From the NCBI RefSeq assembly GCF_033722355.1, contig NZ_JAWVZF010000001.1, forward strand, positions 1,785 through 65,784: 64,000 bases of DNA. Reading direction: 5' to 3'. Position numbers and translations under genes: made by a program. Each line of letters begins with the position of its first letter. Position 1 is the first letter of the stretch. The notes beneath the pieces were generated by a model, which ran no database searches, was not told where the DNA came from, and saw only the letters and a list, made by a program, of their open reading frames with translations. Positions 1 to 64,000 of this stretch are shown piece by piece. Source of the DNA: Arsukibacterium sp. Its GTDB lineage: Bacteria > Pseudomonadota > Gammaproteobacteria > Enterobacterales > Alteromonadaceae.

Positions 1-44
1 GGGCCTTGGCGTAAACTAGCATTAAAGCAGTTAATTGTAGGCTA

Positions 45-1379
45 ATGATGCAAAACCCCGATATTTATACCGTTTCCCGTTTAAACAGCGAAGTCAGGCT
101 GATTCTGGAGCTACAGTTTCAGCGGTTGTGGCTGGTGGGCGAGGTATCTAATTTCGTGCAGGCCGCATCAGGCCACTGGTATTTTTCATTAAAAGACCAG
201 GCCGCGCAGGTAAAGGTAGCGATGTTTAAACAGGCTAACCGCAATGCCTCGGTAAAACCGCAAAACGGCCAGCAGGTATTAATCCGGGCAAGGATCAGCG
301 TGTACGAGCCGCGCGGTGAGTATCAGCTGTTAGCGGAAATGATCGAGCCGGCGGGTGATGGTTTGCTTAAGCAGCAATACGAGCAGTTAAAAGCCCGCTT
401 GCAGGCCGAGGGGTTATTTGACGAAGCACGCAAAAAGCCGCTGCCGGCGCATATTAACCGGGTCGGGGTAATTACCTCGCCCACCGGTGCGGCCATCCGC
501 GATATTGTCAGTGTATTAGGGCGCCGCGCGCCGGCTATTGAAGTGATAATATACCCCTGCCTGGTCCAGGGCGAACAGGCGGCCGGCCAGCTTCGGCAGA
601 TGCTGAGCACCGCGATTCGGCGCAGTGAAGTGGATGTACTGATTATCGGCCGCGGCGGCGGTTCGCTGGAAGATTTATGGTGTTTTAATGATGAGCAACT
701 GGCCCGTGCTGTGGCGCAGTGCCCTATTCCGATTGTCAGTGCGGTCGGCCATGAAATTGATTTTGCGCTAACCGACTTTGTTGCCGATGTGCGCGCCCCT
801 ACCCCGTCGGCTGCAGCAGAGCTGGTATCGCCCGATCAAAGCCATTTACTGGAGCGTCTGCGCCGGCTGCACAGCGCGTTAGTGCAAGCGCAGCGTAGCC
901 AGTTAAACCGCTTAAAGCCAGACCTGAAGCAACTGGAGCAACGGCTGTTAGCACTGCACCCAAAACGGCGCTTACAACAACAGCAACAACGCTTAGACGA
1001 GCTGCAGCTGCGCTTGAACCGGGTGATTAGCCAGCAGCTTAGTAATGCCAAACGCCAGCAGCAGTATTTACAGCAAAGCCTGCAGCACTTATCCCCAGCC
1101 AAAGCGATTAAGCAGCAGCACGAACAATTACAACAACTACAACAACGGCTGCAACGCGGTATCAGCCAGCAGCTAAAACAGCAGCAGCAAACCCTTGGCC
1201 GCTTAAGCAACCAGCTAAACACCGTAAGCCCGCTAGCAACCTTAGCGCGCGGTTACAGTATTACCTTTGATGACAAACAACAGGTGCTAACCTCCAGCCG
1301 CCAGCTAAAAGCCGGGGATAAGGTAGCAATTAAACTGGCAGAAGGTGGTTTTGATGCCGAGGTAAAAAAGCTGAATTGA
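45..1379 (+). CDS. xseA: Exodeoxyribonuclease VII large subunit
   Basis: N-terminal OB fold (YTVSRLN...GEVSNF...SGHWYFSLKD), GVITSPTGAAIRD, RGGGSLEDLWCFN, SAVGHEIDF, APTPSAAAE and C-terminal LSPLATLARGYS-type motifs; Gln-rich coiled coil. Confidence 0.97.
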   Translation: MMQNPDIYTVSRLNSEVRLILELQFQRLWLVGEVSNFVQAASGHWYFSLKDQAAQVKVAMFKQANRNASVKPQNGQQVLIRARISVYEPRGEYQLLAEMIEPAGDGLLKQQYEQLKARLQAEGLFDEARKKPLPAHINRVGVITSPTGAAIRDIVSVLGRRAPAIEVIIYPCLVQGEQAAGQLRQMLSTAIRRSEVDVLIIGRGGGSLEDLWCFNDEQLARAVAQCPIPIVSAVGHEIDFALTDFVADVRAPTPSAAAELVSPDQSHLLERLRRLHSALVQAQRSQLNRLKPDLKQLEQRLLALHPKRRLQQQQQRLDELQLRLNRVISQQLSNAKRQQQYLQQSLQHLSPAKAIKQQHEQLQQLQQRLQRGISQQLKQQQQTLGRLSNQLNTVSPLATLARGYSITFDDKQQVLTSSRQLKAGDKVAIKLAEGGFDAEVKKLN

Positions 1380-1539
1380 GGTTCATCATTTTGATTTCTG
1401 CGGGCTAAGCTTAACGATCATGATAATGAGGAAGTGATTCAGCATCCTGAACATTCTGCAGAAACTAAAACCGGCCCAGCGACTGTTGCAGCCGCGGTTA
1501 CTGATAGGTTTATATGAAACGACAAAAAACATCATAGAA

Positions 1540-1566
1540 AAAGGCCGGTATTTGATACCGGCCTTT
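1540..1566 (-). terminator. Intrinsic terminator of the TonB receptor gene (possibly bidirectional with xseA)
   Basis: Perfect 12-bp stem AAAGGCCGGTAT-TTG-ATACCGGCCTTT, running into a T tract on the minus strand 25 nt after the receptor stop. Confidence 0.8.
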
Positions 1567-1591
1567 AGCAAAGTACGCCAGTTAAACGTTA

Positions 1592-3688
1592 TTAAAACGA
1601 TCCAACCAGACTCAGCATGGCGTTAATAGGCGCGCCCACTGTTGCCTGATGCGTCGAGTGCGCATTCGGGAAGTACAGCTCGTCTGTCAGGTTTTCAATA
1701 TGCAGCTGCAACCGAAGGTTGTGAGAAATATCATAGTATGCATAGGCGTCAACCCGGGTATAGCTTGGCAGCACCGCGCTATTGCTGCTATTGATAAAGC
1801 TTTCACCCTGGTAAGTGGCACCAATACCGACACCAAACGCATCATTTACCTGATAACTGCTCCAGACTGAAAAGGTGTTCTCAGGCAGTTCAGCCGGGGT
1901 GTTGCCGGTAGGGCCGCTGCGATTAACAATTTCACCTTCCATATAACTGTAATTTGCTGATACTGACCAGTCGCTGGTCAGCTGACCACTGAACTGCAGC
2001 TCGAAACCAGAAATTTCTGAGTCAATCACATCCAGGGTCGCCGGATCGTTATCCGCTACCTGCGGTGAGCTTTGTTCATTTTCAAACAACGCCGCCGTGA
2101 AGCTCAGCCCTTTGGCAAAATCCCATTTAATACCCAATTCCTGGTTTTTAAACGTATCAGGGTCTAACTGATTATTGCTGCCATTAATATCGGCATACTG
2201 CTCACCACTGCGGGGCAGAAATGATTCACTGTAGCTGGCATAAACAGAAACGTTCTGCTGTGGTTTATAAATAACGCCGGCGCGGGGAGAGATTTGCTCA
2301 TCGGTACGAGTTCTGTTTTCCTGCACTGACGGCAGGGCATTAAAGACTTCGATGTCAAACCGGTCAAAACGGGCACCCAGCACCAGTTGCAGTTTTTCTG
2401 ACAGCTTTATTTCATCCTGCAGATAAAATGAAAACACATCCAGATTAACCCGGGTGTCATCATTTAGATCGCTGAAGGTGGCAGTAACAACCTGGCCGTC
2501 AGCATTAAGACCGGTTAAAGCACGGAAATTTAATGGCCGCTGCACATTAAATGTCTCGCGGTCATCCATGTTGGAATCAAATACCGGATTAAAACGGTTC
2601 TGATCAGAATCAGTCTGGATAAATTCAGTACCAACAATCACAGTATGGCCAACCCGGCCTGTGTCAAATTCGCTGATAAGATTGCCTGACAGGATCAGAT
2701 TCTGCCGTAAGGTATTATCGACATAACCGTCCAGCTGAACGGTATTATTGCTCTGATTATAGCCACTGGCATAGAAATTAGAGTAGACCTTATCATAATC
2801 GCCATAATGGGCACTGAGGTTACCCTTCATCGTATCCGTGAAACGGTGTTCCAGCGCGGCTCTGAATACATGTGCCTGTAGCTCATGATAATTATTTTCA
2901 GGATCGGCAAACACGATATCTTTTAACGCGGCCACTGGCTTGCCATCGCTGCCGGTTGGAATACCACGGTCAATAAAGCGCTGATGATCAACATATTCAT
3001 AAGACAAATCGACAGCGGTATCTGAGCTTAATTCAATTCTTGCTGTTGGGTTAAAGCCGTAACGATCGCCATCGTAGAAGTCACGATGATTATCAAGTTG
3101 TTCAACCATCGCATTAATACGCACTGCAGAGGTGTCGCTGGTAGCAAAATTAGTGTCAATTTCCGCATTGATACCACCAAAAGTATTCAGCTGGCCTTTG
3201 TAGCCGGTAAATGCCTGACCAAGCTGCGCTTTTTTCGATACCCGGTTTAAGATGCCGCCGGTGCCGCCCCGCCCGAATAATAACGCATTAGGCCCCCGCA
3301 AAATTTCCACTTGCTCAATATTGTACAGAGCGCGGTAGTACTGAACATCGTCACGGTTGCCATCAATATAAAAGTCAGCGGTTGAGCGGACGCCGCGAAA
3401 TACTACTGAATCGCGATGGCCCTCGCCCTGTGAAGTATTTACGCCGGGGGTGTAGTCAATAATCTCGCCGATACTGGTATAGCCGCGCTCAGTGATTTGC
3501 TCGGCAGTGATGATTGATAAGCTTTGCGGCACGTCAATGATCGGAGTCGGTGTCTTTACCGAATTTGATTCATTAATAGACAGGTATTGCCCTTCAACAA
3601 CGATTCTTTCTACGTCCTTAATATCCTGAGCTACGGCGGTGTTGCTTAAGATCACCGCAGCAGCAATGCTCGTTAGTTTGAATTTCAA
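1592..3688 (-). CDS. TonB-dependent (siderophore-type) outer membrane receptor
   Basis: Signal peptide, TonB-box-like ERIVVEG, plug motifs (DVPQSLSII, IRG-like VFRG, YNIEQVEILRGPNALLFGRGGTGGILNRVSK), C-terminal NLTDELYF and terminal Phe; TTG start after a GGAG RBS. Confidence 0.93.
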   Translation of the reverse strand: MKFKLTSIAAAVILSNTAVAQDIKDVERIVVEGQYLSINESNSVKTPTPIIDVPQSLSIITAEQITERGYTSIGEIIDYTPGVNTSQGEGHRDSVVFRGVRSTADFYIDGNRDDVQYYRALYNIEQVEILRGPNALLFGRGGTGGILNRVSKKAQLGQAFTGYKGQLNTFGGINAEIDTNFATSDTSAVRINAMVEQLDNHRDFYDGDRYGFNPTARIELSSDTAVDLSYEYVDHQRFIDRGIPTGSDGKPVAALKDIVFADPENNYHELQAHVFRAALEHRFTDTMKGNLSAHYGDYDKVYSNFYASGYNQSNNTVQLDGYVDNTLRQNLILSGNLISEFDTGRVGHTVIVGTEFIQTDSDQNRFNPVFDSNMDDRETFNVQRPLNFRALTGLNADGQVVTATFSDLNDDTRVNLDVFSFYLQDEIKLSEKLQLVLGARFDRFDIEVFNALPSVQENRTRTDEQISPRAGVIYKPQQNVSVYASYSESFLPRSGEQYADINGSNNQLDPDTFKNQELGIKWDFAKGLSFTAALFENEQSSPQVADNDPATLDVIDSEISGFELQFSGQLTSDWSVSANYSYMEGEIVNRSGPTGNTPAELPENTFSVWSSYQVNDAFGVGIGATYQGESFINSSNSAVLPSYTRVDAYAYYDISHNLRLQLHIENLTDELYFPNAHSTHQATVGAPINAMLSLVGSF

Positions 3689-3812
3689 TTTACATTCTCC
3701 ACATCTTTAATTGCGTTTTTATGATTCTGAGGTATCGCTGATGTCGGCCAGACCGGAAAGTATCTCTGCTGTCCCGGTGTTGAGGTGCCAACCCGTTTTT
3801 ATTTGCGGCAAT

Positions 3813-3831
3813 GGTAATACGAATAGTTATT
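3813..3831. promoter_or_regulatory. Putative Fur box upstream of the TonB receptor
   Basis: GGTAATACGAATAGTTATT matches 12/19 of GATAATGATAATCATTATC; lies 125 nt upstream of a siderophore-type receptor. Confidence 0.45.
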
Positions 3832-3986
3832 AATTGCACGCTCATTGCGGAAATTTTTTGTCTGAAATAAGAATTAGTCTTGATTGCCAGCAGTAACCGG
3901 CTGATTATTTCGTCGCCGGCCAGGAACTTGATAAGATGCTGCCTGATTAATAACAATGCATCTGCATCAGGTAGTGGCAAAAACTC

Positions 3987-4559
3987 ATGTCCCACAATAC
4001 CATCACAATAAACCAAAAGCGGCAGCCACTGGACCACCTGCAATCGGTCTGGTTATTCGGCTATGGCTCGTTAATTTATAAAGCTGATTTCCCTTTTCTC
4101 AAGCGTAAGCCCGCTTGTATTTATGGCTGGCAGCGCCGCTTCTGGCAGGGCTCGCATGATCATCGCGGTACGCCGGAGGCACCGGGGCGGGTGCTGACGC
4201 TGACAGAAGCAACGGGCGAACGCTGCGCCGGTATGGCCTATCAGGTTACGCCTGATACCTTTGAGCATCTGGACCACCGTGAGAAAAATGGTTACCTGCG
4301 GGTATTTACTGAACTGCACTGGCTGGACGAACCGGGCCGGCAGGAGGGCCTGGTGTATTTAGCCGGCGCTGATAATGACGCTTATCTGGGGCCGGCCAGT
4401 GACGAGGCAATCGCTGCTCATATTGCTGCAAGCACAGGGCCCAGTGGCCCTAACAGTGAATACTTACTAAAACTGGCTGAGGCGCTGCGGCAAATGAATG
4501 AGCATGATGAGCATGTATTTGCAATCGAGCGCGAGCTGCTAAAATTAGTAAATCGGTAA
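3987..4559 (+). CDS. chaC: Gamma-glutamylcyclotransferase, ChaC family
   Basis: VWLFGYGSLIYK, FWQGSHDHRGTPEAPGRVLTL, LDHREKNGY and GPSGPNSEYL motifs. Confidence 0.9.
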   Translation: MSHNTITINQKRQPLDHLQSVWLFGYGSLIYKADFPFLKRKPACIYGWQRRFWQGSHDHRGTPEAPGRVLTLTEATGERCAGMAYQVTPDTFEHLDHREKNGYLRVFTELHWLDEPGRQEGLVYLAGADNDAYLGPASDEAIAAHIAASTGPSGPNSEYLLKLAEALRQMNEHDEHVFAIERELLKLVNR

Positions 4560-4578
4560 GCTAGCGGAACTGCAGAGG

Positions 4579-5259
4579 ATGTCAGACTCAACAGGTCAGG
4601 TATCAAAAAAAGATATCGTTACGGCACTTTTAGATAACTATGGCGAAACCTACGCACAGGAGCTGTCTGTCAAGCTGGAGAAGGGTACGCCGGCACCGCT
4701 GTTTCAGTGGTTATGTGCCTGCGTGCTTTTCAGTGCCAGAATCAGTAACGATATAGCCAAAGATGCGCTGCGGGCGCTTAAAAAAAGCGGCTGGACCACC
4801 GCAGATAAAATGGCGAAGAGCAACTGGAAGGACCGGGTAAAAACCCTGAATGACGCTGGTTACGCCCGTTTTGACGAGCGCACAGCCACGATGTTGGGTG
4901 ACGTTGCAAACGCCATGCAGGAACACTACAACGGTGATTTACGTAAACTACGTAAGGCAGCGGATCGCGACCCGCAACAGCAGCGCAAGCTGCTGAAGAA
5001 ATTTAAAGGCTTAGGCGATACCGGCGTTGATATTTTTATGCGGGAAGTGCAAGCAATCTGGCAAGAAATTGCACCTTTTGCTGATAAAAAAGCGCTGAAA
5101 GCTGCCGGAAAATTAGAGTTAGCAGACGATGCCGAGCAACTGGCAGAGCTGGTCAGCGATAATAACGAATTAGCAAAGCTATGCACCGCGCTGGTCCGGC
5201 TGGACTTCTCAGGTGACTATGATGAGCTGAGAGAAAAAGCACGGAATGGCGGTTCCTGA
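4579..5259 (+). CDS. HhH-GPD superfamily (endonuclease III-like) protein lacking the 4Fe-4S motif
   Basis: PLFQWLCACVLFSARIS helix, HhH hairpin LKKFKGLGDTGVDIF, downstream PFAD; no C-terminal Cys cluster. Confidence 0.7.
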   Translation: MSDSTGQVSKKDIVTALLDNYGETYAQELSVKLEKGTPAPLFQWLCACVLFSARISNDIAKDALRALKKSGWTTADKMAKSNWKDRVKTLNDAGYARFDERTATMLGDVANAMQEHYNGDLRKLRKAADRDPQQQRKLLKKFKGLGDTGVDIFMREVQAIWQEIAPFADKKALKAAGKLELADDAEQLAELVSDNNELAKLCTALVRLDFSGDYDELREKARNGGS

Positions 5260-5299
5260 GCAATGGCGGCAGATAACCATTATTCTCTGTGCGACTTAA

Positions 5300-5824
5300 T
5301 CACGATACCCGGCCAAATTCTTTGGCGACGTCTTTCATGCTGTGATAGGTCTTGTCGCTGAACTGCTTGATAATGGCCATTTGCTCATCATTGGCGTTAT
5401 CACGGGCAAATTGTTTAAGCTCATCGCCACTGGCCGGAAAATCGATACCGGCAAAAACGCTGGCAATATTGGCTGCCGATGCCACTTCCATCGCCCGGGC
5501 GCCGCCTTTTTTACTGGGCTGATCGTCCGGTTTTTCCTGATGGCTGCGCAGACCGCCAAAGGCCCTGCTAACCTCTGCTGCGTCACGGTATTGCTGCTCA
5601 GGCAGCGACTTGATAATCTCAGCAATGTCGCCGGCACGCTCATCATTGTTATCAATGGCGTCTAACAGCTCATCGCGGGAAGCCGGAAACTCAATGCCTT
5701 TCAGGGCTTTTTCAAGATCGGCGGCAGAAATGGCCTGCTTTGGGTGGGACGTCAGCATATGCCGCTCCAGCCTGGATTTCTGCTCAAAGGTGGCATCGCA
5801 AATATCACATGAAAACTGAGCCAT
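5300..5824 (-). CDS. C2H2 zinc finger + two DUF2795-like repeats, uncharacterised
   Basis: FSCDICDATFEQKSRLERHMLTSH = F-x-C-x2-C-x3-F-x5-L-x2-H-x4-H; internal repeats LKGIEFPASRDEL and FAGIDFPASGDEL. Confidence 0.8.
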   Translation of the reverse strand: MAQFSCDICDATFEQKSRLERHMLTSHPKQAISAADLEKALKGIEFPASRDELLDAIDNNDERAGDIAEIIKSLPEQQYRDAAEVSRAFGGLRSHQEKPDDQPSKKGGARAMEVASAANIASVFAGIDFPASGDELKQFARDNANDEQMAIIKQFSDKTYHSMKDVAKEFGRVS

Positions 5825-5825
5825 A

Positions 5826-6821
5826 TTATCTTACCTCCCCAACTGCTTTTTCCAGATCGGCCATCGTTTTGAACTTACGCTCAGGCAGCTCATTTAATAC
5901 CTCAAGAATGTCATCACTGGCATCATGTTCTTCGGCAAACTCCACCACTTCGTCTTTATTTCTGGGAAAATCAATGCCTTTCAGCGCCTTTGCAATGCCG
6001 GCTGCGGAAGCACTGTCCAATGCTGCTTTACCACCACGCCGGCCGCCCTTGCTGGGATCACCACGTGGCTCTTTCGGCTCAAGCTTAAAGTCAGGCGTGG
6101 TAAACTTGCCGTCTTCAATTGAGGCACCGGGCCAGTTTTTTGGTTTTAATCCCAGAGTGTCAAAAAGTGCAGGCTTGCCACTGATGTCAGCTTCGGTTTC
6201 AGCCAAATCATCGTGGGCCCCAATTAATAACAATTGGGCATTTTCGTAATCCAGCAGCCTGGTATCGCTGATATCAATCCAGCGTTTGTCAGCAAATTTT
6301 TCTTTCAGCTGTTGCGGATAGTCAGGTTTCTGATCGGGAAAACCCGGGGCATCAATATCAGGGTTTTTGACCGAAATAACAAAACTGGCCTCGGCTAATA
6401 TCCCAAGCTCTTTTTGAGCTTTGCCCGGTTTATCAGGCTGATGCAGCCGGTAGGCCAGCCTTGTGCTGTCATGGTGTTCAAATATCACGTAGCGGCCAGC
6501 GCCGGCCGGAATCGCTTCACCCTGTTGCCGTTCGCCTTCGGTTGAGGTGTCATATTCTAACGGACCAAGCTCGTTGCCAATCTCTGTTGGGCTGGCCGTC
6601 AGGTAATTCATCATCCATTCTCTTTGGGTCGATTTGGCTGAGCCGTCGCTGATGTCTGGCAGGCGCTTTTTGCCGATAACAAATAGCCGCGCCTTATCAT
6701 CGTTATCTGCCACCATCACCAGATAAAAGCGTTGCACATCATCAATGCTGTTAACCTGTTCGCTGTCAATTTTGCTGCGGTAGAAAAAATAAATATCGCC
6801 CTGTTCAAGGTTTGCTGTCAT
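5826..6821 (-). CDS. Uncharacterised protein with a C-terminal DUF2795-like domain
   Basis: 331-aa ORF with a strong RBS (AGGAGG); C-terminal LKGIDFPRNKDEVVEFA...LPERKFKTMADL; stop lies 1 nt before the next start. Confidence 0.8.
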   Translation of the reverse strand: MTANLEQGDIYFFYRSKIDSEQVNSIDDVQRFYLVMVADNDDKARLFVIGKKRLPDISDGSAKSTQREWMMNYLTASPTEIGNELGPLEYDTSTEGERQQGEAIPAGAGRYVIFEHHDSTRLAYRLHQPDKPGKAQKELGILAEASFVISVKNPDIDAPGFPDQKPDYPQQLKEKFADKRWIDISDTRLLDYENAQLLLIGAHDDLAETEADISGKPALFDTLGLKPKNWPGASIEDGKFTTPDFKLEPKEPRGDPSKGGRRGGKAALDSASAAGIAKALKGIDFPRNKDEVVEFAEEHDASDDILEVLNELPERKFKTMADLEKAVGEVR

Positions 6822-7091
6822 AACGCTGACCTCCTGCTGGCATCAGTCAGAATGTGGGTTCGTGCTGTTAAAACACGGCTTCGTTAATAGCAAAACAGCA
6901 TTCAATAAACATACCAGAACGAACAGAACAAACCGCAGGGTGATAAATCCATTAAAGCGCTGCAGAGCGGGCAAAGCAGGAGCCCGCCCTTGAAAAGACA
7001 GAACGCCGGTAACGCCGATGCGTGTATTATGAAAATATTGCCACCTTAAAGCATTTTTTACCGGTGGCAATCAAAGGGTGTCATCGCGCGA

Positions 7092-10000
7092 TTAGGGGCG
7101 GCCGGCCTCTGCCTGCTGTTTTAACGAGACTTTTTGCCTGCGCCGCCGAAACAGGTTTTTAAGATCTTCCAGGATCAGATAGAAGCAAGGTACCAGGATC
7201 AACGTAATTAAGGTGGCGAACAGCACCGCAAAACTCAGCGATATTGCCATTGGAATAACAAACTGTGCTTGCAGGCTGGTTTCAAACATTATTGGCACTA
7301 AGCCAAAGAAGGTGGTTAGTGACGTTAACAAGATAGCCCGAAAGCGCATACTGCCGGCAGAGATAATACTGTCTCTTAATGATAAACCTCTGTCCCGGGC
7401 CTGGTTAACATAATCGGTAAACACCAGACTGTCGTTAATGACTACCCCAGCCGCGGCAATCATGCCGAAGAAGGAGAACAGCGACAAGTCAAAGCCAAGG
7501 AAGAAGTGTGCCCATAATGCCCCTGTCATGCCAAATGGGATCACTGACATAATGATCACCGGCTGACTGTAGCTTTTCAGCGGAATCGCCAACAGGATAT
7601 AAACCAACAGCAAACCGGCTATCATATACAACAACATTTGGTTGCGTTGTTTTTGCTGCTCTTCTATCTGCCCACCCAGTTCCGATTTAACCCCGGGAAA
7701 CCGTTCCAGTAAATCTGGCATAATATCGGTTTTTACCAGCTTCACTACCTCAGACGTTGTCACCTGCTGTTGATCAACACTGGCTTCAATCCGCACATTT
7801 CTGAAACCGGCCTCGCGGTTAATCCGTGAAATTCCGGGTGACTCGGTAATATCAGCAACATCACCCAGCATCACAAAGTCTCCGCTGGGCAGTTTCAGGC
7901 GGGTGCGCTGAAGCGACGCCACCTGTTGCCGTTGTTCTTTCGGATACCGCACCATAACCCGCACTTCATCACCGTCGCGGATCATTCGCTGCGCTTCTAT
8001 ACCATAAAAACTGTAACCCACCTGCTGCGCCAGCCAGGTAGGTGTTAAACCCAGCTGATGGGCCAGCGGCTTTAATTCCAGGTTAAGCTCTTTGCTGCCT
8101 GAATCGATGCTGGAGCCTAAGTCATAAACACCGGGTATATTGCTTAATTCGCTGATTAGCGCATGGCCGGCCGCGTTTAGCTGATCTATGTCGGTACCGT
8201 ACAAACGATAGCCCAGTTCCCGCTGCTCGCCGCCACTGAATAAATCATCCCTGACCTGAATTGTTCGCACCCCGGCCAGTTCAGGTAAGCTTTCCCGCCA
8301 GCGGCGCCCCAGTTCAAAGGCTTTAATAGGCCGCTCTTCTTCGTCCACCAGCGTGACTAACACGGTACCACTGGTCTGATTGTTCAGCCAGGCCATCACA
8401 TGTTTGATCATCGGTTTGCCGCTTTGCTCTAACACCAACGTTTCCTGCTGATAAACAAGTTGCTCAAGCTGTTGCAGAATCGCCAGGCTTTGCTGCTCAG
8501 AGGCGTTCTGATGCATTTCGAAGCGTATTTCCGGATAGTCATGCGGTACAGGCGGGGTCATTACCGTACGGATATGGTTGGCAGAAATTAAGCCAAAGCC
8601 GCTGAGCAGGATGCCAAAAAACACCCCCAAAGTGGCATAACGATGCGCCATGCAAGCTTGCAAAAACGGTTGATAGCGCCCTTCAATAAAGCTCTGAAAG
8701 CCCTTGTTAAAACGCATACGCCAGCCATTTTCCGGCACCGGTTTTAATTTCGCATGCGCTAAATGAGCTGGCAATATCAGTTTTGATTCAACCAGGCTGA
8801 AAAACAAACAACACACGACCACAATAGAAATAACTTTAAATTCATTGGCCTCTATACTATTGCCCAGCATAAACGGAGCGAATACCGCCATGGTAGTTAA
8901 TACACCAAAGGTTGCCGGGGTGGCTACCCGCTGCGCGCCGCGGATAATATTGTCAATACTATGGCCTTGCAGCTCAGTTTCATGATAAGCACTTTCGCCT
9001 ATAACAATAGCGTCATCGACGACAATACCGAGCACCATAATAAACGCGAATAAACTGATAATATTGATAGTGACACCGGCGAAAGGCATCAGCCAGATAG
9101 CCCCCAGAAAGGCAATGGGTAAACCGAGCATAACCCAGAAAGCGACTTTGAAGCGTAAAAACAGCATCAGCATTAAAAACACCAGTACCGCCCCCTGCAG
9201 CAGGTTGCTCCACATCATATTCAAACGGCCATTCAGGTAATATGTCATATCGACCAGGCTGTGCAGCTGGTAGTCACCCTGCAATTGCTTATTTTTAAAC
9301 TCAACATATTGTTGTACGCTGGCAGCAACATCAGGCAACGACTGCGTTGCTGAGGCTTTCACTGCCATAAATGCTGCCGGTTTGCCGTCGTAACGCATAT
9401 AGTTAATACGCTCTTCAAAACCGTCATAGATGTTAGCGATATCAGCCAACCGGATCTGTTCGCCCTGCGGCCCGGTTATTATGGGCAGCGCGGCAAATTC
9501 ATCAGCCCGATAGGCCCGCTGTTCAGAGCGGATGGTAATCATGCCGGCGTCAGCGCGGATCATCCCGGCAGATACATTGTCAGAATGCTGCGCAATCGCC
9601 CTGCTGATATCCTGTAAACTGATGTTGTAACGCTCAAGTGTCGCCGGCTCAATTTCAATACCTATTTCCCAGGCCGGCATTGCATCAAAATCAACAAAAC
9701 TAATATTCTCCAGTTGCAGCAATTCGTTCTTGATTTGCCGTCCCATTGCTTTTAGCGCCAGTTGATCCTCAGTTCCGGTCAGCACCAGATTTACCGCGTC
9801 CTGGCGCCACTCCACCTGATAAATTGTTAGCGGCTCCATCGCGCTGGGGAAGGTACTGATGGCATCCATTTTCAGTTTTACCTGATCCAGCCGGGATGAA
9901 ATATCGGTGCCGGGCACCAGCTCAATACTGACCCGGCCACCACCGCGCCAGGCATTGCTGCGATAACGCTTAATACCTTCAATATCGGTCAGGGCTTCTT

Positions 10001-10220
10001 CAATTTTAATCAGGATGCCTTCTTCAATTTCCTGAGGCGCAGCGCCGCGAAAAGTGGCATTAACATGAATATAATTGACTTCTACTGAGGGAAACATTTG
10101 CCGCTGCATGGTGGCATAGGTAACCAGCCCCATAACGACAATAAAAACCATCAGCAAATTAGCGGCAACGCTGTTACGGGCAAACCAGGCAATAATGCCT
10201 TTATCAGGATTATAAGGCAT
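7092..10220 (-). CDS. RND efflux transporter permease (AcrB/AcrD/AcrF family)
   Basis: 1042 aa with two periplasmic loops; GIVVDDAIVIGE (TM4), GVVINDSLV (TM10), RFRAILLTSLTT motifs. Confidence 0.93.
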   Translation of the reverse strand: MPYNPDKGIIAWFARNSVAANLLMVFIVVMGLVTYATMQRQMFPSVEVNYIHVNATFRGAAPQEIEEGILIKIEEALTDIEGIKRYRSNAWRGGGRVSIELVPGTDISSRLDQVKLKMDAISTFPSAMEPLTIYQVEWRQDAVNLVLTGTEDQLALKAMGRQIKNELLQLENISFVDFDAMPAWEIGIEIEPATLERYNISLQDISRAIAQHSDNVSAGMIRADAGMITIRSEQRAYRADEFAALPIITGPQGEQIRLADIANIYDGFEERINYMRYDGKPAAFMAVKASATQSLPDVAASVQQYVEFKNKQLQGDYQLHSLVDMTYYLNGRLNMMWSNLLQGAVLVFLMLMLFLRFKVAFWVMLGLPIAFLGAIWLMPFAGVTINIISLFAFIMVLGIVVDDAIVIGESAYHETELQGHSIDNIIRGAQRVATPATFGVLTTMAVFAPFMLGNSIEANEFKVISIVVVCCLFFSLVESKLILPAHLAHAKLKPVPENGWRMRFNKGFQSFIEGRYQPFLQACMAHRYATLGVFFGILLSGFGLISANHIRTVMTPPVPHDYPEIRFEMHQNASEQQSLAILQQLEQLVYQQETLVLEQSGKPMIKHVMAWLNNQTSGTVLVTLVDEEERPIKAFELGRRWRESLPELAGVRTIQVRDDLFSGGEQRELGYRLYGTDIDQLNAAGHALISELSNIPGVYDLGSSIDSGSKELNLELKPLAHQLGLTPTWLAQQVGYSFYGIEAQRMIRDGDEVRVMVRYPKEQRQQVASLQRTRLKLPSGDFVMLGDVADITESPGISRINREAGFRNVRIEASVDQQQVTTSEVVKLVKTDIMPDLLERFPGVKSELGGQIEEQQKQRNQMLLYMIAGLLLVYILLAIPLKSYSQPVIIMSVIPFGMTGALWAHFFLGFDLSLFSFFGMIAAAGVVINDSLVFTDYVNQARDRGLSLRDSIISAGSMRFRAILLTSLTTFFGLVPIMFETSLQAQFVIPMAISLSFAVLFATLITLILVPCFYLILEDLKNLFRRRRQKVSLKQQAEAGRP

Positions 10221-10223
10221 GAT

Positions 10224-11366
10224 TTACTCCGCTTTTACCAGCTCACTGTCGCTTTGTGCCGTGCGCACCACCATACCCGGCTGCGGGAAATTGGGTACCG
10301 TTAAGATAAGCTGCTGACCATCAGTTAGCCCGGCTTTGACATAAGCTGATTTACCAATCTGGCGGATAACTTCGACCTCTTGCTGAGCCATGGTCATATC
10401 CGGTTGCAACAGCCAGACTTTACCGTCGGATAATGCGTCTTGCGGAATGGTGTAAAGCTTATCTTCAACCCGCCCGGCCAGACGCACTTCAACATATTGG
10501 CCAAACCGGATCACCGGTTGCTGGCTTCGCACCGCATAAGGGTCGTCAAGTTGCACCACCAGATGGCTCATTCGGGTCTGGCTGTCAACCACTCCCAAAT
10601 CACGTACCACTTTAGCTTCGCGACTAAACTGATCAGTTCTCAGCTGAGCCGGTATACCTGCGCGCTCTGCAGGTAAATAAGCCAGATCGAAACTGGCAAC
10701 AGGGACATACAACTCTGCCTGCTCTACGCTGTAGAGTTCGCCTAACGCAGTGCCAGTGCTTACCACCTGCCCTAAGCCAATATTGCGATTGACCACCAGG
10801 GCATCGTAAGGGGCGGTAATTCGGGTTCGCTCTAAATCACGTTGCGCTTTCTGCAGGGATGCCTGAGCCGATTTTAACGCCGCTTCTGCACTTAGCAGCT
10901 GAGGCTGGCGCAATGCCAGAGCGGTTATTTGATCACGGGACAAATGCCTTAATTCCTGCTCTGCCACCCGGGCTTGCGCCTGCTCCTGTGAAAGCGCCGA
11001 TTCGGCACTGGCAACGGCCGCCTGCGCGCTGAGTAAGGCAACCTGATAATCGGAATCATCCAGTTGTACCAGCACCGTGCCTTTGGCAACAACGCCACCG
11101 GCGATAAAGTTCGGATCTAAATTGATAACCCGTCCCGACACTTCAGGTGTTAAGGTGGTTTTCTCTTTGGGTTTCACTTCTGCCCAGAGTTGCAGCTCGA
11201 AACGATGCGGCTGGGCCTGCAATGTTTGTGTAACGACCAGCGGGGCCAGCGATCCTGACTTATCTTTTTGCAGTGGGGGGGTCGCTGTAGCCTGTATCGC
11301 AATAAATACCCCTATTGCCAACCCGAATACGCCTGCCGCAAACAGCCCTTTTTGCCAAGTTTTCAT
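10224..11366 (-). CDS. RND efflux periplasmic adaptor (membrane fusion protein)
   Basis: N-terminal TM anchor, lipoyl halves (PEVSGRV...GGVVAKGTVLVQLD; ITAPYDALV), alpha hairpin; 3 nt upstream of the permease. Confidence 0.92.
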   Translation of the reverse strand: MKTWQKGLFAAGVFGLAIGVFIAIQATATPPLQKDKSGSLAPLVVTQTLQAQPHRFELQLWAEVKPKEKTTLTPEVSGRVINLDPNFIAGGVVAKGTVLVQLDDSDYQVALLSAQAAVASAESALSQEQAQARVAEQELRHLSRDQITALALRQPQLLSAEAALKSAQASLQKAQRDLERTRITAPYDALVVNRNIGLGQVVSTGTALGELYSVEQAELYVPVASFDLAYLPAERAGIPAQLRTDQFSREAKVVRDLGVVDSQTRMSHLVVQLDDPYAVRSQQPVIRFGQYVEVRLAGRVEDKLYTIPQDALSDGKVWLLQPDMTMAQQEVEVIRQIGKSAYVKAGLTDGQQLILTVPNFPQPGMVVRTAQSDSELVKAE

Positions 11367-11467
11367 TAATCCGTTCCCACATTGCCGGTAAGCTCTTACC
11401 TTAGCAAAGGCTACGTAAAAAGACAGCGGGAAACTGTTAGCAAATATGAACTACTACAGCAGAGAAA

Positions 11468-11497
11468 GGGATTGCATAGTTTTGGCTATCCAATCCC
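11468..11497 (-). terminator. Putative terminator of the decarboxylase/der transcript
   Basis: GGGATTG-C-ATAG...CTAT-C-CAATCCC hairpin followed by TTTCTCT on the minus strand, 15 nt after the stop. Confidence 0.6.
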
Positions 11498-11512
11498 GGT
11501 AACTGGTTGCGG

Positions 11513-13768
11513 TTACTCTTTTACTACATCGATAAAATACTGCGTCTCACCGGCGATAGTTTCCCGTACCAGACCATGAACGTCGGTTTCAAAGCCCGGG
11601 AACTGGCCGTTGAAGGCCCGGGTAAACTTCAGGTAATTGACAATAGTCGGGTTAAAGCGCTCACCGGGCACCATTAGCGGTATACCTGGTGGGTAGGGTG
11701 TTACCAGCATGGCGGTAACCCGGCCGGTAATATCGTCAATCGATACCCGTTCAATTTCCCGGTGCGCCATTTTAGCCCAGGCGTCTGCCGGGGTCATGGC
11801 CGTTTCAATGGTTGACAGATACATTTCAGTAGTCACTTTCGCCACGTCGAACTGCCGGTAAATATTGTGAATTTGCAGACACAGATCGCGCAGACCCACT
11901 TTTTCATAACGCGGGTTTTTAGCCACAAACTCGGGCATCACCCGCCACATCGGCAGGTTCTGATCATAGTCGTCTTTAAACTGCTGCAGCTCAGTGACCA
12001 TTGAATTCCAGCGGCCTTTGGTAATGCCGATGGTAAACATGATAAAGAACGAGTAGAGCCCGGTTTTTTCAATAATGATGCCATGCTCAGCCAGATATTT
12101 ACTGACGATGGTAGCCGGTATGCCCTGCTCGTCAAACTGCCCCAGCATATTCAGGCCCGGGGTGATAATGGTCGCTTTAATCGGGTCAAGGATATTAAAA
12201 CCCGACTCTATCGGCCCGAAACCATGCCAGCTGTCAGTGGCGTGCAACACCCAGTTATCCCGTTCGCCAATACCTTCATCCGGCAAATTCTCAGGGCCCC
12301 AGACTTTAAACCACCAGTCGTCATCCCCAAATTCGGCATCCACTTTGCGCATGGCACGGCGAAAATCCATCGCTTCAAACAAACTTTCTTCCACCAGGGA
12401 AGTGCCACCCGGCGGTTCCATCATCGCAGCAGCGACATCACAACTGGCGATAATGGCATACTGTGGGCTGGTGGAACTGTGCATTAAATACGACTCGTTA
12501 AAGCGATGCGTATCTAAATTACGGTTAGTGGCGTTTTGCACCAGAATTTGCGACGCCTGCGATAAGCCGGCCAGTAACTTATGGGTAGACTGTGTCGCAA
12601 ATACCAGGGTTTCATCAGAGCGGGGGCGGTCTTTACCAATGGCATGCATATTTTTGTAAAAATCGTGAAAGCTGGCATGTGGCAACCAGGCTTCATCAAA
12701 ATGCAGCGTGTCGATGCTTGATCCCAGCTGCTGTTTGATTTCCTCGACATTATACAAAATACCATCATAGGTACTCTGGGTTAACGTTAAAATACGCGGC
12801 TTTTTGTTTTTAGCATTACGGGCAAAGGGGTTAGCTTCTATTTTTTTAGCAATGGCCTCGGCTGAAAACTCCGCTTTCGGAATAGGGCCAATAATGCCGT
12901 AATGGTTACGCGTTGGCATTAAGAATACCGGAATAGCCCCGGTCATAATAATCGAGTGTAAAATCGACTTATGGCAATTGCGGTCGACGACTACGATATC
13001 GCCCGGCGCCACCACGGAGTGCCAGACCATTTTATTCGAGGTCGAGGTACCGTTGGTGACAAAAAACAAATGGTCGGCATTAAAAATGCGGGCAGCGTTT
13101 TGCTCGCTTTGTGCCACCGGTCCGGTGTGATCTAATAACTGGCCTAATTCATCAACCGAATTACAGACATCGGCCCGCAGCATATTTTCGCCGAAGAACT
13201 GATGAAACATCTGGCCAACCGGGCTCTTTAAAAAAGCCACGCCACCAGAGTGGCCCGGGCAGTGCCAGGAATAAGAGCCGTCAGAGGCATAATCCATTAA
13301 CGCATTAAAAAACGGTGGCGCTAACGCGTCCAGATATTTCTGGGCTTCACGGATAATGTGGCGGGCGACAAATTCCGGTGTATCTTCAAACATATGAATA
13401 AACCCATGCAGCTCACGCAGCACATCGTTCGGAATATGCCGGCTGGTGCGGGTTTCACCGTACAAAAATATCGGAATGTCGGCATTGCGCTTACGCACTT
13501 CTTTAACAAAGGCCCGAAGCTCGGTCAGCGCGGTGTTAACATCGGCATCGCTGCCACTGCCAAATTCCTCATCGTCTATTGATAAAATAAAGCACGAGGC
13601 ACGGCTGGCCTGCTGGGCAAAGGCCGTTAAATCAACATAACTGGTGTAGCCAACCACTTCAAAGCCATGACTACCAATGGCCTGGGCTAAGTCACGAATA
13701 CCTGAGCCGGAAATATTTTCTGAACGGAAATCTTCATCAATTACAATAACCGGAAAACGAAATTTCAT
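11513..13768 (-). CDS. PLP-dependent lysine/arginine/ornithine decarboxylase (fold type I, wing domain)
   Basis: N-terminal wing domain, WHCPGHSGG, FVTNGTSTSN, DRNCHKS, HFDEAW, TQSTHK (PLP lysine), PYPPGIP. Confidence 0.93.
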   Translation of the reverse strand: MKFRFPVIVIDEDFRSENISGSGIRDLAQAIGSHGFEVVGYTSYVDLTAFAQQASRASCFILSIDDEEFGSGSDADVNTALTELRAFVKEVRKRNADIPIFLYGETRTSRHIPNDVLRELHGFIHMFEDTPEFVARHIIREAQKYLDALAPPFFNALMDYASDGSYSWHCPGHSGGVAFLKSPVGQMFHQFFGENMLRADVCNSVDELGQLLDHTGPVAQSEQNAARIFNADHLFFVTNGTSTSNKMVWHSVVAPGDIVVVDRNCHKSILHSIIMTGAIPVFLMPTRNHYGIIGPIPKAEFSAEAIAKKIEANPFARNAKNKKPRILTLTQSTYDGILYNVEEIKQQLGSSIDTLHFDEAWLPHASFHDFYKNMHAIGKDRPRSDETLVFATQSTHKLLAGLSQASQILVQNATNRNLDTHRFNESYLMHSSTSPQYAIIASCDVAAAMMEPPGGTSLVEESLFEAMDFRRAMRKVDAEFGDDDWWFKVWGPENLPDEGIGERDNWVLHATDSWHGFGPIESGFNILDPIKATIITPGLNMLGQFDEQGIPATIVSKYLAEHGIIIEKTGLYSFFIMFTIGITKGRWNSMVTELQQFKDDYDQNLPMWRVMPEFVAKNPRYEKVGLRDLCLQIHNIYRQFDVAKVTTEMYLSTIETAMTPADAWAKMAHREIERVSIDDITGRVTAMLVTPYPPGIPLMVPGERFNPTIVNYLKFTRAFNGQFPGFETDVHGLVRETIAGETQYFIDVVKE

Positions 13769-13784
13769 CAGTCAGTCCTTGCTG

Positions 13785-15266
13785 TTAATCTTTTTTTGCC
13801 ACTTTCTGGCGGGCTTTCATTAACCGCTCACGCTTGTATTTCTGCAGCGCGGTTTCGGTATTTTTCTTGGTTGGGGTAAAGGGGTTTTCCCCTTCACGAA
13901 ACTCAACCCGAACCGGCGTTCCCATCATTTGCAACGCCTTACGATAATAGTTCATCAGATAGCGTTTGTAAGAATCCGGTAAGTCTTTTACCTGATTACC
14001 GTGAATAACAATAATCGGTGGATTATAGCCACCGGCATGGGCATATTTCAGTTTTACCCTGCGACCATGCACCATAGGCGGCTGGTGATCTTCCTGCGCC
14101 ATTTTCATAATGCGGGTAAGCAGTGAGGTACTGACCCGCTTAGTGGCGGAATCAAACGCTTCTTCGACGGACTCAAATAAGTTACCGACGCCTGAACCAT
14201 GCAGGGCCGAGATAAAATGCAAGCGGGCAAAATCAATAAAACCTAAGCGGCGGTCAAGTTCGCGCTTCACCTCATCTTTAATACTGTCATCAAGGCCATC
14301 CCATTTATTGACGGCGATCACCAGCGAGCGGCCGGCATTTAAGGCAAAGCCAAGAATACTCAGGTCCTGATCAGAAATGCCCTGACGGGCGTCCAGCACC
14401 AGCAACACCACGTTTGCTTCTTCGATGGCCTGCAGGGTTTTGATGACTGAAAATTTTTCGACCATGTCATCAATTTTACCGCGCCGGCGCACCCCGGCTG
14501 TGTCAATCAGGGTGTAGTTGCGCTCGTTGCGCTGCATCGGAATAAATACGGAGTCACGGGTGGTGCCGGGCATATCGAATACCACCACGCGCTCTTCGCC
14601 GAGGATCCGGTTAGTCAGCGTAGATTTACCGACATTGGGCCGGCCGACAATTGCCAGCTTAATATGTTCGCTGCGAAGCCTAGCGGCTTCTGCATCCGCC
14701 TGCTCTTCCGTCAGGGTTTCCAGCGCCGGACCGGCAGCCGCAGCCTCGCCCTGGGCCACGGTATTAACCTTATCCGCCAGAAATGGCAGTAATGCATGTT
14801 GCAACAATGCTGAAACACCACGACCATGAGCAGCGGCTATCGGATATACCTCCCCCACTCCCAGACTATAAAAATCGGCGATAGCGGTGTCAGCATCAAG
14901 TCCATCGGTTTTATTCGCTACCAGAAATACCGGCTTTTCCACCCGGCGGATATGCGCTGCAATGGCGCTGTCACCGACGGTTGCACCGGCCCGGGCGTCT
15001 ACCATAAACAGCACCACATCGGCCTCAGCAATGGCTTTAAGTGACTGCTCCGCCATTTCCACCTCAATGCCCTGCTCATTACCGTCAATACCACCGGTAT
15101 CAACCACAATAAACTCCAGGCCGTCAAAATTGACCGAGCCGTATTTGCGATCCCGCGTTAAACCGGGAAAGTCTGCAACCAAAGCATCGCGGGTGCGGGT
15201 TAAGCGATTAAACAGTGTGGATTTGCCGACATTGGCGCGCCCCACCAGGGCCACTACAGGTAACAT
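13785..15266 (-). CDS. der: Ribosome biogenesis GTPase Der
   Basis: Two G domains ([16 protein letters not shown]; DTGG/DTAG; NKTD/NKWD) and a KH-like C terminus. Confidence 0.98.
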
Positions 15267-15289
15267 TCAGTCAACCTCAAAAATAAGAA

Positions 15290-15311
15290 AACAGGCCCAA
15301 TCAGGCCTGTT
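15290..15311 (-). terminator. Terminator-like hairpin between bamB and der
   Basis: AACAGGCC-6nt-GGCCTGTT stem followed by TTCTTATTTTT on the minus strand. Confidence 0.55.
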
Positions 15312-15338
15312 CCTTCAGTTATTTGCCTAGAGTACCGG

Positions 15339-16514
15339 TTAAGGTACTTGTAATAAGACTAGCTCACCATTGCGGCTTGTCACTAACAGATAGTCATCAG
15401 TTGCCACCGCCTCGCGGTAAAAACCCGAACTGTCGAAGCTTTGCCGGGCAACAAATTCACCCGTCTCACGGTTCAACCAGTGCAGATTACCTTTAGCATC
15501 CCCGACTACCAGATACTCTTTATAAACCGTCGGTCCGGTTAAAAAATGGCGCTGTAAACCCTGCTGGCCCCAGACTTCACTGCCGTTACGCCGGTCTACT
15601 GCGTAAATGCCGCCGGTAGAGTCAACCAGATAAAGAATATTGCCAGCAACCGCCATATTACGGAAACTGGCATAGTCACGTTTCCAGATCTGGCGTCCAC
15701 TGCGCAGTTCCATCGCAACCAACTCACCATTGTAGGCAATCGTATATATGGTACCGGCAATAACGATAGGCTTGGCGTCAACGTCAACCAAACGGGATAA
15801 ATCGGTACTGCCTTGTGGCACAGCAATAACTTCTTCCCAGGCCTGATAGCCCCGTTCAGCGATCAATACCCCAACCCGGCCTGTACCACTACCGTAAATC
15901 ACGCCACCGGCCTCAATGACCGGCTCACTGACGCCACGAATGGTCAACGGCGGCTGCTCATCTTCAAACAACCAACGCTGCTCGCCGTTGTCTGCATCCA
16001 GTGCGACCAGGGTGCCGGCAGTCGTCGCGATCACAACCAAACCTTCGCCAACTGCCGGGCTGGCAATAACTTCACCTTGCACCGGAGCCCGCCATAACAA
16101 TTCGCCATTTGCCGCATTCAAGGCAAAGACTTCACCATCTTCCGTACCCAGGTACAATTTGCCATTGGCGAAGGTGACGCCACCAGCGATGCGGGCGGTT
16201 TCACCAGTAAACCGGGCCAGCAAAGAGGATTCTCCTTCATTGCGTAAATCAAAGCTCCATAAGGTACGCCCGTTACTGAGATTTTTAGCCACCACAATAC
16301 CATTTCGGCTTGCGGCATACACTTTGTCGCCAACAATAGCCGGTTTTAAACCTGACTCGTAATGAGCAACTCCGTTACCCACCTTGCTTTGCCAGACTTT
16401 ATCCGGGTCAATACTGTTCTGTACGTCCGGCAACACCAGCTTCTCCTTGCTGGAACAGGCAGTTAGCGCCAGCGCCACGACCAGAGCCGCCGTAATTCTT
16501 CCAAATAATTTCAC
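15339..16514 (-). CDS. bamB: Outer membrane protein assembly factor BamB
   Basis: Lipobox LALTAC, PQQ-like beta-propeller repeats, RLVDVDAKP; conserved position between yfgM and der. Confidence 0.95.
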   Translation of the reverse strand: MKLFGRITAALVVALALTACSSKEKLVLPDVQNSIDPDKVWQSKVGNGVAHYESGLKPAIVGDKVYAASRNGIVVAKNLSNGRTLWSFDLRNEGESSLLARFTGETARIAGGVTFANGKLYLGTEDGEVFALNAANGELLWRAPVQGEVIASPAVGEGLVVIATTAGTLVALDADNGEQRWLFEDEQPPLTIRGVSEPVIEAGGVIYGSGTGRVGVLIAERGYQAWEEVIAVPQGSTDLSRLVDVDAKPIVIAGTIYTIAYNGELVAMELRSGRQIWKRDYASFRNMAVAGNILYLVDSTGGIYAVDRRNGSEVWGQQGLQRHFLTGPTVYKEYLVVGDAKGNLHWLNRETGEFVARQSFDSSGFYREAVATDDYLLVTSRNGELVLLQVP

Positions 16515-16526
16515 GCCTACCCCTTG

Positions 16527-17156
16527 TTAACTGGCTGTAATATGTGCCAATTCATCCAGTTTTACCTGTAATAACGGCTGGCTTTGTTCACTGCTGGCTA
16601 ACGCTTGCAAATAGGCTGCTTTCGCTTGCGCCAACTCACCGGTTAACTGTAAAACATCGCCTCTTAATTCAGCCTGCTGGGCTGCGAAGCTGGCAGGTAC
16701 CGGCTGTTGCAATGTTGCCAGGGCATCAGCATAGTTACCTTGCTCACGTTGCACCCGTGCCAGCCGTAACTGGGCAATAGCCTGGATAGGCGCTTGCTCT
16801 GCGTTAAGCATAACCCAGTTTAAATGTTCAGTGGCCAGCGAAAGTTGCTGACTGTCGATTGCTTCGCGGGCGGCCAGCAGCGCAGCAAAAACGGCATAAC
16901 TGGTATCGCTTTGGGCATCGATAAATCCCTGGGCACTGGCCAGCCAGTCACTGCCCTCAACTTGCTGCTGCTCCAGTAACTGGCTGTACTGTGCCGAGAC
17001 CTGCTCAGCTTGTGCACGTTGCTCTGCCTGAAAATAGCGCCAGCCGTACAAACCGGCTAAACCAATTACCACGCCGCCCAAAATGGCCTTACCGTAGTCA
17101 TTCCAAAAGCGTTTGATGGCTTCAACCTGCTGTTCTTCGCTGCTGTAAATTTCCAA
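16527..17156 (-). CDS. yfgM: Ancillary SecYEG translocon subunit / TPR-like protein YfgM
   Basis: EEQQVEAIKRFW, single TM, LRLARV, ELRGDVL motifs; TTG start with GGAG RBS; synteny. Confidence 0.92.
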   Translation of the reverse strand: MEIYSSEEQQVEAIKRFWNDYGKAILGGVVIGLAGLYGWRYFQAEQRAQAEQVSAQYSQLLEQQQVEGSDWLASAQGFIDAQSDTSYAVFAALLAAREAIDSQQLSLATEHLNWVMLNAEQAPIQAIAQLRLARVQREQGNYADALATLQQPVPASFAAQQAELRGDVLQLTGELAQAKAAYLQALASSEQSQPLLQVKLDELAHITAS

Positions 17157-17267
17157 TGTTACTACTCCGTAATATCCTGCTACTTCGGTTTCGTACCGGC
17201 TGCCACCGGCTTACTTGTTGTCTGCCGCGGCCCGTACTGTTTTACTGTTCGTTATCTATCGCTGCTA

Positions 17268-18542
17268 TTAAAAAACGCTAACCAGTGACCGTGCTAAGTC
17301 TGCCAGCGTCAAAGTTTGTTGTGGTTTATCCTGGCGCAGCCACTTCAGGGTGATTTCACCACGCGCCAGTTCATCAGCGCCCAGAATTAAGCCCAGCTCA
17401 GCCCCTGACTTATCAGCCCGTTTCATCTGCTTTTTCAGGTTGCCGCCGCCGCAATGCAAGATAACACGTTTTGGCGCTAACTCGCTACGCAGCTGTTCGG
17501 CAATCGCAATAGCGGCAAGTTCCGCGGTTTCTCCTATTGGCATCAGATAAATATCCGCAGTTGTCTCAGGCAGATTAACCAGCTGCAGCGTTTGCAGCAA
17601 TAACACCAGCCGCTCCATGCCAAGCGCAAAGCCCACAGCCGGGGTTGCTTTCCCACCAAGCTGCTCTACCAGGCCATCATAACGGCCGCCGGCACACACT
17701 GTACCCTGTGCTCCCAGTTCGGTGGTGACCCACTCGAACACCGTTTTATTGTAATAATCCAGGCCACGTACCAGAGTCGGGTTCACGGTATAAGTAATAC
17801 CCGCGGCATCGAGCCGGCGTTTTAACTGGTTAAAATGCTCAGCAGAGTCGGCATCAAGATAATCAGCTAACTGCGGCGCATCGGCTAAAACCTCAGCTAA
17901 TGCCGGATTTTTACTGTCCAACACCCGCAGTGGATTACTGTGCATCCGGCGTAGACTGTCTTCGTCTAACTGCGATTTATGCTGCTCCAGATAGGCTACC
18001 AGCGCATCACGGTAGATTGCACGGGCTTCGTTGGAGCCCAGCGAGTTCAACTGCAGGCTGACATAAGGTGCCAGCCCCAGTTGCTGCCACAGATTCGCTG
18101 TCAACATAATCACTTCGGCATCAATATCACTGGTGGCAATACCAAAAGCTTCCAGACCGAACTGGTGAAACTGGCGGTAACGGCCTTTTTGTGGCCGCTC
18201 ATGCCGGAACATTGGCCCCATATACCAAAGCCGTTGCTCCTGGTTATAAAGCAGGCCGTGCTCATTACCTGCCCGGACACAACAAGCCGTGCCTTCGGGA
18301 CGCAGGGTCAGACTGTCGCCATTGCGATCAGCAAAGGTGTACATTTCTTTTTCAACGATATCGGTTACTTCGCCGATAGAGCGCTTGAACAGCTCCGTCA
18401 TTTCGACGATAGGAAAGCGGATCTCGCTGTAGCCGAAGCGGGCCACGGTACTGCGCAATACCTGCTCAAGATGCTGCCATAACGGCGTATCCTGAGGCAG
18501 GCAATCGTTCATGCCACGTATTGCCTGAATATTTTTTGCCAA
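17268..18542 (-). CDS. hisS: Histidine--tRNA ligase
   Basis: [40 protein letters not shown] motifs. Confidence 0.98.
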
Positions 18543-18576
18543 AATTAAATTCTCACTGCCATGCTAAAACCGGCCG

Positions 18577-18605
18577 ATTATACGTTGGATGGTTAATATC
18601 ACCAA
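18577..18605 (-). promoter_or_regulatory. Internal sigma70 promoter for hisS
   Basis: TTGGTG-N17-TATAAT on the minus strand in the ispG-hisS gap. Confidence 0.6.
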
Positions 18606-18617
18606 ACCACCGTAATA

Positions 18618-19730
18618 TTAATCCAGTTGCTTAATACCTATCAGCTGCTCCCGGGCCACCAGATACTGGCGAACCTGCTGTTCCAGCTGCTCTGCGATGT
18701 TGTTATTGTCCAGCCGCAGTTTCTGGCGCTGGCCATTTAAATAAAAGCCACTTTTGCGATTCGCGCCCGCAACGCCTAAATCTGAAATCAGGGCTTCACC
18801 GGGACCATTGACCACACAGCCAATCACTGACACGGTTAATGGCTCGACAATGTCTTCCAGTCGCTGCTCCAGTTCATTCATGGTTTTGATAACATCAAAC
18901 TCCTGCCTTGAGCAGCTGGGGCAGGCGATAAAGTTAATACCGCGCTGGCGGATACGCAGTGACTTTAAAATATCAAATGCCACTTTCACTTCTTCCACCG
19001 GATCGGCCGCTAATGAGATGCGTAACGTATCGCCTATACCTTCCGCCAGCAGCATTCCCAGACCAATCGCGGATTTAACTGCACCGGCTCTAGCACCACC
19101 GGCTTCAGTAATGCCCAGATGCAGTGGTTGTTTAATCTGTTTGGCCAGTAACCGGTATGCGCCCACCGCCAGAAACACATCAGAGGCTTTAACACTGACT
19201 TTAAACTGATCAAAATTCAGCCGGTCCAGAATGTCAACATGACGCATCGCTGATTCCACCAGCGCTTCGGGGGTCGGTTCTGTGTACTTCTCCTGAATAT
19301 CAGCTTCCAGAGAGCCACCATTTACGCCTATCCGGATAGGAATATTATGATCCCGGGCACTGTCGACCACGGCACGGATCCGATCTTCCCGTCCAATGTT
19401 GCCCGGGTTTATCCGCAAACAGTCAGCACCATATTCCGCCACTTTCAACGCGATACGATAGTCAAAATGAATATCAGCCACCAGTGGAATCGTGGCCTGC
19501 TGTTTAATCAGCTTAAATGCTTCTGCCGCTTCCATGGTAGGCACAGAAACTCTTACCAGGTCTGCTCCGGCATCAGCGATGGCTTTAATCTGTGCCAGTG
19601 TCGCCGCCACATCGGTAGTTCGGGTGTTGGTCATAGATTGCACGGCAATGGGCGCATCACCACCGATGGCAACAGTACCTACGTGGATTTGCGTACTCGG
19701 GCGCCGGGTAATAGGATTGTCAGCAAACAT
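18618..19730 (-). CDS. ispG: HMBPP synthase (flavodoxin-dependent)
   Basis: [37 protein letters not shown]. Confidence 0.98.
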
Positions 19731-19732
19731 GA

Positions 19733-20677
19733 TTAGTCGGGTTCCGCCAGGGTAAATTTCGCCACCCTGCCCGCTGGCAGGGATGACATATCAAAGGGTT
19801 GGTTGTTCAGAGTAATGCGCACTACACCGGGGTTACCCAAGGTGACAACAAAGGGCGCCTTGCCGCTTACCGTCATCTGGTAGCCTGGTTCCTTGGTGCC
19901 ATAAGCAATACGGTTGCCATCGGCATCCAGCACATCTATCCAGCAGCTATCCTGAAAATTCATTGTGATTACATCAGCCTGGGCCGATTCGTCATTTGCC
20001 CCTGAACCCGGGCTGGCGGGCTCGGGCTCAGGGGGCATGGCAACAGCATCAGGCAAACTGGCAACGGTACTATCTGACATGCTGAACGGCTCGCTGCCGG
20101 CAGGGTTTAACGCTTCTGCCAGTGCCTGACGGTCCGAGCCAGCGTCAATGGCTGTGCTACCGCTGTCTGATGCCATGTTACCGGTAGTGCTGGCGGTGCT
20201 GCTGTCAGCTAACTGTTGACTGCCGGTCAGGGTTTGCGTGACCGGTTGTTCTAATCGGCCCTCTGCATCGGGGCTGGCCGTCTGCCATCCCCATAGCACC
20301 AGCATCAGCACCAGTAACAGGCCAATGGCATAAGTCAGCCACATAAAGCGGTTTTCAGTTGCTTGCCGGCCGGTGCGGTTTGAAAATGTCCGCATCGGCT
20401 TCGCCGGATCAGTACCGCCGCCATGTTGCTGCTCAAACGCCTTAAGCACTTGATTTTCTGGCAATTTGACCAGGCGGGCATAGGCTCGCAGATAACCACG
20501 GACAAAGGTGATCAGAATAGAGCTATCAAACTGATCTGCTTCAATTTGCTGGACCAGACTTAACCGCAAATTTAACTGTAATGCGACATCAGCCATACTC
20601 AGCTTGCGCTGCTCCCGTGCCTGCCGCAGTAACTGGCCTGCAGTCATCTCTGTTGTTGTCTGCTCAGGTGTACTCAT
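19733..20677 (-). CDS. rodZ: Cytoskeleton protein RodZ
   Basis: N-terminal HTH (GQLLRQARE...[10 protein letters not shown]), TM segment, C-terminal DUF4115-type domain ([15 protein letters not shown]). Confidence 0.93.
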
Positions 20678-22641
20678 GGTTCAATTCGGGCCGGGTCAAT
20701 TACAAGCACTTGCTGACCAACCTGTAACTTGCTTTGGTCAGTAAAATTATTCCAGGCCATAAAGCTTTCCAGCCGGATATTATAGCGGTACGAAATGCCA
20801 AACATCGTTTCGCCCGCAGCCACCTGATGATAAGGCTCTGACGCATCTACCGGTTCACTGAACTCTGGCAGCCTGGCGACTTTTTGCGGTTGCTGCAGAT
20901 GCTCCTCTGCAACTTCTGCCAGCCAGATCCGCTGACCGGTTTTAATAACAGACTCGGGGGTTAGTTGATTCCACTCCATCAATCTGGCCAGCCGGATATT
21001 ATGTGCCACTGAGATGGCATAAAGTGACTCGCCTTCCTGCACAATGTGAAATTCAGCCGGCGGCACGGCATTATCCGATGCATTGTCAGCAACAGTTACC
21101 GGGTTGGCAGCGTCTGATTGCTCGTTGCCCTCACGTTGGCTGGTGTTCGTATCGCTTTGGCTGGCGATTTGTTGCGCCATTGTTTCTGGCTCGCTGGGCG
21201 GTTCTGATAATACTGTCTCTGCTGGCAGACTAACCGGCGGCGTAGCCGCTAAAATCAGCTGACTGGCAGCTTGCTGCTCAGCCTGTTTTGCTGCAGCTTG
21301 CTGCTCTGCCTGCTGGCTGGCAGCAAGCACGTCTGCGGCTTGTTTATCTGCCGCCAGTTGCGCGGCAGCCTGCTGTTCAGCTAACTGTTGTTCAACAGCC
21401 CGCTGTTCTGCCAGCTCTTGCTCAGCAGCCTGTTGTTCAGCTAATTGTTTTTCAACAGCGCGTTGCTCAGCAGCCCGTTGTTCTGCCAGCTGTTGGTCGG
21501 CAAGTTGTCTGGCAGCCGCTTCATCAGCTTTAAGCTGTTGCTCTGCCGTAACTTGTAACGCAGCTTCGTCAGCTGACGGCTGACTGGTGGCGAGTGCACC
21601 GGCAATCGCCTGACTGCTGACTGAACCTGCCACAGTTGCCGCGCGCGTTGCCTGCTGTACCATTTCCGCTGAGGGTTGTGCAATTACTGGCGTATCGTCA
21701 GCCGCCTGCTCGGGTGTCTTGCGTCTGACAACTTTTAATCTGGGGTTAGCTACCGGGCCGGTTGCTACTACGTCGGTCAAGGTGCTGTCTGGCAGCACAA
21801 TATTCGCCATCAGGCTTAATTTGTACTGTTCACGCAGCTGTTCAAATTCGCTTTCCAGCGTACGTTGCTGTAACAGCAGTCGGGCTTCCGGCGTGTCAAT
21901 ATATAATGTCAGCAGCAACTGTTCGGCATGTTTCATTGTGCTGACATCGCCCTGCTTTTCTGCCACCAGATAGTTCAGCAGGGTACTACGGGCAGAAACC
22001 CGCCCTAAGCGCTGGATCCGTTGCAACGCTGTTTTGGCGCCGACATTATCGCCCATCGCATAATTTACTGCGGCCAGATTAATCAATGAGCTTATCCGGG
22101 TACCATTATGAGACACCGAAGATTCAAGAAAGGTTTTTGCTTTACTAAAGCCCTGCTGATCCAGCTGACATAACGCCAGATTTTCGTAACTTTCCGCTAC
22201 CCGGATATAACCTGGCCGGGAAATCGCTTTCAGTAACAGCTGTTCTGCTTCATCATATTTTTCTATCTGACACAAAAACGCGCCATAATTATTATAAGCA
22301 TCGGCATTGTCGCTGTCTTTATTAAGTGCTTGTCGGTAAGCTTCTTCCGCCTGAGCGTGCTCACCAACACTCTGATAATAAAATGCCAGGGCGTTATACA
22401 CTTCAGGTAAATCAGGTGCAAACGCTTTAGCACGCTCTAAATTGTATTTTGCCTGGGTGGTATCGCCGCGACGTAAATAATTCAGGCCCAGTGAAATTCG
22501 GGTACGGGCAGCCTCGCTGTTATCAAGACTTCTCTCGCCAACCTGCCTGTCTGAGCCGACATAACTGCTTTCTGATACGCACGCTGTCAGGGTTAGTGAC
22601 ACACAGAGTGCGAGCCCAACCGAAAATTTCTGCATTACCAA
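20674..22641 (-). CDS. pilW: Type IV pilus biogenesis/stability lipoprotein PilW/PilF with C-terminal repeat region and two LysM domains
   Basis: Lipobox LTLTAC, AARTRISLGLNYL, NNYGAFLC, YENLALC TPRs; LysM motifs HIVQEGESLYAIS and HQVAAGETMFGIS; conserved position between rlmN and rodZ. Confidence 0.88.
   Translation of the reverse strand: MVMQKFSVGLALCVSLTLTACVSESSYVGSDRQVGERSLDNSEAARTRISLGLNYLRRGDTTQAKYNLERAKAFAPDLPEVYNALAFYYQSVGEHAQAEEAYRQALNKDSDNADAYNNYGAFLCQIEKYDEAEQLLLKAISRPGYIRVAESYENLALCQLDQQGFSKAKTFLESSVSHNGTRISSLINLAAVNYAMGDNVGAKTALQRIQRLGRVSARSTLLNYLVAEKQGDVSTMKHAEQLLLTLYIDTPEARLLLQQRTLESEFEQLREQYKLSLMANIVLPDSTLTDVVATGPVANPRLKVVRRKTPEQAADDTPVIAQPSAEMVQQATRAATVAGSVSSQAIAGALATSQPSADEAALQVTAEQQLKADEAAARQLADQQLAEQRAAEQRAVEKQLAEQQAAEQELAEQRAVEQQLAEQQAAAQLAADKQAADVLAASQQAEQQAAAKQAEQQAASQLILAATPPVSLPAETVLSEPPSEPETMAQQIASQSDTNTSQREGNEQSDAANPVTVADNASDNAVPPAEFHIVQEGESLYAISVAHNIRLARLMEWNQLTPESVIKTGQRIWLAEVAEEHLQQPQKVARLPEFSEPVDASEPYHQVAAGETMFGISYRYNIRLESFMAWNNFTDQSKLQVGQQVLVIDPARIEP
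21371..21505 (-). repeat. Degenerate 15-bp coding tandem repeat (about 9 units) in pilW
   Basis: Plus-strand units such as tgctgttcagctaac, tgttgttcaacagcc, cgctgttctgccagc, tcttgctcagcagcc; they encode (L/A)(A/V)EQ(Q/R/E/K) pentapeptides. Confidence 0.85.
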
Positions 22642-22656
22642 TGGTCATCCCTTGGG

Positions 22657-23784
22657 TTACGGCAGCATTTTAACCAGAATAGGCTGGCCCTTTTGCTGCT
22701 TCTTTATCAGTCTCTTGGTTCGATCAATGACATCGCCAACCAGCTGGCCGCACGCTGCATCGATATCATCGCCCCGGGTTTTCCGTACCATAACAGTAAA
22801 ACCGTGCTGTTGTAACACCTTGTTAAAACGGTCAATCCGCGAATTACTGGACCTTTTATAAGGTGAGCCCGGATACGGATTAAAGGGGATTAGATTAATC
22901 TTTGCCGGCGTATCTTGCAATGCCTGCGCTAACTCATGCGCCTGCTCCATGCTGTCGTTGATGCCGTCGAGCATAACATACTCTACTGTGACCTTATCAT
23001 TGGCTTTAGAGTTCTCAACATAACGACGTGAGGCCGCTAAAAATTGCTCCATCGGATATTTTTTATTCACCGGCACCAGCTCATCCCGCAAAGCATTATT
23101 CGGGGCATGCAAGGAGATAGCCAACGCCACATCAATCCGCTCACGCAGTAAATCGAGCGCTGGCACCACACCAGAGGTACTTAAGGTGACCCGGCGTTTC
23201 GATAAACCAAAACCATAGTCTTCCAGCATTAACTCCATAGCCGGCACCACGTTATTGAGGTTTAACAGCGGTTCGCCCATGCCCATCATCACGACGTTAG
23301 TAACCGGTTTTTCGCCGGTATCACCGTAACTGCCAATGATCTGCGCCACCCGCCAGACCTGGCCGATGATTTCACTGACGCTCAGGTTACGGTTAAAGCC
23401 CTGTTGCGCGGTCGAGCAGAAGGTACAGTCCAGCGCGCAGCCAACCTGCGATGAAACACAGAGGGTGCGCCGATCTTTTTCCGGGATCCAGACTGTTTCC
23501 ACTTCCTGGCCACCGACCAGCCCCATCACAAATTTAATGGTGCCATCACTGCTATCCTGTCGTGTTACCACCTCAGGAGCGGCTATGACTGCCAGGTTTT
23601 TCAATTTGTCCCGCAGTGTTTTATTGATATTGGTCATCTTGTCGAAATCATCAACACAGAAGTGGTAAATCCATTTCATTACCTGATCAGCCCGAAATGG
23701 CTTTTCGCCCAGGGAGACAAAAAATTCCTGCATTTGAGCACGGGTAAAATCTAACAAATTTACCTTGTTTAACGGCTTGTTCAT
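22657..23784 (-). CDS. rlmN: Dual-specificity 23S rRNA/tRNA m2A methyltransferase RlmN
   Basis: Radical [23 protein letters not shown]; start set at the ATG following the AGGAG RBS. Confidence 0.97.
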
Positions 23785-23855
23785 ACCCTGATGACTCCTG
23801 CTGACACCTATCAATAACTCACTATTACACTCTGAATCTTCAGCTTACTAAGGCA

Positions 23856-23879
23856 GAAAAGGGGCTGACGCCCCCTTTC
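23856..23879 (-). terminator. ndk terminator
   Basis: Minus strand GAAAGGGGGC-GTCA-GCCCCTTTTC stem with one G-U pair, ending in a U tract. Confidence 0.7.
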
Positions 23880-23910
23880 CTTCAGCTAACACAGCAGCGG
23901 TTTCCCGGAA

Positions 23911-24342
23911 TTAACGGGTACGGCTGCACAGCTCGTTTTCAGTGAAGAAAAACGCAATTTCACGGGCGGCAGACGCAGCAGCATCAGAACCGTGCACGGC
24001 GTTTTCATCAATGCTGTCAGCATAGTCAGCACGTAAAGTACCGGCTAACGCGTCTTTCGGGTTGGTCGCACCCATAATTTCGCGGTTTTTGCGTACAGCA
24101 TCTTCGCCTTCTAAAACCTGAACCATCACCGGGCCAGAGGTCATAAAGCTGACCAGCGCTTTAAAGAAAGGACGCTCTTTATGCTCGCCATAAAAACCTT
24201 CAGCTTGTTCCTGGCTTAAGTGTAGCATTTTAGAAGCGACAATCCGCAGTCCGGCCGATTCGAAACGGTGATAAATAGCGCCGATCAGGTTTTTTGCTAC
24301 TGCATCGGGTTTAATGATTGAAAAAGTACGTTCTAAGGCCAT
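23911..24342 (-). CDS. ndk: Nucleoside diphosphate kinase
   Basis: [34 protein letters not shown]. Confidence 0.98.
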
Positions 24343-24432
24343 GTCAGGCTCCTGTTGTAAAGGGTTTAAATTTTAAGGCGGCAAATTATACGCTAATTGC
24401 CGGAAAAAACCTACAGTGACTGCATGTCCCGC

Positions 24433-24771
24433 TTAGTGGCCTTCGCTAACCATATTGACGGTATATTTCGGAATTTCCACTACCAGATCTTCATCGGCGA
24501 TCCGGGCCTGACAACCCAGCCTTGATTCCGGCTCCAGCCCCCAAGCTTTATCAAGCATATCGTCTTCCAGCTCATCGCTTTCGTTCAGCGAGTAAAACCC
24601 TTCCCGGATAATGACGTGACAGGTGGTACAGGCACAGGACTTTTCACAGGCATGCTCAATCGCAATGCCATTTTTTAATGCCACATCCAGCACCGTCTCG
24701 CCGCTGTTGGCTTCCAGAGCCGCGCCCTTTGGACATAATTCAGCATGGGGTAAAAATACGATCTTTGGCAT
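24433..24771 (-). CDS. fdx: ISC system 2Fe-2S ferredoxin
   Basis: HACEKSCACTTCH, SRLGCQA. Confidence 0.97.
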   Translation of the reverse strand: MPKIVFLPHAELCPKGAALEANSGETVLDVALKNGIAIEHACEKSCACTTCHVIIREGFYSLNESDELEDDMLDKAWGLEPESRLGCQARIADEDLVVEIPKYTVNMVSEGH

Positions 24772-24773
24772 GG

Positions 24774-26630
24774 TTAAACCTCGTCGACTTTGTGGCCCTG
24801 CAAGGCCTGCCGGATAGATTTATCCATGCGTCTGGCAGCAAAGTCATCTGTTAAAGTATTGGTATGTTCGATGGCAGCTTTTATGGCTGCGGTATCCTGC
24901 TGCTGACGGACTTTCGCCAGATTAGTTAAAGCCGACTTTATTTCAGCCAGCTCCTGCTCATTCAGCAAAACACCATCCTGCGCCAGCGCCGCACTGACGG
25001 CTTCCAGCACCCGGTCTGCTTCCACCTGCTGCTCACGCAGCAAACGTTGCTGCATATCCTGGCGGGCATGCTGCATCGAGCCGCTAATCATGGCGGCGAC
25101 CTGATCATCGGTTAAACCGTAAGAGGGTTTAACCTGAATACCGGCCGCGACACCGGTAGATTTCTCTTCAGCACTGACGCTTAGCAGACCATCGGCATCT
25201 ACCTGAAATGTCACCTTGATATGGGCGCCGCCGGCAGGCATTGGCGGGATGCCACGTAATTCAAAACGCGCCAGCGAGCGGCAATCTTCTACCAGTTCAC
25301 GTTCACCCTGTAATACGTGAATAGCCATTGCTGTCTGACCATCTTTAAAGGTAGTGAATTCCTGAGCCCGGGCAACCGGAATGACGGTATTTCGCGGAAT
25401 CACTTTTTCAGTCAGGCCACCCATGGTTTCCAGACCCAGTGATAGCGGAATCACATCCAGCAGCAGGGTTTCGTGTTCTGCTTTGTTACCGACCAGCACG
25501 TTAGCCTGAATCGCAGCGCCCAGCGCGACGACTTTGTCAGGGTCGATTGAGGTCAACGGTTCGGTGGCAAAAAACTCTCCTACTAAACGCCGAACCAGCG
25601 GCACCCGGGTTGAGCCGCCAACCATCACTACTTTAGTGATATCTTCTGCTGTTAAATTGGCATCACGTAGCACCTGACGGCAGCTGCGGATGGTTTTTTT
25701 TACCAGTGTACGGCTTAGCTGTTCAAATTCAGTGCGACTAAAACTGCCATTCAGATCCTGACCGTCAGCACTGAAGCGGTAGTCGGCAGTCTCGTTATCC
25801 GTTAATTGTTCTTTTAACTTGCGGGCAGCAGTTAAATACTGACGACGACCACTATGGCTTAGCTGCTGCTGGCCAGTTTGCTGCTGCAACCAGCTGACGA
25901 TAACCTGATCGAAGTCATCACCACCCAGTGCTGAGTCACCACCGGTCGCCAGTACTTCAAATACACCGCGCTTTAAGCGCAAAATTGAAATATCAAAAGT
26001 CCCGCCGCCCAAATCGTAAACGGCAATCACGCCTTCCTGACCCGAATCAAGACCGTAGGCTAATGCGGCCGCAGTTGGTTCGTTCAGCAAACGCAACACA
26101 TTAAGGCCAGCCAGCTTGGCCGCGTCTTTGGTTGCCTGGCGCTGGGCATCATCGAAATAGGCCGGTACCGTAATAACAACACCGTTAAGCTCACCACCCA
26201 GTACCTGACTTGCTGTATCGGCAAGGGTAGCCAGTATTTCTGCGGAAACCTCAACCGGGTTTTTGACGCCTTCACGGGTTGCCACGGCTGCCAGGCCGCC
26301 CTGATCCACCAACTGATAAGGCAACAGCTCTGCCAGCGGCTGAGTTTCTGCATAACCCTTACCCATCAGGCGTTTAATTGAAAAAATGGTATTGCTGGCA
26401 TCGGCCGCTGCTGCTTGCACCGCATCGCGGCCCACGTCGGTTTTATCCGGGCCATACCGGACAACCGACGGTATCATATCGTTGCCGGCAGCATTGCGCA
26501 GCGTATCTGCCTGACCGCTGCGAACCGCAGCGACCAGAGAATTGGTTGTACCTAAATCGATACCTGCTGCCAGTTTATGTTGATGAGGCGCAGCACTCTG
26601 GCCGGGCTCTGCAATCTGTAATAACGCCAT
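24774..26630 (-). CDS. hscA: Fe-S protein assembly chaperone HscA
   Basis: [19 protein letters not shown], Hsp70 motifs, RRMDKSI; position in isc operon. Confidence 0.97.
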
Positions 26631-26638
26631 AGCTTTAT

Positions 26639-27163
26639 TTAATCTTGTAATTGCTGTTCAATTAACTCCAGCTCATGCTGCAGTTTAAAGAAAAATTTGA
26701 GTTTACGCACCAGTTCTGCTGCCTGCTGGTTCTGTTCATTGGTATTGGCGTCCAGTGCCGCAGCCAGTTGTTTTAACAGTACTTTACGCTGTTGCTGCAA
26801 TTGCTGCTCTACCGCCATAATGGCATCATCCGGATCATCACTGTGGCTGATTTCTTCCAGCTGCTCGCGCAGCTCCATCTGCTGCATTAAAAACGCTGGA
26901 TCAGTAAAGCTGCGCTGTTCCTGGCTGATTTTAAGCCCCCGCAACGCGAGCAGATGCTCGGCCCGCAGCAACGGTTGTTTCAGACTGTGATAGGCATCGT
27001 TAATATTGGCGGTTTGCTGCACTGACATCAGCCGGTCACGGTTAGAGGCAGCCGCATAGTTATCGGGATGAAATTTGCGCTGCAGTGCCAGATAACGTGA
27101 TCCCAATTCAGTTAAGTCCAGCTCAAAAGTTGCCGGTAAATCAAACAACTGAAAATAATTCAT
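26639..27163 (-). CDS. hscB: Co-chaperone HscB
   Basis: J domain with [21 protein letters not shown]. Confidence 0.96.
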
Positions 27164-27193
27164 CTAATATCGGCCTTACAGCAGTCGAAAAAA

Positions 27194-27517
27194 TTAAACG
27201 GTAAAGCTCTCGCCGCAGCCACATTCGCCGTTAACGTTAGGGTTTTTAAACTGAAAACCTTCGTTCAGGCCTTCTTTAACAAAATCCAGCTGAGTGCCAT
27301 CGATATACACCAGGCTTTTGCCATCGACAATCAGCTTCAGACCATGCTCTTCGAATACCTGATCATCTTCATTCAGCTCATCGACAAACTCCAGCACATA
27401 GGCCAGGCCGGAACAGCCGGTAGTTTTAACACCCACCCTCAGGCCCAGGCCTTTTCCGCGATTTTGCAGAAAGTTACGCACTCTTTCAGCTGCCGCTGTG
27501 GTCATCGATATTGCCAT
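27194..27517 (-). CDS. iscA: Fe-S cluster assembly protein IscA
   Basis: TTGCSG, CGCGESF. Confidence 0.97.
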
Positions 27518-27523
27518 ACCGCG

Positions 27524-27907
27524 TTAACCCCCGTGCTTTTGCTTGTAATCTGCGATGGCGGCTTTAATTGCGTCTTCCGCCAGAATAGAGCAGTGAATCT
27601 TAACCGGCGGCAGTGCCAGCTCGTGGGCGATATCGGTGTTTTTGATTTGCTGGGCTTCATCCAGGCTCTTACCTTTCACCCATTCGGTCACCAGCGAGCT
27701 GGAGGCGATAGCACTGCCACAGCCATAGGTTTTGAATTTGGCATCTTCAATAATGCCCTGCTCATTGACCTTGATTTGCAGTTTCATCACGTCACCACAG
27801 GCAGGCGCACCCACCATACCGGTTGCAATGCTGGGGTCATCTTTGGCAAAAGATCCCACATTACGTGGGTTCTCATAATGATCGATTACTTTATTGCTGT
27901 AAGCCAT
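27524..27907 (-). CDS. iscU: Fe-S cluster scaffold IscU
   Basis: DHYENPRNVG, GAPACGDVM, GCGSAIAS, LPPVKIHC. Confidence 0.98.
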   Translation of the reverse strand: MAYSNKVIDHYENPRNVGSFAKDDPSIATGMVGAPACGDVMKLQIKVNEQGIIEDAKFKTYGCGSAIASSSLVTEWVKGKSLDEAQQIKNTDIAHELALPPVKIHCSILAEDAIKAAIADYKQKHGG

Positions 27908-27937
27908 GATCTGTTACCTCGTTAGGCCGGACGGCGC

Positions 27938-29152
27938 TTAATGCGCAACCCATGCCACTGTGTTTAAATCAATACCGTCTTTGAACATATCCCATAACGG
28001 CGACATTTCCCTTAGTTTGTCAATCGCCTGATGAACAATCTTAATCGTGTGATCAATTTGCTCTTCAGTGGTAAAGCGACCGATGCTGAACCGGATGGAA
28101 CTGTGGGCCAGTTCATCATTCAGGCCCAGCGCCCGTAAGACATAAGATGGCTCCAGGCTCGCCGACGTACAGGCTGATCCCGATGATACGGCCACATCTT
28201 TCAGCGCCATAATCAGCGATTCGCCTTCAACAAAATTAAAACTGATATTGGTGATATGGGGCACACGTGGTGCATCGCCACCATTTAAATATACCTGTTC
28301 AATATCTTTAATGCCGTTCCATAAGCGGTCGCGTAATGCGGTAATCCGCTCGCGCTCAGCGGCCATTTCTTCTTTAGCCAGCCGGAATGCCTCGCCCATT
28401 GCCGCAATCTGATGTGGCGCCAGGGTACCTGACCGCATACCGCGCTCATGGCCACCGCCGTGGGTCTGAGCCTCTAAGCGAATGCGTGGTTTACGACGCA
28501 CATACAGGGCACCGATGCCTTTCGGACCATAGGTTTTGTGACCGGAAAAAGACATCAGGTCCACTTTCAGATTCTGTAAGTCAATCTCTACTTTACCGGT
28601 GGCCTGGGCCGCATCAACATGAAATACAATCCCTTTACTGCGGCATAACTCACCAATGGCTGCGATGTCCTGAATAACACCAATCTCGTTATTAACAAAC
28701 ATGATACTTACCACACTGGTCTCAGGTCGCATCGCAGCTTCCAGCTTGGCAAGGTCAACCAGACCATTACTTTCCACATCCAGATAGGTTACCTCAAACC
28801 CCTCACGCTCAAGCTGGCGCATGGTATCGAGTACGGCTTTATGTTCAGTTTTGGCAGTAATTAAATGTTTACCCTTCTTCTTGTAGAACTGGGCAGCCCC
28901 TTTAATCGCCAGGTTATTTGATTCAGTTGCCCCGGAGGTGAACACAATTTCCCGAGGATCAGCGTTAACCAATTCGGCTATCTGACTGCGGGCAATTTCC
29001 ACTGACTCTTCTGCCTGCCAGCCAAAACGATGTGAACGGGACGCCGGGTTACCAAACTCGCCGTCCATCGTCAGATATTGGATCATTTTTTCGGCCACAC
29101 GCGGGTCAACCGGAGTGGTCGCCGCATAATCCAGATAAATAGGTAGCTTCAT
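27938..29152 (-). CDS. iscS: Cysteine desulfurase IscS
   Basis: [14 protein letters not shown] start (404 aa), SGHK PLP lysine, SSGSACTS; the ORF-track start at 29242 is an over-extension. Confidence 0.98.
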
Positions 29153-29171
29153 TGTTGGCTCCGTAATGCGT

Positions 29172-29654
29172 TTACAACTGGCAGCTGACTTTAATGTCAG
29201 TTGCAGGATTCTTAACATTGCGACTGTTCTGCCGCTGTGCAATATTCTGCACGTCTTGCTGGCTGACCAGTGCCGCCAGGCTGATGTTGGTTAAAAAGTC
29301 TTCTATCCGGTCACTTAAATCGTGCCACAGCGTATGGGTAAGACATTTAGCGCCGCTCTGGCAATCTGATTTGCCCTGACAGCGAGTGGCATCTACCGAC
29401 TCATCAACCGCGGCAATTACCGCTGAAATAGAAATGGCTTCCGGTGCCAGACCAAGCTGGTAACCGCCGCCCGGGCCCCGCACGCTGCTGACTAAACCTT
29501 GTTTACGCAAACGGGCGAATAATTGTTCAAGATAAGATAGCGAAATACCCTGCCGCTCAGAAATATCGGCCAGCGGCACCGGCCCCTGCCCGGCGTGCAG
29601 CGCCACATCAAGCATGGCAGTAACGGCATAGCGACCTTTCGAGGTTAATCTCAT
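29172..29654 (-). CDS. iscR: Fe-S cluster assembly transcription factor IscR
   Basis: [20 protein letters not shown], ligand motif C-x5-C-x5-C-x2-H. Confidence 0.97.
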
Positions 29655-29681
29655 AACAGGCTCCCTGACTTCATGCTGGCT

Positions 29682-29738
29682 ATTGTACAATCCTGACTAT
29701 TTTAGTCAAGTATATATCCCAGCAGCACAGTCAGGTAT
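29682..29738 (-). promoter_or_regulatory. iscR promoter with tandem IscR type-1 boxes
   Basis: AATCCTGACTATTTTAGTCAAGTAT (29689-29713) fits ATASYYGACT-n5-AGTCRRSTAT and overlaps -35 TTGACT/-10 TACAAT (16-nt spacer); second degenerate box at 29714-29738. Confidence 0.8.
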
Positions 29739-29755
29739 TAGCTATCCTCAGCACT

Positions 29756-30565
29756 TCAGATCCCAGGATCAAATGCCTCTACTTCTTTTCGCCGTTGTTC
29801 AGCAGCTTGCTGTTCGGCTCGTTTAAAGTCTTCCTCAGGTAAACTAAGCTCAGGCATTTCAGCACAAACATTACCGCCAAGACTATTCACACTGCTGCAT
29901 AACTCGGCTACTTTATTATCCAGCAGATGAATATGATCCAGCAAGGTGCCAATCGCACTGGCGACCGGATCGGGGTTATCTGCTGACACGGCATAAGCAT
30001 CGAAACCAAACTTCTTCGCCAGATGCTGACGCTGCTCACTGACTTGCGCCGCCACCTTAGCAACAACGCGGCCCGGAATACCCACTACAGTGGCAGCGGC
30101 GGGCACATCACGAACCACCACAGCATTAGAGCCGATGCGGGCATTTTCCCCCACATACAGCGGGCCCAGCACTTTGGCACCGGCACCAATCACCACTCCA
30201 TTAGCCAGAGTAGGATGGCGTTTGCCAGGATTCCAGCTGGTACCGCCCAGCGTTACCCCATGATACAAGGTGCAGTCGTCACCAATCTCAGCCGTCTCGC
30301 CAATCACCACACCCATGCCGTGATCGATAAAAAAGCGGCGACCGATTTTCGCACCGGGATGAATTTCCACTCCGGTCAGCCAGCGGGCGATGGTACTTAG
30401 AAACCGTGCCAGCCATTTAAGATTAGCCCGCCACAGCTTATGGTTAAGCCGGTGCCACCAGATGGCATGCAAGCCCGGATAATTAGTCAGCACTTCAAAG
30501 CTACTGCGAGCCGCCGGGTCGCGGTCAAAAACGCTTTTTATGTCTTCTCTGATACCGGCAAACAT
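29756..30565 (-). CDS. cysE: Serine O-acetyltransferase
   Basis: [36 protein letters not shown] hexapeptide repeats; start placed after an AAGGAG RBS. Confidence 0.95.
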
Positions 30566-30569
30566 CGCT

Positions 30570-31319
30570 TTACTCCTTGTGAGTATTGCCATCGACTTTT
30601 TCAAGCCGTTGCATTGAGCTTAAAATACCGCGCAAAATGTTATATTCAGCTTCTTCCGGGCGCGCCCGGTTAAACAAACGTTTTAATTTTGCCATGACCA
30701 CACCGGGATGCTGCTTAATAATAAAACCGGTGTGTTGCAAAGCAACTTCAAGATGCTGATAAAAATTTTCCATCTGGATTGAAGTCGGATAGTTCACCGC
30801 CTCAGATTCTGCAACAACCGGTTCGCCAGTCAGATACGCCATCCGTACCTCATAACAGAGTATCTGCACGGCCATTGCCAGATTAAGCGAACTGTATTCA
30901 GGGTTAGCGGCAATACAGACATGGTAATTGCAAAGCTGCAGCTCATCGTTAGTCAGGCCACTCGACTCACGCCCGAAGACAATAGCCACTGGCTTGTCAC
31001 TCTGAGCTATTGCCAGCGTTGCGCATTGCCGCGGATCGAGCATTGGCCAGCTGAGCGTGCGGGAGCGGGCACTGCTGCCGACCACCAGAGCGCAATCGGC
31101 TACTGCATCAGCCAGCGTGTCAAACGTTGTCGCCGCTGCCAGAATTTCACTGGCCCCCGCTGCCAGCGCATAAGCCTGACCATCCGGCGCGGTCTTTGGC
31201 GCCACCAGATACAGTCTGGAAAGGCCCATGGTCTTCATTGCTCTGGCTACCGAGCCAATATTACCGGTATGGGTGGTCCCCACCAAAACCACTCTGATGT
31301 TGTCCAAAGCCGACGGCAT
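30570..31319 (-). CDS. trmJ: tRNA (cytidine32/uridine32-2'-O)-methyltransferase TrmJ
   Basis: [37 protein letters not shown] motifs; alternative start at 31355. Confidence 0.93.
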
Positions 31320-31393
31320 GTTGTTTGCCAAAGTGTTGCCTTCTTTGCGGTCCATAGGAATAGCCCGATAATGCTTACTGAAAAAAGGCAGGC

Positions 31394-31422
31394 ATTCTAG
31401 CACAGGCCCCGCCAATTGTTGA
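31394..31422 (-). promoter_or_regulatory. Putative trmJ promoter
   Basis: TCAACA-N17-TAGAAT with an extended -10 TG on the minus strand. Confidence 0.4.
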
Positions 31423-31537
31423 TTGAAATTTAGCAGTCTGGCCATCTAAATACGCTTACTGCCAGCTGTCGATAAACACTGCAATTCAGCGGTGGCTTTG
31501 CTAAACTAGCGCCACTTTTATTAAAGAGAGTCTGAAG

Positions 31538-32362
31538 ATGAAAACACTTAGTAAAGTTATAACGTTATCAGCAATACTCTTGTCGTTGCCACTGCTGGCA
31601 GACAGCACCGCCGACGCCGTTAAGCAAGCGACTGACCATCATGTGCGCAGTGAGCAGAACAAAAGCCGGGATATCTACCGTAATCCGGTGCAAACACTGC
31701 AGTTTTTTGAAGTGACGCCAACCAGCACCGTGGTGGAAATATCACCAGGTGGTGGCTGGTATACAGAAATTCTGGCGCCGTTATTAGCAGCCCATGGTAC
31801 CTATTACGCCGCCCACTTCCCGGCTGACAGCAGTTCAGATTACTTTAAAAGAAACCTGGCTGCGTTTAAAGAAAAGCTGGCATCAGACCCGATATATAAC
31901 CGGGTGATCCTGACGGAATTTGCTCCGGGCAACAGTGATGCGATTGCGCCGGCCGGCAGCGCTGATGTTGTACTGACCTTTCGTAACCTGCATAACTGGT
32001 ATGGTCAGGGTGGAGATGAGGCTATGGTAGCGATATTTAAAGATTTTTATAAAGCACTGAAACCCGGTGGTGTGCTTGGCGTGGTAGAGCATCGGCTGCC
32101 TGTCGCCCAGGCTGATGGTGACTGGACGAAAACCGGTTACTTTCCGGAAGAACTGACAATTCGCCTGGCAGAACAGGCGGGCTTTGAACTGGAAGCAAGC
32201 AGTGATATCAATGCTAACCCTAAAGATACTGCTGTTCATCCACGGGGTGTCTGGACTTTGCCACCGGTATTAGCGCTGGGCGAGCAAGACAAAGCCAGCT
32301 ATCTGGCGATTGGTGAAAGCGATCGTATGACCTTAAAATTTCGTAAACCTGTAGCACAATAA
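31538..32362 (+). CDS. Class I SAM-dependent methyltransferase-like protein with signal peptide (COG4798-like)
   Basis: Sec signal peptide; RNPVQTLQFF, VVEISPGGGWYT (motif I), DVVLTFRNLHNW, ALKPGGVLGVVEHR, GESDRMTLKF. Confidence 0.8.
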   Translation: MKTLSKVITLSAILLSLPLLADSTADAVKQATDHHVRSEQNKSRDIYRNPVQTLQFFEVTPTSTVVEISPGGGWYTEILAPLLAAHGTYYAAHFPADSSSDYFKRNLAAFKEKLASDPIYNRVILTEFAPGNSDAIAPAGSADVVLTFRNLHNWYGQGGDEAMVAIFKDFYKALKPGGVLGVVEHRLPVAQADGDWTKTGYFPEELTIRLAEQAGFELEASSDINANPKDTAVHPRGVWTLPPVLALGEQDKASYLAIGESDRMTLKFRKPVAQ

Positions 32363-32375
32363 AACGGAAAACCCG

Positions 32376-33671
32376 ATGAAAGTACTGGTAATCGGCGGCG
32401 GTGGCCGCGAACATGCGCTGGCCTGGAAGGCAGCGCAATCTCCTTTAGTCAGTCAGGTTTATGTGGCGCCGGGCAATGCCGGTACCGCGCTTGAAGCTAA
32501 CCTGCAAAATGTGGCCATTGCCGCAGATGATGTACCAGCACTGCTGGCTTTTGCCACCGATAACGACGTAGCGCTGACCATAGTAGGTCCGGAAGCGCCG
32601 CTGGCTCTGGGCGTGGTTGATAAATTTCGCCAACAGGGGCTGGCTATCTTTGGCCCGACCCAGGCAGCTGCGCAGTTAGAGAGCTCAAAAGCCTTTGCCA
32701 AAGACTTTTTGGCGCGTCATCACATTCCAACTGCTGCTTACCAGAACTTTACCGATATAGACGCCGCCAAAGCCTTTGTTAAACAGCTGGGCACCCCTAT
32801 TGTTATAAAGGCCGACGGCCTGGCAGCAGGTAAAGGCGTTATTATCGCCAACACCGAAGCTGAAGCCTTTGCTGCGATTGACGATATGCTGGCAGGTAAT
32901 AAGTTTGGTGATGCCGGTAGCCGGGTCGTTATTGAAGAATTTCTGCACGGTGAGGAAGCGTCTTTTATCGTGATGGTCGATGGCGAACATGCATTGGCTT
33001 TTGCGTCATCTCAGGATCATAAAGCCCGTGATGATGGCGATAAGGGGCCCAATACCGGCGGTATGGGGGCTTATTCGCCAGCACCGGTTGTGACACCTGC
33101 AGTGCATGACTGGGTAATGGAACAGGTCATTTATCCTACTGTGCGCGGTATGGCAGCAGAGGGTAACGTCTTCACCGGTTTCTTGTATGCCGGCCTGATG
33201 ATTGCACCCGATGGCTCGGCTAAAGTACTGGAGTTTAACTGTCGCTTTGGTGATCCGGAAACCCAGCCGATTATGCTCAGATTGAAATCCGATCTGGTGG
33301 CACTTTGCCAGGCTGCGGTTGACGGTAAGTTAGATCAGGTAAGCATAGACTTTACTGAGCAGGCTGCGGTAGGCGTGGTACTTGCTGCCGGTGGCTACCC
33401 TGAGGGATACGCCAAGGGCCTTCCGATTTCAGGCCTGGATGATATAGACAGCACTGATGGCAAAGTGTTTCATGCCGGTACCGAGCTAAAAGACGATAAC
33501 GTATTAACAAATGGCGGACGGGTACTTTGTGCCACGGCACTAGGCACTAATGTCAGTGCCGCACGCCAGGCAGCATATAAACTCGCGTCCCAGATTAACT
33601 GGGACGATATGTTTTACCGACGTGATATTGGCCATCGCGCGGTTGCCCGTGAACAAGGTCAAACAGGCTGA
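32376..33671 (+). CDS. purD: Phosphoribosylamine--glycine ligase
   Basis: GGGGREHAL, KADGLAAGKGV, QDHK, NTGGMGAYSP, EFNCRFGDPE. Confidence 0.98.
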   Translation: MKVLVIGGGGREHALAWKAAQSPLVSQVYVAPGNAGTALEANLQNVAIAADDVPALLAFATDNDVALTIVGPEAPLALGVVDKFRQQGLAIFGPTQAAAQLESSKAFAKDFLARHHIPTAAYQNFTDIDAAKAFVKQLGTPIVIKADGLAAGKGVIIANTEAEAFAAIDDMLAGNKFGDAGSRVVIEEFLHGEEASFIVMVDGEHALAFASSQDHKARDDGDKGPNTGGMGAYSPAPVVTPAVHDWVMEQVIYPTVRGMAAEGNVFTGFLYAGLMIAPDGSAKVLEFNCRFGDPETQPIMLRLKSDLVALCQAAVDGKLDQVSIDFTEQAAVGVVLAAGGYPEGYAKGLPISGLDDIDSTDGKVFHAGTELKDDNVLTNGGRVLCATALGTNVSAARQAAYKLASQINWDDMFYRRDIGHRAVAREQGQTG

Positions 33672-33674
33672 ATT

Positions 33675-35474
33675 ATGCGTGCATTATTACTTATCCCCGT
33701 TATACCGGCTCTGCTGAGCCTTGCTGCATGCAGTAAACCGGAGCAGCAACTTAGCTGCGACAGTCCTTATCAGGCCGTGGTCGCTATCTCGGCCATCCAA
33801 GGCCAGGCAGACCAAAGTCCGTTACTGGGCAAGCAGGTCATTACCCAGGGGGTTGTAATAAGCGACGTATACCCTGACTCACCGCTGCCCGGGTTGATGC
33901 TGCAGAGTTTAGCAGAAGATGATAAGCCGCTGACCTCAGAAGGGTTATTTGTGCAGCTTACTGAAACCAGCAGCTATCAGCAGGGCGATGTGCTGCTGTT
34001 GCAAGGCACAGTCGCTGAAATTAACGATCTGACCTCGCTGGTTGATATCAGCCAGCTAACCCGTTGCGGAACAGATACTCAAGTTAAGCCCACGGCGGTA
34101 ACATTGCCACTGAGTCCTGAGCAAAGTTTCGAAGCACTGGAAGGAATGTGGTTGAGCTTTAATCAGGATCTGATTGTGAACGACAGCTACCAGCTGGGCC
34201 GGTACGGGGAGCTCATCCTGGCTGATCAACGCTTGTTTGTTCCCACTCAAGTCAGACAACCTGGGGCGGATGCCCGGCAATATGAACAACAGCAGTTACA
34301 GCAGATGCTGGTGCTGGACGACGGACGCTGGCAGGAGAATCCGGATCCGGTGCCTTTCCCGCCATCAGGTTTGACCGCAGATAACAGCTTGCGATTAGGG
34401 GATACCGTTCGCGGCCTGAGCGGCGTGCTGTTTCAGGATGAACGCGGTTACCGGATTTTACCCAGCCAGTCCCCTGAATTTATTCAAACTAATCCCCGAC
34501 CTGCCGCGCCTGTTGCCAAACAACCGGATGAGCTGCGCATCGCCGTATTTAATGTGCTGAACTTTTTTACCGGCCATGGCCAGGCGGAGCCGTTCCCAAC
34601 CCGCCGCGGTGCCCGCAGTGCAGCCGAATTAGCCCGTCAGCAAGCGAAACTGGTTAGTGCCCTGGCGGCAATGGATGCAGATATTATTGGTTTACTTGAG
34701 CTTGAAAATAACGGCTACGGCAGTGGCAGTGCCATTGCTACGCTGGTAACGGCGTTAAATGAGGTGGTGAGTTCTCCCTACGCTATGGTGGAAACCTCCG
34801 AGACGCCGGGCAGTGATGCCATTAAAGTCGGTTTAATTTACCGCCCCGCCACTGTCAGCCAGGCTGGCATTGCTGCTACGCAAACCGCAGAACCTTTTAC
34901 AAGACTCAATCGGGCCCCGGTCGCCCAGACATTTCAGCACCTGACCAGTGGCAACAATGTTACCGTGGCTGTTAACCACTTTAAGTCAAAAGGCAGCTGT
35001 CCACGTGATGATCACCCACAGTTCCAACTCCAGCGTGATCAGAACGATGGCCAGGCGTGCTGGAATGCCGCGAGGGTGGAGGCCAGTCAGGCGTTATCAG
35101 CGTGGTTAGCGACGACGCCCACCGGGGTGATGACGCCTTACCAGCTGATCGTCGGCGATTTAAATGCCTACCGGATGGAAGACCCGGTGCGGGCGCTGGA
35201 GCAGGCCGGCTGGCAGTATTTACACGACGAGCAGCACTCTGGCCTTTCTTATGCATTCAGAGGCCGCAGCGGAGCGCTGGACCATGCCCTGGCAACGAAG
35301 CAGCTGGCAGATAACCTGAGCTCGCTGCAACACTGGTCTATTAATGCCGATGAACCGGTGCTGCTTGATTACAGCAGCCGCTATAAATCGCCAGCCGCCC
35401 AGCAGCGGCTGTACGGGCCAACCCCTTACCGCTCGTCAGATCACGACCCGGTCATTGCCACCTTCAGTTTCTGA
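33675..35474 (+). CDS. ExeM/NucH-family extracellular endonuclease (lipoprotein)
   Basis: Lipobox LAAC, OB-like domain (GLFV..GDVLLLQGTV.E), EALEGM, FNVLNFF, NHFKSKG, GDLNAY, LDHAL, SSDHDPV EEP motifs. Confidence 0.88.
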   Translation: MRALLLIPVIPALLSLAACSKPEQQLSCDSPYQAVVAISAIQGQADQSPLLGKQVITQGVVISDVYPDSPLPGLMLQSLAEDDKPLTSEGLFVQLTETSSYQQGDVLLLQGTVAEINDLTSLVDISQLTRCGTDTQVKPTAVTLPLSPEQSFEALEGMWLSFNQDLIVNDSYQLGRYGELILADQRLFVPTQVRQPGADARQYEQQQLQQMLVLDDGRWQENPDPVPFPPSGLTADNSLRLGDTVRGLSGVLFQDERGYRILPSQSPEFIQTNPRPAAPVAKQPDELRIAVFNVLNFFTGHGQAEPFPTRRGARSAAELARQQAKLVSALAAMDADIIGLLELENNGYGSGSAIATLVTALNEVVSSPYAMVETSETPGSDAIKVGLIYRPATVSQAGIAATQTAEPFTRLNRAPVAQTFQHLTSGNNVTVAVNHFKSKGSCPRDDHPQFQLQRDQNDGQACWNAARVEASQALSAWLATTPTGVMTPYQLIVGDLNAYRMEDPVRALEQAGWQYLHDEQHSGLSYAFRGRSGALDHALATKQLADNLSSLQHWSINADEPVLLDYSSRYKSPAAQQRLYGPTPYRSSDHDPVIATFSF

Positions 35475-35490
35475 GCTGTAACTAAAGCCA

Positions 35491-35516
35491 GCGGTCAGCC
35501 ATACTGTGCTGACCGC
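35491..35516 (+). terminator. Hairpin downstream of the nuclease gene
   Basis: GCGGTCAGC-8nt-GCTGACCGC; no U tract. Confidence 0.35.
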
Positions 35517-35613
35517 CAGCTGATGTTAACCAGACATCACTGCGTCAGATAAAAGTTGCAGCCGGTAGCAGTGTTGCTTTATGGTATCTGCAACTCTGTT
35601 AATGGCGCCGCTT

Positions 35614-36510
35614 ATGTCTCATAAAAATCCAATTATTGCGATCACCGGTTCGTCAGGCGCCGGTACCACCACCACTACCATCGCATTCCAGCATATATTC
35701 CGCACCCTGGGTATTGACGCCGCCTTCGTCGAAGGAGATTGTTTTCACCGCTTCAGCCGGCCAGAAATGGATTTAGCGGTACGCAAGGCTAAAGAAGCCG
35801 GCCGCTATATCAGCTATTTTGGTGCCGAAGCCAACGATTTCGGGGCGTTGGAGAGCTTTTTTTCCAGCTACGCAGAAACCGGTACCGGCCGGATCCGGCA
35901 TTATCTGCATACGTTTGATGAAGCCGTACCTTACAACCAGCTACCGGGTACTTTTACGCCGTGGCAGGATTTACGGGCTAATACTGATTTGTTGTTTTAT
36001 GAAGGCTTGCATGGCGGGGCGGTTACCGAGCAGCATAATGTGGCGCAACATGTCGATTTGCTGATTGGCATGGTACCTATTGTTAACCTGGAGTGGATCC
36101 AGAAAATTATCCGGGATACTTCCGAGCGGGGCCACAGTCGGGAAGCAGTTCAGGCCAGCATTGTGCGTAGCATGGATGATTACATCAATCATATTACGCC
36201 GCAGTTTTCCCGCACCCATATCAATTTCCAGCGGGTGCCTACAGTAGATACCTCTAACCCCTTCAGTGCTAAAGACATTCCGTCACTGGATGAAAGCTTT
36301 GTGGTCATCCGCTTTCGGGGCATAAAGCATGTTGATTTTCCGTATTACCTGCGGATGATTCATGGCTCTTTTATGTCCCGGGTTAATACCCTGGTGGTGC
36401 CGGGAGGCAAAATGGGCCTGGCGATGGAGCTGATTTTAACGCCGTTGATTGAAGCGATAATGCAAAAGCGGCGCCATGCTCGTGGTCAGGCAGACTGGCT
36501 GGGTAAGTAA
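35614..36510 (+). CDS. prkB: Phosphoribulokinase-like protein
   Basis: IIAITGSSGAGTT P-loop, EGDCFHR, FYEGLHG, FQRVPTVDTSNPF; start at MSHK. Confidence 0.93.
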   Translation: MSHKNPIIAITGSSGAGTTTTTIAFQHIFRTLGIDAAFVEGDCFHRFSRPEMDLAVRKAKEAGRYISYFGAEANDFGALESFFSSYAETGTGRIRHYLHTFDEAVPYNQLPGTFTPWQDLRANTDLLFYEGLHGGAVTEQHNVAQHVDLLIGMVPIVNLEWIQKIIRDTSERGHSREAVQASIVRSMDDYINHITPQFSRTHINFQRVPTVDTSNPFSAKDIPSLDESFVVIRFRGIKHVDFPYYLRMIHGSFMSRVNTLVVPGGKMGLAMELILTPLIEAIMQKRRHARGQADWLGK

Positions 36511-36517
36511 CCCCCCT

Positions 36518-36542
36518 CGGCACTGGCCAACGGCCGGTGCCG
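36518..36542. terminator. Hairpin between convergent prkB and speD
   Basis: CGGCACTGGCC-AAC-GGCCGGTGCCG. Confidence 0.55.
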
Positions 36543-36566
36543 CTGAGGTTGTTAGTAAGTTTGGGC

Positions 36567-37382
36567 TTATTTCATCTCGGGTAAGTTACGGCCGTAGAAA
36601 ATTTCCCGGATTTCTTTAAACACCTTTTTACTGATCACTTTCTGCTCGTCAGCAGTCATGCTGTCAGTACCCATCCCGAACAGGTAGTTATTCAGATCGG
36701 CTTCTTTTAACATCATTTTGGTATGAAACAGATTTTCCTGATAAACATTGACATCTATCATCTGAAAAGCCTGCTTGGTGTCACTGTCCATAAAATTCTG
36801 AATCGATGTGATCGGATGGTCGATATAATGCTTGGTGCCGCTGATATCACGGGTAAAACCACGTACCCGGTAGTCAATAGTTACCACATCTGACTCAAAG
36901 CTATGGATCAGAAAGTTCAGCGCCTTCAGTGGTGAAATAATGCCACAGGTAGACACCTCGATGTCTGCTCTGAAAGTACAGATCCCATCGTGCGGATGCA
37001 CTTCGGGGTAGGTATGCACACAGATGTGGCTTTTGTCGAGGTGGGCCACCACTGTCTCCGGCAACGGACCCGGATTTTCAGAATTGTCCGGATCAACCAG
37101 TACCGGCTCTTCACTGACCAGAATCGTCACGCTGGCTCCCTGAGGGTCATAATCCTGCCGGGCAATATTCAGGACATTGGCACCAATAATATCGACAACT
37201 TCTGTCAGAATATCAGTTAACCTATCAGCATTATATTGCTCGTCAATGTACTCAATATATTCCTGCCGGTGCTGCTCAGTTTTAGCGTAACAAATATCAT
37301 ATAAACTAAAGCTTAAGCTTTTTGTCAGGTTGTTAAACCCATGCAGCTTCAGTTTTTCAAAAGGCTTTACCAATTTCTGCAA
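36567..37382 (-). CDS. speD: S-adenosylmethionine decarboxylase proenzyme
   Basis: [28 protein letters not shown] cleavage motif, STCG. Confidence 0.96.
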
Positions 37383-37421
37383 TCTCCACTACAGCGTTCG
37401 CTGTATTGTTCAGCTGGGCAA

Positions 37422-37850
37422 TTACGCAGACGCAGTGGTCTGGTTTGCATTGTTAATACTATAGGAATGGCTTACAGCAACACTGCCGGCCAGCATAATG
37501 GACACCGAGCAATATTTATCTGCTGATAAATTGACCGCCCGCGCCACTTGTTTATCGTTAAGATCATGCCCGGATACCACAAAGTGCAGGTGAATTTTTG
37601 TAAATACCCTGGGAATGCTATCTGCCCGCTCTGCAGTCAGTTCCACTTCACAACCCAGCACCTGCTGGCGGGCTTTTTGTAAAATACTGACAACATCGAC
37701 TGAGGAGCAGGCACCGGCTGACATCAGCACCATTTCCATCGGACTTGGCGCTGAACTGTCGTTACTGTCAGCGTCAAACACCACCGAATGACCAGTGGCA
37801 GAGCGACCGATAAATCTCAGGTTATCTACCCAACTGACTTTGGCTTGCAT
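37422..37850 (-). CDS. OsmC/YhfA family protein
   Basis: SPMEMVLMSAGACSSVDV, KYCSVS; alternative start at 37865. Confidence 0.9.
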   Translation of the reverse strand: MQAKVSWVDNLRFIGRSATGHSVVFDADSNDSSAPSPMEMVLMSAGACSSVDVVSILQKARQQVLGCEVELTAERADSIPRVFTKIHLHFVVSGHDLNDKQVARAVNLSADKYCSVSIMLAGSVAVSHSYSINNANQTTASA

Positions 37851-37934
37851 ATGTAATTCCGACATGAAAATTCAGGGTGGATATTCTACGGAAATATGGG
37901 GCGGGTAGCCAGCATTAATCCGGCTGAAACAAGG

Positions 37935-38285
37935 CTAATCGATCAATCTGGCGATAGCAGTATCAAACAGGTTTTTGATTAACAATGCAATTTCATTGAT
38001 AAGTTCTGCCTGTTCAACAGTGGCTTTTTTTTCCAGTACGCTGCTTAGCACTTCCTGAAAATCGTACATAATGCCATCAACTTCCCGGATGATCATGCTG
38101 CGATGATTAACTTCCAGCTCTGTGTGCTGAGTGCAAAGAATGATAATCTGCTCAGCGATGCGTTCTTCCAGTATCACGCCGACAGTCTTACCCGAAGCCA
38201 GGGTTGTCCCCTCTTCGGTAAATAATGAGAGATGTTCAGTTAAAAACTGAATCAGATGCTCGTAGCCGGGTTGATCAGTCACCAT
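37935..38285 (-). CDS. DUF3802-like uncharacterised protein
   Basis: MVTDQPGYEHLIQFLTEHLSLF... acidic helical protein next to astD; family recalled from memory, start trimmed to the second Met. Confidence 0.65.
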   Translation of the reverse strand: MVTDQPGYEHLIQFLTEHLSLFTEEGTTLASGKTVGVILEERIAEQIIILCTQHTELEVNHRSMIIREVDGIMYDFQEVLSSVLEKKATVEQAELINEIALLIKNLFDTAIARLID

Positions 38286-38361
38286 TTGGAAGGTACCTGC
38301 ATTATCGGGTGTTAAAAACCAATACAATACCTCAATTTAAACAAAATGTCGGTAAGAAAAC

Positions 38362-38385
38362 AAATCGGGGCCGCAGCCCCGATTT
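38362..38385 (-). terminator. astCAD terminator
   Basis: Perfect 10-bp stem AAATCGGGGC-CGCA-GCCCCGATTT followed by GTTTTCTT on the minus strand. Confidence 0.8.
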
Positions 38386-38391
38386 AACAGA

Positions 38392-39861
38392 CTAAAATGT
38401 CAGGCCTGGCGATAACTGCTCAGGCATTGTTACCTGATCCAGTTCTACCGACGCCACAGGGTAGGCACAGTAATCAGCGGCATAATAAGCGCTGGCGCGG
38501 TGGTTACCACTGCCACCGATGCCGCCAAACGGCGCCGCTGAGCTGGCACCGGTTATTGGCCGGTTCCAGTTAACAATACCGGCACGGATCCGCCGGTAAA
38601 AATGCTGATACAATTCCTGACTGTCGCTAAGTAAGCCAGCTGATAAACCAAAACTGGTGTTATTAGCGGCATCGATAGCTGCATCGAAATCATTGAAACG
38701 GAATACTTTTAATAATGGCCCGAAGTGCTCTTCATCAGGAAAGTTTTTAACATTACTGCATTCAATAATACCTGGTGATACCAGGGCTGTATCGTTTTTC
38801 AGGTGTTGCAGTTCAACTAATACGTCACCGCCAAGCTCAATCAGCTGCTGCTGGGCAGCACGCATACCTTTGGCGGCAGCGACAGAAATCATGGCACCAA
38901 TGAAAGGTTGCGGGTCGGCATCATAAAGGCCGGTTTTAATGTTGCGGGTCACTTCAATTAAGCGGCTGAGAATAGCATCGCCCTGCGCATTTGCCGGTAA
39001 AAACAGCTTGCGGGCACAGGTACAGCGCTGACCTGCTGAAATAAAAGCCGATTGAACAATATCATGCACCACGGCATCAATATTACTGACATCCTGCACA
39101 ATAAGTGGGTTATTACCGCCCATTTCCAGCGCCAGGATTTTTTCTGGCCGGCCGGCAAATTGCTGATGTAAATAGTGACCGGTACGGGAGCTGCCGGTGA
39201 AAAACAAGCCATCAATGCCATCATGGCTGGCAATCGCTTTGCCGGTATCCACTTCACCCTGCAATAAGTTCAGTACCCCTGCCGGCAGACCAGCCTTTTC
39301 CCATAACTTTACGGTATGTTCGGCAACCATCGGCGTTAATTCAGAAGGCTTAAATACCACAGTGTTTCCGGCTAATAACGCAGGCACTATGTGGCCGTTA
39401 GGTAAATGTCCCGGGAAATTATAAGGGCCAAATACTGCCACTACGCCATGGGGTTTATGCCTGACAAACGCGCGGCCCTGTGGCATTGGGTTTTCTTTGG
39501 TGCCGGTGCGTTCTTCATAAGCCCGCACCGAAATATCGACCTTACCAATCATGGCGGCCACTTCAGTGCGACTTTCCCACAGGGCTTTACCGGTATCCCG
39601 GGCAATACAAAGTGCCAGGGCTTCTTTATTTGCCGCTAATTGCTCAGCAAACCGTTTTACCACCTCAACCCTGCTGTCGAAACTCAGATCGCCCCAGCTG
39701 TACTGGGCTGCACGCGCAGCACTGATCGCTGCATCTACCTGCTCGGGACTGGCAGCTTCACCCTGCCAAACCTGCTGGTTTTTAGCCGGGTCAAGTGATG
39801 TAAACGATTTACCCTCTCCCGCCAGCCAATGGCCATTAATAAATTGCACTGCGTGGCTCAT
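38392..39861 (-). CDS. astD: Succinylglutamate-semialdehyde dehydrogenase
   Basis: [48 protein letters not shown]. Confidence 0.96.
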
Positions 39862-39874
39862 GTATTACCCCTGC

Positions 39875-40894
39875 TTAAATTCTGGTTAATCTGACCTGAT
39901 CGCCGGCTTTTACTCCCAAAGCATCGGCGCAGGCCTGTGGCAGAACCACCTGGTCGCTTTGTTCTGTAACAGTTAGCGGTAGCCAGGTAGCACGAAAATT
40001 TTCGATAATTGTATTGCAGATTAAATAAGGCTGACTATCTGGCCCCGGGCTGCCAATCTGCACCTGCAGCTTGCGACTATACCGAATTGAGCGGATATGC
40101 TCTACCCTGGCCTCTACGGTAGGCCCGGCATCGAAAATATCAACATAGCCCCGGTTAGAAAACCCCTCTGTCTGCAACAGCGCCAGCGCCGGCCGGGTTT
40201 TATCGTGCACTTTACCGATGACCTGTTGCGCTTCTTTACTTAACAGACTGACATAGATTGGATACTTGGGCATCAGCTCAGCAATAAAAACTTTCTGGCC
40301 TATACCTGTCAGGTAGTCAGCGGTTGGAAAATCGACAGAGAAGAAATGTTCCTGCAACCAGCGCCAGAACGGTGAATGGCCATTCTGGTCCGACACCCCC
40401 CGCATCTCGGCAATTACCCGATCAGCGAAGCGCTCAGCAAATTCCGCCATAAACAGAAAACGGGCCTTGGACAGCAGGCGGCCATTGTTTTTCTCGCGCC
40501 GGTTTTCCCGCAGAAATAACGTACACAGCTCACTGACGCCGGTGTAATCATTGCACAGAGTCAGAATATCTACTGTTTTATATACGCCAAGCGAACGTGA
40601 GCTATGCACAACTTTACCCAGATGATAATGATAAAAAGCATCATCCAGTCCCACGGCAGCTTCCAGCGCACTGGTACCGCAGACTTCGCCATTGCTGGTG
40701 TCTTCCAGGACAAATAAATACCCTTCATCTCCGGGACAGTTGACCGTTTTCTGTAACGACTGCTCAGAACGATTGATTTTGCGCATCAGCAGCTCATCAT
40801 TTACCGGCAGTGAGGTAAACCCATGCCCCGATTCGACTGCCATCTGATAGAGCGCCGGGTAATCATCCGCTCGGATTGGGCGAATCACCATCAT
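39875..40894 (-). CDS. astA: Arginine N-succinyltransferase
   Basis: GHGFTSLP, LCNDYTG, ELCTLFL, AEMRG, DIFDAGP. Confidence 0.96.
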   Translation of the reverse strand: MMVIRPIRADDYPALYQMAVESGHGFTSLPVNDELLMRKINRSEQSLQKTVNCPGDEGYLFVLEDTSNGEVCGTSALEAAVGLDDAFYHYHLGKVVHSSRSLGVYKTVDILTLCNDYTGVSELCTLFLRENRREKNNGRLLSKARFLFMAEFAERFADRVIAEMRGVSDQNGHSPFWRWLQEHFFSVDFPTADYLTGIGQKVFIAELMPKYPIYVSLLSKEAQQVIGKVHDKTRPALALLQTEGFSNRGYVDIFDAGPTVEARVEHIRSIRYSRKLQVQIGSPGPDSQPYLICNTIIENFRATWLPLTVTEQSDQVVLPQACADALGVKAGDQVRLTRI

Positions 40895-41010
40895 CGTCGC
40901 TTACTCCATTTTTGCTTTATAACCTGCAGGACCCGCTAAGCTGCCCCGCGCTGCTTCATTGTGCGATCTTTATGCCGCTTCATTTTTTCTGGTGTGACAG
41001 GTTTAAACCT

Positions 41011-42279
<1,269 letters not shown>

Positions 42280-42519
42280 CTACTGCCGGTTATTATCGCA
42301 GCATTATTGCAGGTTTCGGGGCTGTTGTCTCGTTGGCAAAAATGGCTAAAGCCAGAAAAATCAAGGGTTACAGATAGATTTGCAGCTGAACTGAATAACT
42401 AAGCATCTCCCGGGTTTACCGCTTAGAACAAACCGCTTGCCAAGGTAAAGGTGCTGCTGGCGATACAGCCAGCTCTCGCCACTGTTCAGTGGTTTGCATG
42501 AATATGGCTAAAAAAAATG

Positions 42520-43635
42520 TTATAAATCGATATTCAGCCGTTTCAGATTGGTCTTAGCCAATGCATTTAACTGTTCTTCTGTCAGATTGACGGCCGCAAA
42601 CCACTTTTCTCCGTCCTGTACACTGGCTTTACCCGCCGCGTTTAAATGCTGCCACTGCACATAGACCTGCGCCTGTTGCACCAGTCGCCCCAGCGGACTG
42701 ATACCGGTAAAGCCTATGCCCTCTGCCAGCTGGTCCAGCGTCTGACAAAGTGGTAAGTATTGTAATGACCAGCGGGAGCATATATCAGCACTTAAGATCT
42801 CAGCAAACTCCAGTAAGCTGTCACTTAAAAAACTGGCATCCGGCTCCAGGCCATCCAGCGCATCTGTCAGTTCACTGTTGCGCTCATCCCGGGCTTTGAG
42901 CAGCTCTTCCTGCTTAATTTGCTGATAGGTACGCAGATAATTACGGGTCACCACGATATGCCCCAGCGGATGAAACAAACCAATACAAAATGCCGCATAT
43001 GGCAATTCTGCACTGTCTTCAGCTAAGCGGCGTGCCGCGATAGCACAGGCCAGTGTATAATCCCATAAGCGGGTTTTAAAACCGACAAAAGGATCGGTAG
43101 CATGGGGTAAGCACCGACGCATTCCGTATACCGGTATGATCAGTTGCAGGCTTTCCACACCAAGAAATCGTAGGGCAGTTTTGACATCCTTGATAAGTGA
43201 ACCCGAGGCGGTACGATTACGGTATTGTGGCTGATTGACCAGCTTCAGTAAGTCTTCTTTTAGCCAGTCAACCTGACTGATTAACGGGTCCAGCTGGTTC
43301 GTGGTCACGGCTTTATAAGCCAGGGTGTCCAGCACCTGATGGTAATGCTCGCCTAAATCAAATATTGAGGCACTCACCAGCGAAATATTCCCCAGCCGCT
43401 GAAACAGCTGGTCGGCGACCTGATCATGCATATGCGCCTGAGCAAACTCGATAAACTGCTGGCGTGCCTGCTGACCAGCCAGTCTTTGCTGCATCGCTTG
43501 CGCATCAACTGCTAATAATTTGCGGGTGGTTGGCAAGCCTGTTTTCACCTGATACTGTAACCGGCTGGCTGCCGGATTGACACCGATAAAATCATCCCAG
43601 AAAAGTTGGTGTAAGGGGGTTTCCAGATCGCTCAT
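42520..43635 (-). CDS. HDOD domain-containing protein
   Basis: LLKLVN.P.YR, DVKTALRFLG, LWDYTLACAIAA, GLFHPLGHIVV. Confidence 0.82.
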   Translation of the reverse strand: MSDLETPLHQLFWDDFIGVNPAASRLQYQVKTGLPTTRKLLAVDAQAMQQRLAGQQARQQFIEFAQAHMHDQVADQLFQRLGNISLVSASIFDLGEHYHQVLDTLAYKAVTTNQLDPLISQVDWLKEDLLKLVNQPQYRNRTASGSLIKDVKTALRFLGVESLQLIIPVYGMRRCLPHATDPFVGFKTRLWDYTLACAIAARRLAEDSAELPYAAFCIGLFHPLGHIVVTRNYLRTYQQIKQEELLKARDERNSELTDALDGLEPDASFLSDSLLEFAEILSADICSRWSLQYLPLCQTLDQLAEGIGFTGISPLGRLVQQAQVYVQWQHLNAAGKASVQDGEKWFAAVNLTEEQLNALAKTNLKRLNIDL

Positions 43636-44246
43636 TACTCGTTAACCGCATGTTGTTCAGACCCGACAGCGGGGACTTGCAGAAAATTATTCAGCATCGC
43701 TTTACCCGCCTCACTTAAAATAGCTTCCGGATGAAATTGTACGCCATGGATGGCCATATGCTGGTGCATCAGCCCCATTATTTCATCAGGCTGTTGTGCT
43801 TTGCCGGTCCAGGCTGTGATTGTCAGCCCGGCCGGCAGGCTGGCAGACTCAACCAGCAACGAATGATAACGGGTTACCGCCAGCGGGCTGGGCAGGCCGT
43901 AAAATAGTGACTGGTTCTGATGATAAATTTCAGAGTTTTTACCATGCATAACCTTAGCGGCCCGGCAGACCTTACCCCCAAATACCTGCGCTATCGCCTG
44001 GTGGCCAAGGCAAACACCTAATAAAGGTATTTTCCCGGCAAAATGCTCGATTGCGGCCAGACTTACCCCTGCCTGATCAGGCGTGCCGGGCCCGGGAGAT
44101 ATCACCAGGTAATCCGGCGCTAATGCCGCCATTTGCGCGACATTAATCTCATCGTTGCGTTTTACCACAACCTGCTGGCCTAGCTCAGCAAAGTACTGCA
44201 CCAGATTCCAGGTAAAAGAGTCATAATTGTCGATCATCAACAGCAT
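43635..44246 (-). CDS. pabA: Aminodeoxychorismate/anthranilate synthase glutamine amidotransferase component II
   Basis: [38 protein letters not shown]. Confidence 0.93.
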
Positions 44247-44276
44247 GGCTGACTCCACCACAATGGTGGTATTAGC

Positions 44277-45284
44277 TTATTGAGGAACAACGAAACCTAC
44301 CGCATCATTAACTTTAGCCAGTGTTGCTGCAGCGCGGCTCCGGGCTTTTTCAGCACCGGAGCGCATGACATTGTGCAGTAACGGTAAGTCGGCCCGCAAT
44401 TCACCGAAGGATTTTTGGACCGGTTCCAGCAAGGCAATCACTGCATCAGCCACATCACCTTTCAGATGGCCATACATTTTACCTTCATACTCGGCTTCCA
44501 GTGTCTGAACAGATTTTCCAGTCACACCGCTCAGAATACTCAGCAGGTTTGCTACCCCGGGTTTGGCGTCGATGTCAAATCTGACCCGTGGCGGGTCTTC
44601 AGAGTCCGTCATGGCTTTTTTGAATTTTTTGCTGATCATTTTTGGATCTTCCAGCAAACCGACGAAATTCCATGGATTCTCATCTGATTTTGACATTTTT
44701 TTCAGCGGATCCTGCAAACTCATCACCCTGGCAGCAACCGGCGGGATATAGGGCTCTGGCACAGTAAAGATATCACCATGGCTCGCATTAAAACGCATAG
44801 CAACATCGCGGGCTAACTCTAAATGCTGTTTCTGATCATGCCCTACCGGGATTTGATTGGCCTGATACAGCAAAATATCAGCAGCCATCAGTACCGGATA
44901 AGTAAATAATCCGGCATTGACGTTATTATTATGGCGCTCAGATTTATCTTTGAACTGAGTCATCCGGCTAAGTTCACCAAACTGGGTATAGCAGTTAAGT
45001 ACCCAGGCTAACTGACTATGCTCAGGCACATGTGATTGCATGAATACCGCTGAGCGTTTTGGATCAATACCACAAGCCAGATATAAAGCCAGACTGTCCA
45101 GTGAGGCACTGCGGAGTGCTACCGGGTCCTGGCGCACCGTTATGGCATGCAAATCTACAATACAATACAGACAGTCATAGTCATCCTGCATCTGGTCCCA
45201 TTGCCGCAGTGCGCCCAGATAGTTACCAATGGTGAGTTGACCTGACGGCTGGGCACCACTTAATACAATTGGTTTGCTACTCAT
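44277..45284 (-). CDS. trpS: Tryptophan--tRNA ligase
   Basis: [10 protein letters not shown] (HIGH-like), [20 protein letters not shown]. Confidence 0.98.
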
Positions 45285-45361
45285 GATGGGTTTACTGTCC
45301 TCGGTTAAAACTGATAAAAAGAGCGGCATTATAGCCGCATGCGGCCGGTGACCGCAGTAAA

Positions 45362-46036
45362 TTATTTACTTACATTCGCCAACTGCTGACGCATGTGGTG
45401 TATTGTCTGCTGATAATCGTCACTGTTAAAAATCGCCGAACCGGCAACAAACATATCGGCACCCGCGGCGGCTATGTCAGCAATATTATCGGCGGTGACA
45501 CCGCCATCAACTTCCAGTCTGATAGGCAAGCCGCTGCTATCAATAATCTTTCGCACCTGCGCCAGTTTATCCAGAGTCGCAGGAATAAATTTCTGGCCAC
45601 CAAAGCCAGGGTTTACTGACATCAGCAGAATAACATCCAGTTTATCGAGAATGTAATCCAGATAACTTAAAGGCGTTGCCGGATTGAAAACCAAACCAGC
45701 CTGACAGCCATGGCTTTTAATCAGTTGTATCGTGCGGTCAATATGGCGCGATGCCTCAGGATGAAAAGAAATGATACTGGCACCGGCCTCGGCAAACTGG
45801 GGGATCAGACTGTCAACCGGCTCAACCATCAGGTGGACATCTATTGGCGCCGTGATGCCATAATTTCGTAACGCTTTGCATACCATAGGGCCGATTGTCA
45901 GATTAGGAACATAATGATTATCCATCACATCAAAATGGACAACATCGGCCCCGGCAGCTAATACCTTGTCAACGTCGCTGCCGAGCCTGGCAAAATCTGC
46001 TGATAAAATTGAAGGGGCAATTAAATATGGCAACAT
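45362..46036 (-). CDS. rpe: Ribulose-phosphate 3-epimerase
   Basis: [41 protein letters not shown]. Confidence 0.98.
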
Positions 46037-46104
46037 AACGGGACTCCACAAATCTGAAATACCGACTTTACTTAATTAGCTGCAAAAAAGCACGCTCGGT
46101 CCGC

Positions 46105-46220
46105 TGCACAAAAAACAGGCAGTTGCGCACCAGTTAAGCGCAACATAGTGTTAGACGCGGCGCTGGATATTCGCAAGCAATTGTATTTAATATATTATTT
46201 CAATTGGCACACTTATTGGA
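46105..46220 (+). promoter_or_regulatory. Putative NtrC-type enhancer pair and sigma54 promoter of the TorF-family porin
   Basis: TGCACAAAAAACAGGCA (46105-46121) and CGCACCAGTTAAGCGCA (46126-46142), 21 bp apart; AT-rich spacer; TGGCAC-N5-TTGG at 46205-46219. Confidence 0.5.
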
Positions 46221-46258
46221 ATGACTTTAGTCAGGGAATAAACATAAGGGCAATACCA

Positions 46259-46939
46259 ATGAAAATGACAACAACACTTTCCAGCTTAATTACTGCCAGC
46301 CTGCTTCTGGGCCTGTCTGCCACCAGCCCCAATAGCCAGGCCGTTGAGCTCAATGGTGACATTACTTTTACTACGGATTATGCGTTTCGTGGTATTTCAC
46401 AAACGGATGAAGCGCCTGCAATTCAGGGTGGCCTGACTTTAACTGATACCTCAGGTTTTTATGTTTCTGTATGGGGGTCAAGTGTTGATTTTGGCGGTCA
46501 GGGCACTCTTGAGTTTGATGTGATGCTGGGCTGGAGCGGTGCGATAAATGATGCCTGGACAGCAGACGTAGGCATTATGCGCTACGGCTACCCGAATACT
46601 GAATTTGCCGGCTCGAATTTCTATGAGCTGTATGGTTCGTTGTCATATCAGGATTTCACTTTCGGTCTGGCTTACAGTGACGACTATTATGCAAACGCGG
46701 GCACCTATTTTTATTTGTATGGTGGCTACAGTTACGCCCTGACTGATAACCTGGCGCTCGACTTACATGTTGGTCAGAATGAATACGATGACAGTTCAGC
46801 CAGTTATCTGGACTGGAGTATTGGCCTGAGCACTGAAGTCCTTGGCGCCGGCTTAAGCCTGGCTTACGTAGATACCGATATTAACGACTGTGACTTGTGT
46901 GATAGCCGGGTAATATTTAGTGTGTCAAAAAGCTTCTGA
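46259..46939 (+). CDS. TorF family putative porin (TIGR02001-like)
   Basis: Signal peptide, TDYAFRGISQT...PAIQGG, alternating aromatic beta strands, C-terminal VSKSF. Confidence 0.85.
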   Translation: MKMTTTLSSLITASLLLGLSATSPNSQAVELNGDITFTTDYAFRGISQTDEAPAIQGGLTLTDTSGFYVSVWGSSVDFGGQGTLEFDVMLGWSGAINDAWTADVGIMRYGYPNTEFAGSNFYELYGSLSYQDFTFGLAYSDDYYANAGTYFYLYGGYSYALTDNLALDLHVGQNEYDDSSASYLDWSIGLSTEVLGAGLSLAYVDTDINDCDLCDSRVIFSVSKSF

Positions 46940-46962
46940 CTCTGACGGAAAACCATAAACTA

Positions 46963-46989
46963 CAGTTGCTCAGATAAGCTGAGCAACTG
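46963..46989 (+). terminator. Hairpin downstream of the porin gene
   Basis: Perfect 11-bp stem CAGTTGCTCAG-ATAAG-CTGAGCAACTG. Confidence 0.55.
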
Positions 46990-47027
46990 ATCCTGCTAAC
47001 AAGTGCAGCGTATATTAAATAAGCAAC

Positions 47028-47056
47028 TTGTATCGTCAATGCAGATCTATTACACT
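47028..47056 (+). promoter_or_regulatory. Putative sigma70 promoter
   Basis: TTGTAT-N17-TACACT, 36 nt before the ATG at 47093. Confidence 0.5.
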
Positions 47057-47092
47057 CTGCCACTAGTGATTAAAGCGTTAACTGGATTTAAC

Positions 47093-47347
47093 ATGAAAAT
47101 TACCTTTAACAGTAAAGCTTTGGCGATAGGAGCGGCCTTGGTTCTGGCTGTGAGTGCCATCGGCTACTTTAAAACCAGCCCGCTGTGCCAGGATGCTGGC
47201 AGTTCAACGGCTAATGAATTATGTCAGAATGTCCAGCAAAACTGGTTAAGCTGGATTAAAGGTGACAGCCGTTCCACTCAGTTTCATTTTGTTGATTTTC
47301 TGGAATTATTAAACCGGTTAACTCCATCAGGCAGTAAAGCAAGCTAA
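47093..47347 (+). CDS. Small membrane-anchored hypothetical protein (84 aa)
   Basis: N-terminal TM helix, two Cys, W/F-rich WLSWIKGDSRSTQFHFVDFLELL; TAATG overlap with the next gene. Confidence 0.7.
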   Translation: MKITFNSKALAIGAALVLAVSAIGYFKTSPLCQDAGSSTANELCQNVQQNWLSWIKGDSRSTQFHFVDFLELLNRLTPSGSKAS

Positions 47348-47541
47348 TGGCCGAAACCAAGGCCGGAACCTGGCAGGTCATTAAAGCCGTGCTTGGGGCT
47401 TTCGCCGGGGTGCAATCTGAAAAACAACGTCAGCTCGATTTTCAAACGAAAAGTATTCTGCCTTACCTTATTGTCGGTATTATCTTTGCAATGTTGTTTG
47501 TTGCGGGCTTGCTGTTGACAGTGACTCTGGTCCTTGCTTAA
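47347..47541 (+). CDS. DUF2970 domain-containing small membrane protein
   Basis: AVLGAFAGVQSEKQRQLDF followed by a hydrophobic TM segment. Confidence 0.8.
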   Translation: MAETKAGTWQVIKAVLGAFAGVQSEKQRQLDFQTKSILPYLIVGIIFAMLFVAGLLLTVTLVLA

Positions 47542-48352
47542 CCGCAGGATATACTGCAAATAATTCTGCCACCTTACCTCTGCCCGCGCCGTTTTGACTG
47601 ATAGACCGTCCAACCTGAATACTGTGAAGCACAGCCTGCTGGTATATTTTACGGGTCCAGGTTGTATCATGATTACTTATCAGAACACTATTGCCTTTTA
47701 ACTGAGCCTGTTCAGCCATATTGGCTAACTGGGCCTGATCATCCAGATTGAAGCCCTGCCGGGCATAGCTGGTAAAGCTGGCTGTTTTGCTAAGGGGCAC
47801 ATAGGGGGGATCACAATAGACAACAGCATCAGCTTGCAACTGCGCAAACACCTCTTGATAACTATGGCAGCTGAAGCGGGCTTTTTGCGCTTTTTCTGCA
47901 AAGAAATACAGCTCAGCCTCCGGAAAGTAGGGTTTTTTGTAACTGCCAAACGGCACATTAAATTTCCCAGAGAGATTATAACGGCAAAGTCCATTGTAGC
48001 CATGCCGGTTCAGATAGAGAAACAGCAATGCCCGCTGATAGGGATCTGTACTGCTGTTAAATTGCTGGCGGAACGCCAGATAACTGCTGCGCAGATTAGC
48101 GCTGGCACAAAACAGACTGCTGGCGTCAGCAACAAAAGCATCCGCCTGATGCTGCACTATCTGGTATAACTGAATTAAATCAGCATTAATGTCGTTCAAC
48201 AGATAATGCGGATAATCCGTATTAAGAAATACTGAGCCTGCGCCGACAAAGGGTTCAACTAATTGAGGGCCGTCCGGCAGATGTTTAATCAGCTCTGGCA
48301 CCAGACTATATTTTCCACCAGCCCACTTCAGAAAAGCCCGGTTTCGTTTCAC
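47480..48352 (-). CDS. dam: DNA adenine methylase Dam
   Basis: FLKWAGGK, EPFVGAGSVF, YLNRHGYNGLCRYN, YCDPPY; probable GTG start; downstream of damX. Confidence 0.96.
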   Translation of the reverse strand: MKRNRAFLKWAGGKYSLVPELIKHLPDGPQLVEPFVGAGSVFLNTDYPHYLLNDINADLIQLYQIVQHQADAFVADASSLFCASANLRSSYLAFRQQFNSSTDPYQRALLFLYLNRHGYNGLCRYNLSGKFNVPFGSYKKPYFPEAELYFFAEKAQKARFSCHSYQEVFAQLQADAVVYCDPPYVPLSKTASFTSYARQGFNLDDQAQLANMAEQAQLKGNSVLISNHDTTWTRKIYQQAVLHSIQVGRSISQNGAGRGKVAELFAVYPAVKQGPESLSTASPQQTTLQR

Positions 48353-48362
48353 ATCCACCCGA

Positions 48363-49787
48363 TTATTCCTGTTCCAGAGCGTCAGCACGCAGTCGCGCTA
48401 AGGCTTTAATTTCTTGTTGTACCTGTACGACAGGTTTGATAAAAGGACCGGTTTCGCGCAAGCGCTCTGGCAATAAAGCTCTGGCCTGTCTGGCGCTGCT
48501 GGTATCCGGATAATACTGCTTCGCCAGGATGACCCATTGTAACTGCCCTTGCCAGCTACGCTGATAAACCATGATGCCGGTATCAGGAAACGAGCGGACA
48601 AACCGAGCTACAGCGGCATCTGATGTCAGGACAGCCAACTGCAATACTTTGATTTCGGGCGGCAGGCTCAGCAACAACGGTTCCTGGTACAATGCCTCAG
48701 CTGCTACAGTCACTGGTTCAGTACTGTCAGGCGCTTTTGTGGTGGCTGCCGGTTCAGCATTTTCCTGTGGCGCAGACCGGATTTCCTGGGGCATAACCGC
48801 TGGCGGTTCAGTTGCTGTCGATTCAGCCTCCCGGGGTGGCTCAACAGCAGACACAGCGCTATTGTTCACAGGCTCAGGGCTTTTTTCAGCAGACTCCGCG
48901 CTGATTATTTCAGGCTCAGGGCTATTTTTCAGATTAGTGCTATCACTAAGCGCGGGGCCAGTTGCAGGCTCAACGCTGTTTTCTCCGGTGGCATTATCAG
49001 CTTGCGCTGTATTAAGAGCGGATGGCAGATCACTTGCGGTGTCAGAACTGCGTTGTCCCACCAACTCAGGGGTGTCGGTTATCTTTGGTTCAACCACATT
49101 GTTGCTGACTGGCAACAACCAGTAAATTGCAGCTGCCATCACCAGCAGTACAATGGCAGCCGGCAATAACCAGTATGCGGCGCCTGCAGATTTACGCTCC
49201 TCTGGCTGGATAACAGCACTGTGTAATAAATGCATATTGCCATGACTGGCAGCAAAACGTTCGGCAACTGCCAGAGGCTCAAGTTGCTTATCACGCAGCA
49301 CCTGGCTGGCATCTTGCAGCGTTGGGATATTGATACTTAAATTTAATGCCATATCAACAGAAGGTTCGGACAGCAGGAAGAAGCCGAGACAATCAAGCTG
49401 CAATAGTTTCTGTCTTGCACTGGTGGCTAACTGATTAAAATTATCGACGATTAACAATAACGGCAGCGCCCCGGCTGCAGGCTCAGCCATTAATTGCGCC
49501 AGAGTCGGTTCAGGCCGCTGCCGCCCAAACCAATGTTGTAGCAACTGAGATTCAATTTCTGTCTCTGACACAGCGCCATTTAGCAGTGCAACATTTGCCT
49601 GCTCTGAGAACAGCTCAGCCAGCGCAAGTGCAAGGGTAGATTTACCACTACCTTCCCCTCCCACCAGACCTATATTCTGAAAGTCATTAAATGCCAGCTG
49701 AAATAACAACCTGTTCAGCAGTTCATGTTGGGAGGGCAATAAGTGACGCTGCTCAGCCAGCCTCTGCTGAAGTACTGTGATATCCAT
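48363..49787 (-). CDS. damX: DamX-like AAA/SPOR domain cell division protein
   Basis: Walker A GGEGSGKST, TM segment, Pro/Ala/Glu linker, C-terminal SPOR-like domain; between aroB and dam. Confidence 0.8.
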   Translation of the reverse strand: MDITVLQQRLAEQRHLLPSQHELLNRLLFQLAFNDFQNIGLVGGEGSGKSTLALALAELFSEQANVALLNGAVSETEIESQLLQHWFGRQRPEPTLAQLMAEPAAGALPLLLIVDNFNQLATSARQKLLQLDCLGFFLLSEPSVDMALNLSINIPTLQDASQVLRDKQLEPLAVAERFAASHGNMHLLHSAVIQPEERKSAGAAYWLLPAAIVLLVMAAAIYWLLPVSNNVVEPKITDTPELVGQRSSDTASDLPSALNTAQADNATGENSVEPATGPALSDSTNLKNSPEPEIISAESAEKSPEPVNNSAVSAVEPPREAESTATEPPAVMPQEIRSAPQENAEPAATTKAPDSTEPVTVAAEALYQEPLLLSLPPEIKVLQLAVLTSDAAVARFVRSFPDTGIMVYQRSWQGQLQWVILAKQYYPDTSSARQARALLPERLRETGPFIKPVVQVQQEIKALARLRADALEQE

Positions 49788-50842
49788 CAGCCAAAAACCT
49801 GGAATAGTTCGGCTTCAGTGACATCTGCAACCAGGCTGGCACGGCCAATCGCTGGCAGTAAGACAAAGCGCATCTGGCCGTCTTTGACCTTTTTATCTGT
49901 TTTCATAAACGGCAGAAAATCGGCTATCTGCATCTGCTCAGGCACACTGACCGGCAATCCAAATGACTGCAGGGCCGAGCGAACAGTAGCAACCTGTTGC
50001 TCATTCAACCAGCCCCGATGAGCTGACAATTCTGCAGCCATCACCATACCGACCGCAACAGCCTCACCATGTAACCACTTACCATAGCCCATAAACGCTT
50101 CAATAGCGTGGCCGAAGGTATGCCCAAGATTCAGTAAAGCCCGCTCTCCTTGCTCAGTTTCATCGCGACTGACGATAGCGGCTTTCATCTGACAGCAGTG
50201 GCGGATCATCCGGGCCAGACACGCTGGCTGTTGCTGACAAATCTGTTCACTGGATTGCAGCAGCCAGTCTAAAAAAGCTGCATCACCAAGCAAGGCATAT
50301 TTAACCACTTCCGCCATACCGGCGGCAAATTCACGCCGTGGAAGGGTTTGCAGGGTAGCCGTACTGATCACAACCTGTTCAGGCTGTTTAAAGGCACCAA
50401 TCATATTTTTGCCAAGTGGATGATTGACAGCTGTTTTGCCACCCACTGAAGAGTCAACCTGAGAAAGTAAGGTAGTGGGAATTTGCACAAATTGAACACC
50501 GCGCTGATAGCAGGCGGCAACAAAACCGGTAAGGTCACCAATAACACCGCCACCAAGCGCAACCAGCAACACGTCACGCGACATCCCTTTTTCAAGTAAA
50601 AAGGATAAGATGGTTTCAAAAGACGCCAGTGTTTTGAAGGCTTCACCGTCTTCAATCAAAATATGCGATGGCGGGTAATGGAAAAGTGACTTAGCCTGCT
50701 CTAAATACAACGATGCCACGGTAGGGTTGGAGACAATAACCACGTGCCGGCGGCCGGCAAGGGATGCAGGTAAGGCAGTAAAACCGTCATCAATAACTAT
50801 CGGGTAGCTGCGATCGCCAAGTTGGACTTCAACTTTTTGCAT
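49787..50842 (-). CDS. aroB: 3-dehydroquinate synthase
   Basis: DGEAFK, ALGGGVIGD, PTTLLSQVDSSVGGK, NLGHTFGHAIE, HGEAV. Confidence 0.98.
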   Translation of the reverse strand: MQKVEVQLGDRSYPIVIDDGFTALPASLAGRRHVVIVSNPTVASLYLEQAKSLFHYPPSHILIEDGEAFKTLASFETILSFLLEKGMSRDVLLVALGGGVIGDLTGFVAACYQRGVQFVQIPTTLLSQVDSSVGGKTAVNHPLGKNMIGAFKQPEQVVISTATLQTLPRREFAAGMAEVVKYALLGDAAFLDWLLQSSEQICQQQPACLARMIRHCCQMKAAIVSRDETEQGERALLNLGHTFGHAIEAFMGYGKWLHGEAVAVGMVMAAELSAHRGWLNEQQVATVRSALQSFGLPVSVPEQMQIADFLPFMKTDKKVKDGQMRFVLLPAIGRASLVADVTEAELFQVFG

Positions 50843-50861
50843 TTGCAGCCCCCCGTATACG

Positions 50862-51380
50862 TTAGAAACCCAATTGATCAATTATCTGGTTTGCGACAGC
50901 CCGGGCACTTTGCTCATCGGTACGAACGGTAAAGTCAGCAATTTCCTCATAAAGAGGATTTCGCTCGGCGGCAAGGCGCTCCAGCACTTCACGTGGCGCC
51001 TCTTCTGTTTGCAGCAAAGGCCGGCGTTTATCGCGTTGGGTTCGGGCAACTTGTTTCTCAATGGGTGTTTCCAGATAAACAACAATTCCTCTGGCTGACA
51101 AACGGTTGCGGGTTTCCTTACTGATTACCGAACCACCACCTGTCGCTAAAACAATACCTTGTAATTCAGTTAAATCTGAAATGACTGTCTCTTCGCGAAC
51201 TCTGAAACCCTCTTCACCTTCCAAATCAAAGACCCAGGCTATATCCGCACCCGTGCGGCGCTCGATTTCCTGATCTGAGTCATAAAAGTCAAGATGAAGC
51301 ATGTCTGCTAAATGACGTCCAATGGTGCTTTTGCCTGCGCCCATTGGGCCAACAAGGAAGATATTACGTTTTTCTGCCAT
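50862..51380 (-). CDS. aroK: Shikimate kinase I
   Basis: [33 protein letters not shown]. Confidence 0.98.
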
Positions 51381-51462
51381 ATGTCGTAGTGCTAAATCAG
51401 CTTACTCAATGAAAAGTTGAATTCAAGGACCAAAAGGCTCCCGCGAAAATTTGAAGCGCTGA

Positions 51463-51492
51463 ATTATGTCAGGAATGGCCTTTCGTTGGCAA
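51463..51492 (-). promoter_or_regulatory. Putative aroK (dam superoperon) promoter
   Basis: TTGCCA-N18-CATAAT with an extended -10 TG. Confidence 0.45.
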
Positions 51493-51507
51493 GTTAAATC
51501 TGACTTA

Positions 51508-51536
51508 ATGCGGGAGCGTTTGACCGGCTCCCGCAT
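51508..51536 (-). terminator. pilMNOPQ terminator hairpin
   Basis: ATGCGGGAGC-9nt-GCTCCCGCAT, 10 nt after the pilQ stop. Confidence 0.6.
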
Positions 51537-51546
51537 CAGATAACGA

Positions 51547-53613
51547 TTACTGGCCTTCGGTCAGAATCTTCGGAGTAACAAAAATAAGAAGTTCATTTTT
51601 CTCATTAACGTCACGTTTTGACCTGAACAAAGCACCAACATAAGGGATATCACCAAACATCGGGACCTTAGACACGGTAGATAAAATTTGCTGCTGATAA
51701 ATCCCGCCCAGCACTATGGTTTCACCATTATCAACCAGCACCTGAGTTTGAATTTGCTGAGTATCAATGGCTGTCGCAGGTCCGGTTGGCGTTTGTACCG
51801 TCTCACCGCGGGTATTCTGGGTAATCACCAGATCCAGAATGATTTTATTATCCGGAGTAATTTGCGGCGTGACAGTCAGACTTAGCACAGCTTTCTTAAA
51901 TTCAACAGTGGTTGCACCGCTGGACGCTGCCTGAACATAGGGTATTTCAACACCTTGCTCGATGCGGGCTTCTTTCTGATTAGACGTAGTTATCCGCGGA
52001 CTGGCGATAATTTCACCTTTATTCTCCTGCTCTAATGCTGATAGTTCAAGATCCAGAAGCGTGCCATCGGCTAATCGGGCCACATGGAAAGCAATACTGC
52101 CAGCCGGATTCTGAATAGGCAGGTTTACATTCCAGCGATCGTCCAGCGCCGGGAACTGGCCGGTAGAAATCGTGTTAGCGCCGTTAGCATTACCTGATAC
52201 ACCACGGTTACCGCCGCTGGTGCTTTGCTGATCACTGAAACCCCAGCGGATACCCAGCTCGTCAGTCACGCTGTCACGTACCGTCACCATTCTTGATTCG
52301 ATCAGCACCTGACGAACCGGTACATCGAGCCGCTCAATCAGCTTGCGGACGCTTTCGATATTCTTGGCCGTATCTTTAATTAAAATGGTGTTCGTCCGTT
52401 CATCAACTACCACACTACCGCGGCTGGATAGCAGGGTGGCGTCTTTGTTGGCCAGCAAACCTGCCAAATCGGCTGCTTTAGCATAGTTAATAGTCAGATA
52501 ATCAGAATACAATGGCTCCAGCTGTTCGACCTGCTGTTTCGCTTCCAATTCACGGGCTTCCCGGGCTGACAGCTCTTCGGTCGGTGCAACCATCAGGATA
52601 TTACCATCCATCCGTTTGTCCAGACCTTTCACCCGTAATACGATGTCAAGTGCCTGATCCCACGGTGTGCCATCCAGGCGCAGAGTGATATTACCCGTTA
52701 CGGAGTCACTGGTAACCAGGTTAAAGCCGTTATAATCTGCAATAATCTGTAACACAGTTCTGATAGGAATATCCTGGAAATTTAATGAAATCGGCCGCCC
52801 TTTATATTCACGCCCCCCACCTAAAATACTGCGGTTCGTGGTATCGCGCTCAATATTTAACGTGAAAATATTATCTATCTGCTGATAAGTATAGGTAAAG
52901 GCATCACTGGTCGAAATCTCCAGTCTGGCAGACGCGCCGTCTTTAAAGGTTTCGATGCCGGTAACGATAGTACCAAAGTCCATAACATCTAACTGATACA
53001 GCAACTCATCAAGAATATCAGTATTATGAAACTCAACAATCAGTTTTCCTGCACGCTCAGTGACATCTACCGCTGCTGTATTTTCCCGAAGGAACACTAA
53101 AACGCGGGCTTCACCTTCTTCACCGCGCCGAAAATCAATCGCCTGTATCCGGTTGATGTATGTCGGAACAACATCTGCAGCCTGACCAACCTGCTGCGCA
53201 GTCGGATTATCAGAGATGTGCATATAAAATACGTTACCGCGTACTCTGGTACGGTAAATTTTCAGATAGTCCAGATAGATAGTTGACTTAAAACCTTCAC
53301 CAAGAAACTCAGATTTTATTCTTTTTACCCCGGCTTTATCGATTAATACTTCTTCCAGCTTTTCCTCATAATCGGAATTATCAAAATAGAGTTCGATCCG
53401 CGCGGGCTCGTTAAAAACCTGAATGCTGGGATCGGTGTAGAGATCTTCATCGAAAATAAATTCGATCTCCGTTTCGCCGGTGAGCAAGGGGTTATACCTG
53501 ACATCGTACAGCAATGGGACTGCTGCTGCTGGCAAAGCTAACAACAGTAACGCTGCCAGACATAGCCGGGTGCCGGTGATTCCTCGTGAAATTCTTTTGA
53601 TTATTTTATCCAT
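51547..53613 (-). CDS. pilQ: Type IV pilus secretin PilQ
   Basis: AMIN-like N domains, ISLNFQDI, PWDQALD, DERTN, QVLIESRMV, KVPMFGDIPYVGALF, ELLIFVTPKI. Confidence 0.96.
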   Translation of the reverse strand: MDKIIKRISRGITGTRLCLAALLLLALPAAAVPLLYDVRYNPLLTGETEIEFIFDEDLYTDPSIQVFNEPARIELYFDNSDYEEKLEEVLIDKAGVKRIKSEFLGEGFKSTIYLDYLKIYRTRVRGNVFYMHISDNPTAQQVGQAADVVPTYINRIQAIDFRRGEEGEARVLVFLRENTAAVDVTERAGKLIVEFHNTDILDELLYQLDVMDFGTIVTGIETFKDGASARLEISTSDAFTYTYQQIDNIFTLNIERDTTNRSILGGGREYKGRPISLNFQDIPIRTVLQIIADYNGFNLVTSDSVTGNITLRLDGTPWDQALDIVLRVKGLDKRMDGNILMVAPTEELSAREARELEAKQQVEQLEPLYSDYLTINYAKAADLAGLLANKDATLLSSRGSVVVDERTNTILIKDTAKNIESVRKLIERLDVPVRQVLIESRMVTVRDSVTDELGIRWGFSDQQSTSGGNRGVSGNANGANTISTGQFPALDDRWNVNLPIQNPAGSIAFHVARLADGTLLDLELSALEQENKGEIIASPRITTSNQKEARIEQGVEIPYVQAASSGATTVEFKKAVLSLTVTPQITPDNKIILDLVITQNTRGETVQTPTGPATAIDTQQIQTQVLVDNGETIVLGGIYQQQILSTVSKVPMFGDIPYVGALFRSKRDVNEKNELLIFVTPKILTEGQ

Positions 53614-53631
53614 GATATACTCGCACACCTA

Positions 53632-54168
53632 TCAATTACTCGTCATTGCTGTATTTTCGACCATTTGAATCATGGTAGTCCGCTCTTTCCAGCAACCTGC
53701 CCCGTCCGGGATCAACTCTAACAATTCAACATGGGTTGGCTCTACACTGATAACCCGACCATGAAATAAACCAACATAATTATTTAACGTTATCCGGTGC
53801 AGCGTTTTATCAGAAGCCTCAATTAATGCCCAGATATTACCGGTATCTCCCAGAGTGCCGCGCATTTTCAGGTTGTCCAGCGCATATTTTTCTAGGGGCT
53901 CTTTGCGCCGGCGCGGGTCCGGATGCAAACAATCCTGCACCTGCAAGAATCGATCCTGAACTGCTTCAGGCCGTGGCTCCGAAAAAGGGCTACGGGTATT
54001 TTGCGCTGCATAAGCAATATGCTCGAACTCTTTCACCTCTGGCAGGGGCTCAACCCGGGGTTGAGTACTGGCCTTAACCTGATCCATATGTGCCTGTACG
54101 TCGCTTAAGTCATCAAAGCAACCCGTCAATACAGTTGCAACAGAAACAGCTATGATGAGTTTTCTCAT
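53632..54168 (-). CDS. pilP: Type IV pilus assembly lipoprotein PilP
   Basis: Lipobox LTGC, RSPF, RRKEPLEKY, G...ELIPDG.GCW.ER. Confidence 0.93.
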   Translation of the reverse strand: MRKLIIAVSVATVLTGCFDDLSDVQAHMDQVKASTQPRVEPLPEVKEFEHIAYAAQNTRSPFSEPRPEAVQDRFLQVQDCLHPDPRRRKEPLEKYALDNLKMRGTLGDTGNIWALIEASDKTLHRITLNNYVGLFHGRVISVEPTHVELLELIPDGAGCWKERTTMIQMVENTAMTSN

Positions 54169-54764
54169 TGCGCCGTCTCCTTGTAACGATAAGTTTTAGC
54201 GGTAACATTGAAACGTAACCGGTCATTCTCAGCCGTTTGAATTGAGAAGTCATGTAAGCTTACTATCCGGGGAAGTTTCGCCACCTCACTGACAAAATTA
54301 CCAAATTGATGGTAATCACCAATAACGTCTATTTTAATCGGCAGCTCAGTATAAAACTCTTTCTCTATTTCTGGCTCCCAGTTTATCCGCAGGAATGTCA
54401 AACCACTGGTTGTGCCAACATAGGTAATGTCATCCAGCAAACCAGGTGTCTCATGAGTAGTGGGTAACTGCTTCAGTAAAAATGAAAAAGTATTTTCCAT
54501 TTCAACCATCTGCTGTTTGTATAAATCCAGATTAACTGCTGATGCATAGCGGGTTCGATAAACCTGCCTTAACTCGGTTTCTTTTTGCTTAGCACTGTTT
54601 AATTCGTCAATTTTACTGTCAATCAGCAAAAAATAACTCAGGGTGCCAACCAGAACCGCCAAAATAATGGCGAAAATGACTTTAGCGGCGACAGGCCACG
54701 ACCCCATATTTTCGACATCAAGATCATTAATATCAATTTCAGACAAATTGAAGTTCATGCTCAT
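54165..54764 (-). CDS. pilO: Type IV pilus assembly protein PilO
   Basis: NMGSWP, LLKQLP...PGLLDDI, FYTELPI, YHQFGNF, AKTYRY. Confidence 0.94.
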   Translation of the reverse strand: MSMNFNLSEIDINDLDVENMGSWPVAAKVIFAIILAVLVGTLSYFLLIDSKIDELNSAKQKETELRQVYRTRYASAVNLDLYKQQMVEMENTFSFLLKQLPTTHETPGLLDDITYVGTTSGLTFLRINWEPEIEKEFYTELPIKIDVIGDYHQFGNFVSEVAKLPRIVSLHDFSIQTAENDRLRFNVTAKTYRYKETAQ

Positions 54765-55357
54765 CTTGCACCACCTTCCGCAGCGGGTTTAACAGGCTGA
54801 CTTTCCTGAACTGCTTCATAGCCTTTAACGGTAAGATGCATTTTAAAATTACTCAGTAACCGGGATTCTTCTTTACCAGCTTCAATAAACTCAAGCAGCG
54901 GACTATCCAGTAATTCAGATTGTTCCGCATCCCGCAGCATGGTCGACAATCGGTTGTTAGATTCACTTCGGCCAATTAACAATAAATTTGAGCCCTTTTT
55001 CTCTAACTGAGTCAGATAAATGCCTGATGGCACCACCCTGGCAATTTCAGACATGATTTCTGTACCCAGATTACGACTACCCTGCAGTTGTTCAATCAGA
55101 CTCATCCGTTGTTGTAAACTGCGCTTAGTCTCGTTCAGGTTGCGTATTTCAGCAATTTTCTGATCCAGAATCTTGATTTCATTTTCCAGATAGCGATTAC
55201 GCTGATACTGACCGTCAATCATGCTGCTATAAACCATATTGATCAGAAAAAACACCAGAAAACTGAATACAGCTGTCATAGCCAGAATGGTCACATACTG
55301 CTTTTGTTTTTCTTTGCGCGCAGCTTCACGCCAGGGCAGTAAGTTTATATATGCCAT
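54761..55357 (-). CDS. pilN: Type IV pilus assembly protein PilN
   Basis: INLLPWRE N-terminal motif, TM helix, LIEQLQ. Confidence 0.94.
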   Translation of the reverse strand: MAYINLLPWREAARKEKQKQYVTILAMTAVFSFLVFFLINMVYSSMIDGQYQRNRYLENEIKILDQKIAEIRNLNETKRSLQQRMSLIEQLQGSRNLGTEIMSEIARVVPSGIYLTQLEKKGSNLLLIGRSESNNRLSTMLRDAEQSELLDSPLLEFIEAGKEESRLLSNFKMHLTVKGYEAVQESQPVKPAAEGGAR

Positions 55358-56424
55358 GATGAAAAACTCCGTAAGGCAAGACCGCTGGCTACCATCAACT
55401 GCGGCGCGCTTTTATTTAACTGCTCGCGATCAACTGACGTCGCAACTTCGATCGTTTTAAAGGGATTAGCCACCACAGTATGGATGCCAAGTTCATCTAT
55501 CAGCAGCTTGTCGATCCCTTCGATTAATGCGGTACCACCTGAGACAATCAGATAATCCACTGCGTCCCGGCCGCTGCTGGTTAAATACATCTGAATACCG
55601 CGGCGAATTTGCTGCAATAACATTGTCTGAAACGGTGCCAGTACTTCAAAAGTATAGTTCGGCGGCAAATCACCGCTGACCTTTGCCAGTTCAGCTTCCT
55701 CGTAGCTTTTGTTGTAATAAGACAAAATACTGCGGGTATACTGTTCTCCACCAAACGCCTGGTCACGGGTATACAGGGTTTTACCCTTTTCAACGATACT
55801 AAGCAGAGTCATCGTGGCGCCAATGTCCACCAATGCGACAACTTTGCCTGCAGCATCATCTGGCAGCTGACTAAGACACAATTCAGAGGCCCTGCTCAGG
55901 GCGTAACTTTCTACATCAACCAGCTTGGCAGTGAAGCCACCGTTATCAAGTGCCGCCACCCGGGCCTCGACACTCTCGGTGCGGGCAGCACTGAGTAAGA
56001 CGTTAACTTTAGACGGGTCTGATTCGTTAACATCCAGTTTCTCGAAATCCAGGCTAACTTCGTTCAATGGATAAGGGATTAACGTATCAGCCTCGACTTG
56101 GATCTGACTTTCCAGTTCAGCATCTGTTAATGACACATCCATAAAGATCACTTTGCTGATCACGGTGGATCCGGATACTGCTGTCGCCGCGAATTTGACT
56201 GACTTGGGGATCTTCTTGCGGATCTTGCCGATCACATTAGCGACGGCTTCAATATCCTGGATCTCTCGATCAGCCATCGCGCCTTTGATCATCGGCTCGA
56301 CAGCAAAGGCTTCCACCTTGTACTGGCTACCATGCTGACTTAACAGCATAGCCTTGACGGAGTGAGCGCCGATATCGATGCCGACCATCATAGGTGTTTG
56401 TTTACTGAACAGGCTTTTTATCAT
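55345..56424 (-). CDS. pilM: Type IV pilus assembly protein PilM
   Basis: Actin-like fold: GIDIGAHSVK, VDIGATMT, FGGEQYT, SGGTA, ASGLALR. Confidence 0.95.
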   Translation of the reverse strand: MIKSLFSKQTPMMVGIDIGAHSVKAMLLSQHGSQYKVEAFAVEPMIKGAMADREIQDIEAVANVIGKIRKKIPKSVKFAATAVSGSTVISKVIFMDVSLTDAELESQIQVEADTLIPYPLNEVSLDFEKLDVNESDPSKVNVLLSAARTESVEARVAALDNGGFTAKLVDVESYALSRASELCLSQLPDDAAGKVVALVDIGATMTLLSIVEKGKTLYTRDQAFGGEQYTRSILSYYNKSYEEAELAKVSGDLPPNYTFEVLAPFQTMLLQQIRRGIQMYLTSSGRDAVDYLIVSGGTALIEGIDKLLIDELGIHTVVANPFKTIEVATSVDREQLNKSAPQLMVASGLALRSFSSWHI

Positions 56425-56577
56425 AGCTTCCTGTGGCCATTTTATAGTTATGATTCTTATTGTCGTATTCTTAGCTCAGACGCTATTTTTTAGCAAGAAA
56501 AAGCGTTTCATCGACAGCCAATAAATATATACTAGCAGCGTTGTAAAGTAATTGGGAGTAAAAATTGGGGTTATTCA

Positions 56578-59205
56578 GTGTCTTGGGTTAAAAAACTTTT
56601 AATAATCTGTCTGGCTGGTTTTTTCGCTGGGATCCTGACGATCGTTGCGATGTATTTTTATGTCCGCAATGATCTGCCTGACGTGGCAACCTTAAAGGAA
56701 GTAAAGCTGCAAACCCCGATGCAGGTATACACGGCTGATGGTCAGCTGATTTCGCAGTTTGGTGAGAAAAGACGGATACCATTAAAACTGGACGAAATGC
56801 CGCCTTTACTGATTCAGGCCTTCTTAGCTATTGAAGATACAAGGTTTTATGATCATCCAGGTGTAGATATTATTGGTATTATGCGTGCGGTTACCGTGGT
56901 TGCATCGTCAGGTGACTTCAGCCAGGGGGCCAGTACTATCACCCAGCAACTGGCACGTAATTTTTTTCTCAGCCGCGAAAAAAAGATCATCCGCAAAATA
57001 AAAGAAGTTTTTCTGGCGATTAAAATAGAGCAGCTGCTGGAAAAAGATGAAATTCTCGAACTTTATCTTAACAAAATTGAACTGGGCCACCGCTCTTTCG
57101 GCGTTGGTGCTGCTGCCCAGGTTTATTTTGGCAAAACTGTGAATGAACTTACTCTGGATGAAATCGCTATTATCGCTGGTTTACCAAAAGCACCTTCTAT
57201 TCTGAATCCTGTCCGTTCACCGGCCAATGCCCGGAACCGCCGCGATATTGTGCTCACCAGAATGCGCGCCCTTGATGTTATCAGCGAGCAGGATTACCGC
57301 AATGCTCTGGCTGCGCCCATCACCAGTAAACTCCATGGTGCCCAGATTACAGCGTCAGCCCCTTACATAGCCGAGATGGTTCGCCAGCAAATGGTAGAGC
57401 GATTTGGTGAAGAAGCAGCTTATTCCGAAGGTTACAAAGTTTACACCACCATTCTGAGCCAGCATCAGCAAGCCGCCAAGCGTGCCTTACAACAAAATTT
57501 ATACGACTATGATGAACGTCACGGCTATCGCGGGCCGGTAGCGCGGCTTTGGCAAGCCGAGCTTGATAACAGCGTTGCCAGTTCAGAGGCAGATGCACCA
57601 CCTGTATTTAATGAGTCAGAACGGCCAGAAAGGACAGCAATCCTTGCTTACTTAACACAGCAGCAGGGTATTGAGGATTTGTTACCGGGTGTGGTGCTGA
57701 CGGTGTTAAATAACAGTGCCGAAGTGTTGCTGGCCGGTGATCAGGTGATTACGTTGCAGTGGGACGGGATAAAATGGGCCAGGGCCTTTATTACTGATGA
57801 GCGTCAGGGAGTAGCCCCGAAAAGCGCTGCAGCGGTGCTGGCACCCGGCATGCATATTCTGGTGCGCCAACAGAATGATCAATGGCGGCTCAGCCAGATC
57901 CCTGCGGCCAGTAGTGCTCTGGTTGCCTTGGATCCACAAGACGGAGCTATTCAGGCATTGGTTGGAGGTTACAGTTTCAGTCAAAGCCAGTTTAACAGGG
58001 TAACCCAGGCAAAACGCCAGGTTGGTTCCAATATTAAACCCTTCATTTATTCAGCAGCACTGGAAAAGGGTTATACCCTCGCTTCTATTATGAATGATGC
58101 GCCTATCCATCAATGGGATGACAATGCTGGTATTGCCTGGCGGCCGCGTAATTCACCGCCGGTGTATGATGGACCCATCCGGATCCGCGAGGCACTGGCG
58201 AAGTCTAAGAACGTGGTATCTGTCAGATTATTACGGGGCGTGGGAATAGATGAGAGTATTCAGCATCTGCAACGTTTTGGCTTTACCGCCACCGATTTGC
58301 CCAGGAATGAAACCCTGTCACTAGGATCTGCTTCTTTAACACCACTGGAGCTGGTAACCGGCTACGCTGTATTTGCCAATGGCGGGTTTCTGGTGACTCC
58401 TTTTGTGGTAGACAAAGTGCTTAATGAACAGGATGAAGTGATATATCAGCATACACCGCAAATTGCCTGTTCAGGCTGTCTGGCGCAGGATAATGCCAGC
58501 AAAGCGCTTGCTGCTGAACCCCAGGTATCGCCGGATGTCAGTAGTGAGCAGCAGCTTTATGAACTGTTTAACGACGTGCAAGCGCAAGTGCCTGCAACCG
58601 CTGAACAGTCAGAACCGTTAATGGCTGAGCAGGTTATCAGCAGTCAGAATGCGTTTTTAATTGCCGATGCACTGACCAGCAGTGTCTGGGGTGGCGGTGA
58701 CTGGCGTCAGGGTACAGGCTGGAACGGCACGGCCTGGCGGGTGCAGCGTTTAAAGCGACGCGACATTTCAGCGAAAACCGGCACAACCAATGATTCAAAA
58801 GATACCTGGTTCTCCGGCTTTACCGCGGCAACCGCTGTTACTACCTGGGTCGGCTTTGATGACGCTAACCGCAGCCTCGGTCGCGCTCAGTGGCATGCTA
58901 ATATGGGCCAGGACCAAAGCGCCGGTACCGAGTCGGGAGCCCGCACCGCCCTGCCCGCATGGCTGGATTACATGGCGCAGGTGTTGCCTGATTACCAGGA
59001 GCAACAGCTGCAACCACCGACGGGGCTGTCATCCGTCAGAATAGACCTGGCCACCGGCTTACTTAGCCGAAGTACTGACCATACCAGTAGTTTTGAGTAT
59101 TTTAAAATAGGTACTGAACCGACCCAGTACAGCCAGAGCAGTGTGCAGCAGATCCCATTTGATAATGATAAAAAAGCTGAACCAGATGAATCTGAATTAT
59201 TTTAA
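56578..59205 (+). CDS. mrcA: Penicillin-binding protein 1A
   Basis: TG motifs EDTRFYDHPG, GASTITQQL, RKIKE, LYLNKI; TP motifs SNIK, SKN, KTGT; divergent from pilM. Confidence 0.96.
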   Translation: MSWVKKLLIICLAGFFAGILTIVAMYFYVRNDLPDVATLKEVKLQTPMQVYTADGQLISQFGEKRRIPLKLDEMPPLLIQAFLAIEDTRFYDHPGVDIIGIMRAVTVVASSGDFSQGASTITQQLARNFFLSREKKIIRKIKEVFLAIKIEQLLEKDEILELYLNKIELGHRSFGVGAAAQVYFGKTVNELTLDEIAIIAGLPKAPSILNPVRSPANARNRRDIVLTRMRALDVISEQDYRNALAAPITSKLHGAQITASAPYIAEMVRQQMVERFGEEAAYSEGYKVYTTILSQHQQAAKRALQQNLYDYDERHGYRGPVARLWQAELDNSVASSEADAPPVFNESERPERTAILAYLTQQQGIEDLLPGVVLTVLNNSAEVLLAGDQVITLQWDGIKWARAFITDERQGVAPKSAAAVLAPGMHILVRQQNDQWRLSQIPAASSALVALDPQDGAIQALVGGYSFSQSQFNRVTQAKRQVGSNIKPFIYSAALEKGYTLASIMNDAPIHQWDDNAGIAWRPRNSPPVYDGPIRIREALAKSKNVVSVRLLRGVGIDESIQHLQRFGFTATDLPRNETLSLGSASLTPLELVTGYAVFANGGFLVTPFVVDKVLNEQDEVIYQHTPQIACSGCLAQDNASKALAAEPQVSPDVSSEQQLYELFNDVQAQVPATAEQSEPLMAEQVISSQNAFLIADALTSSVWGGGDWRQGTGWNGTAWRVQRLKRRDISAKTGTTNDSKDTWFSGFTAATAVTTWVGFDDANRSLGRAQWHANMGQDQSAGTESGARTALPAWLDYMAQVLPDYQEQQLQPPTGLSSVRIDLATGLLSRSTDHTSSFEYFKIGTEPTQYSQSSVQQIPFDNDKKAEPDESELF

Positions 59206-59254
59206 CGGCTGGTTATGTCCGTTGTAACAGGGAAGTCCAGTTAGCGCTAATATG

Positions 59255-59283
59255 AAACAGGCCGGTTGCATACCGGCCTGTTT
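59255..59283. terminator. Bidirectional terminator between mrcA and argH
   Basis: AAACAGGCCGGT-TGCAT-ACCGGCCTGTTT with A/T tracts on both sides. Confidence 0.8.
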
Positions 59284-59314
59284 TGATTTACTGATTCAGG
59301 GCGAATAGTGCTCG

Positions 59315-60700
59315 CTACGCCAGTATTTTATCAAACCACTGCTGAGCCTCAGCCAGTGCCTGTGCTACCTGCTGCGGTGCCGTGCCACCTAACGCACAAC
59401 GCCTTGCCATCCCCGCTTCCAGCGTCAGTGCCGGATAGACATCAGCTGAGATTAGCTTACTGACCTGCTGTAACTCATTAAGACTAAGCGCCTCCAGCGG
59501 CACGTGTTGCTTTGAAGCAACCAGCACCAATTCCCCTGCGCATTCATGTGCATCGCGAAACGGCATACCTTTACTGACCAGGTAATCCGCTAAATCGGTT
59601 GCGTTGCTGTAGCCCAGCTCAGCAGCCTTGCGACACTGATCCGGATTAATACTCAGATGAGGAAGTACCGTTGCCAGCACCAGCAATGATTGCTGCCAGC
59701 TAAACATCAGGTCAAAGAAACCTTGTTTGTCTTCCTGCATGTCCTTGTTATAAGCCAGTGGTAATCCTTTGAGCACATGTAGAATTGCCACCAGATGACC
59801 CAGCACCCGGCCGGTTTTACCGCGAAGCAATTCAAACACATCAGGGTTTTTCTTTTGCGGCATCAAGGACGAACCAGAGCTTATCGCATCACCAAGCTTA
59901 AAAAAGCCAGCTTCACCTGAGCAGAAGAAAATCACATCCTCAGACAACCGTGATAAATGAGTCATGCATAGACTGGCCGCTGCAGAGAGTTCGACCAGGT
60001 AATCACGGTCAGATACGGCATCCAGACTGTTAACAGCAGCCCGGCTAAAACCAAGTTCTGATGCCAGAGCCTGCCGGTCAATATTTACTCCCGTGCCGGC
60101 AAGTGCACCACAACCTAATGGGCAGTTGTCCATTCTTGCTACCGCATCATCCAGCCGGCCTAAATCACGCTTAAACATTTCCACATAAGCCAGGGCCCAA
60201 TGAGCGACCAACACAGGTTGCGCCCGTTGCAGGTGAGTAAAACCCGGCATCACTGCCTGCCCGGCTTTTTCAGCAAATTCAAGTAAGGCTGCAATGGCCC
60301 CCAGCAAAGATTTGCGTACCGTGCCTGCCTGCAATCGGGTCCATAACCTTAAATCGGTCGCTACCAGGTCATTGCGGCTGCGGCCGGTGTGCAGTTTTTT
60401 TGCTACATTACCCAGTTTTGCTGTCAGCTGGCTTTCCACCCAGCTGTGAATATCTTCTTCACGGGTTTGCAGCGGCAATTGCGGATCAGCTTCAGTTGCT
60501 TCAGCTAATTCCGCCAGCCCGGCGTCCAGTTGCTTCGCTTCAACGGCTGTAATAATTCCGGCCTGCTGCAGACCTTTAGCCCAGGCTCTTGACGCAGCGA
60601 TATCCTGCTGCGCCAGTAAATAATCGAAACTGAGTGAGTCATTAAAATCACGAAACTCACTTAAGGTCGCCTCGGTAAAACGTCCTCCCCACATTGCCAT
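59315..60700 (-). CDS. argH: Argininosuccinate lyase
   Basis: MWGGRF, HTGRSRND, GFTHLQRAQP, GSSLMPQKKNPD, AYNKDMQEDK; no ArgA fusion. Confidence 0.98.
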   Translation of the reverse strand: MAMWGGRFTEATLSEFRDFNDSLSFDYLLAQQDIAASRAWAKGLQQAGIITAVEAKQLDAGLAELAEATEADPQLPLQTREEDIHSWVESQLTAKLGNVAKKLHTGRSRNDLVATDLRLWTRLQAGTVRKSLLGAIAALLEFAEKAGQAVMPGFTHLQRAQPVLVAHWALAYVEMFKRDLGRLDDAVARMDNCPLGCGALAGTGVNIDRQALASELGFSRAAVNSLDAVSDRDYLVELSAAASLCMTHLSRLSEDVIFFCSGEAGFFKLGDAISSGSSLMPQKKNPDVFELLRGKTGRVLGHLVAILHVLKGLPLAYNKDMQEDKQGFFDLMFSWQQSLLVLATVLPHLSINPDQCRKAAELGYSNATDLADYLVSKGMPFRDAHECAGELVLVASKQHVPLEALSLNELQQVSKLISADVYPALTLEAGMARRCALGGTAPQQVAQALAEAQQWFDKILA

Positions 60701-60705
60701 AACGG

Positions 60706-61911
60706 TTAATCCTTTTGTTGATGCATGGCCCGGATCCGGCTGGCCAGACTATACAGTCTGATAAAGCCGGCAGCATCTTTCTGATCATAAACCTCATCAC
60801 CTTCAAAAGTGGCGAAGGCTTCAGAATACAGCGTATTTACCGAGCGACGTTTTGCCACAGTAACATTCCCTTTGAACAGCTTAATGACCACCTCTCCGGT
60901 TAACTGCCCTGCCAGTGAGGTTGCCGCAGCCAATAATGCATCTTTGAGCGGGGTAAACCAGCGACCGTCATACACCAGCTGAGCAAATTCCAGCGCGATC
61001 TCTTCCCGATATTTTAATGAACTGCGATCATAAACCAGCGCTTCCAACCCTTTTAGCCCCGCCAGCAATATTGTGCCGCCCGGGGTTTCATAGCAGCCAC
61101 GGGATTTCATACCCACCAGCCGGTTCTCAACAATATCAATCCGGCCAATGCCATGCTCTGATCCCAGCTCATTTAACAGTTCAATCGCGGCCACGCCGTC
61201 AAGCTTGCGGCCATCAACCTCGGTAAGCTGGCCCTTAGCAAATGTCAGGGCGACATAAGCGGGTGTATCCGGAGCCTGTTCAGGCGATTTCGTCCACATC
61301 CACACCTGCTCTGACGGTTCGCACCAGGGATCTTCCAGTTCGCCACCTTCGTGGGAAATGTGCCACAAATTCGCATCGCGGCTATAGATCTTAGTGGCTG
61401 AAGCAGTGGTAGGAACGTTCTTTTCTGCCAGATAATCCAGTAGTGATTGACGCGAATTAAACTGCCATTCACGCCACGGCGCAATCACTTTCAGTTGCGG
61501 GGCTAACGCGGCAAAACAGCTTTCAAACCGCACCTGGTCATTACCCTTACCGGTGCAGCCATGACATAACGCATCTGCACCGAGTTCCAGCGCCAGTTTA
61601 ACCTGGGCCCTGGCGATCACCGGCCGTGCCATCGAGGTTCCCAGCAGGTACTGCCCTTCATAAACAGCGCCGGTTTTTAAGGTCGGGAATATAACCTCAT
61701 TTACCAGCTCTTCTCTTAAATCAACAACATAGCAGCTGCTGGCGCCAGATTTAATCGCCTTTTGCTCAACGCCTGCCAGTTCGTCATCGCCCTGACCGAC
61801 ATTGGCAACAAAAGCGATAACTTCACAGTTATAGTTATCTTTTAACCATGGCACGATAGCCGATGTATCCAGCCCACCTGAATAAGCCAATACGACTTTT
61901 TTAACGCTCAT
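60706..61911 (-). CDS. argG: Argininosuccinate synthase
   Basis: [40 protein letters not shown]. Confidence 0.98.
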
Positions 61912-61918
61912 TATTACC

Positions 61919-62833
61919 TCAACTAAATAAACTGACTAAAACGGCATTCTGAGCATGCATCCGGTTCTCAGCCTGCTGCAATACCAACGAATAATCACTG
62001 TCCAGTACTTCACTGGTTACTTCCTGCCCCCGGTGAGCCGGTAAGCAGTGCATAAAATGTTTTACTGCTAACCGCTGCATCGCCGCAGTATTAATCTGAT
62101 AGTCAGCAAATAGCTGACCTACCTGCTTCGGATCGGCTTTTGCACCCATCGACAACCAGGTGTCGGTATAGATTGCATCGACACCTGCTGCAGAAGATAA
62201 ATGCTGACTCAGTACCAGGTTGGCGCCACTTTTTGCTGCCAGCTGCTGCGCTTTTAGTAATACATGAGCATCAGGCCCAAAACCCGGCGGAGTGATGATG
62301 GTTAAATCCATGCCCATGATGGCAGCACCAAGCATTAACGAATGACAGACATTATTACCATCACCGACAAACGCCAGATGGACGTTACTGAGTTCACCAA
62401 ACTGTTCATGCAGTGTCAGTAAGTCGGCCAGTGCCTGGCAAGGATGATATAAATCACTCAGCGCATTAATCACCGGTTTTCTGCTACTGTGAGCCAGTTC
62501 AATCAGTGTTTTCTGACTGAAAACCCGGGCGACAATCGCATCGGTCCAGCAGGCCAGATTACTGCCAAAATCCTGCACTGACTCCCGCACGCCCATGGCA
62601 CCATTTTGCAGATCCAGATAGACACTATGCCCACCAAGCTTATTGATGCCGACATCAAAACTTACTCGGGTTCTAAGCGACGGCTTCTCGAACAGTAACG
62701 CAATACTTTTGCCGGCAAGCGCCGAGCGGTATTGTGCCGGATCCGCTTTAATCTCTGAGGCCAGAGTCAGAATATTGCTCAGTTGACTTTGGTCCAGATC
62801 GGTTAAGCACAGTAACTGGCTTAATTTACTCAT
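61919..62833 (-). CDS. argF: Ornithine carbamoyltransferase
   Basis: [37 protein letters not shown]. Confidence 0.95.
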
Positions 62834-62896
62834 AACGCACGCTGTAATCCGCTAAGCGGTTTCCTCATAGGCCTGGTATCTGTCACCATGGCGGGT

Positions 62897-63667
62897 TTAA
62901 TATAAAATACAGGTGCCTACCGGCTCATCCTGCATCAGTTTTAATAAGTTTTCGGGCTGTTGCCAGCCTGCAACAATAATATTACGCTGCAGTGCCATAC
63001 CGGTTTCCAGCGCGGCATCCAGCTTGACTTTCATGCCACCTTTAATGACCCCGCTGGCCACCAGTTCTGCAGCAGCGGCCGGCGTAAGCTCTGCAATCAG
63101 CTGCATCTGACTGTCCAGAATACCCGGCACATCGGTCAGTAGTACCAGCTCGCCCTGAACCAGCTGACATATTGCAGCAGCAGCTAAATCAGCATTGACG
63201 TTCAGTAACTGGCCTTCACTGCCAATACCCACTGAGCTGAACACCGGGGTAAAATCCTGTTCCAGCAGCAGAGTAATCAGGCTGGCATCGTTGGCTTTCG
63301 CCAACCCAACCGCACCGAGCTTGTTGTTGACACTAAACTGCAAACTGTTCCCGGCCGATAAATTCAGGCCCACCGGATTTAAGCCCTGCAGCATGGCGCG
63401 ACTGACCAGCTCCGCATTTACCGCACCGTCCAAGGCACCGGTAATAACCGGCATCTGTTCAGGCGGTGATACCCGCTGGCCATCTATTTTTTCAGTGGTA
63501 AAACCAAACTTTGCCAGCCACTGATCAACCTGATCGCCCCCACCATGCACCAGCACTACAGGGCGCTGTTGTTTAAGCTGGCGGCAAACCGACAGCAACG
63601 CATCCAGCGCGGCACGCTCCTGCAGTAAACGGCCACCCATTTTTATTACCAGGGGTAAAGTCTTCAT
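62897..63667 (-). CDS. argB: Acetylglutamate kinase
   Basis: VIKMGG, VHGGG, NVNAD, LTDVPG, GGMKVK. Confidence 0.95.
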   Translation of the reverse strand: MKTLPLVIKMGGRLLQERAALDALLSVCRQLKQQRPVVLVHGGGDQVDQWLAKFGFTTEKIDGQRVSPPEQMPVITGALDGAVNAELVSRAMLQGLNPVGLNLSAGNSLQFSVNNKLGAVGLAKANDASLITLLLEQDFTPVFSSVGIGSEGQLLNVNADLAAAAICQLVQGELVLLTDVPGILDSQMQLIAELTPAAAAELVASGVIKGGMKVKLDAALETGMALQRNIIVAGWQQPENLLKLMQDEPVGTCILY

Positions 63668-64000
63668 GCTACTACTCCACTGAATAATCCGGCTGTTTCA
63701 GGTTTATTAAAACGGACATTGGCGGCCTGCACCGCTTGCGCTGCGGCACCTTTGAGCAGATTATCAATAGCAGAAACGACTACCAGCTGCTCACCATCCT
63801 GTTGCCAGTAGATATCGCAGTACGGCGTCCCTGCCACATCGGCGACATTGGGAGACTGACTGAGCAACCTGACCAACGGCTTATGCTGATACGCCGCGGT
63901 GAACGCCTGTTTAACCTGTTCCGGACTGACACCGGCTTTTAACGTGACGACGCTGGTCGCCAGAATACCGCGTTTAAAATTACCTAAATGTGGGGTAAAT
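63664..64000 (-). CDS. argC: N-acetyl-gamma-glutamyl-phosphate reductase, 3' part (runs off the window)
   Basis: Open frame from the window edge reads FTPHLGNFKRGILAT...VAGTPYCDI...AIDNLLKGAAAQAVQ. Confidence 0.95.
   Translation of the reverse strand, partial: FTPHLGNFKRGILATSVVTLKAGVSPEQVKQAFTAAYQHKPLVRLLSQSPNVADVAGTPYCDIYWQQDGEQLVVVSAIDNLLKGAAAQAVQAANVRFNKPETAGLFSGVVA

Follow-up and report, generated by a model that had tools for sequence, protein, structure and literature searches.

Gene C and gene B, adjacent on the minus strand of the 64,000-nucleotide stretch of Arsukibacterium sp. DNA analyzed here (the window), almost certainly constitute a conserved two-gene operon from which the neighbouring gene A is excluded. 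Together the two genes encode three DUF2795 domains, two glycine-rich linkers of a "KGG-like" type and a single C2H2 zinc finger of the classical kind. The C-B pair is a chromosomal accessory module. On the basis of co-occurrence, gene fusions and conservation it is proposed, with a probability of roughly 40 %, that the DUF2795 domains tether the core domain of C to B in a mechanism that would act on nucleic acid during stress.

Organization of the locus

The genes and their domains are listed in Table 1. C and B are separated by 1 nt, and B converges on A over a gap of 40 nt; both spacings follow from the ORF coordinates and had been described correctly in the original prediction. The same holds for its claim that the operon carries three copies of one ~60-aa domain, which Pfam identifies as PF11387 (DUF2795), present twice in B and once in C. 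The peptides that it quoted, with their (F/V)G(G/R/E)(L/V)(R/S) endings, and the PSKKGG and PSKGGRRGGK linkers were all found in the B and C translations. The GC content, put at ~50 % and host-like, is 0.49-0.51 across the region and matches that of the surroundings.

Table 1 Features of the C-B locus and its neighbour (positions in the window)
Feature	Position	Strand	Length	Description
Gene C	5826-6821	minus	331 aa	ORF
C residues 1-245	6087-6821	minus		beta-rich core domain, no assigned family or fold
C residues 246-268	6018-6086	minus		disordered basic linker with invariant GG..GG (DPSKGGRRGGKAA)
C residues 269-331	5829-6017	minus		DUF2795 copy, C-tail subtype
Gene B	5300-5824	minus	174 aa	ORF; C2H2 zinc finger, DUF2795, Gly-rich linker, DUF2795
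B residues 4-27	5744-5815	minus		classical C-x2-C-x12-H-x4-H zinc finger (FSCDICDATFEQKSRLERHMLTSH)
B residues 31-93	5546-5734	minus		DUF2795 copy a, invariant LP...YRDAAE
B residues 94-114	5483-5545	minus		disordered linker with PSKKGG
B residues 115-174	5303-5482	minus		DUF2795 copy b
Gene A	4579-5259	plus	226 aa	ORF; HhH-GPD-like neighbour
Upstream of C	6830-6894	minus		TTTGCTATTAA box and Shine-Dalgarno sequence; function predicted from sequence

Co-occurrence of C and B

The gene neighbourhoods of 80 loci encoding a C homologue were surveyed, with all their ORFs clustered. Where C carries a DUF2795 tail, B lies directly downstream of it in 48 of 57 loci, whereas B was found beside none of the 19 C genes that clearly lack a tail. 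This distribution, together with the fusion proteins described below, supports the earlier suggestion that the shared DUF2795 domain links B and C. Two more loci scored as tail-less have B nearby; they look like tailed C genes with a split alignment. Eight of the 57 tailed C genes occur without B, which counts against the tethering mechanism; where B is missing next to a tailed C, none was found elsewhere in the genome. The pair is present in Gammaproteobacteria, Bdellovibrionales, Verrucomicrobiota, Methanosarcinales and Nitrososphaeraceae. In bacterial loci the start and stop of the two genes mostly overlap or lie 1-2 nt apart, and at least five C-B fusion proteins were found, in divergent clusters (P0088, P0272, P0313, P0315 and P0248). 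The overlap and the repeated fusions suggest a 1:1 physical partnership. No other gene recurs in the 80 loci, the remainder being lineage-specific synteny, and the neighbours point to no pathway.

Gene A, a chance neighbour

A had been regarded as the third gene of a module; in this reading an HhH-GPD-like protein would work together with the DUF2795 pair in DNA protection or repair. Its adjacency to the pair, with the convergent gap of 40 nt, and its HhH hairpin and invariant Asp are in line with such a role. However, A was encountered in none of the 80 C loci, and of 41 related genomes only 1 has it. Both congeners with C-B lack A at the syntenic locus, and the three A homologues examined lie in unrelated gene contexts; A is therefore not part of the module but a chance neighbour. 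Its position on the strand opposite C-B, directly after chaC, also speaks against a joint function. When neighbourhoods were compared across genomes, as had been proposed for all three genes, A dropped out and C-B stayed. The three-gene module is thereby refuted at the level of co-occurrence, and its involvement in DNA protection or repair is highly improbable.

The HhH-GPD label of A stands with regard to the hairpin (KGLGDTGVDIF), the Gly/Pro-rich loop after it and the invariant Asp of a PFAD motif ~25 residues further on, but not with regard to HMM scores, which are all sub-threshold: 19 bits for PF22175 Ogg-HhH (cutoff 27), 24 bits for NCBIfam PRK01229 (cutoff 183) and 17.5 bits for TIGR03252 (cutoff 136.5). 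PF00730 is not among the matches to A, and PF22175 is touched by only 4 of 15 A homologues. Residues K143, G144, D147, G149, F153, P166, F167 and D169 are invariant in these 15 homologues. A search of the PDB with an A-family profile found no glycosylase. A thus shares with the HhH-GPD glycosylases (Ogg2/AGOG, endonuclease III) the hairpin, the Asp and weak Ogg-type matches, but differs from them in lacking a Lys at the lyase position and a Cys4 Fe-S motif as well as in its sub-threshold scores.

The core domain of C

The core of C belongs to a large unnamed family that Pfam does not model and to which no solved structure is similar. Searches of Pfam and NCBIfam with C of the window, with diverged members and with long eukaryotic members gave no match to the core domain, and neither did searches of the PDB by sequence and by profile. 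The AF2 model of C has a mean pLDDT of 86.6 and shows ~11 strands in the core; comparison of this fold with the PDB and BFVD by Foldseek returned nothing with E<0.006 or TM>0.35. Full-length C homologues number 790, at 47-85 % identity, and a profile search with the core domain retrieved 2,247 representative clusters, most of the family being stand-alone proteins. Invariant in the core are E6, R45, W69, Y111 and N153, while R15, R31, K52, Q136 and E144 are near-invariant. Homologues of the core were also found in early-diverging fungi, in one amoeba and in one green alga. These eukaryotic proteins carry highly charged disordered extensions (K+R ~0.2, D+E ~0.2). A description of the extensions as histone-H1-like basic tails is weakened by a count of their charges, in which the disordered regions proved to be of mixed charge and only ~3 of 15 net basic.

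Weak fold hints for the core were obtained with PH1012 (probability 0.35, TM<=0.34), perhaps a CYTH protein, and with CYTH and VTC-like viral proteins (probability <=0.33, TM<=0.34). A CYTH or triphosphate tunnel metalloenzyme identity was considered and rejected. CYTH enzymes possess an ExExK motif in strand 1 and an eight-stranded tunnel, whereas the core of C lacks ExExK, its strand 1 reading LEQGDIYFFYR, has no Pfam match of any kind even at E<=10 and gives no fold match to such a tunnel beyond the weak hints above.

DUF2795 domains and linkers

All three DUF2795 copies score well above the family threshold of PF11387 (25 bits), with 60 bits for the C tail (residues 272-323) and 81.8 bits for B over two stretches. 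They represent three subtypes (C tail, B copy a and B copy b) with 45-55 % identity within and 30-33 % between subtypes, each conserved across domains of life; the C-tail subtype shows 55 % identity across taxa compared to 32-33 % to the two B copies. Unlike in the single-domain PF11387 proteins, DUF2795 is here an appendage, with one copy on a 245-aa core and two on a zinc-finger protein, and three anciently separated subtypes are kept in one operon. In the AF2 models the domain folds into a small unit of four helices and two short beta bridges. A fold search yielded weak EF-hand-like and Topo VI-B-like matches and nothing better, and no relatives were detected in the PDB by profile search. 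With a median pI of 4.8-5.7, both the DUF2795 domains and the whole B and C proteins are acidic, which speaks against DNA binding by DUF2795 itself. DUF2795/PF11387 has no known function and is mentioned in the literature searched only in protein lists, and searches for DUF2795, PF11387, IPR021527 and C2H2 with Nitrososphaera or Halomonas returned nothing relevant.

The linkers are disordered in the AF2 models, with pLDDT <50 at residues 254-262 of C and 96-113 of B. Both linkers are basic. The one in C has a median pI of 10, and its glycines G259, G260, G263 and G264 do not vary among 29 homologues; in the B linker P103, S104, G107 and G108 are nearly invariant. The KGG label given to these segments is appropriate for their glycine-rich motifs but does not extend to the Pfam family, as the PF10685 HMM matches neither B nor C at E<=0.1. 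KGG-repeat proteins (YciG/YmdF/GsiB, PF10685) are associated with stress. They have in common with B and C the short Gly-rich basic motifs (SKKGG, SKGGRRGGK) and disordered hydrophilic segments, but consist of tandem ~20-aa repeats, whereas B and C contain one motif per linker, joining folded domains.

This resemblance raises the question whether B and C are hydrophilin/LEA-like protectants that act as molecular shields or as cation buffers and recognise no specific nucleic acid, and in which the finger and DUF2795 would function only in folding or self-assembly. The Gly-rich linkers, the acidic and hydrophilic character of both proteins, the 130-330-aa charged disordered extensions of the eukaryotic homologues and the saline or dry soil habitats of the carriers would all agree with this. 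The core of C, however, is a well-ordered fold of 245 aa with many invariant polar residues, unlike hydrophilins, and the extreme conservation of the finger helix argues for a specific ligand. Considering also that the Pfam KGG family is not matched, a purely protective role appears unlikely.

The zinc finger of B

The identification of a zinc finger in B was confirmed by a match of residues 4-27 to PF00096 zf-C2H2 with 26.2 bits (gathering threshold 25.2). A profile built from B homologues retrieved PRDM9, ZBTB20 and further fingers of eukaryotes from the PDB at E-values down to 2e-11. The AF2 model shows strands at 4-5 and 12-13 and a helix at 16-25, the beta-beta-alpha arrangement, and superposes on solved fingers such as those of CTCF, Zif268 and BCL6 (Foldseek, 0.7-1.5 Å rmsd, probability up to 0.97). 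An alignment of 21 homologues revealed that C6, C9, H22, H27, F13 and S17 are invariant; F13 and L19/Y19 make up the F/L-type hydrophobic core, and the ligand spacing, C-x2-C-x12-H-x4-H as in classical fingers, fits C-x2-4-C-x12-H-x3-5-H. Unlike classical C2H2 proteins, B has a single finger that is fused directly to DUF2795, with no tandem array and no TGEKP linker. Fingers of the Ros/MucR type have a shorter spacing and extra helices, features that the B finger does not share. The usual base-contact positions Q15, S17 and R18 are (near-)invariant from Gammaproteobacteria to Nitrososphaeraceae. The C-B pair thus offers a rare case in which one C2H2 finger of eukaryote type hardly varies between bacteria and archaea; this near-constancy implies that the ligand is conserved too. 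Protein and RNA are also possible ligands of a lone C2H2 finger, which counts against the proposed mechanism.

Proposed mechanism

The C core (~245 aa) is the central part of the module and usually occurs alone. A subset of the C family has gained the Gly-rich basic linker and the DUF2795 tail, and B is a partner of these tailed versions only. In the tethering mechanism the three anciently diverged DUF2795 subtypes are predicted to dock on each other and so to tether the C core to B. The single finger of B, aided by the short basic GG linkers, would then bring the complex to a conserved target, most probably nucleic acid in the form of nucleoid DNA or structured RNA, and the setting would probably be osmotic, dry or stationary-phase stress.

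A more far-reaching version, which is rather unlikely, holds that the N-terminal domain of C represents an unrecognised fold or family of bacteria, archaea and early-diverging eukaryotes with a specific ligand-binding or catalytic site. It would be brought to nucleic acid by the C2H2 and DUF2795 adaptor in prokaryotes and by the charged disordered tails in eukaryotes; DUF2795 would be a heterotypic docking module and the pair a new nucleoid- or RNA-associated stress machinery.

The tethering mechanism would assign to DUF2795, so far catalogued with no function, a concrete role that can be tested, that of connecting two partner proteins. If its stress and nucleic-acid aspects are correct, C-B would be a new component protecting or regulating the genetic material of halophiles and soil microbes; if they are wrong, the pair still offers a clean two-protein system for studying DUF2795.

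Distribution and habitat

Even in its main families the C-B module is rare, a point against the proposed mechanism: 8 of the 121 Halomonadaceae genomes carry it, and 3 of the 25 from Arsukibacterium. Carriers include halophiles, alkaliphiles, ammonia-oxidising archaea and fungi of soils, and an amoeba. Members of the core-domain family are known from each of the three domains of life, mostly from saline habitats and soil. A role in stress or desiccation is plausible.

The patchy distribution within families, and the location of C-B between xseA and a lysine-decarboxylase-like gene, an interval that varies, would fit an anti-phage defence system or another mobile-element function, and defence had been among the roles originally suggested. 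PADLOC-DB, however, gave only a chance-level match to Csm2 (E=0.026) and PHROGs gave none, and tblastn detected no copy in 72,556 plasmids or in 50,697 phage records. The neighbours of the C loci are housekeeping genes, with no recurrent integrase or defence genes among them. A defence or mobile-element function was therefore rejected as scarcely credible.

Upstream region and expression

The TTTGCTATTAA box upstream of C, at 6884-6894, contains an extended -10-like element (TG-C-TATTAA), and an AGGAGG Shine-Dalgarno sequence is found at 6830-6835. An extended -10 element with C at -13 is a feature of RpoS-type promoters. In 25 further gammaproteobacterial loci C is preceded, at a distance of 50-114 nt, by a T(C/T)TGCTA box. 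The Halomonadaceae have a two-block motif upstream of C, TTTGCA-N12-(C)TCTGCTA, which is essentially unique per genome; a regulon search with this motif found no co-regulated genes, the motif being present essentially only at the C-B operon.

Uniqueness of this kind is expected of a private operator or promoter, and B, with its classical finger, could accordingly be a dedicated transcription factor for its own operon or for other genes rather than a stoichiometric partner of C, with DUF2795 as a sensor or dimerisation domain. Yet archaea, Arsukibacterium and Halomonas have the same contact residues but different upstream DNA, and one finger reads only ~3 bp. Moreover, B never occurs without a tail-bearing C, and the overlapping start and stop and the C-B fusions point to 1:1 partners, so that a dedicated transcription factor is quite improbable.

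In metatranscriptomes, assembled RNA contigs that cover C, B and the boundary between them show transcription. The junction is spanned by one contig, from run X6, which is presumed to be RNA. A DUF2795 protein accounts for 0.37 % of the Nitrosospira multiformis proteome (PMC5960693).

Genes and domains

Gene C encodes an N-terminal core domain (residues 1-245), a Gly-rich linker and a DUF2795 tail, and the adjacent gene B a C2H2 zinc finger and two DUF2795 copies with a Gly-rich linker between them. The three ORFs of the original prediction are present as described, with 1 nt between C and B and 40 nt between the convergent genes A and B. Its DUF2795 and C2H2 labels were borne out by Pfam: B showed two DUF2795 (PF11387) matches (81.8 bits) and a C2H2 finger at residues 4-27 (26.2 bits versus a cutoff of 25.2), and C a single PF11387 match at residues 272-323 (60 bits). 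The GC content of the region (0.49-0.51) is that of its flanks, in line with the earlier spot check (~50%). The KGG label held less well: neither B nor C matches the Pfam KGG family, and both fall outside the KGG stress proteins. Among the closest catalogued families, Pfam DUF2795, a domain of unknown function, includes both proteins, and the classical C2H2 fingers include only the finger of B; the others are the KGG stress proteins and, for gene A alone, the HhH-GPD glycosylases.

Features of the window around the C-B pair
Feature	Position	Strand	Description
xseA	45-1379		Start of interval variable within the genus
TonB-dependent receptor	1592-3688
Sigma-70-like site	4518-4545	+	TTTGCA-16-TAAAAT, TG upstream
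Gene A	4579-5259	+	ORF, 226 aa
Gene B	5300-5824	-	ORF, 174 aa
Gene C	5826-6821	-	ORF, 331 aa
AcrB/membrane-fusion efflux pair	7092-11366
Lysine-decarboxylase-like gene	11513-13768		End of interval (45-13768)

A conserved two-gene operon

Homology searches with C yielded 790 full-length homologues (47-85% identity). A scan of the genome collection found 195 loci, 80 of which were kept for analysis; these span Halomonadaceae, Microbulbifer, Bowmanella, Thiotrichales, Bdellovibrionales, Puniceicoccaceae, a Methanosarcinales MAG and many Nitrososphaeraceae. A B homologue lies immediately downstream, on the same strand, in 48 of the 57 loci with a tailed C, and elsewhere within the locus in one more; in bacteria the C stop and the B start overlap or have 1-2 nt between them. 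B is absent from 19 of the 21 loci that were scored as tail-less and had enough downstream DNA, and the two that have B appear to be tailed genes with a split alignment. These data show that C and B form a conserved two-gene operon, with a hierarchy from core domain to tailed core to tailed core plus B, in which B is strictly dependent on the DUF2795 tail of C. Divergent proteins include C-B fusions (P0088, P0272, P0313, P0315 and P0248), and clustering of all ORFs of the 80 loci gave no conserved neighbour beyond the pair. In genomes with a tailed C lacking an adjacent B, no B was found elsewhere. One such Nitrososphaeraceae MAG has, on another contig, a B-like frame broken by TAG (G051:C2:3033-3374), which may be a pseudogene. 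RNA-derived metatranscriptome contigs cover C and B; the C/B junction of a Chromohalobacter locus is covered by a contig from one run, whose RNA label is a guess.

Neither the core domain nor the C-B operon is described in the domain libraries, PDB or literature searched, and RefSeq and UniRef names for the proteins are only "DUF2795 domain-containing" or "C2H2-type domain-containing". The finding was therefore rated as outside the known kinds.

Gene A

A three-gene module including A had been proposed. The gene-neighbourhood check showed that only C and B recur together. A was found within ±8 kb of C homologues in 0 of the 80 loci of other species, and among 41 relatives it occurred in no further genome. 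Two other Arsukibacterium carriers have C-B between the lysine-decarboxylase-like gene and chaC, as in the window, with two membrane-protein genes in place of A. Gene A thus stands outside the C-B unit, and the three-gene reading is effectively excluded.

A belongs to a family of its own (632 matches, ~55% identity), named "endonuclease III" or "hypothetical" in databases. Its HhH-GPD label, too, held less well than proposed: the scores of A with Ogg- and HhH-GPD-type models are below threshold, as are those of its family with HhH-GPD models. Members retain the HhH hairpin together with an invariant PFAD aspartate. The family has neither the lyase lysine nor the Fe-S cysteines, and its profile matched no glycosylase in PDB. 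Genomic contexts of A homologues are heterogeneous, those of three members examined being unrelated; one homologue adjoins a Mn-catalase gene (L095:2869-3759), another a type I restriction system as well as an Mrr-like gene (L093). In the window A starts 20 nt after chaC on the plus strand, and the sigma-70-like site within the chaC 3' end, just before A, could be its own promoter.

The core domain of C

An AlphaFold2 model of C from a 29-sequence alignment (mean pLDDT 86.6) predicts that residues 1-245 form a beta-rich domain with about 11 strands. This domain matched nothing in Pfam or NCBIfam, diverged and long members included, and neither sequence nor profile searches found a relative in PDB; fold searches of PDB and BFVD gave nothing convincing (best E 0.0066, all TM ≤0.35). 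With E≤1e-3 its profile retrieved 2,247 representative clusters, 573 of them with E≤1e-30; the majority are stand-alone proteins of about 250 aa. Eukaryotic members (Balamuthia, Rhizophagus, Geosiphon, Mortierella, chytrids and a green alga) carry highly charged, disordered N-terminal extensions of 130-330 residues. Two long chytrid gene models, P0373 and P0377, join the core domain, its match split into two stretches, to UDP-glycosyltransferase and, in one, also actin segments; they are probably merged models with introns, not true fusions. A tail-less homologue in a Thermoproteota MAG (L079:1-6407, at 2932-3723) is flanked by RadA-like recombinase (1561-2571) and Ku-like (5394-6407) genes, named by eye from translations, in a single, non-recurring case.

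Invariant residues include E6, R45, W69, Y111 and N153, and R15, R31, K52, Q136 and E144 are nearly invariant. The pattern looks like that of a specific site, not a shield. In an alternative reading C and B may be hydrophilin-like protectants that lack a specific target; the linkers are Gly-rich and hydrophilic.

Proposed function and distribution

Each of the three DUF2795 copies is an orthologous subtype of its own (45-55% identity within a subtype, 30-33% between subtypes). The copies are acidic in the C-B family and the linkers basic; in the AlphaFold2 model the C linker, which has an invariant GG..GG, is disordered, and the DUF2795 of C forms four helices and two short beta bridges. The operon, the hierarchy and the dependence of B on the tail suggest that the subtypes dock on one another, which would tether the core domain to the zinc-finger adaptor B. 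Spacing, Pfam score, PDB profile matches and model geometry all mark the finger as canonical, and its helix, usual contact positions included, hardly differs between bacteria and archaea; the adaptor would recognise a conserved target, probably nucleic acid.

Alternatively, B may be a private transcription factor. Halomonadaceae (L014-L041; e.g. L017:7900-7950) share a conserved two-block motif, TTTGCA-N12-(C)TCTGCTA, at 50-114 nt upstream of C, the full motif occurring essentially once per genome, at this site; it may represent a private promoter or operator. Upstream of C in Arsukibacterium the TGCTA core is kept, as TGCTATTAA or TGCTATGTT, and might be read as an extended -10 with C at -13, an RpoS-like promoter trait. 

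For the tethered C-B module, such promoter features, the habitats of the carriers, the Gly-rich hydrophilic linkers and a DUF2795 protein that is highly abundant in Nitrosospira (PMC5960693) suggest that osmotic or dry stress may be the setting of use.

On chromosomes, the module has a sporadic distribution: it is present in 8 of 121 Halomonadaceae genomes and in 3 of 25 Arsukibacterium genomes, the only ones of that genus to encode C. The suggested role in defence is effectively excluded: defence models gave no match and no copies were found in plasmid and phage collections. The interval from xseA to the lysine-decarboxylase-like gene varies within the genus; in the window it holds the receptor, gene A and the efflux pair, and two congeners lack all three and carry the two membrane-protein genes.
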